Both the position numbers and the translations under genes were made by a program. 64,000 nucleotides of DNA from a virus (lineage: Duplodnaviria; Caudoviricetes). The notes beneath the pieces are model-generated. The model did no database searches. It was not told the DNA's origin and worked only from the letters and a program-made list of their open reading frames with translations. This document shows, piece by piece, positions 1 through 64,000 of the stretch. Location of the stretch: positions 1 through 64,000 of the IMG/VR virus record IMGVR_UViG_3300020369_000001. The stretch is one strand, 5' to 3'. Position 1 is the first letter of the stretch, and each line of letters starts with the position of its first letter.

Positions 1-468
1 AATTACAAGAAGGTATTAGAGTCAAGGACGTGGCAGATAAATATGGGCTAACTAAGGATGTTGTACGCAAAATAAAGGCAGGCGATACGTACTTTAATAT
101 CCGCGTTTTGTATAACATCCAGCACGAATATAAAAATGACTTTTCTGAAGATACAGTAAGATGGGTCTGTACCAAGATTAATGAAGGTTACTCTGACAGG
201 TGGATAACCGATAACTGTAAGAATCGGAAACTCACTTTTATTGAAGTTAAGAGAATCCGTTATAAGATTAGGTACAAAACTATTTCATCGGAATATTTCT
301 AAGATTTAACGCTCAACGACCAGTGCTTACGCACGTACCCTGTAAGCGGTTGACAGGGGAAACAGTGGACATCCAAAAGGATGAAGATATGGTCTGATCT
401 TATAGGAGACTATAAGCTGCAAGTAACGTTGCGGGGAGAGGTGTAGCGATCTCTCCTGAACATAAATG
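1..468 (+). mobile_element. Group I intron (subgroup IA2-like), 3' part, interrupting the tape measure gene
   Basis: R-like GCTCAACGACCA (P7 5' GACCA 318-322) pairs with S-like AAGATATGGTC (TGGTC 390-394). P7.1 is GTGC-TTAC-GCAC (323-334), P7.2 is CCCTGT/ACAGGG (338-358), P8 is CATCC-AAAA-GGATG (370-383), and P9 is CTTATAG-GAGA-CTATAAG (399-416) with a GNRA loop. Terminal G468 is followed by an in-frame exon T-AAG-AAT-CAG-ATG-GCA-GAA. Confidence 0.9.
3..302 (+). CDS. Intron-encoded homing endonuclease, C-terminal part (5' end outside window)
   Basis: Reading frame is open from base 3 (LQEGIRVKDVADKYGLTKDVVRKIK...). It is basic and HTH-like, and it stops just before the group I intron J6/7-P7 core, the same position as ORFs inserted in P6. 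The nuclease domain is not visible. Confidence 0.6.
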   Translation, partial: LQEGIRVKDVADKYGLTKDVVRKIKAGDTYFNIRVLYNIQHEYKNDFSEDTVRWVCTKINEGYSDRWITDNCKNRKLTFIEVKRIRYKIRYKTISSEYF

Positions 469-1654
469 TAAGAATCAGATGGCAGAAAGATTACCAGGGT
501 CTATGAAGGCTGCTGCAAGAGCTGCCTATAACCTCGGTATCACTACAGAAGCCACTACAGAAGCTCTATTCAAAGCAATGGAAGCTGGTGAGTTAATGGC
601 AGAAACCTTCTTGCCTGAACTTTCCAAAGAGCTTATGATTTCTGCAAACAGTGGCGATGCTTTACAAAAAGCCATAAACTCTACAAGCGCTGCTTACGGA
701 AGGCTTGCTACAAACACTTTCATGGCTAACAAGACCTTCAATGAGGCGGGTCTTGACAAAGGTATGCGCAGACTCGCCAACTCCATCTCAAACTTCTTAC
801 TAAACTCCGAAGGATTAATCAAGTTCTTTGGGATGTTGTCGGGAGAGGTTGCGTCACGTTTTGGCGTAGTATTTGAAGTCTTAGAAACCTTTGGTGTGTG
901 GTCAACAAAACTAGGAAGTGCTTTAGAATTCCTTGAAGAAAAAGGTTTGAATGTTAATGTAGCATTCATGGTTCTCTCAGGGACGCTTGCAATAATCAGC
1001 AAGTGGTTTAGAAGAATCTTCATGTTTGTCTACTTATTGCCTTGGGCGCTGTCTTTAACAGCAGACACCTTAAAAGGTGAATTCGGAGATGACCTTGTAG
1101 ATACTATTACCCGTGTAGTAGCTGCCCTAATGACTTTATACGGAGCTTTAAAGCTTCTTCGTACGGCTCGCACAGGTATGGGCCGACTGTTTGGAGGTGG
1201 ATCAAGAAGTAATACATCAAGCCCTGGGAATACTAATCAAAGAAGTGGTACATCATCACAGTCGCCTAGTACAAGACCTCCAACAACAACTGCTTCAAGT
1301 GGATGGCGAGGGACTTTAATGAGTGGTGGTCGTAAGTTCATGGCCTCAAGAGGGAACATGTACGCCTTCTTAGCCAGTGTTATTGGCCCTCCGATTGTGC
1401 AAGAACTTATGGAAGGTAATTACCAATCATCTTTTGGCCCTAACGCAGATCAAAGGTTTATACCCCCTGGTATGAATCTAATGACTCCTGAAGAGATGGC
1501 TAATAGACGCGCTGGCAACTATCTTGTCCAAGGCGGTATAACAATAAACGTAGATGGCGCAGGTGATCCGCAAGTTGTTTCAGAGGAAGTCCTAAGAACA
1601 ATTCAAAATGTATTCCGAGAAACAGCCTCCTTAGAGCCTGAAACGGAGCAATAA
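469..1654 (+). CDS. Tail tape measure protein, 3' exon
   Basis: (L)KNQMAERLPG matches the tape-measure-domain motif (EELxxQLxERLPG). The product is Ala/Leu-rich and helical with hydrophobic segments, and lies directly upstream of the baseplate genes. Confidence 0.8.
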
Positions 1655-1701
1655 ATAGTATGGGCGTGTACAAGCGCCCTTCTTTCATAAGAGGTATCAA
1701 C

Positions 1702-2475
1702 ATGGCCTTAGCACTTCTTTTTGAAGATGATTCAGTCATCATTTTAGATGCTGTCACGCAATATAGTAAAACCCGTAACAGTTCTATCTCAAAACATCCC
1801 ATAGATAAATCGGCAGTTATTGCAGACCACGTTGCTAAGGATAATCCTGTATTCTCAATACGTGGTATAATCTCCAGTGCTGATTTCCATAACCCCTCAA
1901 CACGTTCACCAGAACTTATTGAAGAACAGAATATTGATCCTGTTTACAACACTCCGGTCAGTGACGCAGTAATCCCCTCTCAATCATCCTTACTAGACCT
2001 TCTTCCTGGTTCTGTACAACAATTCCTAAATGCTCAAGAGTCTAACATTGAAGTAGATGAGTTCAGAGGGTATTCACATGAGATTGCTAGAGAACGTCTA
2101 CAAGATGCGTGGGATAATTCAGAACTTATAACTATCCTTGATTACGACTATGACTTCCAGATAGGTAGGTCAGTCTCTACAAAGCAGATTGAGAATTGCT
2201 TAATCCGTAACTTTGAAGATATTGAAGATGTTGATACAGGTGATTCATTATCGTGTAACTTAACATTTGAAAAAGTACGCTTTGCATTTGTTAAAGAAGT
2301 TGATGTAGATGTACAGCCTGCACCAAGCGTTTCTGATGCTGCTGCTGGTGAATCTAATGAAGGCGACCAAGAGGGTGTTGAAGACGGTGATCTTGAGAGG
2401 GAAGGTCAACAACCCTATTGGAAGACTGCACCTCCACAGGAACTTATAGACGCTATTTTAGGAGGTGTTTTATAA
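1702..2475 (+). CDS. Baseplate/tail-tube initiator-like virion protein
   Basis: Follows the tape measure gene. Motif LDAVTQYSKTRNSSISKHPIDK...DH is typical of myovirus post-TMP proteins. RBS GAGGT precedes ATG 1702. Confidence 0.55.
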   Translation: MALALLFEDDSVIILDAVTQYSKTRNSSISKHPIDKSAVIADHVAKDNPVFSIRGIISSADFHNPSTRSPELIEEQNIDPVYNTPVSDAVIPSQSSLLDLLPGSVQQFLNAQESNIEVDEFRGYSHEIARERLQDAWDNSELITILDYDYDFQIGRSVSTKQIENCLIRNFEDIEDVDTGDSLSCNLTFEKVRFAFVKEVDVDVQPAPSVSDAAAGESNEGDQEGVEDGDLEREGQQPYWKTAPPQELIDAILGGVL

Positions 2476-2822
2476 TGGAATACCAAGCAACTTTACCACT
2501 TTTCAACAAACCCTTCTATTCATACAACTTCGTCATTGACGATGATGATTACAACTTCACATTTCGCTACTCAGATCGTGCAAAGACCTACCTAATGTCT
2601 ATTGAAGATTCCCAAGGACAGACTGTTATCGAAAGTGTAAAACTTCTAACAGGTGTTTCCTTGTTACGTCAATACGCACTAGAACAATTCACAGGACAAT
2701 TCATATTAGTACCTAGACAACTAAAAGAGATATATGAATGGGATGTGAAAGATGGTCGTAACATTCACCGTACACATGCTTTGGTATATTACGTACCAAG
2801 CCCTACTGATAATGGTGACTGA
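2475..2822 (+). CDS. Small virion structural (baseplate) protein
   Basis: Overlapping TAATG stop/start at 2473-2477; position within the baseplate module. Confidence 0.5.
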   Translation: MEYQATLPLFNKPFYSYNFVIDDDDYNFTFRYSDRAKTYLMSIEDSQGQTVIESVKLLTGVSLLRQYALEQFTGQFILVPRQLKEIYEWDVKDGRNIHRTHALVYYVPSPTDNGD

Positions 2823-2824
2823 CA

Positions 2825-3736
2825 ATGGCTTCAGATAACAATAAGCAATTCAGAAGAACGTATGAACTTACTATTGGTGATCCACAAGCTAAAGGTGTAT
2901 TCATCAATGGTGACGAAGAAAATAACGAAGGCTTAGCAATCAACTTCTCAATCACTAAGAACATTGATAACTCTAAAGATAATGATAGGTGTTCAATCTC
3001 TATCACAAACCTTTCAGAAGACTCTATCAATTACATCAAAGAGAAATCTTCAGCAGTGATTTTAAAAGTAGGCTATAACGGTGATAACAAATTACTTTTC
3101 CAAGGCATTGTCCAAGAACTAGAGACGGATGACCGGACAGGTAATGTTGACCGTGTAACCTCATTAAGATGTGTTCCAGCAGATGCCTTCATATATAATT
3201 CAAACGTTTCTAAAACATTCCCTGAGAATACCACACCAAGACAGATCATCAATTACTTAATAGGTAATTCACAATCCCTCTCAAGAGCTTCTTTTAATAG
3301 TGATAACATTGATGTGCCATTCCCCTTTGGATACTCTATTGAAGGTTCTACTCAACAAGTATTGAAAGAGCTTGCTAGGGACTTTAAATTTGATTGGCGT
3401 ATATCTAGTGATAAACTTTACATTAGTGATCCTGATAAATACGAGAAGCCTAATTCTGTTGAAAGGGCTTTCTTGTTCACACCTAATACAGGACTGATTG
3501 GTAGACCTATCTTCGTAACAGGTGATGGTAGGGATGTAGAGGATTCTGAGAATAGACGTAAAGGTGTAAAGTTTAAATCCCTTATTAACCCCTTAGTAAG
3601 ACCTGGGAGCGCTGTCAAAGTACAAGACACAGCTCTTGAGGGCGTCTATCGAGTAAACTCTGTAGAGTATCGAGGTGATTGGAGAGGCAATTCTTGGGAG
3701 GCTACTTATACGTGTTCTAAACTAAATACAAGGTGA
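2825..3736 (+). CDS. Baseplate hub / tail protein
   Basis: Motifs LKVGY..LLFQG, GLIGRP and LINPLVRPGSAVKV..GVYRVNSVEYRGD, and position just before the spike gene. Confidence 0.65.
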   Translation: MASDNNKQFRRTYELTIGDPQAKGVFINGDEENNEGLAINFSITKNIDNSKDNDRCSISITNLSEDSINYIKEKSSAVILKVGYNGDNKLLFQGIVQELETDDRTGNVDRVTSLRCVPADAFIYNSNVSKTFPENTTPRQIINYLIGNSQSLSRASFNSDNIDVPFPFGYSIEGSTQQVLKELARDFKFDWRISSDKLYISDPDKYEKPNSVERAFLFTPNTGLIGRPIFVTGDGRDVEDSENRRKGVKFKSLINPLVRPGSAVKVQDTALEGVYRVNSVEYRGDWRGNSWEATYTCSKLNTR

Positions 3737-3743
3737 TTATACC

Positions 3744-4589
3744 ATGCGGCAGATAGGACTTGACAGCATTATTAACCAGTACATTAACAATAACCTTAAA
3801 AGAGCCTTTACAGCAATCCCTTGTCGAGTAACTTCAGTAAACAACATGGGACAACAAAGGATTAATGTTCAGCCAATCATCAACATTGTAAAGACCTCTG
3901 ATGAAGAACTTGAACATACTATTATTCAGAATGTACCAGTGGTATTCCCAGGGTCTTCAACGTCTCAATTCAGCTTCCCTGTTAATGTTGGTGATACTGT
4001 CTTATGCGTATTCTCTCAAAGGTCTTTAGATAGATTCAAACTGGGCGCTAAGAACCCTCATCGACCTATTGATCTTCGTAAGATGTCCCGTAACGATGCC
4101 GTAGCAATTCCTGGTCTGTTCCCTTTTGAAGATGCGGTCAATAACCCTGGTAAAAGGTCACTAGGACACTCTACAGAGGATGCTGTAGTTACCCATAACA
4201 TAGGTACTGGTAATGAGTGTGAGGTACGTTTAAAACCCTCTGGTGATGTTGTAATCAACTCTCCGACGACTGTTCAGGTCAACTGCCAGGAGGCTGAAGT
4301 TAACGCTGAAAACTCGACAACAGTTAATACCTCTACAGCAAATATCAACGCTTCCTCAAGTGTCACTATAGACAGTCCTACTACAACAGTTACTGGCGAG
4401 ATGCTTGTTCAAGGAACCTTCACATTCACTAGCGGGATGGTTGGCAGCGGTTCAGCAGGCGGTGCTACAGCGTCTATCACTGGTTCTATGGATGTAACTG
4501 ACGATGTTGTTGGAGGAGGCGTGTCTTTAAAATCACACACTCATGGTGGTGTTCAAACTGGCCCTGGTAATACAGGTGTTCCTAACTAA
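3744..4589 (+). CDS. Baseplate central spike (Gp138/gpV-like)
   Basis: N-terminal OB-fold-type NVPVVFP..FPVNVGDTVLCVFSQRSLD, beta-helix repeats, and C-terminal metal-binding SLKSHTHGGV motif. Confidence 0.8.
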   Translation: MRQIGLDSIINQYINNNLKRAFTAIPCRVTSVNNMGQQRINVQPIINIVKTSDEELEHTIIQNVPVVFPGSSTSQFSFPVNVGDTVLCVFSQRSLDRFKLGAKNPHRPIDLRKMSRNDAVAIPGLFPFEDAVNNPGKRSLGHSTEDAVVTHNIGTGNECEVRLKPSGDVVINSPTTVQVNCQEAEVNAENSTTVNTSTANINASSSVTIDSPTTTVTGEMLVQGTFTFTSGMVGSGSAGGATASITGSMDVTDDVVGGGVSLKSHTHGGVQTGPGNTGVPN

Positions 4590-4648
4590 AGCATTGCTAA
4601 TAACTATACCTCAATATAAACTTAATTACATAAAGAAGGGTTTTCAAA

Positions 4649-5020
4649 ATGGATATACAATTAGGTGAAAACCACGATATTGAAATTGTTGATGGTGACT
4701 TTAGACTTACACCGACAGAGCAGCTTTCTATTCGTCAGAAGTTGATTATTAAGCTTTTGACATTCCAAGGGGAATGGTTCTTGTCAAGTGAAGAAGGAAT
4801 ACCTTTCTTCCAATCAATCGCTGGAAAGAACCGTTCTAAAGAAACTATCGACACTATTTACAAAAGAGCAATACTTTCGACAGAAGGTGTTTTAGAGATT
4901 GTTTCATTCCGTTCAAATATTACCCCGCAACGTGAATATGTTATGCAGTTCATTGTTAGGACTGTAGAGGATACTGTCTTAGAGCCTATCGAACTGTCAG
5001 GGTTTAATATAAACAACTAA
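4649..5020 (+). CDS. Baseplate wedge / sheath initiator (gp25/gpW-like)
   Basis: IRQKLIIKLLTFQGEWFLS..EGIPF motif; lies between the spike and baseplate J genes. Confidence 0.65.
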   Translation: MDIQLGENHDIEIVDGDFRLTPTEQLSIRQKLIIKLLTFQGEWFLSSEEGIPFFQSIAGKNRSKETIDTIYKRAILSTEGVLEIVSFRSNITPQREYVMQFIVRTVEDTVLEPIELSGFNINN

Positions 5021-5038
5021 TAGGGTAGGAGGATTCAG

Positions 5039-6460
5039 ATGGCAGGCGTAACTAACGAAGGGTTCCGCATAAAACGTCTAAGGCAGATTATAGCAGACCT
5101 TGAAACAGAAGCTCGTAATCAGTATGGCGATGATATATCAACAGATGTAAACACAGTTCTTGGTAGAGCATTGCGTGTAGATGCCCCATCATTAAGTGAC
5201 TTGTGGGAAGCTGCTGAAGAAGTCTATAATTCATTTAACCCTAATAAGGCTTCTGGTGTTTCTTTAGATGCACTTGTAGAATTATCAGGACTTACACGTT
5301 TTGAAGCACGGCCTACTATTTCACCAGTGTTATTAGTGGCGAATAAAGATACTGAGTTACCAGCAGGTTCTTTAGCATCTTCATCATTCACTGGTAATAT
5401 CTTTGAGCTTCGCAATCCTGTATTCTTTAATCTGAATAACGTGGTTGCTCTACAAGTAGAACCTGTAAATGCTGTAGAAGGAAATACTTACACAGTTACT
5501 TATGATTCCTCAGTAGTAGCTTACACAGCACTTCCTGGTGATACTATACAAGATATTGCTAGAGAACTTTCGCTCCTGTTTGATGTGATCCCTACATTTG
5601 AAAGTTCTGTTGACGAGGACGATAACAGGGTTCTCTACATATCCTCTGAAGATAACTTCCGTACTCACAATTACCAACTATCAGCTAACCTTGTCGCAAG
5701 GGAAGTTACTAAGTTGGGTTCTGTACAAGCCTTAGAAGCTGGCCCTGAAGAACAACCTTTAGGGACTATAGACACGGTTGCTGAACCTATTAACGGTTGG
5801 GTATCTGTAATCAACCCTGTAGATGCTGAGACAGGTGCTTTTAGAGAAACTGATACGGAGCTACGTACACGCTTTGCAAACTCTAAAGAGACGCGCGCAT
5901 CTAATACTCTTGAAGCTATCTATTCAGACTTGTTGGGTCTTTTAGGTGTTGAAGAAGTGACTGCCTATGAAAACGTAACTGATGTAGAAGACTCAAGAGG
6001 TTTTCCCCCACACTCTGTTGTAGCAGTTGTTGAAGGCGGTTCTTCATTAGAGATTGGCAATGTCATTTGGAGGAATAAACCAGCAGGTATACAGACGTTT
6101 GGTAACACCACTGTCACGATTGTTGATTCACAAGGTTTCAACCAAGACATACAATTCATAAGACCTGTTGAAGTTCCTGTGTACGTGAACCTTGAGATTA
6201 CAGCGCTTGGTAATTTTGATTCTGATGGGCCTGATAAGATTGCTAATGCGATTATCGACTTCTTAGATTCACAGTATGGTGTTGGTGATAATGTGATCTA
6301 CTCAAGATTATACACACCTATCAACAGTGTTCCTAATCATCAGATTGAATCATTAGAGATTGGTACAGACGGTGTGAATTACTCGACAGCTAATATAGAA
6401 GTACCTTTTGATGGTATTGCAAGATCACGTACAACGTACATAAACATAACGGTGAATTGA
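5039..6460 (+). CDS. Baseplate J-like wedge protein
   Basis: ASGVSLD, ETDTELRTR and KPAGIQTFG motifs of the baseplate J family. Confidence 0.9.
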   Translation: MAGVTNEGFRIKRLRQIIADLETEARNQYGDDISTDVNTVLGRALRVDAPSLSDLWEAAEEVYNSFNPNKASGVSLDALVELSGLTRFEARPTISPVLLVANKDTELPAGSLASSSFTGNIFELRNPVFFNLNNVVALQVEPVNAVEGNTYTVTYDSSVVAYTALPGDTIQDIARELSLLFDVIPTFESSVDEDDNRVLYISSEDNFRTHNYQLSANLVAREVTKLGSVQALEAGPEEQPLGTIDTVAEPINGWVSVINPVDAETGAFRETDTELRTRFANSKETRASNTLEAIYSDLLGLLGVEEVTAYENVTDVEDSRGFPPHSVVAVVEGGSSLEIGNVIWRNKPAGIQTFGNTTVTIVDSQGFNQDIQFIRPVEVPVYVNLEITALGNFDSDGPDKIANAIIDFLDSQYGVGDNVIYSRLYTPINSVPNHQIESLEIGTDGVNYSTANIEVPFDGIARSRTTYINITVN

Positions 6461-6717
6461 TTATGATAGTCAACAACATTACACTGTTCAAGAACATTGA
6501 GCAAAAAGAAATTGTCAATGCAGGACAGACACTTATTACGCTTACGGATATTGTCTTAGACTTATCTTCAGAGAATGTTCCCACTGTTTATATCGAAGGT
6601 TCTTTTGAAAGGGATTTTACAGTTGAGTCTGAAACAACAGTTAGGCTAGGCCAAGCGTATCCCGTAGGCACCAAAGTGTATGTCTTGCAGTACCAACTTG
6701 ATCAGCAACAAACATAA
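6457..6717 (+). CDS. Small beta-sandwich baseplate/tailspike adaptor-like protein
   Basis: VYIEG...FTV...VRL....VGTKVYV pattern, also seen as an insert in the next gene. Confidence 0.45.
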   Translation: MIMIVNNITLFKNIEQKEIVNAGQTLITLTDIVLDLSSENVPTVYIEGSFERDFTVESETTVRLGQAYPVGTKVYVLQYQLDQQQT

Positions 6718-6732
6718 AGAGGTGTCAAACGT

Positions 6733-7968
6733 ATGGCTATTGATAAACAACAGTATTTAGATATAGCCCGTGAAAGATACACCCAACAGTTCAAAGAGAA
6801 ATCCAACATTGATAGGTTGGTAGCAACGTGGTTATCGGGTTCTGAAGAAATCCAAGATGTTTTATCTGATGTGGACGATATTAAATACATCGACAAGGCT
6901 TCAGGAATCCAGTTAGACAATATTGGTGAGATTGTTGGACAACCACGTATTCTTATAGACGCTGATTTGATAGCCTTCTTTGGTTATCAAGGGTTATCAA
7001 TATCACGGTCTTACGGTGATTTAAACGATGCTTCGAAAGGTGGTCGTTGGAAAGCATTAGAAGAATCTTCAACAGGTAATATTACATTAAATGACCCTGA
7101 ATACAGGTTGTTCATAAGGGCTAAAATACTTCGCAATAAGACAGTCGCCACCACTGAAGATGTTATAGAATCTATTAAGTTTCTTTTCCAAGCTGAACGT
7201 GTGCATCTGTTAGAAGACACAGGCCCAGCCTCTTATAGAGCTGCGATTGGTAAGGTTCTTTCACAACAAGAGAAGAACCTAATAAGGTATGAGTACCAAG
7301 ATGGTGTCAAAAGGAACCTACTTGTAAAACCTGCCGGTGTAGGTTTCGGTGATTTCTCTGAATACAACCCCGAACAGTTCTTTGGTTTCGAAGGTGTTAG
7401 TGGTGCTAAGGGTTATGGGACACTTTTAGAGGTTGGTGAGTATGTACCTTACTTTACATCCTTTGGTATGTTTGGCTATGGAGATTTAAGAGATATAGCA
7501 GATGTTAATATCTATTATAACTATACGATGTCTTCAAGACACACTACTAGGGGAGTATCCAGAGATGGGGATTCTGTAGATATACCTATCAGTAACACCA
7601 TCCAAGAGGTTTATGTAGATGGGGCTTTTACAGACTCTTACACTGTTTCGAAGAACCGTGTAACATTCCCTTATGAGCTTACTGCTGGAACCCCTATCAC
7701 AGTAGTTGAGAGGTTTGGTCAAGAAGTGATTACAACTGACTATACGTTCAAAGACCCTGCTGTGACAACTTTATCAAGGAGGCAGTATGAATCATCTTTC
7801 GGTGATGTGAACGATCCTCAAAAAGGTTCACGGTATAGGTCATTAGGTGAACCGCAAGGTGCTAATAACATCCTCAATACTGGCCCGATAAAGAAATTAG
7901 AATACTTCGATAACGATGCTACAGAGCTTACTGAAACAGGTGGCTATTATTCATCTATTATAACGTAA
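6733..7968 (+). CDS. Baseplate wedge protein (DUF2612/gpI-like) with C-terminal extension
   Basis: ASGIQLDNIGEIVGQPR and LNDPEYRLFIRAKI motifs; follows baseplate J. Confidence 0.7.
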   Translation: MAIDKQQYLDIARERYTQQFKEKSNIDRLVATWLSGSEEIQDVLSDVDDIKYIDKASGIQLDNIGEIVGQPRILIDADLIAFFGYQGLSISRSYGDLNDASKGGRWKALEESSTGNITLNDPEYRLFIRAKILRNKTVATTEDVIESIKFLFQAERVHLLEDTGPASYRAAIGKVLSQQEKNLIRYEYQDGVKRNLLVKPAGVGFGDFSEYNPEQFFGFEGVSGAKGYGTLLEVGEYVPYFTSFGMFGYGDLRDIADVNIYYNYTMSSRHTTRGVSRDGDSVDIPISNTIQEVYVDGAFTDSYTVSKNRVTFPYELTAGTPITVVERFGQEVITTDYTFKDPAVTTLSRRQYESSFGDVNDPQKGSRYRSLGEPQGANNILNTGPIKKLEYFDNDATELTETGGYYSSIIT

Positions 7969-7977
7969 GGTATCAAT

Positions 7978-10254
7978 ATGAATGCAAATAAGTTAACAAA
8001 TTTTACGAAAGTTCTCCATAAAACTGATAGAGCTTCGGAAGTATTGATGTTCGATCAAAGTGGTAACCCTTCGTCAATAAATCCTGGTGGCCTTGTGATC
8101 GGCACGCAGACGGTGGCCGAGGCGCTGGATCGTCGGGGAATTCGCTTCACAGCACTTCGTGCACCGACCAGCGGTGAGTTTGATCCAGAAGATTATTTGG
8201 AAACCAGCACCAAAATTCAGCTCGGGGTGTTCTGCTATACTCTCGGCTACTACTCACCAGGAGATGGCGGCGGTAATGATTATGAGATCGTAGCAGCGGG
8301 GACTGGTACGGATGATGGTGGGTCGTTTATCAACTTGTCGGGCAGTGGATTGCAAGCTAAGGGGTTGTTTGGTGCCACGGTCAATGTGAAACAGTTCGGG
8401 GCTATTGGCGATGGCGTTGCGGATGATACAGCGCCTTTTAACGGCGCGATCGCACAGATCAATACTGCTAGCCAAGAGATGTTTATACCTGCTGGCATTT
8501 TCCGCATTACGTCTAATTTGCAAACAGTAACTCGATATTGCTCAGTGCGCGGTGATAGCCGATCAGTGACGCGGCTTTTGTTTGAAAACTGCAACGGCCT
8601 AAATTTTAACCTCTCGCTAAGCGATACAATTTATATCAGCACGATAGTAGAGAGTGTTTCACTATTAACTGATGGAGATAGTCACACCGGCATTTACTTC
8701 AAAGGCAAGCAAAGCTATGCGCCACATGATCCCGCTTTAGTGTTAAGAGATGTTTCAATAACCACTTCGGCGGCATATGATAGCAGTGTGGGAGATTCGG
8801 CTGAGTGGGGATGCGCTATTGATCTTGATGATGTTGACGAGGTCTTGCTTGATAATGTCTATGTATGCGGGTCAGAACTCAACGCAAAATTTCCTAGTAG
8901 AACCAGCTCTATTGGAATTAGAGTATCAACAGTTACAGGCTTGCGCATTTCAGATAGCCAGATTTTCTTACTAGGAACCGGTATTGATGTATCCGGTCAG
9001 TCAGAAGGAGGAATTTTTTCCGGGCTAACTATAGTGTCTGTCGATGTTGGTATAGAGTTCCATGATTTAATCAGCCCTTCCAATAATCATGTTATAGAGG
9101 GTTCGCATATTGCCGCATACACTAGGGGGGTTAGAATCACAGGATACGGCGTGTCGGAAATGATAACCGCAGTGTTCATCAGTAATTGCTTCATTCTTGA
9201 AAGAGAGGAAGCAACCACTACTACTAAAAGTGAATACGTCGCACTTGATATTATAGCGGAGCGTTCTGTTATAAGTAATACAACAATACAGTGTAATACT
9301 AGCAGGACACCAAGCAGAACCGCCATAAGGATTCCAAGCAGCAATAACATAATATCCAATATTATTGGATTAAATATAGGATCGCTTATTGATGCTGTAG
9401 ACTCAGGAGACGGAAGGTTTAGCTATGTTTCAAATTGTATAGCAAACGGGAATTTAGATTCTTTAACTAAGGGCGCGACACACCTTTTTGTTAAAGGTGG
9501 CAATGTAATGGGGTCTATGCAGACGACAGCGCATTGGAATGCAAACACTTTCGCTGCGGCTGATTTAGACGATAAGAACTTGTTTGAGTTTTCGGGTAGG
9601 CGACTACTCCTTGGCGCTGATCGCGACAAGGGCTCTCGATACATTGACTTTAGAACACTTGTGGCAGGGACAGCAGATTTTGACACAAGAATCCTTTCTA
9701 TAGGGGGTGGCGCAGCAACGGGGCAAGGGTCTTTGATATTTTACTCCTCATCGTCAATTTTTGAGGGTCAGATCAGGCCTTCAGTAGATTCTGAATTCTC
9801 TACGGGCAGCCCTAGTTACAGGTGGTCGGAGATTTACTCGACCACGGGCACAATAAACACGTCCGACGAGCGTGAAAAACAGGATATCTCGACTCTTGAT
9901 GCGTCGGAGGCGCTAGTCGCAAAGCGGCTAAAAAGCCTAGTCAAAAAATTCCGCTTCCGCGATGCCGTCGAAAAAAAGGGAGCTGATGCTCGCATTCACG
10001 TTGGCGTGATTGCACAGGAGGTTGCCGAAGCCTTCGCAGATGAAGGGCTTGATGCTCACCGCTACGGCATCCTCTGCTACGACGAGTGGGGCGAGCAAGA
10101 AGAGATCATTCAGTCTTGGGAAAATGAGTACGATGGCAATGGCGCACTGACTAGATCAGCAGGTAGCGAGGTAGTACAAGAATACCGCCCTGCTGGGAAC
10201 CGTTACGGCGTGCGCTATGAAGAACTTCTAGCCTTTATTATCAGCGCTATGTAA
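7978..10254 (+). CDS. Tailspike/depolymerase (pectate-lyase-like beta-helix) with C-terminal intramolecular chaperone (peptidase S74)
   Basis: GYYSPGDGGG head-binding-type motif, NVKQFGAIGDGVADDT beta-helix start, and GSPSYRWSEIY..TGTINTSDEREK plus GVIAQEV...YGVRYEEL chaperone motifs. Confidence 0.87.
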   Translation: MNANKLTNFTKVLHKTDRASEVLMFDQSGNPSSINPGGLVIGTQTVAEALDRRGIRFTALRAPTSGEFDPEDYLETSTKIQLGVFCYTLGYYSPGDGGGNDYEIVAAGTGTDDGGSFINLSGSGLQAKGLFGATVNVKQFGAIGDGVADDTAPFNGAIAQINTASQEMFIPAGIFRITSNLQTVTRYCSVRGDSRSVTRLLFENCNGLNFNLSLSDTIYISTIVESVSLLTDGDSHTGIYFKGKQSYAPHDPALVLRDVSITTSAAYDSSVGDSAEWGCAIDLDDVDEVLLDNVYVCGSELNAKFPSRTSSIGIRVSTVTGLRISDSQIFLLGTGIDVSGQSEGGIFSGLTIVSVDVGIEFHDLISPSNNHVIEGSHIAAYTRGVRITGYGVSEMITAVFISNCFILEREEATTTTKSEYVALDIIAERSVISNTTIQCNTSRTPSRTAIRIPSSNNIISNIIGLNIGSLIDAVDSGDGRFSYVSNCIANGNLDSLTKGATHLFVKGGNVMGSMQTTAHWNANTFAAADLDDKNLFEFSGRRLLLGADRDKGSRYIDFRTLVAGTADFDTRILSIGGGAATGQGSLIFYSSSSIFEGQIRPSVDSEFSTGSPSYRWSEIYSTTGTINTSDEREKQDISTLDASEALVAKRLKSLVKKFRFRDAVEKKGADARIHVGVIAQEVAEAFADEGLDAHRYGILCYDEWGEQEEIIQSWENEYDGNGALTRSAGSEVVQEYRPAGNRYGVRYEELLAFIISAM

Positions 10255-10297
10255 CCCTCACGAACAAGCGTTATACAGCAAGCCAGGAGGCTTCCTA

Positions 10298-10324
10298 ATG
10301 GCAACAGATATTAACGCCCTCTAG
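10298..10324 (+). pseudogene. Truncated gene start (MATDINAL*) with strong RBS
   Basis: AGGAGG followed by ATG GCA ACA GAT ATT AAC GCC CTC TAG directly after the tailspike gene. Confidence 0.35.
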
Positions 10325-10354
10325 TCCGATCTACCCATGTCGTCTTGACGCCAC

Positions 10355-10383
10355 ACTCACCCCACACTCTGGGGTGAGTTTTT
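10355..10383 (+). terminator. Rho-independent terminator
   Basis: Perfect 10-bp stem ACTCACCCCA/TGGGGTGAGT followed by a T-run. Confidence 0.85.
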
Positions 10384-10464
10384 AATTATAGCTGTCACTT
10401 GATACTCTCTAATATATACTACTCTTTAGATCAAACTTACTAATAGTTATATTGGATTAATATT

Positions 10465-10797
10465 ATGTCTAATGAGTCATTAGAGGTGCAACTGGCAAGA
10501 CTAGATGAACGCAATAAAATGATTCTTATGAACATGGAAAATAGTCAACGTGATTCCAAAGAAGCACGAGAACATTTAAGGGAAGCCTTTGAATCTATTC
10601 GTTCTATTGATTCTAGATTGGAGAGATTAGAAGGCAGCTTTGCTACAACACAGCCTACAATTAATGAGTTCCGATCAGTAAAACAGAAGATAATTGGGGC
10701 AGGAATTTTAGGTAGGTGGGTATGGGTGGCTTTAACTGGTATCCTAGGATTACTCTATACAGTGCGTGAACATGTCATCGCATTTGTCACCAAATAA
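10465..10797 (+). CDS. Coiled-coil plus C-terminal TM protein (holin-like, N4-like-phage type)
   Basis: QLARLDER N-terminus and PTINEF..VKQKIIGAGILGRWVW C-terminus resemble the membrane protein found upstream of the portal gene in N4-like phages (recognised from memory). Confidence 0.55.
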   Translation: MSNESLEVQLARLDERNKMILMNMENSQRDSKEAREHLREAFESIRSIDSRLERLEGSFATTQPTINEFRSVKQKIIGAGILGRWVWVALTGILGLLYTVREHVIAFVTK

Positions 10798-10811
10798 TAT
10801 GAGTAGCATAT

Positions 10812-10958
10812 ATGAATGACGATAATGAAATTCCTACTTTTAATGCAGCCATGCCCCCAAAGCTCACTGACTGGGAAAAGGAACCAAGCCTAAGAGACTT
10901 CGCATACCCTAATCAAACACAAATAGTAAACATAACCTTAACAGGTGACTTCGCATAA
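10812..10958 (+). pseudogene. N-terminal stub of an N4-like portal protein gene
   Basis: Unlisted 48-codon ORF MNDDNEIPTFNAAMPPKLTDWEKEPSLRDF... The KLTDWxKEPSL motif is the start of Schitoviridae portals. The similarity ends at an 11-bp direct repeat GACTTCGCATA (10896-10906 and 10947-10957). Confidence 0.6.
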
Positions 10959-10982
10959 ACATTTTTTTAAAGGTGATTTAAC

Positions 10983-13151
10983 ATGACTAAGATTGAAAAA
11001 CCCTTAAACCTTACGAATACAATTTGGGCAGCAGGTGGGGAAGCTGTAGAACCCTCTAATTCAAAGAAACTCCAAGGGTGGGTTGCTGAAATCCCCCCTT
11101 TCCAATTTGAAAACTGGCTTCAAAACCGTAATGACCGTGCGCTTGCACATATCATCCAAATGGGTATCCCTGAATGGGATGCAAACACTGAATACCAAGC
11201 TAACCAATCTTATGTACAAGATGAAGATGGTGAGGTTTACCGTGCAACTGAGACACATACAGGTGTCAATCCTAAGTACGATACTGCAAACGTATGGGAA
11301 CAACCCTTCTCATTCGATGCTCTAAAAGAACTTGCCACAGAAGAATCTACAGGTGTTGTTCGTAAAGCTGCTCAACAAGATATTGACCAAGGTACTCCTG
11401 GTTCTATCTTTGCAGACCCTTCGCAGATTCGACAGCTTGTTGAGAATATTAATGCCTCTTGGATAACAGGTGGTGTTCTTTCAAGTGGTACGTTACCAGA
11501 TGCTACGGAATCTGATAAAGGCGCTGTGCGTAAAGCACGTCAATCAGACATTGATAATGGTACTGGTGATGATCGTTTCATCAGCCCTCGCCAGTTAAAA
11601 TCCGTAGCTGATGATATTAAATCAACAACTGCTGGTGTAGCTTTATCAGGCAATCCTGTGATTACAGCAGGTTCTTCTGAGAATTATCAAATCACTAACT
11701 TCTCATCTTTCGATACTTATGAAGTTTCTATTGAGTTTGATAATGGTGGTACTGGGAATGTCTCTATCACGGATGATCTAATTTCTGTAGATATTGATGC
11801 AGGTGCTACTGGCGGGGTCATTTTAACAGTCACTAAAGGGGGTGTTGCTTATGACTTCGAACTTGCTATCGGGTCTTCTCGAATTAACCGTCCATCTATT
11901 ATATTCCCTGTAAATGGTGCTACTAATATGCCTACAAATATCACGTTAGAATCTTCGAACTTCACAACCACACCAGCAGGCTTTGACACACACACTGCAA
12001 CTGATTGGCAAGTAGCTACTGACATCACGTTTAGTAATGTTATTGCAGAGTCTTTAAATGACACGACTAATCTTTTACAGTGGTCTGTAGATGCTGATTT
12101 ACAACCTAATACAACCTACTACGCAAGGGTTCGTTATTATGGCAATACATTAACAGTATCCTCTTGGTCACAAACAGCTTCTTTTGAGACTGCTGAGCGG
12201 CCTGCCACACCTACTATCACAAGCCCTTCGAATGGTGAGATTAATGTTGGAGAAACACCGACAATCACTACGAGTAACTTTTCAAGTCCTATTAGTGAAA
12301 CCCATCAAGCAACAGATTGGGAAATCCGTTTAGCTTCGAATGATTCTTTAGTATGGTCTTCGATGAACAACACTTCTAATCTTACTTCTATTACGGTTCC
12401 TTCAGGACAACTTGCTGAGTCTACTGAATACCGTATCCGTGTAAGACATATCGGTTCTCAGTTAGGAGCTTCTGCATGGGGTACTTCTACATTTACTACT
12501 GAAGCGCAGTTCTTTGTATTTGATCCAAGCAGTGCTGGTGAACCTTTTGGTGGTGGTTATTATGCAGGCGCTAATATCGTTGTAGGTGGTACTACTTATG
12601 CGTTGGTAGTTGCTCCTAAAGCGCAAGGTGGTGAAGCCGGTTCAACATTACCTTGGGAGTGGACTGTTGATCCAGATGTTCCAGGGGCAACCTCTACTAA
12701 TGATGGTGCAAGTAATACCGCAGCGATTGTAGCGGCAGGTGGTTCTTCTACAAGTGTTGCGGCGGGGTTTTGCAATAATCTTAGTATCAATGGTTACACT
12801 GATTGGCATTTGCCTAGTGCTGATGAACTTGAGATTTGTTATCGGTATTTGAAACCCACTACTCAGGCTAACTATGTAAATTCTAGTTATGGGCCTAATC
12901 CTGGTGGTAATGGTTCTAACCCTAATAGTGATCCTGTTGGTGGTGATTATACTTCTAGTAATCCTGCACAGACTTCTATTGCTATCTACCAATCTGGTGC
13001 GAGTGAGGCGTTTGTTGCTAATTACTACTGGACTTCAACGCAGCTCTCCGCTGGGGTCGCTTGGCGCCAGCGCTTCGACAATGGCGACCAGGGCACGTAC
13101 CTCAAGTCGGACTCGTACTACGTCCGCGCAGTTAGATGGGTCGAAGTGTAA
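10983..13151 (+). CDS. Tail fibre / receptor-binding protein with Ig/Fn3-like repeats and C-terminal Lcl (DUF1566, C-type-lectin fold) domain
   Basis: Baseplate-anchoring N-terminus (WAAGG..P..K..GW..EIPPFQFENWLQNR), EWDANTEY module, two ATE..G.VR repeats, two P.I.SP.NG...H.ATDW Ig-like repeats, and Lcl motifs GYTDWHLPSADEL and YWTSTQ..A..AW.Q.F.NG.Q....K...YVRAVR. Confidence 0.85.
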   Translation: MTKIEKPLNLTNTIWAAGGEAVEPSNSKKLQGWVAEIPPFQFENWLQNRNDRALAHIIQMGIPEWDANTEYQANQSYVQDEDGEVYRATETHTGVNPKYDTANVWEQPFSFDALKELATEESTGVVRKAAQQDIDQGTPGSIFADPSQIRQLVENINASWITGGVLSSGTLPDATESDKGAVRKARQSDIDNGTGDDRFISPRQLKSVADDIKSTTAGVALSGNPVITAGSSENYQITNFSSFDTYEVSIEFDNGGTGNVSITDDLISVDIDAGATGGVILTVTKGGVAYDFELAIGSSRINRPSIIFPVNGATNMPTNITLESSNFTTTPAGFDTHTATDWQVATDITFSNVIAESLNDTTNLLQWSVDADLQPNTTYYARVRYYGNTLTVSSWSQTASFETAERPATPTITSPSNGEINVGETPTITTSNFSSPISETHQATDWEIRLASNDSLVWSSMNNTSNLTSITVPSGQLAESTEYRIRVRHIGSQLGASAWGTSTFTTEAQFFVFDPSSAGEPFGGGYYAGANIVVGGTTYALVVAPKAQGGEAGSTLPWEWTVDPDVPGATSTNDGASNTAAIVAAGGSSTSVAAGFCNNLSINGYTDWHLPSADELEICYRYLKPTTQANYVNSSYGPNPGGNGSNPNSDPVGGDYTSSNPAQTSIAIYQSGASEAFVANYYWTSTQLSAGVAWRQRFDNGDQGTYLKSDSYYVRAVRWVEV
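13026..13133 (+). other. DGR-type variable region (VR) at the 3' end of the tail fibre gene
   Basis: Fixed codons (TGG, CAG, TTC, AAT GGC, CAG, AAG, GTC CGC GCA GTT) alternate with NNC codons (CTC, GTC, CGC, CGC, GAC, GAC, GGC, TAC, CTC, GAC, TAC) derivable from AAC by adenine-only mutation. G/C-ending codons are 30 of 35 at 13023-13127 versus 7 of 35 in the preceding stretch. Confidence 0.8.
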
Positions 13152-13164
13152 CGCAGCGAAGCGT
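13151..13164 (+). promoter_or_regulatory. Hairpin directly downstream of the VR (ACGC-AGCGAA-GCGT, containing the GCGAAGC mini-hairpin)
   Basis: Occupies the position of the post-IMH hairpin required for DGR target recognition. Confidence 0.5.
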
Positions 13165-13328
13165 AGTTGGAACGAAGTACCCATCCCTATAACCTAAACC
13201 TTGGTGGTCGCTGCCTCCGGGCAAGCACCATCTCTACTAATCATTGTTGAAGCCCTGAACTGAGTCTTGCTGTTGTAAGGTTTCCAGTATAAACTTTAAA
13301 GTACACCTTATGAGTAAAGGAGTTTTAA

Positions 13329-13874
13329 ATGTACTTTAAACCATTACCGCAACAGCAATTCCTACAAGAGTGCTTTGACTACAATGACAACACAGGCCAA
13401 CTTACTTGGAAAGAACGTCCAAGAACACACTTTAACACGAACAACGCGCATAAAAGGTTTAACAATACACTCTCCGGTAAAATCGTTGGGACTACGCATA
13501 AGGGGAGAATGATTGTAAGATTCACATCCCAAGGGAAAGCATTAAATTACCCAATAGGCAGACTGATCTTCAAACTTGTTACTGGCGAAGACCCTAAAGG
13601 TGTCATTGACCATATCGACGGCAACCCTTTCAACAACGCTTGGGACAACCTGCGTGACATAAGTATAGGTGATAATGTGGCAAATATGCATAGTGTTAAG
13701 CGTAAAGGTTTACAAGGTGTTTGTTATGATAAGTCTCGGGGGAAGTGGTTGGCTAACATTAGGATACGCGGTAAAAAGATTTACTTAGGTCGTTTTGAAA
13801 CCGAACAAGAAGCATATGACGTTTACATGCAAGCCAAACAAAAACGTCTGTCAGAAATTAAAGAAATCATTTAA
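13329..13874 (+). CDS. Free-standing HNH homing endonuclease with C-terminal AP2-like DNA-binding domain
   Basis: IDHIDGNPFNNAWDNLR HNH motif, plus GV...KSRGKW.A.I...GKKIYLGRF.TEQEA..Y AP2 motif. Confidence 0.9.
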   Translation: MYFKPLPQQQFLQECFDYNDNTGQLTWKERPRTHFNTNNAHKRFNNTLSGKIVGTTHKGRMIVRFTSQGKALNYPIGRLIFKLVTGEDPKGVIDHIDGNPFNNAWDNLRDISIGDNVANMHSVKRKGLQGVCYDKSRGKWLANIRIRGKKIYLGRFETEQEAYDVYMQAKQKRLSEIKEII

Positions 13875-13898
13875 AAACCAATCAGGAGTATCTACACT

Positions 13899-14513
13899 AT
13901 GAAATACATCCGTTACACATTAGTTGATAAGAAAACCAATAAACCTGTTTCACAAGAACCTGCAAAGAATGGCCCAAAACATCCTGACGGTGTTACCCCA
14001 ACATTCGATATTCAATCAACATTCTCAACAGGTGTTCCTACAATCTACGGTATTGCTGAAGATACTTTTGAACCCGCTGATTGGATGTTTGAACTCTCCG
14101 AAGAATCCTTCTACACCACCATGCGACAAGAATTTAAAACACGTGCTTCAGATCGTCGCAAGACTGTAGAGCGTGGTGGGTATTGGGTAACTCCTGAGAC
14201 TTTTGTAAGAACTGACGAAGGTTCCCAGAACCGTCTTGCACAGCTTGTGACAACCATTAATAACGATCCTGATCTTGTATCAGTAGACTTCGAAGTAACA
14301 CCAGGACAATGGACAACCTTTGATACAGCTACTGCATTAACGGTTGCAAAGACAGTATCAAGGCATGTCCAACGTTGCTTTAGCTGGTGTAAAGGTGTCC
14401 ATGAATCTTTAGATGCTGCAAATACTTTAGATCAAATGCAACCTATTGTCAACGATATTTCAAACTTTGTTGCTGACGATAACCCGCCTGTGCAGGCTAC
14501 ACAAGATGCTTGA
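13899..14513 (+). CDS. Tail fibre assembly-type protein (DUF4376-like)
   Basis: RRKTVERGG...VRTDEGSQNRL...HVQRCFSW pattern; follows the fibre gene. Confidence 0.6.
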   Translation: MKYIRYTLVDKKTNKPVSQEPAKNGPKHPDGVTPTFDIQSTFSTGVPTIYGIAEDTFEPADWMFELSEESFYTTMRQEFKTRASDRRKTVERGGYWVTPETFVRTDEGSQNRLAQLVTTINNDPDLVSVDFEVTPGQWTTFDTATALTVAKTVSRHVQRCFSWCKGVHESLDAANTLDQMQPIVNDISNFVADDNPPVQATQDA

Positions 14514-14667
14514 TTCATTGACTATTAAAGAATGGCAGCTTATCTACTTCTTAATCACAATGACTTTCACACTGTTTAACACACTCGTCTTGTTATCTTG
14601 TGTACGTGTTGTAGATAAACTGTTCCATGAGAGTGAGTTATTAAAACTTATTAAGAAACAAACATAA
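14506..14667 (+). CDS. Small single-TM membrane protein
   Basis: MLDSLTIKEWQLIYFLITMTFTLFNTLVLLSC hydrophobic stretch in the lysis region. Confidence 0.45.
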   Translation: MLDSLTIKEWQLIYFLITMTFTLFNTLVLLSCVRVVDKLFHESELLKLIKKQT

Positions 14668-14685
14668 GACTAAGGATTCTCAATT

Positions 14686-14985
14686 ATGCCACCAACAAGT
14701 GATATAGAAAGACGCTTAATGTCTTTGGAGGAAGAGGATAGGCGTCTTCGTGATGCTTTAGGAAAACTTGTGACGAATACGGAGGTGATGAATAACACCT
14801 TGCAAATCCTTACTGGTGACATTTCTCCAAGGATGGAGAACCTTGAAAAAGAAGTAAGAGGTATGCAGAACAGACAATCAACAAACACATTGATATTGGA
14901 TGTTGTTAAGTGGTTTGCAGCACTTATTGCAGGTTCTTCAGTAACAATGGCGATGGTTTATTTGTTTCAGAATGGAGGTTCTTGA
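14686..14985 (+). CDS. Coiled-coil plus C-terminal TM protein (holin/XhlA-like)
   Basis: Heptad N-terminus and hydrophobic C-terminus; directly upstream of the endolysin. Confidence 0.5.
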   Translation: MPPTSDIERRLMSLEEEDRRLRDALGKLVTNTEVMNNTLQILTGDISPRMENLEKEVRGMQNRQSTNTLILDVVKWFAALIAGSSVTMAMVYLFQNGGS

Positions 14986-15479
14986 TGAATTGGTTTGATG
15001 AAGTGATTAAAAGGAAACCTGATAAACGAATACCTGTAAAAGACCTTACACACTCTCAATCTGCTGTTGATATTATTAAGGAGTTTGAAGGTTATCGTTC
15101 AAAGGCGTATTTAGATGCAGTCGGGATTCCAACAATAGGGTATGGGTTCGTTAAAGGTGTTTCTCTTGGTGATACAATTACTAAAGAGGATGCTGTAAAG
15201 CGCCTTGAGGATGAAATTAGTGAACATACGGCAGCTATCCATCAACGTGTAAAAGTTCCTCTGTACCAGCATGAATACGATGCACTAGCTTCTTTTATAT
15301 TCAATGTTGGTAAAGGTGCATTTGCACGTTCAACACTCCTGAAGAAACTTAACCAAGGTGATTATAAAGGCGCTGCTGATGAATTGTTAAGATGGGATAA
15401 GGCAGGTGGGAAGTCTTTAAGAGGTCTTACTAGGAGACGTGAAGCAGAACGCAAGATGTTCCTTGGTGGTGATTTATGA
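14985..15479 (+). CDS. Endolysin, GH24 phage lysozyme
   Basis: IKEFEG...AYLDAVGIPTIGYG catalytic motif and GLTRRREAER end. ATG 14985 overlaps the upstream TGA. Confidence 0.93.
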   Translation: MNWFDEVIKRKPDKRIPVKDLTHSQSAVDIIKEFEGYRSKAYLDAVGIPTIGYGFVKGVSLGDTITKEDAVKRLEDEISEHTAAIHQRVKVPLYQHEYDALASFIFNVGKGAFARSTLLKKLNQGDYKGAADELLRWDKAGGKSLRGLTRRREAERKMFLGGDL

Positions 15480-15748
15480 TTAAGAAGGTATTACTCAGCA
15501 GCCTACTAACAATCACATTAACAGCCTGTACAGCAATCCAAACACCTTTTGACGAAGATTATACCTTTGGAGACACGTACAAATCTGTGTACACACTTCA
15601 ACAAACCTATTGCGCATCTACTGATCCTGCACAGCAAGCACTTTACAGGGGGCTTCTTAAACGCCTTTATGGTGACTACCCCTCCGAAGGTGTTTGCACA
15701 GATATTCTTGAGGTGTTGAATAGTTATGAAGAAGATAACCAAGGTTGA
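15476..15748 (+). CDS. Lipoprotein in the lysis cassette
   Basis: Signal peptide with lipobox LTAC. Confidence 0.65.
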   Translation: MIKKVLLSSLLTITLTACTAIQTPFDEDYTFGDTYKSVYTLQQTYCASTDPAQQALYRGLLKRLYGDYPSEGVCTDILEVLNSYEEDNQG

Positions 15749-16145
15749 TGACTTAACACTTTTAGTTACCACACCAGTACCTAGGGATTATCCTGCAAAG
15801 CACCTTGCTAAGAAATCTGACAAAGTAATGTTGGTTGAGGATTATGTTGTAAGGGTTACTTTTGAAGATGGCTCTACGATAATCATCAGAGTTCCTAAAC
15901 TGTATGTGACAGATGGTTCAAGTGTCCCTAGGTTCTTCCACAGGGTCTATCATCCTTTCATTACGGAAGCGCGATGGTCGAGCTGTGTACATGATTATAT
16001 CTACAGCGACCTTTACAAGTATTACTCAAAGGAATTTGCTGATGAACTTCTAAGGTTTATGATAAAGCGTGATGGTGGTCATTGGTTTATGCAGCAAGCT
16101 TTCCATAAGGCTGTCAGGCTTAATATCAAAGGAGGTGGTTGGTAA
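15726..16145 (+). CDS. DUF1353-family protein
   Basis: VPKLYVTDGSSVPR...VHDYIY...ADELL motif. Confidence 0.75.
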   Translation: MKKITKVDDLTLLVTTPVPRDYPAKHLAKKSDKVMLVEDYVVRVTFEDGSTIIIRVPKLYVTDGSSVPRFFHRVYHPFITEARWSSCVHDYIYSDLYKYYSKEFADELLRFMIKRDGGHWFMQQAFHKAVRLNIKGGGW

Positions 16146-16312
16146 TGCAATATAAACAGCGTATCAAGGATAACAGTGAAAGCATCTCTGTAAGCGCTTC
16201 TGTATTGGCTGTGTGGATCTTTACAACGTATACCAATACTAACCCACCAGCAGAAGTCATCGTTGCTTTAGGAACCCTTGTAGGGGCTTTTGCAGCCCGT
16301 TTGAAAGGATGA
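16145..16312 (+). CDS. Small two-TM holin-like protein (55 aa, not in ORF track)
   Basis: MQYKQRIKDNSESISVSASVLAVWIFTTY...PPAEVIVALGTLVGAFAARLKG; start overlaps the upstream stop. Confidence 0.55.
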   Translation: MQYKQRIKDNSESISVSASVLAVWIFTTYTNTNPPAEVIVALGTLVGAFAARLKG

Positions 16313-16328
16313 TACACATAGAAACAAG

Positions 16329-16380
16329 AAAGCCCCTATCAGGAACCTTTGTAAAGAGGAACTTGAACAGGGGCTTTTTA
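16329..16380. terminator. Bidirectional terminator between convergent operons
   Basis: AAAGCCCCT...AGGGGCTTTTT inverted repeat flanked by A/T runs. Confidence 0.7.
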
Positions 16381-16391
16381 TTACTCACTAC

Positions 16392-16652
16392 TTAATCAAA
16401 TAATTCGTCAGGGTCATGGTATTTATACTTCCTCAAAAGATCATCATAACCGCCTACGATTGATGAAGTCCCTTCGAGAGAAGAATCAACAATGAATGGG
16501 ACAGTCTTACGGTTCATTTCATGTTTAACAAAATGCAGAGCCTTATCATCTTGTGAAATGTCGATGTATTGGTGATTTAGATTCAAATTCTTAATGTATT
16601 CTAAGGCTAGTGTGCAGTATGGGCAGTTGGGTTTACCGTAAACGAATAGCAT
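16392..16652 (-). CDS. Glutaredoxin
   Basis: YGKPNCPYC active site and TVP motif; next to the nrd genes. Confidence 0.92.
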   Translation of the reverse strand: MLFVYGKPNCPYCTLALEYIKNLNLNHQYIDISQDDKALHFVKHEMNRKTVPFIVDSSLEGTSSIVGGYDDLLRKYKYHDPDELFD

Positions 16653-16835
16653 GTTTTAATTATTCTCCCCACACATTTTTAGGTTTCCATACGTCGCAAT
16701 ATGTCGTGAAGCACCCAAGATTACAAATGTCTTCCAAATAGAATTAAAAGTTTGCAGAGCTTGTGAGTGGTTGATGGTGTAGTTTTGGATTTCTTTGTCT
16801 AATTGCATGTTAAGTCTCCGTCTGATTGTTGGTTG

Positions 16836-16862
16836 TTTAAAAGCCCCCCAAAGAGGGCGCTT
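16836..16862 (-). terminator. Terminator after nrdA
   Basis: On the minus strand, AGCGCCCTC-TTTG-GGGGGCT followed by TTTT. Confidence 0.6.
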
Positions 16863-16867
16863 GTTAG

Positions 16868-19561
16868 TTATGCTTCGCAAGCCACGCAGTCATCCTTACG
16901 GCCCGTAGCAAGTTGTTTAGAGGCGTTCAAGTTGTATTGGTAGTAGAGTGATACAACACCACGTTCCCAAGCATAATACATAAGACTGTTAATCTCTTTC
17001 ACAGGCATACTTGGATGAACCATGATATTCAAAGACTGGCTCTGGTCATAATATACCTGACGATCAGCGGCGTGGTCAATAATTTCTTTAGGACTGATTT
17101 CTTGCATTGTCTTGAACACATTCTTTTCATGTTCACTCAAGAAGTCCAGATGCTGAACACTGCCATCATTTTTAGAAATGCTGTCCCAAACGTCAGGTGT
17201 GTCCTTGCCATATTCTTGCAAAAGCTTTTCCAATGCTGAACTTTTAACTTCTACCTTGAGCTTTGCAAAATCAGCAATGTAATAGTTAGAGAATAGTGGC
17301 TCAATACCCTGCGACACACCGCCAGCCAAAAGACTTGAAGACTTTGTAGGGGCGCACGCCATGAGCGTTGTGTTACGTCTCCCATACCCTTCAAGCACTT
17401 CAGGTTCACCAAACAATCCTGCAAGCTCTTTAGAAGCCTTGTAAGCCTTCTCTTCAATAACCTTATGGACTTCTTTGTTCAATTCTCTTGCTTCTTCAGA
17501 CTCAAAAGGGATCATCTTGTCTTGAAGCATTGTGTGGTAAGCTAGTACGCCCATTCCGAGCGCTCTGTGACGCTTCATAAAACGATATGCACGCTTCATA
17601 AAAAAGAATGTTGTTTCCTTTTCATGGTCTTCAGAATCCCGCATAGCTTCAAGTTTCTCAAGGCTTTCTGTAACTACTGAGTCAAGGAAGTACACAAGTG
17701 TTTCTACAGCATCCGTGTCTTTCCAATCATCATACTTCTTCAAGTTCATTGATGAAAGCACGCACACAAAGCTCTCTTCATTGTTTGAAGGCAGTGATAT
17801 TTCCGAGCATTGGCCTGTCAAAATACCGTTAAACATACCCATTCCACGTTTACTTTCAGTGAAACAGTAGGTGTTGTCATAACGCCCCTCATCAATAACT
17901 TCTACCACTTTGTTGAAGTGGCTGCATTCACGGTTCCCACGATAACTGTAGTCAAGATTAAGGCGGCTAAATTTTATACCTAAATCTACAAGCTTGCCTA
18001 CTTCATGTTGACCGAGCAATAATCTCCAAGCTTCTTGGCAATAGAACGCTTTATTCTCACCAGAACCATCATTAGCAGGCATCATCCTTTCACCAGCATC
18101 GGCAGCATGGTTGATACGTGAGTTTACCCCAAGCGTTTGCAGCATCATTTGAACATCTTGCAAAAACCCTTTGTTAATACTCCCCAGTTGCAAGGATTGT
18201 GTCTTTCCATTTCTGGCGATTGTCCCATCAGAATCGAATATACCTGCTAACCATTCTAAACGACTTTCTACAGTATAGTCATGGGTAGGCACAAAGAACT
18301 TATCTTTCAATACATCGCTGTGACCATACTCCCGGTTCAAGTTGTCTTGAACATACCAATTTTTAAAGATGTCTCCAAGCCGTTCTTTTACAGCATTGAG
18401 TCTTTTGTCGTGGTAGAGGTAAATGCGTTTTCCGTCAGCAGTTAAGCAGCCATCGCCAGTATAGAAACCGTTTGCGTAAGCGTTGTCTAGGACTTCGGAA
18501 CCCTCTACGACAGGCAAAGAGTCAAACTTAATCAGCTTATCACCGGTTTGCAAGTCCTGTGCGCGCTTTTCAATCACTTTACTACAACTGTAGGAAGTCT
18601 GCACATAGAACTTGTGGTAAGGTGTACATTCTAGTTCCAATCCATTAGAAGTAATAACCTTTACAAGCTTCTGGTTATCCCCTGTCCTTCGAACTGTAGT
18701 TTCAGACCACTCTTTACCATTCCATACTTGTACATCTTCATTTTCTAATTCGGCAATTTCGATATAACCTTCAGAAGTTAAGATTTTAGTCTCGGGGGAT
18801 ACACAAAGATTACTAGAGTGAATATCCATACCCTTGTCTTTGTAGACTTCTGGTTTATTTCGATTTGCGTTATCCAACCACACCAAGTACGGAAAGCCTA
18901 TCTCTCCACGAACTTTCAAAGTTTTCGCCCAAATCTTACGGTTCCGCTTATCTCTTTCAGTCTCCCCGCGTTTAACAGATTCCATAAATTCATCTGAAAC
19001 AGTGACGCCTGTAGTAACATCTTGGATCAAATTCCCGTCGCGTGCAATCTCTAAAAACTCTTCTGCGTCCGCGTGCTCAAGACTCAGATAGGGTGCTACC
19101 CGACCCCTTCGCTGCGAACCTTGGGAGATTACATCAGTAACCTGTTCGAAGAGTCGTGCAAAATGTACTGCTCCAGAAGTCTTTCCATTATTGGTAATGT
19201 CGCTACCCCTTGGTCGAATAGGTGTTAGATTAACTGACGTGCCACCGCCAAGTTTTGACATAATACCAATCTCAGACTGTGTAAAAAGAATGTCTGGAAT
19301 GCTGTCTTCACAGTGACTGTTAAAACATGAGATAGGCAACCCACGATCTTCACGGCCATAGTTTGCCCATACAGGACTCGACAAGCTATAGAAACCCTTT
19401 GCCATGTAGTCATACATCTTGTTAGAGAATCCTTCTAACCCAAGACGTTTCTCAGCAGCATCGCAAATATCTCGGATACGTCCTTCGGCAGTTTCTCCCT
19501 CTAATGTGTATCCAGACTGTAGAAATTTACGTGAGTTTTCGTTCAACCATTCAAATGACAT
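16868..19561 (-). CDS. nrdA: Class I ribonucleotide reductase alpha subunit lacking an ATP-cone, intein-containing
   Basis: SLSSPVWAN, LPISCF, GGGTS, SNLC/CSEI, LGMGV, APTKSSS, SQSLN, SLYY and C-terminal CVACEA. Confidence 0.95.
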   Translation of the reverse strand: MSFEWLNENSRKFLQSGYTLEGETAEGRIRDICDAAEKRLGLEGFSNKMYDYMAKGFYSLSSPVWANYGREDRGLPISCFNSHCEDSIPDILFTQSEIGIMSKLGGGTSVNLTPIRPRGSDITNNGKTSGAVHFARLFEQVTDVISQGSQRRGRVAPYLSLEHADAEEFLEIARDGNLIQDVTTGVTVSDEFMESVKRGETERDKRNRKIWAKTLKVRGEIGFPYLVWLDNANRNKPEVYKDKGMDIHSSNLCVSPETKILTSEGYIEIAELENEDVQVWNGKEWSETTVRRTGDNQKLVKVITSNGLELECTPYHKFYVQTSYSCSKVIEKRAQDLQTGDKLIKFDSLPVVEGSEVLDNAYANGFYTGDGCLTADGKRIYLYHDKRLNAVKERLGDIFKNWYVQDNLNREYGHSDVLKDKFFVPTHDYTVESRLEWLAGIFDSDGTIARNGKTQSLQLGSINKGFLQDVQMMLQTLGVNSRINHAADAGERMMPANDGSGENKAFYCQEAWRLLLGQHEVGKLVDLGIKFSRLNLDYSYRGNRECSHFNKVVEVIDEGRYDNTYCFTESKRGMGMFNGILTGQCSEISLPSNNEESFVCVLSSMNLKKYDDWKDTDAVETLVYFLDSVVTESLEKLEAMRDSEDHEKETTFFFMKRAYRFMKRHRALGMGVLAYHTMLQDKMIPFESEEARELNKEVHKVIEEKAYKASKELAGLFGEPEVLEGYGRRNTTLMACAPTKSSSLLAGGVSQGIEPLFSNYYIADFAKLKVEVKSSALEKLLQEYGKDTPDVWDSISKNDGSVQHLDFLSEHEKNVFKTMQEISPKEIIDHAADRQVYYDQSQSLNIMVHPSMPVKEINSLMYYAWERGVVSLYYQYNLNASKQLATGRKDDCVACEA
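17810..18805 (-). mobile_element. Intein (332 aa) with LAGLIDADG endonuclease in NrdA
   Basis: Starts CVSPETKILT after SNL, has block B LECTPYHKFY and LAGLIDADG motifs GFYTGDG and WLAGIFDSDG, and ends MFNGILTGQ followed by extein Cys (CSEI). Confidence 0.93.
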
Positions 19562-19577
19562 TATTAAATATCTCCTA

Positions 19578-20810
19578 TTAAAACAAGTCGTCTTCAGTAA
19601 ATGACTTATTAACCTTGGTGTAGTTTACGTTCTTACGTGCAAAGAAATCAGGATTGGTGGTACTGTTCACCTGAATTTCAAACCACTGGAACTTCTCTTT
19701 CGTCTTATCTTGTACTTCAAAAACCTCTGGGAAACCGATCATTTCCATGCTCTTGTTGAAACGCCAACGTAGATAATCTTTGACTTCTTCTTTTGAAACA
19801 AAATCTAAATCGCCACCTTCAAAAATCCAATCCAAAATCTCACTTTCTGCATCCATACTGACTTTGCAAGCATCATGAGTATCTTGAACAAGCGCCTCAG
19901 TAAACCAATCAGGATTCTCTTCTTTGATCGTGTTGATGATCTCGGCACCAAACATGGCGTGAACGCTCTCATCACAAGCAGAGCTTTGAACAACATTGCT
20001 AATGCCTACCAGCATATTCTTGTAGTTGTCAAAGCATGACATAATCAAGAATTGCCCAAACAATGATACATTCTCAACAAACATTGAGAAGAGCAACACT
20101 GAACGCATGAACTCTTTGTTGCTTGAATCATTGGGTGATACAAAACGCTTTAGGTATTCTTGCCGCTTACGAAGACAATCAATGTTATCAAGGTCTTCAA
20201 AAAGCTCATTCATCCCAAGGTACTCTAAAAGCTGTGAATAAGCTGTTGCGTGGATAGATTCGTTGTTACTGAAAGCTGCTCCTACATCTGCCACTTCAGG
20301 CTTGGGTAAACGGTCGTAAAGTTTTCCCCAGAAGGTTTTCACAAACCTCGCTTCAATCTGTGAAATAGCCAGCATTGTCCGTTGGATTACTTGGCGTTCA
20401 TTCTCACTTAGTTCTGAATGATACTCTTGGATAGACGCTGTGAAGTTAAACTCATCGACTACCCAGAACGCTTGGTGTACAGCATCCATGTACTGCTTAA
20501 AATGCGGATACTCAAACGGTTTGTAGTTCTCCCTTGGTCGAAAAATGTCAGGTTCATGTGCTTTCCGATAAGTAACATACTCTCTCGCAACGTCAAAAGC
20601 CTTAGCGTTCATAATACCGTCTTCAACAAGTTTATGAACCGTATCAACACTCACAATATCTTCTTCAATATTCTTCTTCACATACCGTACAACCTTATCT
20701 TGCAGCTTATCATCTTCATAGTCAGTCCGTGACATTGCTTTACCAACGGCTGCTTTAATCTTCTCACCATCAAAACTTACAACGTCACCATTACGCTTCA
20801 ATACTTGCAT
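19578..20810 (-). CDS. nrdB: Ribonucleotide reductase beta subunit with N-terminal ATP-cone
   Basis: ATP-cone MQVLKRNGDVVSFDGEKIKAAV...VHKLVE...AREYVTYR, followed by ferritin-like motifs ESIHATAY, ENVSLF and DESVH. Confidence 0.93.
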   Translation of the reverse strand: MQVLKRNGDVVSFDGEKIKAAVGKAMSRTDYEDDKLQDKVVRYVKKNIEEDIVSVDTVHKLVEDGIMNAKAFDVAREYVTYRKAHEPDIFRPRENYKPFEYPHFKQYMDAVHQAFWVVDEFNFTASIQEYHSELSENERQVIQRTMLAISQIEARFVKTFWGKLYDRLPKPEVADVGAAFSNNESIHATAYSQLLEYLGMNELFEDLDNIDCLRKRQEYLKRFVSPNDSSNKEFMRSVLLFSMFVENVSLFGQFLIMSCFDNYKNMLVGISNVVQSSACDESVHAMFGAEIINTIKEENPDWFTEALVQDTHDACKVSMDAESEILDWIFEGGDLDFVSKEEVKDYLRWRFNKSMEMIGFPEVFEVQDKTKEKFQWFEIQVNSTTNPDFFARKNVNYTKVNKSFTEDDLF

Positions 20811-20825
20811 TATTATCCCCTATTC

Positions 20826-21161
20826 TTAAAACCCAGTATCTTCGGTGGAATGATAGGGGCAATTCATATTGTAAACCCTTCGATCAGTCCCTACCAATTC
20901 TTCATTATCAATCTTAGGGCATGTACAGCCCTTCAGATAAAATTCATACTTCCACATAGAAGGGTTCTCTTCAAAACCCCAACAGTATTGTAAAGTGTAT
21001 TCAATCTGACGAACCCTCTCAAGCGCTTTATGGTAACTGTCTGTGAACATCTCAGGTCTTGTTAAGGTGCTGTACATCCGTTTGTACAAGACTTCAAGAA
21101 GTTTGATACGTTCTTCTGAAAGACCTTTAGACTCTGCTAAGGCATAGTTCATGTGAATCAT
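20826..21161 (-). CDS. Conserved phage hypothetical protein (Cys/His-rich C-terminus)
   Basis: GCTCPKIDN...NCPYH; in operon context. Confidence 0.5.
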   Translation of the reverse strand: MIHMNYALAESKGLSEERIKLLEVLYKRMYSTLTRPEMFTDSYHKALERVRQIEYTLQYCWGFEENPSMWKYEFYLKGCTCPKIDNEELVGTDRRVYNMNCPYHSTEDTGF

Positions 21162-21163
21162 GT

Positions 21164-21382
21164 TCAGTCCTCATTCATAGCCTCAATGGCTTTGTTCTGA
21201 TACCAGATACCCTTTTTCAAATCTTCTTCGTTATCCCATTTATCACGCCAAAGGTATTTGATAGAAGTGCCTTTACAGTATGCTATAAAACCTTCTTTAC
21301 CAAGTGCTGCACGGATAGCATCAATACATTCGATACCATTATCAGATTGGTAATGTGGAGGGTGGTTTACCATGTCTGTCAT
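21164..21382 (-). CDS. DUF3310 (T7 gp1.7-like nucleotide kinase family)
   Basis: DMVNHPPHY..IECIDAI...IKYLWR...EDLKK..WY motif. Confidence 0.85.
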   Translation of the reverse strand: MTDMVNHPPHYQSDNGIECIDAIRAALGKEGFIAYCKGTSIKYLWRDKWDNEEDLKKGIWYQNKAIEAMNED

Positions 21383-21864
21383 TACAAGTTACCTTTGATA
21401 ATGTCTGTAAGTTTTCCTTCAGGTTGCTCGAATGTGTTGCCTTTTAAAATCTTGCACCCACCTGTCTCAACAACCTTTCCAACAACTCGGTAAGCGTCTT
21501 CACCAACCTTTTCATATTTTACATCGGTGTAACGTGGATCGTCAATATAATTCTCAACAGATTTCTTAGCATCTTCTTCAGTTGTTGGGAACTTTGATAA
21601 ATTTGCTTCATTGACAACTGACAATGCTAATTCTAATTGCTGACGTGTTAATCCTGCTCGGTAAGAAATCCCAACAGCCGTCACAATAATATCTACAACT
21701 CCATCCAAAACACCTGTCATATCACCATCACGGTTAGCTTCTACAGTCTCACGAACCTCCTCTTGAGCAAGGTTGATAGCTTGTCGAATATTCTCGTAAG
21801 AATCATCAATAGGTGTGTTTCCATATTCATTGAACTTGTAGATTGATTCAAAGTGTGTGTTCAT
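21382..21864 (-). CDS. MazG-like nucleoside triphosphate pyrophosphohydrolase
   Basis: QEEVRET..A......VLDGVVDIIV...VNEANLSK and KILKG...P motif. Confidence 0.8.
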   Translation of the reverse strand: MNTHFESIYKFNEYGNTPIDDSYENIRQAINLAQEEVRETVEANRDGDMTGVLDGVVDIIVTAVGISYRAGLTRQQLELALSVVNEANLSKFPTTEEDAKKSVENYIDDPRYTDVKYEKVGEDAYRVVGKVVETGGCKILKGNTFEQPEGKLTDIIKGNL

Positions 21865-21867
21865 TGG

Positions 21868-22298
21868 TTATTCTCCCATCAATACAGCTTTTGCAAGTTT
21901 ATCTTCATTCTGACTTATCAAGTCTCCCTCTTCCCATGCTTCGTACATGTGGTAAATAGTACCATCTGTTCCAAGAGTAATCTCTTCAATCATATCAAAA
22001 GGAAGATAATCATGGTCATTACCACGTTCCACCAACAGCAAATTCGGATTAAGTTTTTCAAGTTTCTTTATAGCATCTTTTACTCGCATTTTGTCTTTAC
22101 TCCGTAGTCACTTGGCATTGCTTCTAAAAGTCCATCCATAATATCGCCTATAACTTCTTTGTGCGCAAGGTAATTAATAAATAATTCTTCATCACCTCCA
22201 ATATTGTACACAATATTCTTCATAACGGCTACAACATAATCAGTCAGATTGTCAATCGCTTCGTAGCGTTCGTCAGCTTGGATGTCTTCAATTTCCAT
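21868..22298 (-). CDS. Two small hypothetical proteins (21868-22089; 22080-22298)
   Basis: ORF track plus RBS GGAG before ATG 22298. Confidence 0.5.
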
Positions 22299-22311
22299 TT
22301 CAAATCTCCTA

Positions 22312-22587
22312 TCAATGATCTTCAAGATATAGAGCAGCTTTACGAAGCAACTCAGGATTGTCTTGGAAGTTAGCAATGCCCCAGTTGCAATACTTGCAAA
22401 TAAGACCTCTATTGTGCGTCTTATCATGGCAATGGTCAAGATTGAGAGTTCCGACCTCTTCCTCATGTCTCTCACAAATCATACAACGATTTTTGCAACC
22501 TTGCAAGAGGGTTTCGTAAAGTTTTAGAGATAATCCGTAGCGTCGTCCAATATCTGATTTAAGTTTCTTACGGCATTTGTAGGCCAC
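22312..22587 (-). CDS. Endonuclease VII-like HNH/His-Me nuclease
   Basis: RYGLS..Y......CMIC......LDHCH.....RGLICKYCN.GI..F.DN motif. Confidence 0.85.
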   Translation of the reverse strand: MAYKCRKKLKSDIGRRYGLSLKLYETLLQGCKNRCMICERHEEEVGTLNLDHCHDKTHNRGLICKYCNWGIANFQDNPELLRKAALYLEDH

Positions 22588-22602
22588 TTGTCAAGCTCCT
22601 TG

Positions 22603-23103
22603 TTAATATTCCTGTTTAGTCTTCACAGCAATCCAGTAAGCATCTGCTAAGTCTTCCCTGCCCTGAGCTTTGGTAACTACGGAGAACATCTTCTGAACAC
22701 GTTCTGGTAAAGCATTGAACATATCTTCTTTAGAAGCCTTGCCTGAACCTGTTGCAATCTTTTTAATGGCGCTTGGTGTGTAAAGTTGCGGGTCATGCCC
22801 ATCTTCTCTAAGAGCATTGACAATCATATATTGAAGCCCTGCCAAAGTCTGCAAAGTTGAACCCCGCATGCCAAATGCTAAATTTTCTATACCGATTGCA
22901 AAAGATTCCGCATCACTATATTCATCAATCGTGCGGATAACATTTGCAATGGATTCCGCAGCATTCTTTGAACGTGTGAAGTAATCGCCGTCATCTTTTA
23001 AAGTCTGGACAACTTCAAACTTAACAACGTTGTCTTCATTGTCCAATACGACAATTCCAGAATTTCGATAAGACTGGTCAATACCTACGTAATAAATGTT
23101 CAT
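22603..23103 (-). CDS. ruvC: RuvC-like Holliday junction resolvase
   Basis: YVGIDQS, IGIE, KKIATGSGKASKEDM and DLADAYWIA motifs. Confidence 0.88.
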   Translation of the reverse strand: MNIYYVGIDQSYRNSGIVVLDNEDNVVKFEVVQTLKDDGDYFTRSKNAAESIANVIRTIDEYSDAESFAIGIENLAFGMRGSTLQTLAGLQYMIVNALREDGHDPQLYTPSAIKKIATGSGKASKEDMFNALPERVQKMFSVVTKAQGREDLADAYWIAVKTKQEY

Positions 23104-23106
23104 GTT

Positions 23107-24054
23107 CTATTCCTCCTTTGGAATTTGGTACTCTTCTCCCTTCTTCCTCCACATATATGCTAAGCGAAGATTCTCTAACATGATTTCTTCAGCAGTCTTG
23201 GTAACTTCTTTTCCGTCCCATGTTGTGTAGGTGTACTCGTCACCAAAGTAATTACGATAAGCTTCTACAGATTTATCATACATTTGCCGCTCTGTAGTAC
23301 ATCCTTCAAGAATCTTTTTAGCTTTCACCTTCCCAATCCCAGGGACACCTTCATAATTATCCACACTCATATCGCCAGCGAGTGTTTGGATGAAGAGCCA
23401 CTCTAAACCCTCTTCCGGTGTGATATATCGGAATTGATCTTTAACCCAATCGTAATGGTGAAGAGGTGCCTGATAAACATCTTTATCTAAATTGGCCGCA
23501 ACCGCCTTCAAACCTTTTCGATAACAACTCCAAAGACCTACCGATAAAACATCATCGCACTCAATATAATCTACAGGTTTTGCACCATGTGTTTGCATCA
23601 AGTGTTCGGTAACGGCGTCAATCCAACGAGGTTTTTCCATCTTCTCTCTGCTGCCTTTGTACTTATGGATAGTTGAGATTGATAGCCTGTAAGTGTCATT
23701 ACCTGTTAAGTGCAACTTATACTCATCAGCAGGACAGTTCTTTTTGATGTGTTCGATAATAAGGTCACATGCGTTCAATGCCTGTCCACGTTCCCCGACT
23801 ACTTTCTCAGGTTCTTTGTAATACCCTGCTGTGTCAACCATCAAGAACTCTTCTAATTCTTGTAAGTGATCTTTAGCAGCCTTAGCAGAATCAAAACGGT
23901 CAATATGGTTTCCTTCAGCGTCGTACAAATGCCAATAAGTTTTCTCTGCTGCAAAGCTACTACGATACTTTATCAAGTCGCAGTCAATGAAACATACATC
24001 AAACTTCTCAGGAACATCTTCTTTAGCAATTATTGCCATACCCACTTCTCCCAA
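23107..24054 (-). CDS. 5'-3' exonuclease (T7 gp6/RNase H-like)
   Basis: FIDCDLIKY, YKGSR, IECDDV, DKD and TLAGD..DNYEGVPGIG motifs. Confidence 0.85.
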   Translation of the reverse strand: MGEVGMAIIAKEDVPEKFDVCFIDCDLIKYRSSFAAEKTYWHLYDAEGNHIDRFDSAKAAKDHLQELEEFLMVDTAGYYKEPEKVVGERGQALNACDLIIEHIKKNCPADEYKLHLTGNDTYRLSISTIHKYKGSREKMEKPRWIDAVTEHLMQTHGAKPVDYIECDDVLSVGLWSCYRKGLKAVAANLDKDVYQAPLHHYDWVKDQFRYITPEEGLEWLFIQTLAGDMSVDNYEGVPGIGKVKAKKILEGCTTERQMYDKSVEAYRNYFGDEYTYTTWDGKEVTKTAEEIMLENLRLAYMWRKKGEEYQIPKEE

Positions 24055-24103
24055 AGAAATAAAAAGGGCAACCTGTCAAAGCTGCCCTTCTGTAAATTAA
24101 CCC

Positions 24104-24859
24104 TTAATAAAGCTCATCATCCTCTTCGCCAAAGTCAGGCTGTTCATCTGGCTCAAAAGGTGGTTCTTGTTGGACATCTGAATCCTCTGAAGGCTTGCCA
24201 GCATTTTCAGGAACCTCTGCTAACTCAATGTCACCTCCAAAGAAATCTTGTTCTTCTTCAGACATCTTATTACCACTACCTGAACCTTCATACTCAACAA
24301 GTTCTTCGACAAGCATTTTATCAGGGTATGATGACACACCATAAGAACCCTGGTCTGCATAGCGCAGCAATAAGTTTACGACTGAACCATTTCCAACTAA
24401 CTTTTCAAAAGTAATGTCAACATTCTTACCATCAATCTTCTGGATTGCGCGTGGTTGAAGTTGTGTCAAAGGCGTACCATCCCGCTTCTGACAACGCTGT
24501 GCCTTCTTAATTACAAAGAACTTCTTTTGTGAAGGATCAAGATTAGCTTCTCGGAACTTATCATCGTCAATGTCACCCTCATCATCTACAAGGCGAAACT
24601 TCTTAGCAGCTTGTGCTTTAGAAAGCTTCTTAGAAGACTGTTTATCGCTTACTGTCTCGTCGTAGGCGTCTGCTGTGTCTTCATCAACAACAATCTCTAC
24701 AGTCCATTCGAAGTTCTTCTGCTGAGCCTTGGGTAAATCTTTCTCATCGTAGATTACAGCAGGCTCTTTGAACTTCGTGTAGAAGGCTACACCACCCATA
24801 ATAGCTGCTTTCTCGATGTTGCCTTTCTTAGCCTGTTTGATGATCTTGAATTCGCTCAT
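24104..24859 (-). CDS. Single-stranded DNA-binding protein
   Basis: LVGNGSVV motif and long acidic C-terminal tail; lies in the replication cluster. Confidence 0.65.
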   Translation of the reverse strand: MSEFKIIKQAKKGNIEKAAIMGGVAFYTKFKEPAVIYDEKDLPKAQQKNFEWTVEIVVDEDTADAYDETVSDKQSSKKLSKAQAAKKFRLVDDEGDIDDDKFREANLDPSQKKFFVIKKAQRCQKRDGTPLTQLQPRAIQKIDGKNVDITFEKLVGNGSVVNLLLRYADQGSYGVSSYPDKMLVEELVEYEGSGSGNKMSEEEQDFFGGDIELAEVPENAGKPSEDSDVQQEPPFEPDEQPDFGEEDDELY

Positions 24860-25056
24860 TTGTGTAAATCTCCTGTGTAGTTTATTTAAAGCTGGATGTT
24901 AAAGTTGATCGGTTGAATGTCCATTGTACCTTCAAGTTCCTGCTGATGCAACTGCTCAAGTACCTCCGCAATATCCTCAACACTCCCTTCAAACGTATGC
25001 TCAACAGTTTCAAAGCTTTCACCAACATGCGTGCTTACCGAATGTGTATAAATCAT

Positions 25057-25287
25057 TTATCCAATCTCCATATTCATGTCTAATTTGTTAAACTTACTCT
25101 GTCTTTTCAACCGTTCATCACGCTGCTTACGACGTTCTTTCGGATCACTGATTTTCTTTGAATCGCCTCGTCCATATTCTTTGTTAGTTACCTTTTCAAA
25201 AAGTGTCTCAGGGTGTTCCTCATAAGACTCTTCAAGTTCTTCAAGATATGCCTTATCAATCTTACCAGCTTGGATATTCATGGTCAA
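25057..25287 (-). CDS. Hypothetical protein
   Basis: ORF track; co-oriented within the operon. Confidence 0.45.
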   Translation of the reverse strand: MTMNIQAGKIDKAYLEELEESYEEHPETLFEKVTNKEYGRGDSKKISDPKERRKQRDERLKRQSKFNKLDMNMEIG

Positions 25288-25506
25288 TCCTTAATTACTT
25301 TAAATGTTTCAGTGCTTGTGTACTTTCATTATTCAACAACAGCGAGTTTCAAAGATACTTCTTTACCAATCTCATGTAAAGCACAGTTAAATGGGTCAAT
25401 ATCATTATTCGAACAGAGTTCTTGGATGCTGTCTAAAGTCCCTATGTAAGCTCCATCAGATTCAGTGAAGATTACGTATTTAGTGTCGTTCATTTTTAGT
25501 CACCTC

Positions 25507-25746
25507 TTAATGTTTGTTAAGCAACTCTTCAGCAGCTTGCCAAATCTTTTCTTTCTTAGCACGTTCCTCAGCAACAGCGTTTTTGTGAAAGAGCTTGGCA
25601 ATTTGTTTAATATCTGCCTTACTGTATTCTTCAGAGTCTTCAGCAGCGGTTTCACAGATGTCTTTGATAGAGTCTTCGATAGAATCTTGTTGCAAAAGGA
25701 GTTTTGAAATTTCAATAGCAGCGTTTTCGATTTTCTGGTCAAGCAT
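25507..25746 (-). CDS. dsDNA-binding protein, T4 DsbA/GapR-like
   Basis: IKDI...A......K..I..IAKLFHK pattern as in DsbA. Confidence 0.6.
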   Translation of the reverse strand: MLDQKIENAAIEISKLLLQQDSIEDSIKDICETAAEDSEEYSKADIKQIAKLFHKNAVAEERAKKEKIWQAAEELLNKH

Positions 25747-25830
25747 TTTGTCTAGTTCCTTTTAATGTTGGTTGGTGTGCGTAGCTGTTTCACAAAGGAT
25801 TAAGAAGTGATTTCCTAACCCTGTGTAGTT

Positions 25831-25859
25831 ATCTTATCAAAGGTGGTTGCGGAGGTCAA
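25831..25859 (-). promoter_or_regulatory. Sigma70-type promoter
   Basis: Minus strand TTGACC-N17-TAAGAT. Confidence 0.65.
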
Positions 25860-25862
25860 GGG

Positions 25863-27905
25863 TTATTTTAGAACATCTACAAGTTTTTTCGCTTCAGCAA
25901 TGTAGTAGTCGTAATCAATATCCCACCGAAAATCCTTCACATTATTGCACGTCTTGATGTTCCATTCCTTGTCAATTCCTATATAACGTTCCTTCTCAGG
26001 GTCTTTCGGAAGTGGTGGCATGATCTTCACAAGCTTCTCACCTTCCTTGCTGATGTAATACCTGCAAATGTTCTGCTGCAAAGTCTCTTCACCGTCTTCG
26101 TCAATCGTTACCAAGCGTGATGAACGAGGTACTTTGGTACGCAACATGAAATCAAATTTGTCAGTGTGCTTCCGAATAAACTGTTCAACATCGCCACCTT
26201 TGATAAGCGCATGTTCAGCAGCTTTGGGGATCACCAATGAGGATTGATTCTGATGCCATCCTAGACCATCATACTCATAAGACCCTTTACGTTTCACTTT
26301 ACCATCTTCACCAACTGCTAGGTAGTTGTTCACATCACGAATGCACATCTTTGTGTAGATCGCTTCTTCAAGCTCAAGTTTAGTAATTTCTTCCCAATGT
26401 TTCGCCTTACCATCAAGTTCATGCTTGCGATTTCTTGGCAAACGAACTGTTAAACCATCCGTGTTTATTTGCAACATTTCAAGACCCTCAATCTTGAACA
26501 AGTCTTCAGCAAGCATACAAAGTGAAAGCTGCCCGTTTATTGTGATAGCCATTGTATAACGTGGATCGTAAAAAGGGCTAAACTTACTATTACTGTCCCC
26601 ATACACACCATTTAAAGCAAGCTTCATCATCGCATTTTCAGGCGTTCCTTTCGCATACGACTTACGCTGCATGTATACATCCTGATAAATATCGCAAAAG
26701 TTCTCACTTAAATGTGCTGGGTAAACCCTGTTAGAAATTGCTAAGTTCGGATAGTAGCTCGCAACATCCAAGTCCACAATGACATTCTCATCATCGGAAT
26801 TTATTACTTGAGATTCTACAGAACCGTGAATGCCCCCTGTACCAAAATCAAACTGGAACCCATCAACAACAGTGTTCAGGTTCTTAGCGACTCTCCACAT
26901 GCCGTAATAACTGATCTTCTTACTCTTCAAAACCTTCTCTTCGACCCAACCTTTCGGATGTTCCTTGTAAAACTCGTCAAGGTCTTCTTGCGAAGGTTTG
27001 TCTTTAAACTTTTTCTTCTTTGTCAGCATTGTCGAATACTTCGCAAGCTCTCCAAGATTCTCTTCAGGCAGATCACTAAAAACTCCCTTGGTTTCTGTGA
27101 TGCGTTGCGTTTGAAGCCATTCGACGACAGATTGAAACTCCGGTCTTTCAAAATGAACGTAACTAAGGACAATATCTCCCAAATCAACGTATTCACGTTT
27201 TGTCTGATTTAACTTCCTAGCACCTCCTGGTAACTGACGATAACAAGACCCCGGCATTTCCTGCTCAAGTTTCATTATGAAGTAATCTTTACCGATCTTT
27301 GTGTCATTGTGATTCATAAAGTCGCGGTCGTATTTTTGACTCAGCTTTTCACGAAACTCAATAGCACCCAAAGACTTCTCGTAAAACAAATACGTTTGGT
27401 AAACATCGTGCTTATTATATTCAACAAGCGTTTCCATTTCATCGAAAGTAAGATTTCTCCCAGGTTCAAACGGTAAATCTTCAATATTGTCAGAACGCAT
27501 GTTGAACTCCAGCATCTTCAACGATGTCGCACGCGCCTTGTTATTGAAATGGTGAATTAAATACAAATCTAATTGCTGAATAAACCTCTTATTGGGTGAA
27601 ATCAAGTGGTTGAACTTCTCGTCATCATCGGCAGTAATAATCTGCATTGCCTTTTCATACAAACATTCCGATGTTACATTTTTATTAGTGAGGAAATAAT
27701 GCAGAATAGGGTAGTCAAATCCTACATTATTGAATCCTACCATACGATCTTTATTTTGATACAGTTTCTTTAGAAACTGACGTAAGTGTTTTTCGTCATT
27801 ACGTCGATCACTAATTTCAAAGACCCATGATTCTTGACCATCAACACTTCCTACCGCTGCTGTGAAGCAGTTTGGATAAGTCTCAAGGTCGTAGATGTAG
27901 TCCAT
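25863..27905 (-). CDS. DNA polymerase, family B
   Basis: Exonuclease I YDLETY, motif A DLDVASYYPN, motif B KLALNGVYG and motif C INTDG. Confidence 0.9.
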   Translation of the reverse strand: MDYIYDLETYPNCFTAAVGSVDGQESWVFEISDRRNDEKHLRQFLKKLYQNKDRMVGFNNVGFDYPILHYFLTNKNVTSECLYEKAMQIITADDDEKFNHLISPNKRFIQQLDLYLIHHFNNKARATSLKMLEFNMRSDNIEDLPFEPGRNLTFDEMETLVEYNKHDVYQTYLFYEKSLGAIEFREKLSQKYDRDFMNHNDTKIGKDYFIMKLEQEMPGSCYRQLPGGARKLNQTKREYVDLGDIVLSYVHFERPEFQSVVEWLQTQRITETKGVFSDLPEENLGELAKYSTMLTKKKKFKDKPSQEDLDEFYKEHPKGWVEEKVLKSKKISYYGMWRVAKNLNTVVDGFQFDFGTGGIHGSVESQVINSDDENVIVDLDVASYYPNLAISNRVYPAHLSENFCDIYQDVYMQRKSYAKGTPENAMMKLALNGVYGDSNSKFSPFYDPRYTMAITINGQLSLCMLAEDLFKIEGLEMLQINTDGLTVRLPRNRKHELDGKAKHWEEITKLELEEAIYTKMCIRDVNNYLAVGEDGKVKRKGSYEYDGLGWHQNQSSLVIPKAAEHALIKGGDVEQFIRKHTDKFDFMLRTKVPRSSRLVTIDEDGEETLQQNICRYYISKEGEKLVKIMPPLPKDPEKERYIGIDKEWNIKTCNNVKDFRWDIDYDYYIAEAKKLVDVLK

Positions 27906-27913
27906 TGTTACTC

Positions 27914-29683
27914 CTAATATTCTTCTGAAGGTTTATCAAAACCCCATCCACCAGAAGAAGCCTGTTCAAAATCATCATTCTCGAACTCAGCTAGTTCTGC
28001 TTCTTCGTAAGGATCGGAACATGCTTCAATCTTAGCACTTGATGGATTGTATCGCAACCACCCTGCACTAGATGTCAAACCAGTGCGCCGACACTTGACC
28101 AGTGTGAGTTTTGTTGAATTGCGAATCTTTTCATTTTTATTCACCTTGTCACGACTCATCAGAATAGTATTAAAAGCAATCTGGTTAATCGCTGAAGACC
28201 CTTTCAAGCTGTACTCAGAAACAGCATGAGGCTTATCGTCGTCTGGTTTCTTCATGTGACTCACCACGACAATGCTCGCCATAGTTTCTTTAGCAAGTTT
28301 CAACAGTGAATCCATGAAACTATCAATCACATTGTTTTCGTTACTTGGTACAGCAGCTTGCAAAGGATCGACAACGACCAATTCACAACCCATACCCTTC
28401 ACCAACCAACGAATCTTCTCAAACATTTGCTCAACAGATGTAAAGGAGCCGTTGTGATTCACTGTCACAATCTTATCGTCACGACCAATCATGTCCTGAA
28501 ACTGTACTTTCAATTTCTCCATATCCATTTCGGAATACTTTTGTAGTGCTAGGTTTTGTTCAGTGTGAATACTCAAAAAACTGCGTACAATTTCTCTTGG
28601 ACTGCTCTCAAGATACATTAAACCGACGCGCTTCGGCGTATGGGTAGCTACGTGATAGACCATGTTATTAAGCACTGTTGATTTACCAACACTGGTTAAA
28701 GCACCAATGACTGTTACTTCACCAGCAGCAGGCCCACCGCCCATCAAGTCAGCTAGTTCAGAAAATTGTGGAGGCAGTGGAATAATGTCATCCTCAACCG
28801 AGTGTTCAAATTCTTCCCAAAGCTGTCCTAATGTACAAACGTCAACTGGACTGAATCGTTCAGCTTTAAAGAACGCAGTACGAAGTTCACTTACACGATT
28901 CTGAACAAGCATGTCATTAGGGTCTTTTAAAGGCAACTTGGCAATATGCGCTTTACCAGGGTTGAGTAAGCGTGCAGCTTCATTAACGTATTTCTGAGCA
29001 GCTTCGTCCATATCGAACATAAGCACGACTTTATCAAACGAATTGATAAACTCAAAATTGTTTTTTAACTGCTTAATGATTGATCCATCACCAGCAGTAA
29101 CGCTGACAACAGGTGTCCAATACTCATTGCCGTCCCGAATAGTGTTAAGAACTTGAGCAAGCGCTAGACAATCACATTCACCAGTTGTTATCGCAAGATA
29201 CTTACCTCCGGCTTCCCAAACAGATTGACCAAACAGATCATTGTTGGCTTTAGTATTACCAACAGGCTTTGAGAAGTCTTTAGGTAAAATGCGCTGCTTG
29301 AACCCTACAACCTCTCCCTTTTTAGTCATTGGGTAATATTGTGAGTATAAATCACCATTTTCATCAAAGCGACTGCGTACACCGAACTTTTCACAAGTTT
29401 TCTTTGTCAGTTTACGCTCTTTCCACCCACGACATTCCAAAGACATAATTTCATCAAGGTCTTCTTGTGAAATCTTTGAAGGCTTGTTGTCAGTTTTGTA
29501 CGATTCTAATTCTTCCACCACGAAGTTCTCCTCAATTTTTTCAGATGAAATATAGCCACAATTTGAAAAGCAAAATCCTGTATACTTACCATCAGATTGC
29601 TTGTATACCGCTAAAGGATCATGTCCCCCACAACTAAAGCAGGGGAAGTGACCAAGGAAACTACCGCTTTCTCCAGTGTTCAT
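27914..29683 (-). CDS. Primase-helicase (T7 gp4-like: Zn finger, TOPRIM, SF4 helicase)
   Basis: CFSC...CFSNC zinc finger, ITTGECDCL and MFDMD TOPRIM motifs, Walker A GALTSVGKS, VVDPLQ, and SLKGSSAINQ. Confidence 0.92.
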   Translation of the reverse strand: MNTGESGSFLGHFPCFSCGGHDPLAVYKQSDGKYTGFCFSNCGYISSEKIEENFVVEELESYKTDNKPSKISQEDLDEIMSLECRGWKERKLTKKTCEKFGVRSRFDENGDLYSQYYPMTKKGEVVGFKQRILPKDFSKPVGNTKANNDLFGQSVWEAGGKYLAITTGECDCLALAQVLNTIRDGNEYWTPVVSVTAGDGSIIKQLKNNFEFINSFDKVVLMFDMDEAAQKYVNEAARLLNPGKAHIAKLPLKDPNDMLVQNRVSELRTAFFKAERFSPVDVCTLGQLWEEFEHSVEDDIIPLPPQFSELADLMGGGPAAGEVTVIGALTSVGKSTVLNNMVYHVATHTPKRVGLMYLESSPREIVRSFLSIHTEQNLALQKYSEMDMEKLKVQFQDMIGRDDKIVTVNHNGSFTSVEQMFEKIRWLVKGMGCELVVVDPLQAAVPSNENNVIDSFMDSLLKLAKETMASIVVVSHMKKPDDDKPHAVSEYSLKGSSAINQIAFNTILMSRDKVNKNEKIRNSTKLTLVKCRRTGLTSSAGWLRYNPSSAKIEACSDPYEEAELAEFENDDFEQASSGGWGFDKPSEEY

Positions 29684-30461
29684 ATTTAGATGCTATCCTT
29701 TTTTCAGTAAAGTTAATAAGAGCGTCATACGCGACATCTGTAATCTGACTTCGGAAATTGTGGGCCAAGTTTTCAAGTTGCCTTTGTTTCATCTCTAAAT
29801 ATTTTTCAAAAGCATCTTCTATTTTTTCATGGCGACCTCCCCACTCTGAATTTTGCCGCGTGCCACATGAGGCAGAATATTTACCAGTCTGTTTACAATA
29901 ATGTACCCCAGTTGGGAGATTATCATGTTCTCTCATTTTTCTCTGGTTATGAGTCATTGCAATGGCAATATTGACTTCATTCGGTATAAAACAACATGTC
30001 GCTTCAGAATAGAGTTGAGAGTTACCTATTAAATCTTTATCCAGGAAAAAACCTTCTACATAATTTTGGTCAAACCATTCTGCAAAATTCTGAAAATTGT
30101 GCCAACTGGTATCAACACTAACATGTCTATATCCTGGGTCAGTTTCCCAAACAGACTCACAATAACATCTTTTAAGCATGTTTGCCCATGTATTGTGAAC
30201 TTTTGTGGACTTTTTACAATCGTGTTGACCCACACCACGATAACCAACTCCATATAGCGTTCTATCGAATGGCGTTGTTGACCACTTATATTTCAGATTG
30301 CAATTCATAGTCCAATAGGGTACATCTTCTGCAATTACTTCATTGGTAATCGGTTTTACAAGTATATTTTTATAATCTACATATTTTAAAACCTCTACAA
30401 AACCATTTTTTAATTCAAGAAAATCCCCCTCTTTAATTTTTGATGGTCTACCCATAATCAA
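29661..30461 (-). CDS. Free-standing HNH homing endonuclease
   Basis: WANMLKRCY...W.NFQNFAEWF...LDKDL...YSEATCCFIP..N motif; overlaps both neighbours. Confidence 0.82.
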   Translation of the reverse strand: MIMGRPSKIKEGDFLELKNGFVEVLKYVDYKNILVKPITNEVIAEDVPYWTMNCNLKYKWSTTPFDRTLYGVGYRGVGQHDCKKSTKVHNTWANMLKRCYCESVWETDPGYRHVSVDTSWHNFQNFAEWFDQNYVEGFFLDKDLIGNSQLYSEATCCFIPNEVNIAIAMTHNQRKMREHDNLPTGVHYCKQTGKYSASCGTRQNSEWGGRHEKIEDAFEKYLEMKQRQLENLAHNFRSQITDVAYDALINFTEKRIASKYEHWRKR

Positions 30462-31198
30462 ACCCCCTCAGCACGGTCTTTTTCCATTGCCTTAACAACA
30501 GCCTTACAAACCCCACCCCTCTCAATGTCATCACTACTCGCTTCAGTATACCCGACAATATGTTGAAGATTGTGGCGCTTTACAAAGTCTAATAACCAAG
30601 TAATCCCATCAAGACCCTTTTGATCTTTCTGCGTAGGGTCACCAAGGATAATCAATTTACCACCATCCGCAAGACGTGTCAATATCGTGTACATCTCTTC
30701 AGGTGTTGTCAACTGTGCCTCATCAAGAACTGTGATGTAATTGAAATTACGCCCTCGGATATATTCAAGAGGTTGTAGTTCAATAGTTCCATTGTGAATG
30801 CTTGATTCGTAAAACCCTGCTCCATAGCGCTGCTTGATAACGTCAATCATCGGCATCATCAGCGGCTCACATTTTTCAATAGCGCTTCCCTTTAAAAGCC
30901 CGATAGAATTACCCATTAAGATGTTTGGGCGAGCGATAACAAGCTTATCATAAATACCCTTTTTCAACCAATCGGTAACTTCTGACATTGTTAAGAAGGT
31001 CTTACCAACGCCTGCAACAGCATTAAAAATCACAACATCTTTGGTGTTCAAATGCTTTAGAAATTGCTTCTGGTTCTCATTACGTGCTTGAACAGGTGGC
31101 TTGATATATTGCTCTTTAACCTGTTTACCCTTTTCCATTTTATTCTCCCAACGCTGCTGAACGACTTTTTGCTTATTACGTTTTGGCATTGTCATCAT
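30458..31198 (-). CDS. phoH: PhoH-like ATPase
   Basis: AVAGVGKTF, YIRGRNF, VLDEAQ and GDPTQKD motifs. Confidence 0.93.
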   Translation of the reverse strand: MMTMPKRNKQKVVQQRWENKMEKGKQVKEQYIKPPVQARNENQKQFLKHLNTKDVVIFNAVAGVGKTFLTMSEVTDWLKKGIYDKLVIARPNILMGNSIGLLKGSAIEKCEPLMMPMIDVIKQRYGAGFYESSIHNGTIELQPLEYIRGRNFNYITVLDEAQLTTPEEMYTILTRLADGGKLIILGDPTQKDQKGLDGITWLLDFVKRHNLQHIVGYTEASSDDIERGGVCKAVVKAMEKDRAEGV

Positions 31199-31218
31199 CC
31201 TTCTTCTGGTTACTATCT

Positions 31219-33002
31219 CTAAGCCTTCTCGGCCTCTTTAACAGCCTTGATCATTTTGTCCTGAATAACCAACGGAAGATCCATCCTTTCATGGTGTTCA
31301 AAGGCACGAACAAGTGCTTCATAAAGCTTCTGATTAACAGCCTTAACTTTCAAGTAATCTTCCTCCTTTACCCAGAAAACATTATCACCATTCTCTCGAA
31401 GGTCATCACGAACCCGTATACTATCATAGATCATAACCATTTTAAATCTCCTTCTCAGCCTTCACAATCATATCAACATACTTCTGAACTTCGCCAGCAC
31501 GTCCTTGATACCCATGTGAAGCCATAATCTCACGCCATTCAATAAGTGTTGATTTGGTCATCCCAAGTGTCTTCAAAATCACTGGCTGAACATCTTCAAC
31601 ACCTAATTCAACAGTTAATTTGTCAATACATTTTGCCATTTTAGATATTCCTCAATGATAACACATGAATGCATAAGTCTTAATCTCAACATCATTATCA
31701 ACAACGTAATCTTTAAATGCCTTTGGTAATGATCTGAATATCTCTGAGTTTGTTAATTTTCCTTTTAAGTCTTCCAGAGACATTACGGGTATGTCAATTG
31801 GTTCATAGCGCCCATCATTGCTTTCATAAAGTACCTCACCATAAACACCTTCTATGGAGGTCATTGGTGAAATAACTGTGAAGTTATCATCATCCATAAG
31901 AACATCATGCTCCTCCTCAGAAACACTGTTAAATACTTCTTCAGGGATTTTATATCCTTTTACGATGTAAAAATTAATATTAACACCCATATTCAAACCT
32001 CCTCAGTTTTCTTCAAACCCTCAACAGCATTATCCCAAGACATATCAATCACCTTCTCATCAATCCTTTTACAAACCTCCTCAAAACCATCTAACCATTC
32101 CTGCATACGGTTCTGACGATAATGATCAACAAGCTGTACAACCTCCCATGCGATACCTTCTTCATCAAACCATGTAAGAAAGTCCTCTTCAACTGATGCG
32201 TATACATCGTTCATGTAAAAGTGTTCGATCATTTCCTTTTGAATTTCTTCAGCAGCCTCTAACATCTTATCTTCTTTATCAAGCTGGTCAAGATGCTTTG
32301 CAAGGTCAATGTCTACAGGGTCATTCATGTTCATTGCGGAATCTCCATAACCTCAAAAGGATTTCAAAGTCTCATCAGTCTCATTGGTATTCGCCAACCA
32401 CCACCTTAACACGCTTCGGCATACTTTCGTTAATAATTTCTAACAACTTCTTACGTTCTTGCCGACGCTTGTTCTGTTTATTATCGTGAAGTTCAATCGC
32501 GTGTTCAATCTCTGACAATTGTTTTAAATGCTTTTGCAGCATTGCTCCTTGTGTGTATTGTGGATCAGCTTTCTTATAGACTTTTACAGTTTCTTTTAAA
32601 GGTTTTTGTGTAGTATCTTCACCAACAATCTCGAAGTATTTGTCTTTCCAAGAATTTAAAAAGTAGTAGGGTTCTATGCCATATCCATCTTCCACACCAG
32701 ATTCTGTTAAAAGTCCATCAGAGTCTACATGAACTTCAACAATATCTCCGTTTTTATACCGACCATCTACAGCCATCTTGCCTGCGTTCAAAATGCGAAT
32801 CTTCATCTTATTTCTCCTATACCCAAGTTTGTAAGCCTTCAGACCACTTCCCAACTACTCTACAAACATACACCTCAATACCATCTTCGTCAAGCTCATC
32901 CGGAAATTCTAGTGTGCAATAATCATCAGATTTCCAATCGTGTTGGTGAAGTTCATCTTCATAACACCATGTTGTGTCTGCCCAAACGTATACTGTTTGC
33001 AT
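31219..33002 (-). CDS. Cluster of small hypothetical genes (31219-31440, 31442-31639, 31652-31996, 31993-32334, 32381-32854, 32817-33002)
   Basis: Tightly packed co-oriented ORFs with no recognised motifs. Confidence 0.5.
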
Positions 33003-33059
33003 TTGTACACCTTTTTCATAAGTAATTGATTTATATAGAAGCTGAAAACGACGCAGTAT

Positions 33060-33455
33060 CTATAGGGATTTATCCATATCTTTCAAACGTTCCGCAATAC
33101 GTTGACGGTTGATCTTCAAGGCGCCCTCAGTAGGTTCATAATCGCCCATCCAGTGTTTCTTGTCAATACCTTGAAGTAAATCTTCGTCAGAAATTGGATT
33201 AGGTTTATAACCTCGACTAGTCATCTCCTGTGTAAGTTCGTGGTAGCGCTTGAGAATATACCCAAGACGTGTGTAGTAGAATTTTACATGCCCCGTACCC
33301 ATTGTGTATTCAGAGGGTGCTTTCAAATTCCACTTGTTCACACCACGTTGTTGAGCCTTACGAACCAATCCAAAAACCCTAGTGATCTCTTTATTTTCAC
33401 CGAGTAGGTGCATATTTGTAAGTTCTGACACTGGAACTACATTGATCCTGGTCAT
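33060..33455 (-). CDS. denV: Pyrimidine-dimer DNA glycosylase (T4 endonuclease V)
   Basis: MTRINVVPVSEL..HL..E.KEITRVF...GTGHVKFYY matches the T4 DenV N-terminus. Confidence 0.9.
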   Translation of the reverse strand: MTRINVVPVSELTNMHLLGENKEITRVFGLVRKAQQRGVNKWNLKAPSEYTMGTGHVKFYYTRLGYILKRYHELTQEMTSRGYKPNPISDEDLLQGIDKKHWMGDYEPTEGALKINRQRIAERLKDMDKSL

Positions 33456-33516
33456 TGTCTCTGATACCCTGTATAATCTTGTGAATTACATGGCGTATGC
33501 CAATCGCTTCACAACC

Positions 33517-33780
33517 ACTATACACCTCCCTACACGATCTTGTCAACAGAATTACACGATAAAATAATTTCATCCGGTGTATTGACTTGAGGAACCTATT
33601 ACGTTACCCTTTTAAAAGAACTTAATAAGTATATTAATAAGGTCTTTATAGAGTACTTATAAATATCTTATTGGTGTTATATTAAGTAATATATTTACTT
33701 ATTAATTTCTTTATAAAGACTTCACAAGGTACTTGACAGCATCCTTCACATGGCGTACCTTTGGAAGTGTCGAAAGCAAA
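33517..33780. promoter_or_regulatory. Divergent promoter region 1 with AT-rich repeated element
   Basis: Leftward TTGACA-N18-TATAGT (33546-33517), rightward TTGACA-N17-TACCTT (33733-33761), and a ~100-bp element shared with 53385-53500. Confidence 0.75.
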
Positions 33781-33798
33781 TTTACAGGAGATTTGAAA

Positions 33799-36700
33799 AT
33801 GAACACCAATGCACAAGAAGCTCTGAAAGAATATCGTGAAAAGATTCGTACAGGCGAGATTGAGAAGCCACCTCAGAAAACTCCGCTGGATAGACACCTT
33901 GAAGACAAGACTTCCAAAGCTAAGGCTATTGTAGCATTCTGTTTTCAGTGTATATACGACCCTGCTGAAAAGGGTTCTTGGAAGACGCAAGTCCGTAATT
34001 GCCCATGTACAGACTGTCCACTTTGGAATGTACGGCCAAAATAGACCCTGAACATACCCCTTCTTGCCAAATAACCTTACAGGAACGTGTATAAAACAGA
34101 GGTAATAGGGTTTAGGAGGGGCAATGTACAGGGTAGGGTGTACAAGGGTCGTTTTATATGCAAATTTTAAAGGTTTTGAAGATATGCGTGAAAGCACATG
34201 GTACGAAGCATTTTATCCAAGAAGTCCTCTACAGAACTTCGACATTATCAATCCAGACTCAAATGAGATATTCATGTCCTACAAAGAATTTAAAATTACT
34301 GTTGACGTGCCGATTGAACGTGTGTATATTTACACAACACTTACTGAGGAAGGAGAATCGAAATGATCGTATCAGATAAAACTTACACAGACTTGTCAAA
34401 CCTTACAGAAGAGCAGCGTGAATTTGTTGTTGGTGTTTATCAACAATGGCTTGATGAGAGTGGTCTTAAACAAGGGCTCATTTATAATGATGATTTAGTG
34501 GTTGTAGGGTCGATGATCTATTTACACATCTATAAAGAACTCGATGGGGGCTACAGACTATTCGTTGATGATTACGATGGTCTTTCAAACAAACAAGAAG
34601 TAACTCACAAAGAAATGGTACAAGATGCTTCCGGTACACACATCGACAGCCGTATTGAATACTGGTACAAGGTCTGTGACCTAATCAATAAGCATACAGA
34701 GGATTTAGAATTGCTTGATAAAGTTTCTAAAGCACCTGAAGACTCTTGTATTGGTGATGCTGCTTTAGAAATTCTTGAAGAAGGTTTGAAGCTTCGTCAG
34801 AATAAGCGCAAGCAGGAAATTGAAGATGCTGAATATGCAGCAAAGAAGGCTGAAGAAGAACTTGTTAAGGGTATTTTAGAGCGTTGGAAATGGGAGTTTG
34901 ACGAATTAGGTTTCAGTATTTGGTTCAATGAGACAACAAAGGTTTTTGAGATCACCAGTGATATAGGCGACGTTCCGAAGTACAAAACCACTAATGAAAC
35001 AGGTATCGAGCGTATCTATATTGCATTAGACAACTTAGACGATTATATGTAAAAAACCATACAAACAAGCCCTTGCTAAAGCGACCCCGTAGGTTGGTAT
35101 GGGTAAGGGCTTTCTAACCTGATTTATACTGCGTGAGCATAAGAAAACTCACCTTATAATTGATGTCTGATACCTTTGGAGGTAATGTGTTTAAGTGGCT
35201 GAGTAAGATTTGCGAAAGTAACATTAATAGAGCTTCTAAAGATAATATGAAAACTATTTTAGATTTTGAGGATAAGGCCAAGAAAGATATTAGTGAGCCT
35301 GTTTATAAAATAGCTTCGACATTTTCTGAAGAAGGTCGTTGGAAAGAAGACGAGCACCGCCTAAATATAGAGGATTCTTTAACGGGCTTTCGTTTACCAC
35401 TAGGCATTGATGATCCCCGACGAATTCTTAAAGAAAGATGGATGACTTGGGATGAACAAGTATTTTTAACACGTTCTTACCGAGCAGCGCTTTTTGATGA
35501 GAATAAAAGAAAAGCTTCAAAAGAACGTCAAAGAATTCACGATTTATATTTTGGAGACCAACATGCAGAAGTTTGACGATACACATTCATATCTTGCTGT
35601 CTACGCACCTAACGGAGAGATTGTTGAATACATTGTGAACACACAGGAAATCAACAAGGCTTATCAAGAAACCTTCAGAGATATTCAGGAAGCAATCTTG
35701 CAAATGCATGACCCTGAAGACCACCCTTTTGAAATGGTACTTAGTGATTCACAAACAGGCAATCTTGCTGTAAGGTTAGCAGGGACAATGATCGGTGATT
35801 TAGAATTGGTTGAAATGGACTACGCGGCTATTCTCCATAAACATCCTTCTTTATTCGAACCTGAAGATTTTGAAGATTAATTATTAAGGAGTGTTATAAA
35901 ATGAAACTTGAAAACCTTTTAGAAGTGATTTTACAGTCTGGCGCAAACGTTCTTAATAAAGAGATTGTAGGTGAGCTTGATACTGACTATAACCTCAATA
36001 GAACAATCCACTTCCAAGCAGGTGGGCAAAATTATAAAATCATATGGTTCCATAACATGTCAACGCTTTATGTTGATGAGAATACACAAGTAATGTTTAA
36101 CAGCGTTGTTTGTCGAAATACTTGGCCTGTAGAAGCTTCTACAAAATCTAAAAACCAATTGCAGTTTATTTGCAATAATGATAAAGTATGCATCCTTATT
36201 ACTGAGAGGTATTAAATATGGATATTTATGTGGAAATAAAATTCAAAGATGGTTTACATGTACGAGAAGTGTGCCAACAATTTTCTAAGAATGCACACGC
36301 TTTGATGCTAAAGGATGGTTTCGAAACCAGTGTATTTGAATTAAAAGATATTGAGAAAGTAAACATTGAAACTTTTAAAGGACTTTAATTTATGACAATC
36401 CAAATCCCACAACATGCTTCAGCAAATGATCGTAAACGTACTGACAAATACCTTGAGCCAGAGAACCTTGAACTGATTGTTGACGAATGTATTACCCAAG
36501 AGAATTCTCTCAATCGCTTCAAAGTAACCGTTACTGATAAAGAGCTTGCTCAAGAGCGATGGTTGACAAATAACTCATTATCGTTCGGTGATGCTTTAGA
36601 ACTATTGCTAATGAAGAAAGTGTCAAGGTATAAAGGGATGGTCGCTTGGGATACCACTAAGAAGTCTACGGGTATTGCCTTTATGAATGCTTATTATGAG

Positions 36701-37342
36701 GTTGACAAAGGTATTTCACATTACTATTATAGGGTTGGTGCTGATGCAGAATTAACTGATGATGAGGAAGGTGTTTTGAATTGTCCTTCGGAGGTGCTTG
36801 TATGAAAACTTTGAAAGAAGAATATGAACGTGAAAAGAATTTACGCTTACAAGATGCAGAGTGTATTAGAACAGCGACGGGATATACAAACTCGTACTTA
36901 AAATGGGGTAACGTTTGTGATTCATCAGACAGGAATACTAATAGAATTAATTTTGTATTGCAGGCCGAAGAAAAATTCCTAAAAGACCATACTAAAGATA
37001 TTTTAGAATTAGCTGCTCAGATGTGTCACGATAGTATTGGAGAGTAAAATGACATACATCGTAAACAAACAGCTTTACCAAGCGATTGAACAAGACCTCG
37101 AAACATGGTACAAAAGCTATTCATGCCCCTGGTCACGTATCTATAAAGACGGTAAACTAGCAGGCTATGAAGGTGTTATGGAAAACCTCGACCTGATTGT
37201 TGAAAAGATTTCTGATAAAATCTTAATGGTGTCATTGCAAGGGAAGATTGATAAGGGTTACAATCCTTTCAAGATGTATTACACATGCGATGCTGAGAAG
37301 AATGGGTATTGGTTTGCATTAGAGGAGAAGGTTGATGAGTAG
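33799..37342 (+). CDS. Cluster of hypothetical early/middle genes (33799-34044, 34124-34366, 34363-35052, 35160-35576, 35566-35880, 35901-36215, 36392-36805, 36781-37047, 37037-37342)
   Basis: Co-oriented ORFs with RBSs. The first has CxxC...CxCxxC Zn-like residues. No recognised families. Confidence 0.5.
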
Positions 37343-37432
37343 GTATTCAAAAGAGCAGCTTCAACAAATGGCTGCACAGGCTTTAGAGTATAAGATACAG
37401 GTTCTTGCACAGGATAAAAAGGGGTTTAACAA

Positions 37433-37867
37433 ATGACTTTAGCAGCAATCTTAACAGCGTCATTTCTCGCACAAGAATTGCAATGTGCTTCGCAGATTTC
37501 ATTTTATGAAGCGCGTGGTGAAGAAACATACGCTGCAAAAGTTGCACCAGTGATTGTCGCAAGGAACCGTGTATTATCTGAGGACTTTCCAGATAGCTTC
37601 TGCGAAGTAATGTTGCAAGATCGTCAGTTTGCTTTTGTAACGAATGGATTGCATTTGCAAGATATAAGTGATAGTGTTATTGCACAAGAAGCCTGGGAAG
37701 TTGCTCAACAAGCTGCCCAAGATGTGTTAGAAATGCCTGTACATAACTTCCAAAGACCTATGAGGAATGCTTTGTACTTTCATTCAGGAGAAACACCAGC
37801 TTGGGATTTAAATAAGATCGAAAAGGTTGTTAAGATTGGTGGGCATTCTTTCTACAGTGATAAATGA
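37433..37867 (+). CDS. SleB-like cell wall hydrolase (Hydrolase_2)
   Basis: Signal-like N-terminus, C....FYEARGE...V..V.RNRV....FP.SFCEV...QF and ALYFH motifs. Confidence 0.85.
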   Translation: MTLAAILTASFLAQELQCASQISFYEARGEETYAAKVAPVIVARNRVLSEDFPDSFCEVMLQDRQFAFVTNGLHLQDISDSVIAQEAWEVAQQAAQDVLEMPVHNFQRPMRNALYFHSGETPAWDLNKIEKVVKIGGHSFYSDK

Positions 37868-38568
37868 TTGATACAGGAGAACCTAAAATGAAAAATCAAG
37901 ATTTGAAAGTCGGTGACACGGTGATGCTTTCGAGTGGAAGCAAGTGGACTATCAATATCCTTGACAACCCTTTAAATGTAGTTGGTGAAGTTGTTGAGAA
38001 GGGGAACTCTTGGGTATTTGTGCAATGGTCTAATGGCGGATACAATTCATATAAGTCTAAAGACTCAGACTTAATCCTGTGTAATAATTCAGATAAGGAA
38101 CCTGATATGCAAAAGAATAACACTACAAAAGACCTTATTGACAATATCTCACACGCTTACGAAATCCTTTGCAATAGTGAAAATGCGGTGCAAATGCTTC
38201 AACAAGAAGTCGTAAACAACCGCAAAGCTTACGAAGATGCTGTTGAAGAGTTGCAAAAGTCTGTACAGGATAAAGGTTTTAAAGTAGAATCCATCCAGGA
38301 CGCTTCATCGAAACCTAAGAAGAACTTTGATCGGTACTCGTATTGGGATGTTTCTGAATGGACTGAAGAAGAAATTGAAAAGGCCGCTGATATTCTTGCT
38401 GAGGAGTTTGGAGCTAATAAATATTCTTTAGATATTTTTGGAAGGTATTATCTACTCCTTATTGATGCTGGTAATGATATTCTGGTACAGAGCTATGAAA
38501 ATCTCACAGAGATATCGGAAGTGATTGGTAAGGAGTTTAACCAACGCACTAAACAAGACATTCTATAA
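37864..38568 (+). CDS. Hypothetical protein
   Basis: ORF track; SH3-like N-terminus and central coiled coil. Confidence 0.5.
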   Translation: MIDTGEPKMKNQDLKVGDTVMLSSGSKWTINILDNPLNVVGEVVEKGNSWVFVQWSNGGYNSYKSKDSDLILCNNSDKEPDMQKNNTTKDLIDNISHAYEILCNSENAVQMLQQEVVNNRKAYEDAVEELQKSVQDKGFKVESIQDASSKPKKNFDRYSYWDVSEWTEEEIEKAADILAEEFGANKYSLDIFGRYYLLLIDAGNDILVQSYENLTEISEVIGKEFNQRTKQDIL

Positions 38569-38580
38569 GTAATGCCTTTC

Positions 38581-38616
38581 AAAGCCCGCTTGCTTAATTG
38601 CTTGCGGGTATTTTTA
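38581..38616 (+). terminator. Terminator
   Basis: GCCCGC...GCGGGT followed by ATTTTT. Confidence 0.6.
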
Positions 38617-38944
38617 TGCGTGGGTGGGAAAAGATAAATCAGTTTCAACGGTGAGAAGTTTGTAGTAAGGGTTTCGATGGGCAGCTTCGACGATTTAGAT
38701 TTGAAAGTTGCTGAAAAATTTGGGGAACGGGGTCGAGCTTCAGCGGCGGAGCATGTAAAGCGCTTAGAAGTGTTGGTTACTTCTGATTTGTGATTTGTGT
38801 TGGGATTTGTTGAAAAGGTCGTGTTACCCAGGATTCAATCCGGATTCATACCTTGGTATTATCGCCAAGTGCTTTGCAGGTATGCTAAGCGCGTGCGCGG
38901 TGCTATTTAGGCGGATGTCTTGAAAATTTATTTTCTCAGACCTA

Positions 38945-38972
38945 TTGACCAGTCCCTTAGAACGTCTATAAT
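38945..38972 (+). promoter_or_regulatory. Strong sigma70 early promoter
   Basis: TTGACC-N16-TATAAT followed by the TCGAAAGCAAA leader (38981-38991). Confidence 0.75.
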
Positions 38973-39013
38973 CCTAGGTATCGAAAGCAAACGTACCGAG
39001 GAGTGCTAAAAAT

Positions 39014-42000
39014 ATGAACGGTTATGAGAAGCTTTTAAGCAGCATTAACACTAACCATAAGATCGCAGAAGATGTGTTAGACCGTGCGCACGCATACAGG
39101 GCATTTAAAGACGACTCGCTAGGTTATATGGATGCGCATGAATACGAAGGATTGCGGGAAGGATTGAACGCCTACGCAGTATCGAAGGAGTGCTACAACC
39201 AACTACTAAAGCGTTTTGGAGGTGCTGTTGATTATATTCTTGACACATACAGCGATTGTCTATAATGTCTTACATAGCAACGGCGCATAGGGCGCTTTGC
39301 AGTATTAAACCAATGACTCGATAGGTGCTTTATGAAAGCTAAGGTTACTAATACAATGGTAGGTAGTTTTCTATATAACTTGGGAATCAGTTATCATGAG
39401 TATGGCGTACTGAGGTGCTCAAAAACAAAACGCAAGCTATACGATTTTTATAAATGCGACTCGGTAACTTCTGAACAGCGTGCAAAAATAGTTGAAAGCA
39501 TACCAGATGCAGAATTCAAAACAGCGTCACCACAATATGCACCTGAATTAAAAAGAGTCCTGGTGTGCATCCCAAAGGCAGCATTGAGAGGTAGAAAATA
39601 AAATGTATCAATTCATCATAAAATCAGGTATGCTGGCAGTCGCTCTAAAACGCTATAACCGAGAGTCTGCCGACATCTTACGCAAGCAATTAGACAATGC
39701 CGGTATTTATTACAGAGAAGAAATTGTTTTAAAATAGGCGTTGACAGTACTTGGTAAGATTGATAAAGTACGCAGTGTAAGAAACACTCACACACTATTC
39801 GATAGGCGGTGTTATGAAAAACGCACAATTTGTTATCAACGGCTTATTTGCAAACGTAGAAAAGGATGATTATGAGCACGGATGCGACATCACAAGCGGT
39901 ACGAATAAGCAAGTGGACATTATCTTTAAAGCTGATTCTATACAGTCGCTTATTGATAAAGTCAACGAATTTGTAGGTAGTTCAGACTATATGGTAAACC
40001 CATGCGAAGATGAGCCAAGCCGCATTGACTGGCAAGTTATGGAGAATGTTGACGGCCTTCCTGCTAATTCCAGTGATGTAGAACTTTGGAAAGTTGGTAA
40101 ACGTGACTTATACCTTGTGGATTATACCGCTATTGTACAGCAAGTGATAGATGTTGACGTGGAAACAGTGCTTGCAAAAACTGGTAATAACCTTTAAAGT
40201 AACGTTGTAAGAAACACTCACACTTAACCAAGAGACTAAACAAATGCTAAACTTTACAAATGCCACTATCAGCGAACTAAACACTTTTGGCGCGTCAATT
40301 GCTAAAGGTATGGAATTTCTAGACTTCAAAGAAACAGCTTTAAAAGCGCTGTTAGAGACTGGCAATATTTCCGACGCTGTACAGGAAACGCTAGAAACGC
40401 TTAACGACGATGCAACCGAAGCATGGGCGCATTATACTAGCTATACCCCTTTTGAGTTTTATGCAAAGGAACTAAACGACCGTGAAGACAGTGACAGCGC
40501 TTGGGATGCGATGTTGGATGGTTTTTATGATGCGTATGGGGATACTGTGCAAGCGCTTGAAAGCGATATTAAGGAATACTTAGTAGAAGCTATTGACGAT
40601 ATAGAAGTGTCAAAACTAGGCATTGAACTTCCCGAGTGGATTGAAAGCGATTTGTTAGTGTGTGACGTATACGCTATTAGTGAAGGAGGATGCGCAAGTG
40701 GTGCATACATGCCCGCTGTTACGTATTTCATTGCTAATGAAACAATGGCAGTGCATGGTGACGATGTTTTAGAATACATCGAAAGCACTTTAGGTGAAAT
40801 ACCAACGTTACCGGACAATGAAAGCTGGTCAGGCATTGCAGTACACTTTTTGAGCATTGCAGTTGAGTTGTTTGCAATGGAAGTAGTAGCACAAATTGAC
40901 AGTATGAAAGAATAGGCTTTAAAGGATACTTGCCAAGGATGGCATAAAACGTTATTAATTAACTTATAAAGGCGTTTACACCATGCAATCAATAAACCAG
41001 GTTAAACAAGCACTAGCAAACGGTCTGGCAGTTCACTGGTCAAATAGTGCTTATAAGGTATTAGACGATTCTACGGGATTGTTAGTTTCTTATAACAAAG
41101 GGCAGAATTATGCTGGCTTACAAAATACTAAACACGATGTCTTATGGTGTTATGTATCAAAGGCGGATTGTTTAAAACTTGCCAAGCGCCATGGCGTGAA
41201 GTTTGTTTGCTATGAACCAATAGAAGATGCCTACTACTTCCAAAGTGGTAATTATCAAAACGGCTTTTATGAATATCGGGTTCTAGCGAATAATTTAATA
41301 TGCGAGAAGTCTTTTGAGATTATGATTGCCAATGGCCTTACCGACAATAATAAAGCAACTTTTGAAAAATAAGGGGCGATTCTATTATGAACCCATTAAA
41401 TGCCAATGACGTTGGTATGGTCTCTATACAGTACCTATCAAGCACCGGATATAAGCCTAAGCACTTTAAACTTAAAAAACGTGTGAGCCGTGGTATATTC
41501 ATTGACCTGCAAAGCAAGTTAGAATCTAATCCTAAAGTCTTAATTGTTAAAGGTTATACGTATAACGGGTATATTTGATCATGGAGACCTTCACAGTACC
41601 ATCAACACCTGAACAACACTATGAACGTAAGCAAGAAGTAGCATACTGGCTATCAAAGCCCCCTTCCCATTGTTATCTATACATCGACAGCCTAACGTTG
41701 GAGGTGTTGACAGAGTATGGAGACATGGTAGGGAATGCATTTTATAAAAAACCTTACCAATATAACGTGGTAGGCACTAACAACATTCTCTATACAGCTA
41801 GGCTCGATAGGATGTTGTACCCAAAGGATGATGAGCGCTTGCAAGGGTATTTTTTATACGCTGAACAGCATGAGCAAAGCAGGATTAAAAGATTATGGAA
41901 GAAAAAATTGGTGCGAAGTGTTGACGCGGTGCGTAGGTATGCTATTATGAATGCATAAACCAACGCATCAAAGGAAACGCAGCCATGACCAACTCACAAC

Positions 42001-42320
42001 TCTTCAAAAAAGCCCATGAGATGACACGTGCAACAGTACGCGATGGCGATAATTACCAAGCGACATTTGGAGCATGTCTTAAGATAATCAAAGCGCAATC
42101 TGAGCGTAAAGTAGACTTCCTTGAGGTCGTGGGCAGCGCGTTAAATTCATTTGCCATCATGCTGGTCGTTACTTTTATGCTAGTACTGGTCGGTTCATTG
42201 TTCGGTAACATGCTAGGCTACGCTTTAGTAGGTGCGATTGTAGCGGCTGTTGTAGGAGCCATTGCCACTATTGTTTTCGTAATTGATGATGTCAAATTCA
42301 CTATCATGTTAACCAACTAG
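39014..42320 (+). CDS. Immediate-early (host-takeover-type) gene cluster (39014-39265, 39332-39601, 39814-40197, 40244-40915, 40983-41372, 41387-41578, 41575-41958, 41985-42320)
   Basis: Small ORFs, many with their own near-consensus promoters; flanked by non-coding DNA and terminators. Confidence 0.6.
39741..39793 (+). promoter_or_regulatory. Sigma70 early promoter with conserved leader
   Basis: TTGACA-N17-TAAAGT, then GTAAGAAACACTCACAC. Confidence 0.75.
40172..40223 (+). promoter_or_regulatory. Sigma70 early promoter with conserved leader
   Basis: TTGCAA-N17-TAAAGT, then the identical GTAAGAAACACTCACAC. Confidence 0.7.
40244..40915 (+). CDS. Highly acidic protein, candidate DNA mimic / antirestriction protein
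   Basis: D/E-rich, with the EGGCASGAYMPAVTY motif seen in acidic early phage proteins. Confidence 0.45.
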   Translation: MLNFTNATISELNTFGASIAKGMEFLDFKETALKALLETGNISDAVQETLETLNDDATEAWAHYTSYTPFEFYAKELNDREDSDSAWDAMLDGFYDAYGDTVQALESDIKEYLVEAIDDIEVSKLGIELPEWIESDLLVCDVYAISEGGCASGAYMPAVTYFIANETMAVHGDDVLEYIESTLGEIPTLPDNESWSGIAVHFLSIAVELFAMEVVAQIDSMKE

Positions 42321-42358
42321 TAAAAAAAAGGTAAGGCCAACTATTAAGAGGTGATAAA

Positions 42359-42560
42359 ATGCGAAAGCCTAGCAAACTACCTATTGATGGGCATGTTATT
42401 GACCATAATATAAAAAGACTTCCCAAAGCTGTATACGTGCTATTATTGTGGTGAACCTGCGCCTAACTATTCACGCTGTACATTAACCAAGGTTATGGAT
42501 GATATTCACTGGTGCAATGAATGTTATAATGCGTGGAAAGCTTGCCAGCCATTTGATTAA
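42359..42560 (+). pseudogene. Zn-finger micro-gene split by a +1 frameshift
   Basis: RBS AGAGGTG and ATG 42359. Removing one A from the A5 run at 42412-42416 gives MRKPSKLPIDGHVIDHNIKDFPKLYTCYYCGE...HWCNECYNAWKACQPFD. Confidence 0.4.
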
Positions 42561-42586
42561 TACAATTTGATAGACTTTATCAATAC

Positions 42587-42608
42587 GCCCCTATAAAGGG
42601 GCTTTTTT
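42587..42608 (+). terminator. Terminator ending the early block
   Basis: GCCCCT-ATAA-AGGGGC-TTTTTT. Confidence 0.85.
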
Positions 42609-42699
42609 ATGCGTGGTATTTAGGTCTTGTACAGTGTGTGGTGTGTCAATATATCCTATTGAGCTTGTCACCCACAAATATACACGCCTTCCCCAGAAA

Positions 42700-43010
42700 T
42701 TTAACAATCGCCCTTCACACTACCTACCAAGCCCCTTATCAAATATCCTATGCAGCCTGGGCATGGCATTACACACCTATTTAACATAATACGTCTTATG
42801 CGTACTCACTGCCCATGCTCACCAAGCATACTATAAAGCACCTCTTAATACGCTCTCACAATGCTTCCTGAGCGCTTATAAAGTTACCCTATGGAAAGGT
42901 ATTGGGTAGGCTGGTAAAAGGCTGTGAAGGGGCTTGTGAGAGCTTAGGAGGTGGTGTGAAGGGTATTTGTAGGGACTGTGTAGGTGGTATTTCAAGCGGG
43001 GGTAGGTAGG
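42700..43010. repeat. Nested inverted repeats in non-coding convergence zone
   Basis: CCCTTCACAC(42711)/GTGTGAAGGG(42954), GCTCTCACAA(42852)/TTGTGAGAGC(42934) and CTACCTACC(42720)/GGTAGGTAG(43001). Confidence 0.7.
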
Positions 43011-43589
43011 TCGTATGGGGTTTAGATAAGCACTCTAATACATTTTGAGGCTTTCCCAATGCCTTTCGACCCCCTTTATATTTTTTGGAGTGATTTCAAA
43101 AGTCGCTATAATTTTTCTTGGGATACAGCTTTTTCAGGATAGTCAGTAGGATTACTGTACAATACCCTGTTAAGTATGCTTTTGAATACCATACTCATTA
43201 GGGATAGTTTTGTTTAAGATATTGGGAAGGATTCTTGGAAGGGACACTGTAAAGTATCTTACACGACACCACAACATAGATTACACGATACTCAGGATAG
43301 TGTTAGTGTATTATAAAGGTGTTGTTAAAGATATGTGCGGTAGCACAGGTGGTTAACAGGAATTTATAGGGCTATAAGGACTTTAAAAAGAGAGGACGGG
43401 ATTACGTTAATCCAACCGTCCTTTTCTTCTAAGGAACCTTTAGACCTATAGAGGGTGTTGGTAAGTGGTGTGCTGGCGCACAGAATGTTTACCAGCACTT
43501 CTATAAAAGCCTGTTCAGTATTCTACTAATATGTTTACTAGTGGAAATTGGCTTTTTGAGGGTATCATTTTTGATACCTTTAGAAACCT

Positions 43590-44276
43590 CTAATATTCCT
43601 TATCACGTTCTTTGTATTCCTTCCACCATCTTTTTACAGTAGCTATAGAGACTTTTAGTTCCTCAGCAACTTTCTTCTGTGTCATTTTTTGTTGGTACAT
43701 TTGATACCCTAAACTTTTATCAGAAAGCTCTTCTATGCCAGTATGTCTTTTCAAACGATTAATCTCTTTACTGTGCGTATCAACCTCATATTCTAAACCC
43801 TCTACACGATCTTCTAATCCTTCTAATTTATCACTGACTTTCTTATACCGTGACAATCGTGTGATCTGTTGATTGACTGTGTTAGATGATTTCAAAGCCG
43901 ATTTATCCATAGTACCATTTCTGAGCATTGTCTTCTGTGCAGGATGATCTTCGTGTGCTTTAACAGTCTCTTTAGAATGGTAATAAGGATTGTGTTTAAT
44001 ACCATCTAACCATTCAAGTGACTTGTCATGTACTGTAACAGAGTATTCTAAGGCTTCTCTGGGTGTTCCTCCATTGTCAAGTATGTATTTGTAAGCTGCT
44101 AGACCTATGTTGTATGGAACAGTCTCTCTTGTGGTGCCTTGGTAATTCTTCTTAAAAGTTTTGTCAGTTATTGCTTTCACAGCTTCCCTTTTCTTGAAGT
44201 CTTGGTTGTCTGCATTACTGAAGAACTTTGTAAGCATTTCCTCGACATCTTTAAAATCAGGATCACTCTTGCTCAT
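43590..44276 (-). CDS. DNA-binding protein with coiled coil and C-terminal HTH
   Basis: MTQKKVAEELKVSIATVKRWW helix-turn-helix. Confidence 0.65.
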   Translation of the reverse strand: MSKSDPDFKDVEEMLTKFFSNADNQDFKKREAVKAITDKTFKKNYQGTTRETVPYNIGLAAYKYILDNGGTPREALEYSVTVHDKSLEWLDGIKHNPYYHSKETVKAHEDHPAQKTMLRNGTMDKSALKSSNTVNQQITRLSRYKKVSDKLEGLEDRVEGLEYEVDTHSKEINRLKRHTGIEELSDKSLGYQMYQQKMTQKKVAEELKVSIATVKRWWKEYKERDKEY

Positions 44277-45903
44277 AAAACTCTTGCACCTCTTTTTGGA
44301 CGATAATGTTATTTGGAGAGACGTAATTCACAAACGATAAATTTCTAAGGTCTTTTACACGGCTTAATGCAACGTATAATTGACCGTGTTCAAAACAGCC
44401 TCTTCCAACGTTTATTGTGGCTGCTTCCAATGTCATACCTTGTGATTTATGGATAGACACTGCCCAACCTAATTTCAAAGGGTATTGTTGATAGGTTGCA
44501 TCGACAGTCTTTTTAACGCCTTCACTGCCTTTGTTGTATTTAACACGTTCCCACTTGTGTTCTTCAACAATAACATCTTGTTGGTCTGAATCTTTGGTCA
44601 CAACGATACCATAATTATTCATAGACTTGACAGTACCCATCATACCGTTCTGGTAAGCACCTTCTGGGTGATTAGCACAGATAACAACCTTTGCACCAAC
44701 CTTCAATTCTAAACGTGTTGTAACAGGCTTTTCTGATTCTGACCACTTACCAGAGTAGTTCGCAAAGAATGTCTTTGAAGGTGTCTTTAATTGCTTGAAC
44801 CAGTAATTATTGATGTTATCAACATCTCTATTGAATACGCATAAGTTAATGCTAGAGTTGGTCTTATCGTGCGGTTTTGCTTCCTTTTGAATAATGTCTA
44901 GCGCATGTTTATGGTTCTTATCTTTTCGACGGATAGATTTCAGAATGTTTATCTGCCGTTTATCACTTTGTCGGAATACTTTACGAAGCTCTACCTTTTC
45001 AAAGTCCCAAGAGTCACTTGAGAAGCAGAATCTTGAAGAGCGGCCTTCCTCCTGGTAATACTGCTCTTTGTCGTAATTACTGACGATAGGAGGTATTTGG
45101 TAGAAATCCCCTACAACCACCATCTGTATTCCACCAAAAGGCAGATTGTTATTACGTGCTTGCTTCAGTTTCCAATCAATGAGGCTTAGGTAATCAGCTC
45201 TCAACATACTGACTTCATCAATCACAATGCGCTTTAGATTTTTAGCATTTAATACTTGTCGTGTTGCTGAATCTAAACGGTAATCTTCTTCTGTAACCAC
45301 TGTGGTAGGCAACCTGAAGATTCTGTGGCAAGTTGACCCGCCGATGTTAAGTGCTGCAATACCGGAAGGCGCACATAAGATTGTATTGGAATCTGTGACT
45401 TTACGAATAATCCAGCTTTTACCACAACCTCCACCACCTGTTACGAAAACATTTTCACCGTTAAGGATTTTGTATATTGCTAACTCTTGCCCTTTTAGAT
45501 CATTAGGATCAGATTCCAGAATGTGCTTAAACTCCTCCGGTGTGTCGTCAATAACACCGAGACTGTCCAAATGGTCTACTACGTCAGAAGGCATTGTTTC
45601 GTAAAGCTCACCAAGACGCTTCCTACGTTCAATCTCATTAAGTTCAAAATCAATTTCAGAGTCAAAAGGTAAACCTAGTTCCTTGCTAATCTTCTCTCCC
45701 TTCTCTACAGCTTTTTCCTTGTCGATAGAGAGGTTCTGAACATAAAGACTCCCTTTAAAGTCTTTATACCCATTGTTGAATGTACCCCACTTTCGCAGGG
45801 TATACATACGTGTTTTCTCACCCGTTGCTATAAACGTTTTCTCAGCTCTAAACATCCTCTCATCCCTCCTTATAATCTTCCCAACCTGCGCATCCACCAC
45901 CAA
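44263..45903 (-). CDS. Pif1/RecD-like SF1B DNA helicase
   Basis: VTGGGGCGKS, IVIDEVSML, VGDFYQIPP, VFRQSD, WAVSIHKSQGMTL and GQLYVALSR. Confidence 0.93.
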   Translation of the reverse strand: MVVDAQVGKIIRRDERMFRAEKTFIATGEKTRMYTLRKWGTFNNGYKDFKGSLYVQNLSIDKEKAVEKGEKISKELGLPFDSEIDFELNEIERRKRLGELYETMPSDVVDHLDSLGVIDDTPEEFKHILESDPNDLKGQELAIYKILNGENVFVTGGGGCGKSWIIRKVTDSNTILCAPSGIAALNIGGSTCHRIFRLPTTVVTEEDYRLDSATRQVLNAKNLKRIVIDEVSMLRADYLSLIDWKLKQARNNNLPFGGIQMVVVGDFYQIPPIVSNYDKEQYYQEEGRSSRFCFSSDSWDFEKVELRKVFRQSDKRQINILKSIRRKDKNHKHALDIIQKEAKPHDKTNSSINLCVFNRDVDNINNYWFKQLKTPSKTFFANYSGKWSESEKPVTTRLELKVGAKVVICANHPEGAYQNGMMGTVKSMNNYGIVVTKDSDQQDVIVEEHKWERVKYNKGSEGVKKTVDATYQQYPLKLGWAVSIHKSQGMTLEAATINVGRGCFEHGQLYVALSRVKDLRNLSFVNYVSPNNIIVQKEVQEFYEQE

Positions 45904-48900
45904 GACCTTTATAACTCACCCAAACCTTCTGCTTAAACTGTTGAGCAAACTTCTTAGCACGTTCCTTAATCTCTTCGTGACCAATCAGGATAGGTTCTGA
46001 AGCACATTCTAAAACCTCCGTATGCACATCGGGACGTGACCAAGAGGTTCCTTCAGAACGATGTCTACCAAGTGAAATAACATAAGTGTGATAAGAGTGT
46101 CCTCTCACGTCAATACCTGTGTCTTTGAACAAATCTTCACCATTACTGTGCCAAGGTGCATGTACATCTTCCACCGAACCATCTTCAAGAGTAAACTTCA
46201 ACGTGGCCCCTGCCATACCGTTCTTGTTATTGGTTACAACATAGATGTTATCTTCGGAGTTTTCTTGAATAGCAACGTACCAAGTACCTCGCTTTCCAAC
46301 CACCTTACGAAATACTTTTGATTGTGCTTCACCTTGTCCAGAAATTGTTGGCCCATAAATACTGAACTCTACACTGTCTTTATACATGATCTTCTCCTGT
46401 GTTGTACTATTCATAACCCACCCACATAATAATCATACATTTCCAAAAGCTCTTCATCACTTACATTCTCAAGTAATGGCAACTCATCCTCCATACCGTT
46501 ATCAATACACGCTTGCCATTTTCTACTTGAACGGATCATGCTAATCACAAGATTTCTCACGACATGCCTCCAAGTTTTCGATAAGCACCTTCATATCTCT
46601 CAAGAGCTTTCTCACCAGCTTTCTTAAACTCTGTTTCTACAGGTGTCTCTACAACCTTCTTAAAAAACTCCCAATCTTCTTCGGTAAGCTCCCAATGTGT
46701 TTTGTCTAGGCGATTTTCAATGTTCATAATCTCACTACTCCTCTAAAAGATATTCTGCACCACACCGTGTACTTAACAGATAGTCAATATATTCATCATT
46801 ATCTTTCAAATCCCTGCTGTTATCAAGAGCATTATTAAAACCCTCCTGCAAACAATCTTCACAAAAGAATGTCTCAAGCACATCAATAATCTTCTGAGAA
46901 TCATCTGATTGAAATGTGAAGGATGGTGAAGAACCTTTCACAAGGTTGTATTTATACGTTTGTTTCATATTATAAACCTCCTTTCCTATGGGTAAACATC
47001 GTATTCATCAGGATTGCCCAACTTTTCAATACGAACTTGCAAATTGTGTTTCTCAAGCAGTGTCATAAAGAATAGGTACTGTTCTTCGTCATCTAAATCA
47101 TAGTAATCACTCTGCCAATCACTTCCTATGACGCCTTCAAACACTAGCACATCTGCGAAACAATCTTCGATAGAGTGTGCAGAGCCATTTTGATCGAAGT
47201 CTGGATGTTCGTCAAGGTCAATGTTAAAGACTTCCATAAGGTCTTCGTAATCACAGCAATCACATGGCGATACATCGTACCAAGAATCGTTGTTGAAGTA
47301 ATATGTTTTTCTTTTAGTCATAAAGTATCTCCATTCTCCTCAGCAAGCAACCTTGACAATACCTTAATCACATCTTCAAGCCTTTCAATCTCTTTATCTT
47401 GTTGTGCAATAGTGTCCATACAGTTACCAACGTTCTCTGTAAGGACTTCGTTACGTTCTCGTTCGGCAACAAGCTCTTCAAAATATGTTGGCATCACTGA
47501 TTCTCCAATTCAAGCATATAGATTTTATTCATTGTAATCACCCCTCCAAAGTTGCTAAATAAATCTCATCACCAATATGCCACTTTAAAGCAATCACCAC
47601 AACCTTATTTCCATCAAACCTCAAAACAAACGGGTCAACGCCTTTTGAAATACCTTGTGCAACATCTTTTGCACATTCGCTAGGTATGGATATTGACCCA
47701 AAGTTTAGAGACTTGCCTGTTGAGGTTTTGTAAACGATCTTCATAGACCGTCACCAGTCTCCTGGTAGGGCACCCACCCACCTCCAATTTCTACTTCAGC
47801 GTACTCATCTAATTTTTGTACAACAAGCGCTGGATACACGTCACCATCAGCAAATAACACAACCTCTGCATCAGGGTCTTGGTGCATAAGTTGTCCAATC
47901 AATTCACGAACTGTTAAAGGTTTTCCTGTAGTTTCATTTATCATATATCACCTCCGCAATAAGTTCTTCATCAATCATTCTAAACACATTCTTCGGAATA
48001 TGCAACCCATCATTATGAAGACTCTCAAGTTTCTCGTAAAGCTCTTCGAGAGAATCTGCCCAATACGTCTTATCAGCGTGTTTTGGATTGATTGGTACGT
48101 ACTTTAGATTCTTCATTAGCCAATGACGCTTTTCAAGAGCTAATGAATAGGTTGTTGGGTCGTATGTGTCAATAAGAAAGCGCTTTGCAAGGGTTTCAAC
48201 ATCTTCACCAAGGATTTCGGTATTTGTTGGGTGATTAGCTTTCACATGGATTATGAAATGACGTATTGATGAATCTTCGTCACCATCATCAACACATGCT
48301 TCATAAACATACACGTCAGATTGCATATTATCATCAGACCATCGGCAGTAGGACATTTAAATCTCCTTCTAAGTAGTACCCCGCATCCAAATTGTTGCAG
48401 CTTGTTTAACCATCTCTGGATAATCTGAATCTTTCTTTGTGAACAGTGTACCAGCTTGTAAATCTTCTTTAGAAACTAAATAGGCATGCTGGTGGTCTTT
48501 CCAATCTTCGTAATTATCCAAAAGCTTCTTAGAAAGTGCATCGTACTCATGGTCTTCGACAAGACTTTCAAATTGTATGTAATACATATAGCTGCAACAC
48601 AAGTAGGCTTGTAAACATTGTTTTGGTGTTAGTTCACTGATGAGCACCTATAAAACCTCCTCCTTTTGTTTATTCATTTCTGGAACCCTTTCGCAATAAT
48701 TGCAAAGGCCATCAAAGGCATCCAGAAGATACACAGTGTAATAAAGTCAATCACTGTGAAGTCACTTTTAACATTTGCTGCTAAAGATTCTTCTTGATCC
48801 CACTTTTGGAATAACGTTGCAATAACACCGCCAATGAATGTGTACACTAGGATAACGATTGTAGGTAGGTCAAAGGTCATTCTTAGAGTCCTCTTGGATA

Positions 48901-49501
48901 GAGCCTTTCTCAGGTTTCTTTTTAAAGATAGCATCCCAATTATCACGATACTTCTGATTAGATGCTTTTGAAACAAGTCGATCACCTGTTACAGGGTTTT
49001 GTGTAGCGTTCTTTACAATGTCTGTCATATCTACTTCACCTTATATGTTTGTGTAAGACCACAATGACTATGTGCCAGTGCTTCCATATAAAATACTGAG
49101 TCTTCTGTAGTTCCAATGTACCGCCAGTTCTTACCAGGAATTAAATGAACTTCACCGTTTTTACTATCCATAAATTCTTTTGCGGAATTGTAACAAGCAC
49201 CTGCGTCATAACCACCACAAGCTGTTAGAATCAGTACCATAGTTAGTGCAACAATAATTTTCATGGTTTATTCCCCTTTCTTACCTTTAAACAAACCTTC
49301 CAAAGAATCTGAAACAACCCACCCTGCAAAAACCATCATTGCGAGTGGTGTTAAGTTATCCCAAAAATGCACTTCTCCAAAAGCACTTTCAAACATTGTA
49401 TGCCAAACTAATGTACATGCGAAGGCGATCTTCATTAGGTTGTCTAACTTATCCATTATTCTGCTCCTGTTCTTTAAGCTGCTTTTCAAATACACCAACA
49501 T
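45860..49501 (-). CDS. Cluster of small hypothetical genes
   Basis: Co-oriented ORFs in the track (45860-46414, 46735-46968, 46986-47321, 47538-47744, 47741-47944, 47934-48356, 48674-48985, 49268-49501). Confidence 0.5.
48369..48647 (-). CDS. Stand-alone NAD-dependent DNA ligase subdomain Ia-like protein
   Basis: YMYY.....LVEDHEYDAL matches the LigA Ia motif (YxYY..D.P.IsD.EYD.L). Confidence 0.5.
   Translation of the reverse strand: MLISELTPKQCLQAYLCCSYMYYIQFESLVEDHEYDALSKKLLDNYEDWKDHQHAYLVSKEDLQAGTLFTKKDSDYPEMVKQAATIWMRGTT
49031..49264 (-). CDS. Small lipoprotein
   Basis: MKIIVALTMVLILTACGG lipobox. Confidence 0.65.
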   Translation of the reverse strand: MKIIVALTMVLILTACGGYDAGACYNSAKEFMDSKNGEVHLIPGKNWRYIGTTEDSVFYMEALAHSHCGLTQTYKVK

Positions 49502-49636
49502 GGTTGAGGGTTAGTAAAATGCCTGCGAAAATAGTGCTAAGGATGATAATATTCATGAGGTTGCTTCTCCAAAATGTGCTAATAAAATAAAGCCTGTGAA
49601 GATATGATAAACACATCTACGCAGGCTGTCAATAGG

Positions 49637-50377
49637 TTACTCAGAATTATTTTTAAGGGCTTTCCAAGATACGGGGAATAAGGGTTCGATAATGTTACTC
49701 ACCAGCTTCTCAAGCTCATTGATCTCACCTTGTGCATGGCTATCAGAACGTTGGATAGCAAATCGTGCATAGGCTGCTAAAGAACCTGTCCAAATCCATG
49801 TCACTTCTACACCTTGGGGTAATACAAAGCGTGCTTGTTCAGGGGCTACGTCACCAGCAATCATGTTTTCGTAGGTTGAGATAGCTTGATTACAGTGAGC
49901 AATGTACTGGTTTTGCCATTCCCCATTTAAAGGATGAATACCTCCTGATCCTTGTTTAATGCTTCCCTCAGGCTTACTACGAAAATCTGGGATGAAAAGT
50001 GATGGTGTACTGCTCAAGTATCTTTTTGACTGCTCATTCTCGACAAACCCCTGCTTATGCTTAAAACATTGTGTACGAATTGGTACGGGTGCTGTCATAC
50101 GTAGTGAAATCTGACAATGTGCAAAGGGTGTCCAATGTGTAGGAATGTTTTTCACTTCGTTAAGAAGATTACGGATACCTTCTTTGTCGGATGTTCCTTG
50201 TAAAAACTCAGCGGCCTTATCCCAATCTTTAGATGACCAACCGCTCGCAAGGAACTTGATAAGCCCCTCATCACCACTGTCAAATTCTTCTTTCCAGTTG
50301 TTAAAGCTTACACGTGCAACGTTAGCTACACGAAGGTCGTTACCCATATGGTCGATATACACAGCTTCCATTAACAT
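49637..50377 (-). CDS. thyX: FAD-dependent thymidylate synthase
   Basis: DHMGNDLRVANVARVSF, HWTPFAH, KHKQGFVENEQSKRY, EQARFVLPQ and QRSDSHAQGEI. Confidence 0.92.
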   Translation of the reverse strand: MLMEAVYIDHMGNDLRVANVARVSFNNWKEEFDSGDEGLIKFLASGWSSKDWDKAAEFLQGTSDKEGIRNLLNEVKNIPTHWTPFAHCQISLRMTAPVPIRTQCFKHKQGFVENEQSKRYLSSTPSLFIPDFRSKPEGSIKQGSGGIHPLNGEWQNQYIAHCNQAISTYENMIAGDVAPEQARFVLPQGVEVTWIWTGSLAAYARFAIQRSDSHAQGEINELEKLVSNIIEPLFPVSWKALKNNSE

Positions 50378-50396
50378 TCTCCTCCAAAATTATCTA

Positions 50397-52141
50397 TTAA
50401 AACCACTGACCTTCAAGGTATAACAAAGCAACTTCACAAGGGTCTTCATAAAGAAGATTTGGGAGTGCTTCACAGTATCCATAAGAAAGCTGGTAAACTT
50501 CACACCAATCAATATCAGTTCTCACAGAACATACTTTTGCTGTGAAGGCTAATGCCCAGACTTGTGGAACATACTTGGGCATTTTGTATTTTACAATAGC
50601 TGTGCTACCCATATTCAGTTCTCCTCAATATCGCAATGATCTTTCAGAAAGTCAACATAAACCTTCTCACCGATCAGCTTTTCAATCACCTGCTCTAGTG
50701 TCTCACCAGTGTTCTTCACGACCTTATCAGCAAACTCTTGTGAAGCATTTTCAAAGGTTACTACCAAGCGTCCTGTATCTTCAAGCATTTTACACCTCCG
50801 TTCTCAGTGCATTCTATAAAAACTTTCATACTCTACTTCAGTCCAATCCAAATTGCTATCCACAATGATGATCTTGTCAACATTCTTCACAGCACCATTC
50901 GCAAGGCACTCAACATATTCATCACGCTCCTCATCATCTTGGAATGTGTAACATCTTGATGATCCATCCTTCATAATAGCGACTGTGTGAAAGAGCTTTG
51001 GAGTACCATACAGCATATTTTGCACAGTGTCTATATAATTTGTGATGATGTCGTTATTTTCTGCGAGAGTATCGTCAGCAAGTTGTTGGAGGATGTCATC
51101 ATCGAGAGTGTCTAAATAGTCGCGTCCGTAGAGTTGGATAAGGTCTACAGAGGCACCACCATCTCCTGTAATTTCTATCCAAGGGATTACGGAGGTTGTT
51201 AGTTTATGTGTCATTTATAGCAAGCTCCTCTTGAAGACGTTTGTTAAAAGATTCCCAACCATCGTCACCAGATAACAACCAATCTAAACGATGTACATAG
51301 GTCTGTGCAAGTTCTAATTGGTGTTTGCACAAGGCTATGTGGGTCTTGGTGTGCATCTCAACATCAGGGTTTTGCAAGTCTTCTTCCATAATCTCGACAA
51401 TATCTTGGATATTATACTGTTTGTAATCATATCTTCCTCCCGACATATCACACATCTCCTATGGAATCTTCAAGTCGTTCAATCTCTCCGATAAGACCTG
51501 CAAAGTAACCTTGCTGATAAGCTACCGCCGCTGTATAAAGCTCGTTTGAAGACTCAAACACGCCTAACATTGCACCACTTCTTTCTTTGATTTCCCAATA
51601 CTTACTTGTGGTTTTAACAGCCATTCCCATGTTGTTGAAGATTCGTATTGCGTCTTGTGTTTTCATGTATTGTGTTGGCGTCATTTTAATACCCCTTGGT
51701 TAAAATAATTCTGAAGCTGTCCCAATCTTGTATTCAGCATACCGTCCTGGGAATATCTTTTGATGGTCTTTAACATACACCTCTGCATCACGTCTGTCAA
51801 GTGTTGTTACGAGAAATTCTTTAGAACCGTCTTGTGTAATACCTTGGATGTAGATACGGATGTTTGTTTTAGCGTTACACATCTCACACATACTCCTTAT
51901 CAATATCAAATTCTGGTAAGTGCTTCCCAAGTGAATCCATATCCCACCATTGGGCATTATGCTTCACCATCCAAACGTTAAAGGAATTGCGAAATGTCTG
52001 AACAGGATAGCCTTTCGATTTAATCTTGTTGAGCCTTTGCAACTTCTTGTTGAAGACTTCATCAGAATCAATCTTACCATAGATACGCCCATCAAATACA
52101 GATGTTGATTTATGGATTTCACCAGTTACTTTCATAAACAC
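50397..52141 (-). CDS. Cluster of small hypothetical genes
   Basis: ORF track: 50397-50612, 50804-51214, 51204-51455, 51448-51684, 51700-51957, 51884-52141. Confidence 0.45.
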
Positions 52142-52368
52142 CTCTCTGTAGGTTTAAGAATCAATTTTAAAGCCGTTTAACATTATGTTAGCATGTCTTA
52201 AAATGACCTATTAGGGTTAAGTAGTACCAACAACCCCATAGGTTCACACACTCTTGTTTGTTTTATATGGGTTCCTGGATAGTTTGCTAGTAATGATGTC
52301 TGTTAAGATACATCGCAAAGCCTAACATAGATATTACGATGGATACAAAGATAAATAATCCTAACACG

Positions 52369-52920
52369 TCATACATTACTGTCACCCTCACAATTAGGAA
52401 TATCTTGAACATCATAAGAAGAACTTGTGAAAGGGTCTAGTTTAGAAGCTGCTAGAATCGCTTCCGCAGGACTTACACCAGAGTATAAAGCCCCTAATGC
52501 AAAGTTCTTACCACTACCCAGCACAAGGTACCCCTCACTTTTCATATTTACAGTCTCTATCCACTTTTTCTTACCAAAAATTTTGTTCCTATCAGAACAC
52601 GAGTACCGAATGACACGTACAGCGTTTTCTTTTGATCTCAGTATCACTACATCTGTCGAGGACTTTGGTGTGTCTGGGATACAACTAGGGTATTTTCCAA
52701 AAGCACTTATTACATCAGCATTCCCTGCACCCGTCAGTATGCACCCATCCGAAGTAGTTCGTAATTTACATACTCCATCGTCAAAGTGACTGTATTCGTC
52801 TATCGCAGACTCTCCGATAAAAGCTCTGACTAGAAAAGAATTTGTACAGTCTCTTAAAGAGGTACGTGTTTTGTCAGCATAGACTTTCTTATTTTTAAAA
52901 TCAACAATAACTGTAGTCAT
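52369..52920 (-). CDS. HslV/proteasome-beta-like Ntn peptidase
   Basis: N-terminal MTT, YADK..T, GAG, and GSGKNFALGAL...A...A.KLDPFTS. Confidence 0.7.
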   Translation of the reverse strand: MTTVIVDFKNKKVYADKTRTSLRDCTNSFLVRAFIGESAIDEYSHFDDGVCKLRTTSDGCILTGAGNADVISAFGKYPSCIPDTPKSSTDVVILRSKENAVRVIRYSCSDRNKIFGKKKWIETVNMKSEGYLVLGSGKNFALGALYSGVSPAEAILAASKLDPFTSSSYDVQDIPNCEGDSNV

Positions 52921-53222
52921 ACATCGTATTCCTCTAAATCAGATTCATTATCTTGGATAATCTTTAAAAGACTTTGGTAGCGGTCTTCTAAATTTACACC
53001 GTATTTAGCACAACAATCAATGAAATCATCTGTTGTTAATTGGTCATGGAGAAATTTATGATACAGATTGATATTGTCTTGTACAACCGCTTCCAAGAAA
53101 GATTTTGAGAGGTCTTGGAATTGCTTGTACAGCATCGTATCAAGTTCATTCTGAGAATACAATTTGATTTCAGTGTGTCCTGTGTTAGATTGATTCTCTT
53201 GCTTAGGTTTTTGATAAGTCAT
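52917..53222 (-). CDS. Hypothetical protein
   Basis: ORF track; first gene of the leftward operon. Confidence 0.45.
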   Translation of the reverse strand: MTYQKPKQENQSNTGHTEIKLYSQNELDTMLYKQFQDLSKSFLEAVVQDNINLYHKFLHDQLTTDDFIDCCAKYGVNLEDRYQSLLKIIQDNESDLEEYDV

Positions 53223-53270
53223 AGGTAAGTCCTTTGAAAGGTGATTGGTTGCTTCAAAACTCTACCTACA

Positions 53271-53500
53271 ATCTTATCAAAGCTGTCTGAGTGAGTCAAG
53301 GATTTTCTACGATAAAATAATATGATTTATTTTCAAAATAGGGGTTGACAAGGGGTATCAAGGTTTGCTATCTTAGTTATATACTTAATAAGATATTTAT
53401 AAGTTCTTTATAGAGACTTTATAAATACTAAGTATTAAAGATATTATTGGTGTTATATTAAGTAATATATTCATTGTATAGAATCTTTATAAAGTCTTTT
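53271..53500. promoter_or_regulatory. Divergent promoter region 2 with AT-rich repeated element
   Basis: Leftward TTGACT-N17-TAAGAT (53299-53271), rightward TTGACA-N18-TATCTT (53345-53374), and a 28-bp exact match to 33668-33695. Confidence 0.75.
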
Positions 53501-53538
53501 ACAGAGGATTTATAAATGTAATTTCCAAGGAGTTTAAA

Positions 53539-54960
53539 ATGACCAGTGAAACGAAAAAGTACAATCCAAATTCTTTAACCGTTGTGAAGCCTTCCGAACG
53601 TGAATCTAAGAAACATCACAAGTCACAAGGATTTTATATTCGGTGTGTTTGTTGTGATGCAAACTTACGAACGAATCAACAGGAACGTGGCGTATGCCAG
53701 CGCTGTTGGGCGGATGTCGTAAGGGTTCACTACCCAGCGCTCAAGAAAGCTGATGATGATTATGTTGATACGATGTGGCGTAACCCTATGGATTATAATG
53801 AGATTGATGATATGTTCAGTGTGCCTTCTGAGGGATATTGAAAATAAGTATGAATAACTATGGTCAGCATACTTGACATACTCTTAAATACAGATTAACC
53901 TGTAGGTATAGGGTTGATTACACAAACACCAAAAGGATTGATTACTTATGAAACTTACAGACGAACAACGTGAAGAGCTTAACGAATTAGGAAATGAAGC
54001 TTTAAAGATTCTTGAGGAACACACGATGCAACTCTTGGATGTTATCGAGGCTTACACGGTTGGGTCTGAAGATGTAGACATTAAACAGATTGATGACGTG
54101 TATAAGAAAGTTAAACAGGCTGCTAAAGAAACTCGTAAGATTTCTCGAAAGTATTTGAAACACCTTGAGAGTGTTGAAAAGGCTAAATCGGATACGACAG
54201 ATGTTAAGGAGTTTGTAGCATGAGTGATACTCAACAAGAAATGCCAGTTTACCAATCGCATAAGAAAGTTTGGGCTTTAAAGATTAAAGATGTGTACGCC
54301 ACAAACGGAGATTTTATTCTGATACCTTGCGATACGTCTTTTGCGCCTTTTGAAGTAAGTGCTGATTGGATTTCTAGGTATAATCCTGAAGACAGTGACA
54401 AAGGGTATTACGTAGTTTATAAAGATGGCTATGCTTCTTGGAGTCCTTCCGAGGCATTTGAAGAAGGTTATACGGAGTTGAACACATGACCAAAACATTT
54501 AACGATGCAAATGGTAAGAACATTCAAGTGTCTTATTTCGGCAACCTTGATGAGAAGCTAAAGATTGCTACAGGGTATTGTCGAGCAATTAACAGTATGC
54601 GTAGTGATGCAAATATGCCACTTATTGATATGGACAATATGATTAAGGGTATTCATAAGGCACATGATAAGTTCTATGGGAATTGTTCGAAGTATGATGG
54701 GCAAGGCCGTTTGAAGGGAGCTTGACATGGAGATTCCAAAAGACACTACAGCAGCTTCTATTCACGTTGTAACTTTTGATCAGGCTTATCAAGCACTGCG
54801 TAATAACAATTACAGTGTTAAAGATAAACAAGTGATGTTCGGAGCATCTTTAGAAGCACTTGGTAAGTGTACTGATCAACAAGTTGCAGATATTCGTAAG
54901 ATTCAACAGGAGATGATTATGAACCCTATTGAGAAGTTTGATGAAAATGATGGACTTTGA
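53539..54960 (+). CDS. Small genes: Zn-ribbon protein (53539-53841), coiled-coil protein (53948-54223), SWSP-motif protein (54220-54489), hypotheticals (54486-54725, 54727-54960)
   Basis: CVCC...CQRC in the first ORF; GYYVVYKDGYASWSPSEAFEEGY in the third. Confidence 0.55.
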
Positions 54961-54970
54961 GTAAGTTTAT

Positions 54971-55054
54971 GTCCCGTGTCCCGACATTGGTCTTCTAAAC
55001 CAATCCTTAAAAGTCGGATGGAAGGTAGGTGTTCAATTCACCCACGGGATTCCA
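54971..55054 (+). tRNA. Atypical D-armless tRNA-Arg(UCU)-like RNA
   Basis: 7-bp acceptor GTCCCGT/ACGGGAT with T-CCA end, anticodon arm TTGGT-CTTCTAA-ACCAA, and T arm with TTCAATT loop. There is no D arm; instead there is an extra helix CCGAC/GTCGG. Confidence 0.65.
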
Positions 55055-55061
55055 ATTTAAT

Positions 55062-55139
55062 GTCGGGTTGCTAGAGAGGTCTAATAGCGAGGACTGCAAA
55101 TCCTTTGTTCAAGGGTTCGAATCCCTTACCCGATTCCAA
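55062..55139 (+). tRNA. tRNA-Cys(GCA)
   Basis: Acceptor GTCGGGT/ACCCGAT, anticodon arm GAGGA-CTGCAAA-TCCTT, AAGGG-TTCGAAT-CCCTT T arm, U discriminator and encoded CCA. Confidence 0.92.
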
Positions 55140-55143
55140 GCAC

Positions 55144-55218
55144 CTACACAGTGATTATTCCTTTTCCTGGTAAACATTGTGTAGCGTAAGAAGTCCTGAA
55201 CAAGACTCTAAACTGTTC
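55144..55218 (+). ncRNA. Putative structured RNA: long hairpin followed by an H-type pseudoknot
   Basis: CTACACAGTG/CATTGTGTAG hairpin; S1 AGTC/GACT (55192-55207) and S2 GAACA/TGTTC (55198-55218). Confidence 0.4.
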
Positions 55219-55358
55219 TTTACGTATGTTTAAAATATAAGAACTTTTGAGTTACTTTTAAAGTTATTTACAACCCGCCTCTTAATAGCCCTGTCTTCTG
55301 GATTATTCCCAATAGTCCGCAGGGTTTTTCATTATTTATAAATATAAAGGTTTTGATT

Positions 55359-56240
55359 ATGTCAGATGAATATTGGATTGAATGGAAAGACCCTGCTGAT
55401 GATACTTTAAAGTATTTTGCATTGTCTCCTGATACTGGTCATTTTTGGACAAGTGATGTTAATGATCCTTGTATAGTTGATGGTGCTGAGTTGGAAGTTA
55501 TTTACACGATTGACGATACACTTAAACAGATTGGTGAAAAGTGGAAGTTGAAGAAGGGTGTTGCTTATGAACGCCATAATCTTTTTAAGCATCCTAGTGA
55601 ACATGCTTGGTTAGCTGTTGAGAAGAAACCTACTGGTCAGAAGGATGAAGATGGTAAGGTTATCAGGGCTTATAAAGCGTTCTGGTCGAGGAAGTTTAAA
55701 AGCGTTGTTTGTGTAAGTCGTTTGACAGGGCAGCGACAGGGCAATCCTCAAATGCAGAATAAAGAGTATGCCCAAGCGTCTGCTGCTAAGGCTAAGGCAG
55801 AACGGAAGAAGCGACTCGCCAATGCTCAAGAGACTGCTAAGAAGCTCAACTTTGACCCACTTAAAAGACTGGCTCTATATGCAATGGGTGATAAAGAACA
55901 GCTTGGTTTGAAAGAAGAGGTAAAGCCCTCGATACAAATGAAAGCCCTTGAGACATATTTGAAATATTCACATCAGGTTCTAAAGCCTTACTCTCCGCAA
56001 GAAATGGAGAAGTTGCGTAATGACAATAGTGGCCCCCGTGTGAATGTTATCTTACCCTCTAATGCAGAAGAAGTTCCTGGTACTGTTTTGCAACATAAAG
56101 ACGAGGCTTCTTTGGAAAGGTATCTGAAATCTGGCTCACAGCGAGCTTATGAAGAAATTGAAGACGAACTAAATTCTACGGACGAATACTTTGAGAGGGA
56201 TTATGCGAAAATTGAAATACCAGACATCGATCAGGAGTGA
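55359..56240 (+). CDS. terS: Terminase small subunit (putative)
   Basis: Upstream of TerL; FDPLKRLALYA...MKALETYLKY..Q.LK pattern typical of TerS in such phages. Confidence 0.55.
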   Translation: MSDEYWIEWKDPADDTLKYFALSPDTGHFWTSDVNDPCIVDGAELEVIYTIDDTLKQIGEKWKLKKGVAYERHNLFKHPSEHAWLAVEKKPTGQKDEDGKVIRAYKAFWSRKFKSVVCVSRLTGQRQGNPQMQNKEYAQASAAKAKAERKKRLANAQETAKKLNFDPLKRLALYAMGDKEQLGLKEEVKPSIQMKALETYLKYSHQVLKPYSPQEMEKLRNDNSGPRVNVILPSNAEEVPGTVLQHKDEASLERYLKSGSQRAYEEIEDELNSTDEYFERDYAKIEIPDIDQE

Positions 56241-57192
56241 AGAGATCGTTGAAAAAGTAAAAAGCAAGGCTACTGAAACAGTGTTTGAAGTGTATTGGAT
56301 TCACCTTGAAGAACACACTGATATTACTACACAAGGGTATGTTGGAATTACATGCCAGGGTTCTCGCACTAGATTTTATAAACACCTTTCTGACGCTAGA
56401 AACAAGAACTATGATTATATGTTTCATAAAGCATTGCGGAAGTACCAAGATTCCGAGATGATTGTAGACACCATTTGTATCTCTAATGAACATTATGCAA
56501 AAGAATTAGAGTATAAGTTACGACCGCGTGATTTTATTGGGTGGAATACTGCCACAGGAGGCTCTGGAAACCCTGGAAAACTTATCGAAGTAACCTCCAC
56601 TCCTGAGTTTGCAAAACAACGTTCTGATTACATGCTGAACGCTTGGCAGGATGAAGAATACACAAAGAAAATGTTAGATTCTCGACGAGCTTATTACGAA
56701 GAAACACCCCCTTGGCGACGTGACGGAGAATCCGTAAACCACTTTGCATGGGGCCTTGCTGGGACTTGCTACGTGTTAAAAGAAAACCTTAATTGGGGAA
56801 AAGGTAAAATTTGTAACTACTTGATGGTTAACAATGGTTCCTTTTGTCGAATATTTGATTACTTTTTAGATGGTTGGAATCCCTTAGAAGATGAAGATTA
56901 TCAGTCTCTTTATCCAACATCATCTTATGAGGAAATTATAGAGGTCTACGGAGAGCCGTCCCATTACCATCTATCGTGGCAGCGGAGCGGTTCTTCAGAC
57001 GTTTGGCGTGTAGCAGACGATCTTTATGAAGCCTTCCACAATAAATCCTATGGTGTAAAAGACTTGGCAAACCTAGCAGGCGTGACATGGCACCAAGCCC
57101 ACAAAATACACAGGAGGTTTAAAAATGGTTGGAACCCCTACAAAGACCTTCGTTGGTTAACAGAATTCAAAGGGTATGTCCATGAATACTAA
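56191..57192 (+). CDS. Free-standing GIY-YIG homing endonuclease
   Basis: VYWI...GYVGIT...RF.KH, E.ELE..L and GWN.ATGG motifs; overlaps terS and terL. Confidence 0.85.
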   Translation: MRGIMRKLKYQTSIRSEEIVEKVKSKATETVFEVYWIHLEEHTDITTQGYVGITCQGSRTRFYKHLSDARNKNYDYMFHKALRKYQDSEMIVDTICISNEHYAKELEYKLRPRDFIGWNTATGGSGNPGKLIEVTSTPEFAKQRSDYMLNAWQDEEYTKKMLDSRRAYYEETPPWRRDGESVNHFAWGLAGTCYVLKENLNWGKGKICNYLMVNNGSFCRIFDYFLDGWNPLEDEDYQSLYPTSSYEEIIEVYGEPSHYHLSWQRSGSSDVWRVADDLYEAFHNKSYGVKDLANLAGVTWHQAHKIHRRFKNGWNPYKDLRWLTEFKGYVHEY

Positions 57193-58621
57193 AGATCAAG
57201 ACATTGTTATAAGGCCCCATAAAGGGCCTCAGGAAACCTTCCTCAGCAGTAGGGCAGATGTGGTATGTTTCGGTGGCAGCGCTGGCGGCGGGAAGAGTTG
57301 GGCGTTGCTTATGGAGCCTCTCAGGTACATCGGAGTAAGTGATTATTATTGCTTGATATTCAGAAGACATCAGACGGAAATCACCCTTCCTGGTGGTTTG
57401 GCAGATGAATCTAAGAAACTTTACCCACTTCTTGGTGGAGAATACTATTCAGCTACTAAAACGTGGGTATTTCCTAGTGGAGCTAAAGTTGTTTTCCGTG
57501 GCCTAGAGCTGATGGACGATATGTATCAATTTAAAGGGGTACAGGTAAACGAAGTGCTGTGGGATGAGTTGACCACGTTTCACGAGGAGCAATTTTGGTA
57601 CTTATTTTCGCGTATCCGTTCAACCAACAATATCAGAGGTCGGGTGAGGGCATCAACAAACCCAGAGTCCGAAGGTTGGGTCAAAGACTTAATTAAGGAA
57701 TTTTGGCTCGATGACGACGGTTACGCTATCCCTGAGATGTCAGGTAAGATTAAGTGGTTTATTCGTGTTGGTGGCGATATGCACTGGTATGATACTCGTG
57801 AAGAGGCTATCACACAAGGCGCTATTGATCACAATATTAACGAAGAAGACATTCTGCCTACTAGCTTTACATTCATCCGAAGCTCTCTTGATCAGAACCC
57901 CTCTCTAGGTGTTGATTACAAATCTAAACTTATGGCAATGCCTGAGAAAGATCGTTTAGAGCTTATGGATGGTTGCTGGAACTTTGATGCTTCTAGGGGC
58001 ATCTACTTTAAGCGTGATTGGGTAGATGTTATTGAGCCTACTCAAACTCCTCTGATTAAGTTTAAAAAGATAATCATTAGCGTCGATTTAGCGGCCAGCC
58101 CGCCGAGTCAGACAAATAGGAATCCTGACTGGTCAGTTTTTCTAAAAATGGGAATGGATGACCAAGGTTACATATATATCTTAGACATGATTCGTATGAG
58201 GGATACCATAGGTAATGTTAAAAAAGAAATGCTAAGGTACGCTCAGAAGAATGGAACAAGTATTCCTTGGACAATCCCAATGGATCCAGGTGGTCACGGA
58301 AAACATGCCTTCCAAGACCATGTTAAAAACTTATCGGGGTTTGTTGTTAAAAAGGCTAAAACTGAGAAGTCTAAACTTGAAAGGTTCCTTCCTTTTGCCT
58401 CAATGGCCGAACACGGTCTTGTTAAAGTTGTTCGCGCTGATTGGAACACTGCATTTTTCCAAGAACTTGAAGGTTTTATTGGAGATGGGAAACGAAAAGA
58501 TGATATTGTCGATACAGTGTCTGATGGTCATAAGGAACTTGTGGGCGGTCATACTGTACCAACATCCTTCACACTAAACATGAACGCAATGTCTTCAGGA
58601 AATGTCTGGGACATTAACTAA
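57176..58621 (+). CDS. terL: Terminase large subunit
   Basis: Walker A GGSAGGGKS, Walker B WDELT, ASTNP, SVDLA..D nuclease motif and KDDIVDTVS. Confidence 0.95.
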   Translation: MSMNTKDQDIVIRPHKGPQETFLSSRADVVCFGGSAGGGKSWALLMEPLRYIGVSDYYCLIFRRHQTEITLPGGLADESKKLYPLLGGEYYSATKTWVFPSGAKVVFRGLELMDDMYQFKGVQVNEVLWDELTTFHEEQFWYLFSRIRSTNNIRGRVRASTNPESEGWVKDLIKEFWLDDDGYAIPEMSGKIKWFIRVGGDMHWYDTREEAITQGAIDHNINEEDILPTSFTFIRSSLDQNPSLGVDYKSKLMAMPEKDRLELMDGCWNFDASRGIYFKRDWVDVIEPTQTPLIKFKKIIISVDLAASPPSQTNRNPDWSVFLKMGMDDQGYIYILDMIRMRDTIGNVKKEMLRYAQKNGTSIPWTIPMDPGGHGKHAFQDHVKNLSGFVVKKAKTEKSKLERFLPFASMAEHGLVKVVRADWNTAFFQELEGFIGDGKRKDDIVDTVSDGHKELVGGHTVPTSFTLNMNAMSSGNVWDIN

Positions 58622-58753
58622 CATTCTTCAACATAAATTATTTTCACTTTAACTGTTGCCTTTATGAAATTCTTTCAATACACTTGAAATCAATCGAAAG
58701 AACATTATTAAAGGCAACTTATTCACACAAACATTTAAACGGGTGCTTAATAT

Positions 58754-60172
58754 ATGGCTGAACAAGAAGTTAAAAAGCAAAAAAGCCCGTATTCTTTAGT
58801 AGAACTTGGTGGAACAGGTCTTAAACATTCTGCTGGTAGTATTGATGAAGAACAAATTATCAATGACCTTAAATGGCCTCGCTGTATTAAGGTTTACCAA
58901 GAAATGGAAACAGACCCTTTGATTGCTGGTGCATTATTTGCTATCCGACAATTTATACGATCTTCCAAGTGGAATGTAGAAGAATACCAAGGCACTGATA
59001 AACCTGCGTCAGCAGGTGAAGATGCCAAGTTTGTTGAAAGTTGTCTTAACGACCTTGACAAACCTTGGTCAGAAGTTTTAACAGACATCTTGTCATTCCT
59101 TACATACGGTTTCAGTATCCATGAAATTGTTTATAAGAAGCGTCAAGGGCGTTCACAAGATGAGCGTTATAATTCTAAATACAAAGATGGTAAGATTGGT
59201 TGGAGAGGTTTTCCAATCCGTTCACAAGACACTATCGAAGATTGGAAAATCACACCGAGAGGTGGTTTAGAAGCTGTCCGACAGTGGGATTCTTACAATG
59301 GTATTGATGTGTGGATTCCTAAGCATCGTTTCTTACTATTCCGTACAACTGCTTATAAAGATAACCCAAGAGGTCTTTCAATACTGCGAAGCGCTTATCG
59401 TGGATATTACTTTCGCAAGAACATTGAAACGTTTGAAGGGATTGGTATTGAACGTGATCTAAGTGGTGTACCTGTCCTACGTGTCCCTTCAGATATTCTT
59501 TCTGAAGATGCTGATAATAATCAAAGAGCCATTCGATCTTATCTTGAACGTATGGGTGCTTCTTTAAAGCGTAATGAACAAGCGTTTATCATGTTGCCTT
59601 CTGAGGTATACGGTGAGACAGGTAATGGTGATAAGATTTATGACTTTGAACTTGTAAGTTCTTCTGGTGCTAGACAAGTAGATACGAACGGAGCTATAGA
59701 ACGTTGGGATAGAAGGATTCTACAAAGTATCTGTTCAGACGTGCTACTTGTTGGCGGAGCCAGTGTAGGGAGTTATTCACTAGCCTCTACAAAAGCTGGA
59801 ATGTTCCAAACGGCAATTATTAGTTACTTGGATACTATTAAAGATCAGATGAATGAGAAAGCTATCCCAATGCTTATGGAAGCAAATGGGAAAGACGGTT
59901 CTCGTTGTCCGAAGCTTGTTCACAATGGTATTGAGAAAGCTAACTTGAAAGAGATGGCTGAGTTTGTCAAGTTCACTACTGAAGCGGGTGCATTGACACC
60001 TGATGCTGGTATTGAATCAGAACTCCGTGATATGGCAGGTTTCCCTCAGTATAACGATGTTTCTCATGAAGGTCTTATGGATCGTGCTAAGAAACGTCAA
60101 AGTATGTTCCAAGATGTGGGAATGGGCGAAGGGAATGGAGAGCAACCTCCTGAACCACCTACTTTCTCATAA
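58754..60172 (+). CDS. Portal protein
   Basis: Follows TerL; LSFLTYGFSIHEIVYK, NPRGLSILR and GSYSLA motifs. Confidence 0.88.
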   Translation: MAEQEVKKQKSPYSLVELGGTGLKHSAGSIDEEQIINDLKWPRCIKVYQEMETDPLIAGALFAIRQFIRSSKWNVEEYQGTDKPASAGEDAKFVESCLNDLDKPWSEVLTDILSFLTYGFSIHEIVYKKRQGRSQDERYNSKYKDGKIGWRGFPIRSQDTIEDWKITPRGGLEAVRQWDSYNGIDVWIPKHRFLLFRTTAYKDNPRGLSILRSAYRGYYFRKNIETFEGIGIERDLSGVPVLRVPSDILSEDADNNQRAIRSYLERMGASLKRNEQAFIMLPSEVYGETGNGDKIYDFELVSSSGARQVDTNGAIERWDRRILQSICSDVLLVGGASVGSYSLASTKAGMFQTAIISYLDTIKDQMNEKAIPMLMEANGKDGSRCPKLVHNGIEKANLKEMAEFVKFTTEAGALTPDAGIESELRDMAGFPQYNDVSHEGLMDRAKKRQSMFQDVGMGEGNGEQPPEPPTFS

Positions 60173-61002
60173 TGGCAGAACGTTCACCATTCCCTGAAGA
60201 AGATGCTTTAGAAGATGAAGTACGCGAAGAGCTTTTGCTGTTGCTGGCATTAGCTTTTTTAAATGCTTCACAGAAGATTGTTACTCAGTCTTTTGTCAGA
60301 TCAGACTTCCAAGCACTTCAAGATAGGTTCAGAAGTGAGGCTGCTAAAGCTTTACCACAACTTACCAGCATATCCCAACGAGCTGCTGAATTAGCTTTCC
60401 AACGTACACCTCTGTCTGCTGATACATTTGATACAGACTTCTCAGACCAGCGTTACCAACAACTGGTAAGTAACATCTTCAATGACAATATGCAGTATCT
60501 TTTAGACACTAATGAACAAGCCTTCATACGACTTCAAGAGATTGCAGTATCAAGAGGGTGGTCTGACGAAAGGTTTAATGAGTACCTTAGGAAGTTTTAT
60601 GGTTTAACACCGCAGTACATTCAAACAGTCCTATCTCTCGAAGATGCTTTAAGGGTTGAAGGTACTGCGCAGAATAAGTTGAACAAGCGTGTACAAGATC
60701 GTATTGACCATCTTATTGAGGTTCGTATCTCTTTAGCTTCTGAGTTGATTGGTACAGAGGTTGTTGAGGGTTCTAAGGAACTTACTTGGACAATCCTTGG
60801 TGAAACTGGTCAGTTGGATACTCAGGAGTTTATTAAACAGTGGGTTTCAACAATTGATTCGGTAACAACCCAAACGTGTTTAGACTCCCATTTAACAACT
60901 GCTGAAATTGGTGGATTCTTCTCGAACGGTATGCGAAGTCCTCCAAACCTCAATGTTGTCCACAGGTGTCGTTCTTCAATGCGTATCATTAGACGTATTT
61001 AA
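60172..61002 (+). CDS. Head morphogenesis / minor head protein (MuF/SPP1 gp7-like)
   Basis: C-terminal KQW....D..T..C......PP..HRCRS motif. Confidence 0.75.
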   Translation: MAERSPFPEEDALEDEVREELLLLLALAFLNASQKIVTQSFVRSDFQALQDRFRSEAAKALPQLTSISQRAAELAFQRTPLSADTFDTDFSDQRYQQLVSNIFNDNMQYLLDTNEQAFIRLQEIAVSRGWSDERFNEYLRKFYGLTPQYIQTVLSLEDALRVEGTAQNKLNKRVQDRIDHLIEVRISLASELIGTEVVEGSKELTWTILGETGQLDTQEFIKQWVSTIDSVTTQTCLDSHLTTAEIGGFFSNGMRSPPNLNVVHRCRSSMRIIRRI

Positions 61003-61004
61003 AA

Positions 61005-61081
61005 GTTTGAACCGAAAAGGGTAGCTCCCCTGTCTGTACCGTTCTACAGGCTAGGTTCATTTATTCAAACCTGAACGGAGG
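61005..61081 (+). promoter_or_regulatory. Structured leader of the LAGLIDADG gene
   Basis: TGAACC/GGTTCA helix enclosing GGG-TAGCT-CCC and CCTGT/ACAGG; loop CCGTTC is complementary to GAACGG overlapping the SD. Confidence 0.5.
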
Positions 61082-61085
61082 TAGT

Positions 61086-61850
61086 ATGGAACTTATAAAA
61101 CCGAGTCCGAACTCTAAATATTTCATTAGAGAAGACCTTTTTAAAGGATTAACACCCGAGGACTCCTATTGGCTAGGCGTTATTATGGCGGATGGGTGTA
61201 TAAGGGTTGATGGTAACACGAAGAAAACTGGTTTTAATTATAAATCTTATAAAATTACTCTTGCGTGGCAATCGAAGGACTTGCATCATTTGAAAAAGTT
61301 CCGCGATTATCTTGGAGATTCTAATCGGTCAATCGTAGCTAACCACTCTCATAACAGCCAGTGTTATCAAGTTAATGTACAAGGAACTTGGTTAAGGGAG
61401 AGGGTGAAAAGGTACGGAATAATCCCAAGGAAAACTTCAGAGTTTTGTGAAGATTATACCCCACCGATTTATGTAAATGACTTTATTGCAGGTTGGTTTG
61501 ACGGAGATGGTTACATAAATGTCGGTAAAGAAGACCAAGCGTTCTCTGGATGTGCTTTAAATGTAACTGGTGAACATAAATCTTTGGAGTGGTTGAAAGA
61601 CCTCATAATTCAGTGCGGGTATTGCGGGACTATCAGAGTCAAACCAATAAAAGACAAGAATGCAAGTCGACTCCACATAAATGGGAGGGTTCAGTGTCAG
61701 CAGTTCTACAGACTGTTTTATAATAGTCAACTATGCCTTCCTCGAAAATGGGAGAAATTTAAGAAGATCGATTATGACACTGTGAGGTCACTCAGTAGAA
61801 ACCGGAGGAATGGTGATGTCCAATCTAAAAGTATACGGAGAAGTCTATGA
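61086..61850 (+). CDS. Free-standing two-motif LAGLIDADG homing endonuclease
   Basis: YWLGVIMADGCI and FIAGWFDGDGYI. Confidence 0.9.
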   Translation: MELIKPSPNSKYFIREDLFKGLTPEDSYWLGVIMADGCIRVDGNTKKTGFNYKSYKITLAWQSKDLHHLKKFRDYLGDSNRSIVANHSHNSQCYQVNVQGTWLRERVKRYGIIPRKTSEFCEDYTPPIYVNDFIAGWFDGDGYINVGKEDQAFSGCALNVTGEHKSLEWLKDLIIQCGYCGTIRVKPIKDKNASRLHINGRVQCQQFYRLFYNSQLCLPRKWEKFKKIDYDTVRSLSRNRRNGDVQSKSIRRSL

Positions 61851-62332
61851 GTACAACTGAAAAAGACGAATCCGCTAATAAACTTATCAATATGTTTAGC
61901 GAATTTGTTACGAAGCACTTTGCAGGTTCTTCTCAAGAAGATACAAGTAAAGATGAATACAACTATGAAGGTATTGCTAAGAGTGTAGATATTGACAAAC
62001 AAATCTTCACAGCGGTTGTGTTACGACCAAATGTTGTAGATGCCCACGGTGATATTTATAAAGCTGAAGTTGTAGAAGAAGCTTGCCATGAATATAACAC
62101 TATTTGTCGCAAAGCTTATCTACAACATCTTGTCAAAACAGACCTTGCAGAACCCGTTGAGTCTTATATCGCACCTGCTGATTTCACTTTAGGTAATGGT
62201 GAGGTTAAGAAAGGTGACTGGGTAATGTCCATGAAGATCAAAGATGACGAGCTATGGAAAAGTTGTAAAGACGGTGTTTTCACTGCATTTTCCGTAGGAT
62301 GTAAAGGCCAAGTGGAGATGTTAGATGACTAA
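61847..62332 (+). CDS. Prohead protease, XkdF-like
   Basis: VVLRPNVVDAHGD, LQH, VESYIAP, W.MSMKI.D..LW...KDG.FTAFSVG. Confidence 0.82.
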   Translation: MSTTEKDESANKLINMFSEFVTKHFAGSSQEDTSKDEYNYEGIAKSVDIDKQIFTAVVLRPNVVDAHGDIYKAEVVEEACHEYNTICRKAYLQHLVKTDLAEPVESYIAPADFTLGNGEVKKGDWVMSMKIKDDELWKSCKDGVFTAFSVGCKGQVEMLDD

Positions 62333-63275
62333 AAAAGCTAAACGCGAAGTTAAAAAGTTCATTTTTTCAGGGGAGGATGCTCATGTAAGTTTAGTAGACG
62401 CTGGGGCCAACGAACAAGAAGTCCTTGTGATGAAGTCTGCAAAAGCCTCTGAAGAAGAAATCAGCAAAGCTGTTGAAGTTAATATCAAGATGCCGTTACT
62501 ACATTACTTCACACGGTTCTTGGATATTGATATTGACGGTGCTGAGAAAATTGCAGGTCTGATGGGTTATAAATTCGAAGACTTGTATGAAGAAGATGGG
62601 ATGAATGGCTTCCAAGAAATGGTAGAGAATAATCTACAAGCCTTGACAATCTCAAAATCCAAAGAGTCTGAGGACTTCTTAAAAGCCTATCAGGACTTTA
62701 AAAATAAATACCTTACCAAAGCAACCCAAGCAAATGAGGAAAACACTATGACAACCGAAGCTGCACAAAACACCCAAGACCTACAGACTGAACTTGAAAA
62801 GGCTAAAGCACAAGTTGCTGATCTTCAGAAGGCTAAAGAAGACCTTGAAAAAGCTAAAGAAGAAAAAGCAAATCTTGAAAAGGCTTTCTCAGAAGTTAAT
62901 GACACTGTTAAAGTTCTGAAAGCCGCTGAAGAGAAGCGTAAAGAAGCTGAGTATCTTGAGAAAGCTAAAGAACACACCGCTGTAGTTAATGATGAACTAC
63001 CTGCTGAAGACTTCGCAAAAGCCCTACGTGCTGTAGAAAATGTCGAAGGTGCTGACGTTATTGTTAAAGCTCTTGATGCGTATAAGCAGCTTGCTTCTAG
63101 TCAAGGCATGTTCGAAGAGATTGGTAAGTCTAAGACTGACGATCAACCCTCTGGCTCTGCTCTTGATGTTGCTATCGAGAAAGCTCAACAAGAACATTCT
63201 GTTGGCTATCTTGAAGCAATGGATATTGTTAAGAAGAAGCAACCTGAACTGTTTGCTGAAGAATACAAGATTTAA
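62325..63275 (+). CDS. Scaffolding protein
   Basis: HVSLVDAGAN N-terminus, long EKA-rich coiled coil and FEEIGKS end. Confidence 0.72.
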   Translation: MTKKAKREVKKFIFSGEDAHVSLVDAGANEQEVLVMKSAKASEEEISKAVEVNIKMPLLHYFTRFLDIDIDGAEKIAGLMGYKFEDLYEEDGMNGFQEMVENNLQALTISKSKESEDFLKAYQDFKNKYLTKATQANEENTMTTEAAQNTQDLQTELEKAKAQVADLQKAKEDLEKAKEEKANLEKAFSEVNDTVKVLKAAEEKRKEAEYLEKAKEHTAVVNDELPAEDFAKALRAVENVEGADVIVKALDAYKQLASSQGMFEEIGKSKTDDQPSGSALDVAIEKAQQEHSVGYLEAMDIVKKKQPELFAEEYKI

Positions 63276-63322
63276 TCTTAACTTCGAGTAAACAAACTTT
63301 ATTATTTTTGGAGGATTTATAG

Positions 63323-63703
63323 ATGGCTTATAACACAATTTCACAGATGGACTTCGGTCAAGCGATTGCATCTGAAGACCTAACTGGCAAGCTTTACTTT
63401 CTAGGTGCTCAAGTTGGTGAAACAGTAGGTGTTAATACAACTGCTGGTGGTGCTGCAAACGTAGTTATCCATACCGATTCACCTTCTGGTATTGCTGTAC
63501 GCACTGTCTTTAAAGGTATTACCAAGGCTGTAGCAGGTGCAGCTATCGCGGCTGATGCTGATCTTGCATCTGATGCTGCTGGTAAAGTTGTTACGGCTGC
63601 TACTGGTGATGTCGTAGTTGGTAAGGCTATTACGGCTGCTGGTGAAGAGAACGAAGTTATCACTATCAATTTCTTTGGTGATGGTCGTCGTACCGCTGCT
63701 TAA
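63323..63703 (+). CDS. Capsid decoration/cement protein (DUF2190-like)
   Basis: Ala/Gly-rich AGAAIAADADLASDAAGKVV..A..GD.VVGKA; lies between scaffold and MCP. Confidence 0.75.
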   Translation: MAYNTISQMDFGQAIASEDLTGKLYFLGAQVGETVGVNTTAGGAANVVIHTDSPSGIAVRTVFKGITKAVAGAAIAADADLASDAAGKVVTAATGDVVVGKAITAAGEENEVITINFFGDGRRTAA

Positions 63704-63754
63704 TAGCTTTTAAGTTTAATCACATATAAAATTTTAATATCTAGGAGATAGATT

Positions 63755-64000
63755 ATGCCGTTTCAACCTACTCAGTATCAAATTCTTGACGCGGATCAGC
63801 GTCTAACGAATATCTCTATTGCGCAGATGAATGACCCTTCAGTATTCGTTGCGCAGCAAGTATTCCCGACTGTACCTGTTAATCTGCAAGCTGGTAAGTA
63901 CGTTACTTATAACAGCGGCGATTTCAACAAGACTGAAATGCGCGCTACTGCTGATGGCGCACCTGCACCGCTCGCCGGTTGGGGTCGTGGGGAAGACAAT
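63755..64000 (+). CDS. Major capsid protein, 5' part
   Basis: RBS AGGAG; MPFQPTQYQILDADQRLTNISIAQMND..FVAQQVFPTVPV is a typical HK97-fold MCP start. Confidence 0.8.
   Translation, partial: MPFQPTQYQILDADQRLTNISIAQMNDPSVFVAQQVFPTVPVNLQAGKYVTYNSGDFNKTEMRATADGAPAPLAGWGRGEDN

What the first reader, a model, noticed from the sequence alone, without database searches (positions are those of the whole stretch)
13020..13185. Orphan DGR variable region in a lytic phage tail fibre, with no TR, Avd or RT in sight: possible in-trans hijacking of a host diversity-generating retroelement
Seen: the last ~40 codons of the 722-aa fibre gene switch abruptly from T-ending codons (7/35 G/C-ending at 12918-13022) to 30/35 G/C-ending (13023-13127). 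Invariant codons for YWxSTQ..A..AW.Q.F.NG.Q...K....VRAV alternate with NNC codons (CTC, GTC, CGC, CGC, GAC, GAC, GGC, TAC, CTC, GAC, TAC). A GC element (GTCCGCGC), a short IMH-like tail and a hairpin (ACGC-AGCGAA-GCGT) follow. Known: this is the signature of adenine-specific mutagenic retrohoming from an AAC-rich template repeat into an Lcl/DUF1566 C-type-lectin-fold target. But the next genes are an HNH nuclease and a fibre chaperone, and I found no template repeat, Avd or reverse transcriptase anywhere in these 64 kb. The unseen part appears to be the capsid-to-tape-measure block. Inference: either the phage keeps only the target and homing signals and is diversified in trans by a host or prophage DGR (receptor diversification at no genome cost), or it swapped in the VR or lost its RT very recently. 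The back-mutated template would read approximately TACTGGACTTCAACGCAGAACTCCGCTAA(G/C)AACGCTTGGAACCAGAACTTCAACAATGGCAACCAGAACACGAACAACAAGACGAACACGAACAACGTCCGCGCAGTT.
Basis: partly seen in the sequence, partly recalled or inferred. Interest (0 to 1): 0.9.

Follow-up and report, generated by a model that had tools for sequence, protein, structure and literature searches.

The report
Orphaned DGR target; cassette replaced by HNH
The tip of this marine phage's tail-fibre gene is a genuine hypermutation target of a diversity-generating retroelement, but the reverse-transcriptase cassette that sister phages still carry at this spot has been replaced here by a selfish homing-endonuclease gene, so the target looks frozen, not rewritten by a host element.

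Summary
Window 13038-13127 is a 90-nt DGR variable region (VR) at the 3' end of an Lcl_C tail-fibre gene. The complete 72,839-bp genome has no RT, Avd or template repeat (TR).

The missing parts are in sister phages. Four relatives (L057/L058, L059, L003, L006) carry Avd-TR-RT exactly between the fibre terminator and the DUF4376 gene. The window has an HNH_3-AP2 endonuclease gene there (13329-13874). The last 24 nt of the RT gene survive as a scar (13875-13898).

The TR of L057 differs from the window VR at 18 of 32 adenines but at only 1 of 58 other bases.

Other relatives lost the cassette in other ways: two further HNH alleles, an HNH pseudogene and an Avd stump.

The window's VR is nucleotide-identical in every HNH-a contig examined, across several ocean data sets. 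A 1.49-kb block of fibre tip, VR and HNH is 100% identical between sublineages whose flanks differ by 2-4%.

No bacterial TR fits. A host-DGR hijack is therefore not supported. Recent cassette loss with a frozen VR is the best reading.

Rewriting in trans by co-infecting DGR+ sister phages is not excluded. The homing signals are intact, and VRs differ among HNH-bearing relatives.

The parts
10983..13151 (+). Tail-fibre gene (722 aa), the DGR target protein
   Evidence: ORF. PHROG tail-fibre families match the N-terminus and Pfam Lcl_C matches aa 588-718. Orthologues in 10 related loci.
12744..13136 (+). Lcl_C (DUF1566-type, C-type-lectin-like) domain that holds the VR
   Evidence: Pfam PF07603, E=1.2e-10, 42.1 bits against a cut-off of 34.9, aa 588-718.
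13038..13127 (+). DGR variable region (90 nt, 30 codons), starting ACGCAG and ending GTCCGC
   Evidence: Aligns without gaps to the TRs of L057, L059, L003 and L006. Against TR_L057 there are 18/32 mismatches at adenines and 1/58 elsewhere. Relatives differ at codon positions 1 and 2 only, never at position 3.
13128..13151 (+). IMH-like 3' boundary, where VR and TR stop matching, running to the stop codon
   Evidence: In the DGR+ sisters the VR continues GCNGTTAGATGGG while the TR continues AAAGTAT or AAAATAT. The VR form is kept in all 11 loci.
13135..13185 (+).
   Evidence: RNAalifold on 11 loci gives an 8-bp stem kept in all. There are compensatory changes at two pairs: C-G to U-A in 4 loci and A-U to G-C in 1. 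The DNA fold is -16.5 kcal/mol, z=-1.97.
13203..13229 (+). Terminator-like GC hairpin after the fibre gene, the last element shared with the DGR+ sisters
   Evidence: Alignment and fold. Homology to L057 runs to 13252 and to L003 to 13236.
13253..13874 (+). Replacement segment that occupies the place of the 1,752-bp Avd-TR-RT cassette of L057 (L057 6270-8021)
   Evidence: blastn junctions: window 12908-13252 matches L057 5926-6269 and window 13875-14098 matches L057 8022-8245 at 99.6%.
13329..13874 (+). HNH_3 + AP2 homing-endonuclease-type gene (HNH-a, 181 aa)
   Evidence: Pfam HNH_3 3.2e-9 and AP2 1.8e-8. PHROG 99 HNH endonuclease 1e-44. Only 37% aa identical to the HNH at the same site in L002, while the flanking genes are 92-97% identical.
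13875..13898 (+). Scar: the last 24 nt of the lost RT gene, which also carries the ribosome-binding site of the next gene
   Evidence: Identical to L057 8022-8045, which lies inside the RT ORF 6994-8049.
13899..14513 (+). DUF4376 tail-fibre-associated gene, the conserved right flank of the cassette site
   Evidence: Pfam DUF4376 and PHROG 10508. It follows the RT in L003, L006, L057 and L059, and follows the HNH in L002, L055 and the window. It is 97-100% identical to DGR+ L057.
12453..13937 (+). 1,485-bp block (fibre tip, VR, intergenic region, HNH-a) with no SNP between two sublineages
   Evidence: L060-L063 differ from the window by 85 SNPs in 3,757 nt. None lies in 12453-13937.

Best explanation
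Window 13038-13127 is a true DGR variable region at the tip of an Lcl_C tail fibre of a marine tailed phage (baseplate-wedge and sheath-initiator genes lie beside the fibre gene in relatives). An ancestor carried the canonical layout: target(VR)-Avd-TR-RT-DUF4376. Adenine-specific mutagenic retrohoming from a TR of that cassette wrote the present VR.

The 1.75-kb Avd-TR-RT cassette was then replaced by a free-standing HNH homing-endonuclease gene. The VR, its IMH-like end, a conserved stem and 24 nt of the RT gene were left behind. Without TR and RT the VR is a frozen snapshot of one receptor-binding variant.

The fibre tip, VR and HNH now travel together as one recombination block. This fits endonuclease-driven gene conversion with co-conversion of flanks.

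Shown: the VR identity, the absence of the cassette, the junctions and scar, the cassette in sisters, and VR invariance in this genotype. Inferred: that the HNH caused the replacement by homing, and that no rewriting occurs today.
For: 1. The complete genome has no RT, Avd or TR.
2. Four sister loci have bAvd/PHROG-Avd, a TR and an RVT_1 RT between the fibre and DUF4376. Their own VR and TR differ only at TR adenines, with 0 non-A mismatches each.
3. Junctions: homology to L057 ends at 13252 and resumes at 13875 at 99.6%. The resumed stretch includes the last 24 nt of the RT ORF.
4. TR_L057 against the window VR gives 18/32 A-site and 1/58 non-A mismatches.
5. Loss is recurrent at this site. 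There is HNH-a (window), HNH-b1 (L002, L054), HNH-b2 (L055), an HNH-b2 pseudogene (L056), and an Avd stump whose first 88 aa are 93% identical to the L057 Avd (L067).
6. The DGR+ phage L057 nests among the HNH phages in the DUF4376 tree. Its path distance to the window is 0.033, against 0.042-0.054 for L002, L055 and L056.
7. The window VR is nucleotide-identical in all 12 HNH-a places read. P0001 lies on 22 contigs and P0122 on 18, and HNH-a is indexed in 58 blocks. The sources include Tara Oceans runs and other data sets, and a sublineage with 2-4% flank divergence.
8. DGR-less VRs carry private non-adenine changes (L002 2, L005 1, L055 1, L056 1, L067 3-4). The four DGR+ VRs carry none against their own TR. 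This is expected once overwriting stops.
Against: - The window VR itself shows no decay: no private non-A change.
- Third codon positions of the VR are identical in the window, L002 and L005. Flanking third positions differ by 14-27% (P=0.009 to 7e-5). The VRs were therefore written late relative to flank divergence.
- L002 and L054 share an orthologous HNH (94.4% nt, like their flanks), yet they differ at 16 VR positions, 13 of them TR-adenine sites. This needs repeated homing into different DGR+ genomes, short-patch recombination, or rewriting after the loss.
- The IMH-like end and stem are fully intact, so nothing prevents trans retrohoming.
- Assembled consensus contigs cannot reveal minority VR variants.
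- Endonuclease activity and homing of the HNH were not tested.
Confidence: 0.8

Rival explanations
1. The orphan VR is still diversified, but in trans by co-infecting DGR+ sister phages rather than by a host element. Their Avd, RT and TR RNA act on any VR in the cell that carries the matching 3' boundary and stem. The HNH phages would then free-ride on kin that pay for the cassette.
For: Avd, TR and RT are known to work in trans from a plasmid, and DGRs are known to act on non-adjacent targets (Wu et al. 2018, PMC5758913, section 13).

The cis elements are intact. A stem supported by covariation is kept in all 11 loci, including the DGR-less ones.

DGR+ sisters exist with a TR only 1 non-A base away from the window VR. 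Their adjacent DUF4376 gene is 97-100% identical to the window's.

L002 and L054 share the same HNH allele (94.4% nt), yet their VRs differ mostly at adenine sites (13 of 16 differences), with no third-position change. L055 and L056 share HNH-b2 and also have different VRs.
Against: No VR variant appears among the many contigs of the HNH-a genotype, across data sets and two sublineages.

DGR-less VRs keep private non-A mutations that a rewrite would erase.

For L055 against L056, and the window against L055, divergence is also raised in the 100 nt upstream of the VR (78-79% identity). That points to recombination of the whole tip module, not to retrohoming.

Co-occurrence of DGR+ and HNH phages in one sample was not shown.
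Confidence: 0.13
2. The phage keeps only the target and homing signals, and a DGR of its bacterial host or of a resident prophage diversifies it.
For: The 33-nt TR core TGGAACCAGAACTTCAACAATGGCAACCAGAAC occurs in DGR-like loci of 28 species genomes, including Legionella, Methylococcaceae, Chlorobiaceae, Actinobacteria, Spirochaetes and Patescibacteria. Lcl_C-type TRs are therefore common in bacteria.
Against: The family-specific VR/TR pattern has no match in 185,579 species genomes. In the metagenome collection it matches only the contig of sister phage L006.

The bacterial TRs that share the core have 10-25 non-A mismatches to the window VR and unrelated 3' ends. TR-VR homology at the 3' boundary, which retrohoming needs, is therefore absent.

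The cognate cassette is found in sister phages at the orthologous site, which explains the VR without a host element.

The VR is invariant in this genotype.
Confidence: 0.03
3. The GC-rich segment is not DGR-derived. It is a compositional island from horizontal transfer, or a chance codon pattern in a lectin-fold domain.
For: The Lcl_C scaffold motif (YW.ST...AW...F..G......K....VRAVR) is conserved for structural reasons and occurs in non-DGR proteins too (own knowledge).
Against: The segment aligns base for base with TRs of sister phages. Mismatches are confined to adenines (p=2e-9). Relatives vary only at positions 1 and 2 of the AAC-templated codons. An RT scar lies next to it.
Confidence: 0.01

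Closest known systems
Bordetella phage BPP-1 DGR (mtd-avd-TR-brt), the prototype
   Same: The target is a phage tail-fibre protein with the VR at its extreme 3' end. A boundary where VR and TR diverge follows, and then a stem. The sister phages L057, L059, L003 and L006 have the same gene order: target, Avd, TR, RT. Mutagenesis is adenine-specific.
   Different: This genome has no avd, TR or RT. The target domain is Pfam Lcl_C (DUF1566 type), not Mtd. The GC element is short (GTCCGCGC). The stem is a long-range 8-bp helix with a variable interior, not the compact hairpin described for BPP-1 (own knowledge of Guo et al. 2011).
DUF1566/Lcl_C-type DGR targets (category d / CLec2 of Wu et al. 2018, exemplified by Legionella pneumophila LdtA)
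   Same: The VR class is the same (PMC5758913). The 33-nt TR core of the sister phages is identical to that in Legionella pneumophila, L. tunisiensis and many other bacteria.
   Different: Those are bacterial surface lipoproteins with a resident cassette. Here the target is a phage fibre and the cassette is gone. The 5' and 3' parts of those TRs do not fit this VR (10-25 non-A mismatches).
DGRs with non-adjacent (remote) targets
   Same: A VR with homing signals but no RT next to it (Wu et al. 2018 section 13; Roux et al. 2021 note that such targets are missed by surveys).
   Different: In those cases the RT and TR are elsewhere in the same genome. Here the complete 72.8-kb genome has none.
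Free-standing HNH homing endonuclease genes of phages (for example the T4 mob/seg genes; own knowledge)
   Same: A small HNH ORF sits in an intergenic slot. Close relatives show presence/absence and allele polymorphism at exactly the same site. A tract of perfectly identical flanking DNA matches co-conversion. The genome carries other such elements: an RNR intein with LAGLIDADG, and earlier notes of an intron HNH in the tape-measure gene.
   Different: What is displaced is a DGR cassette. I found no description of that in the paper library. Cleavage site and homing were not demonstrated.

Membership tests
Diversity-generating retroelement (complete, cis-acting DGR) | DGR-type reverse transcriptase encoded in the genome | tested here: not met
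   RVT_1 six-frame search of the whole 72,839-bp record gave no candidate. tblastn with the RT of sister L057 gave only noise, E>=5.
Diversity-generating retroelement (complete, cis-acting DGR) | Template repeat matching the VR except at adenines | tested here: not met
   An adenine-tolerant ungapped scan of both strands gave a best non-self window with 44 non-A mismatches. The L057 cassette matches the genome only at the VR.
Diversity-generating retroelement (complete, cis-acting DGR) | Accessory protein Avd | tested here: not met
   TIGR02436 six-frame search gave no match. tblastn with the L057 Avd gave E=4.2 noise.
DGR target gene / variable region | VR differs from a cognate TR at adenine positions only | tested here: met
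   Against the TR of sister phage L057 there are 18/32 A-site and 1/58 non-A mismatches, p=2e-9. The single non-A site is shared by five related VRs and matches the L003 TR. The cognate TR itself is not in this genome.
DGR target gene / variable region | VR at the C-terminus of a C-type-lectin-like ligand-binding domain | tested here: met
   Pfam Lcl_C at aa 588-718, above the curated cut-off. No structure was predicted.
DGR target gene / variable region | 3' homing signals: GC-rich end, IMH-like boundary and downstream stem | tested here: inconclusive
   The sequence elements are present and conserved, with two covarying pairs across 11 loci. Their function in homing was not tested.
DGR target gene / variable region | Variation among related genomes confined to TR-adenine positions | tested here: met
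   The window, L002 and L005 show 7-10 differences each at codon positions 1 and 2 of the 30 VR codons and 0 at position 3. Eleven distinct VRs were found in the family. Within the window's own genotype there is no variation.
HNH homing endonuclease gene (free-standing) | HNH nuclease domain with a DNA-binding module | tested here: met
   Pfam HNH_3 3.2e-9 and AP2 1.8e-8. PHROG 99, 1e-44.
HNH homing endonuclease gene (free-standing) | Insertion polymorphism at one site among close relatives, with co-converted flanks | tested here: met
   The same slot holds HNH-a, HNH-b1, HNH-b2, an HNH pseudogene or Avd-TR-RT. A 1,485-bp block has no SNP while its flanks differ by 2-4%.
HNH homing endonuclease gene (free-standing) | Site-specific cleavage of the HNH-less allele, and homing | not testable with these tools
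   Needs a biochemical or co-infection assay.

The most novel reading that the evidence does not exclude
Orphan VRs with intact homing signals act as landing pads. Phages that have swapped their DGR cassette for a homing endonuclease still get their fibre tip rewritten now and then, when they co-infect a cell with a DGR+ sister phage. Hypermutation would then be a shared good within a recombining phage population, and the HNH lineages would be free-riders. This would explain why phages sharing one orthologous HNH allele (L002/L054, L055/L056) carry VRs that differ chiefly at adenine-templated positions, and why VR third positions show no drift.
Probability: 0.15. Interest if true: 0.8.

Novelty: new variant of a known kind. 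Interest (0 to 1): 0.45.

Why it matters
DGR surveys start from the RT, so targets that have lost their cassette go uncounted. This family gives a clean natural series in one recombining group of ocean phages. It contains DGR+ members and at least four independent kinds of cassette loss at a single site.

The series shows three things:
- Hypermutation cassettes in phages turn over quickly.
- A selfish endonuclease gene can take their place.
- The endonuclease can then carry one frozen receptor-binding variant through the population as a linked block.

It also provides a concrete system for asking whether DGRs act across genomes during co-infection. The components are a matching TR donor (L057-type), intact acceptor sites and a built-in negative control.

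Tried and rejected
- Searching for the TR in the window and in the whole genome gave nothing.
- A family-specific degenerate VR/TR pattern found only sister phages in viral contigs and metagenome contigs, and nothing in genome contigs.
- The exact 33-nt TR core found 28 bacterial and 12 viral loci, but none is compatible with this VR. L012, a high-GC phage DGR with a similar core, is unrelated at its 3' end.
- GenBank phages hold no close relative. The best matches were about 30-37% aa identical, to parts of Pseudomonas phage proteins.
- A molecular-clock argument from third codon positions was considered as proof of post-loss rewriting. I rejected it as decisive because these phages are mosaics, so flank divergence is not a measure of time.
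For these, absence of an RT outside the fetched loci is untested. G001 (50 kb, 69% complete) and G002 were searched and have none.
It was rerun reading from files.
- Literature searches for DGR loss to homing endonucleases, or for orphan VRs in phages, found nothing specific.
- No structure or complex prediction was run, because the Pfam assignment and the TR alignments made them unnecessary.
Full report
**What is in the sequence**

The fibre ORF 10983-13151 encodes 722 aa. Its N-terminus matches PHROG tail-fibre families, and aa 588-718 match Pfam Lcl_C. There are 7/35 G/C-ending codons at 12918-13022, 30/35 at 13023-13127, and 26% over the rest of the gene. GC reaches 0.59-0.62 in a genome of 0.40. 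Downstream lie an HNH_3+AP2 gene (13329-13874) and a DUF4376 gene (13899-14513).

**The whole genome lacks the cassette**

The window is the first 64 kb of a 72,839-bp virus record that is rated complete and has a 77-bp terminal overlap. Several searches of the full record found nothing:
- a six-frame search for RVT_1;
- a six-frame search for Avd;
- tblastn with a sister phage's RT and Avd, which gave only noise;
- an adenine-tolerant scan for a TR.

So this is not an ordinary cis DGR hidden in the unseen 8.8 kb.

**Where the missing parts are**

A protein-guided scan of IMG/VR and a search of the large protein collection found a family of related phage contigs. Several come from Tara Oceans or other marine metagenomes.

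In L003, L006, L057/L058 (a 72,006-bp contig in an NCBI metagenome-assembled genome) and L059, the fibre gene is followed by three elements:
- a 126-aa Avd (Pfam bAvd; PHROG "Avd protein of DGR", 1e-13);
- a 90-nt TR;
- an RVT_1 reverse transcriptase (PHROG 1423, 5e-96).

The DUF4376 gene follows these. In each of the four, the VR and its own TR differ at 14-17 adenines and at no other base. These are canonical DGRs.

**The junctions**

Window homology to L057 runs to 13252, just past the fibre terminator hairpin. It resumes at 13875 with 99.6% identity. L057 has 1,752 bp there (Avd, TR, RT). The window has 622 bp (the HNH gene and its leader). Window 13875-13898 is identical to the last 24 nt of the L057 RT ORF, so it is a scar of the lost gene.

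The L057 TR differs from the window VR at 18 of 32 adenines and at 1 of 58 other bases (Fisher p=2e-9). That one base (codon 20, ACG rather than GAG) is shared by five related DGR-less VRs and by the L003 TR. The window lineage's own TR, not sampled, probably read ACG there.

**Loss is recurrent**

The same slot holds different contents in different relatives:
- HNH-a in the window;
- a 177-aa HNH only 37% identical to HNH-a in L002 and L054;
- a third allele in L055, about 72% nt identical to the L002 allele although the flanks are 94-99% identical;
- a pseudogene of that third allele in L056;
- in L067, an Avd stump (first 88 aa 93% identical to the L057 Avd) followed by an HNH-like 3' remnant.

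These rest. In a tree of the adjacent DUF4376 gene, the DGR+ phage L057 sits inside the shallow cluster of HNH phages. It is closer to the window than L002, L055 or L056 are. Cassette and HNH are therefore alternative occupants of one hot spot in a mosaic, recombining population.

**Is the window's VR still changing?**

The exact fibre protein lies on 22 contigs. A variant with 13 substitutions elsewhere but the same VR lies on 18 contigs. The exact HNH-a protein is indexed in 58 blocks of the collection. All 12 places read have the identical 90-nt VR.

The second sublineage differs from the window by 85 SNPs in 3.76 kb, yet none lies in 12453-13937. Fibre tip, VR, intergenic region and HNH-a thus form a block transferred as a unit. 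This is what endonuclease-driven gene conversion with co-conversion would give, though it would also fit exchange of a receptor-binding module.

The DGR-less VRs of the other lineages carry 1-4 private non-adenine changes each. The four DGR+ VRs carry none, as expected once overwriting has stopped. Together these results favour a frozen relic.

**What keeps the trans idea alive**

- The VR's 3' boundary is intact.
- An 8-bp stem (13135-13142 with 13177-13185) is kept in all 11 loci, with compensatory changes at two pairs.
- The window VR has no private non-adenine change.
- Among the window, L002 and L005, the 30 VR third positions show no difference, although flanking third positions differ by 14-27%.
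- L002 and L054 share an orthologous HNH (94.4% nt, like their flanks), yet they differ at 16 VR positions, 13 of them TR-adenine sites.

This last pattern requires one of three things. The endonuclease may have homed repeatedly into different DGR+ genomes. Short patches may have recombined. Or the VR may have been rewritten after the loss.

Avd, TR and RT are known to act in trans within a cell (PMC5758913). Co-infecting DGR+ sisters are therefore plausible donors.

Against this, raised divergence also extends about 100 nt upstream of the VR in some pairs. That points to module exchange rather than retrohoming. No variant has been seen in the abundant HNH-a genotype.

**Host DGR**

The family-specific VR/TR pattern has no match in one genome for each of 185,579 prokaryote species. 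The 33-nt TR core does occur in 28 such genomes from many phyla. Those TRs have 10-25 non-adenine mismatches to this VR and unrelated 3' ends. The host of this phage is unknown, so a strain-specific element cannot be excluded. Nothing points to one, and the orthologous cassette in sister phages makes it unnecessary.

**Comparison and novelty**

The object is a member of the known class of DGR targets (DUF1566/Lcl_C type, category d of Wu et al. 2018). It is not a DGR, because three defining components were tested and are absent.

Two things appear to be new. First, a homing-endonuclease gene has displaced the cassette repeatedly and at one site. Second, a frozen VR is linked to that selfish gene. 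I found no description of either in the paper library.

This is a new variant of a known kind. It is of moderate interest as it stands, and of high interest only if trans rewriting by kin were shown.

Noticed in passing
L016-L043 (genome contigs) and L044-L053 (viral contigs): The 33-nt TR core TGGAACCAGAACTTCAACAATGGCAACCAGAAC is identical at the nucleotide level in DGR-like loci of Legionella, Methylococcaceae, Chlorobiaceae, Actinobacteria, Spirochaetes, Bacteroidales, Chloroflexota and Patescibacteria. This is striking conservation across phyla and GC contents. It explains why the VR is a GC island in a 40% GC phage.
   Followed up: partly
L065 (NCBI GCA_002706095.1, PAJP01000006.1, 114,763 bp): A 114.8-kb contig of a metagenome-assembled genome carries a stretch 100% identical to window 9483-14651. 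That is 1.6 times the phage genome length. It may be a concatemer, a mis-binned phage or an integrated copy, and it might hint at the host.
   Followed up: no
window 7978-10797; L057 3042-4001; L060 1-1476: The tailspike gene (758 aa, Peptidase_S74/pectate-lyase) and the 110-aa ORF upstream of the fibre are absent in DGR+ L057 and L059, where the wedge gene abuts the fibre. In L060 and L055 a 1001-aa protein takes their place. This is a second swap site next to the fibre gene.
   Followed up: no
L067 3918-4310 and L056 2943-3663: Two decay intermediates. L067 keeps an Avd stump fused to an HNH-like 3' remnant, with no TR or RT. L056 has a disrupted copy of the L055-type HNH, of which only a 60-aa ORF is left.
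   Followed up: partly
L054 (G002) about nt 900-930: The fibre gene of this contig changes reading frame about 930 nt into the contig. The scan returned it as two loci, L007 and L005. It is either a frameshifted fibre or an assembly error.
   Followed up: no
window 16868-19561 (-): In L055 the orthologue of this 897-aa ribonucleotide reductase large subunit is annotated with Intein_splicing and LAGLIDADG_3 hits. Together with the earlier notes of an intron-borne HNH in the tape-measure gene, this genome is rich in selfish endonucleases.
   Followed up: no
L012 (IMGVR_UViG_3300049855_000365): A high-GC phage contig has its own VR/TR pair of the same Lcl_C type. It has a different 3' part (KDYEGRVRAVRR) and one non-AAC codon (GCC) in the TR core.
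   Followed up: partly
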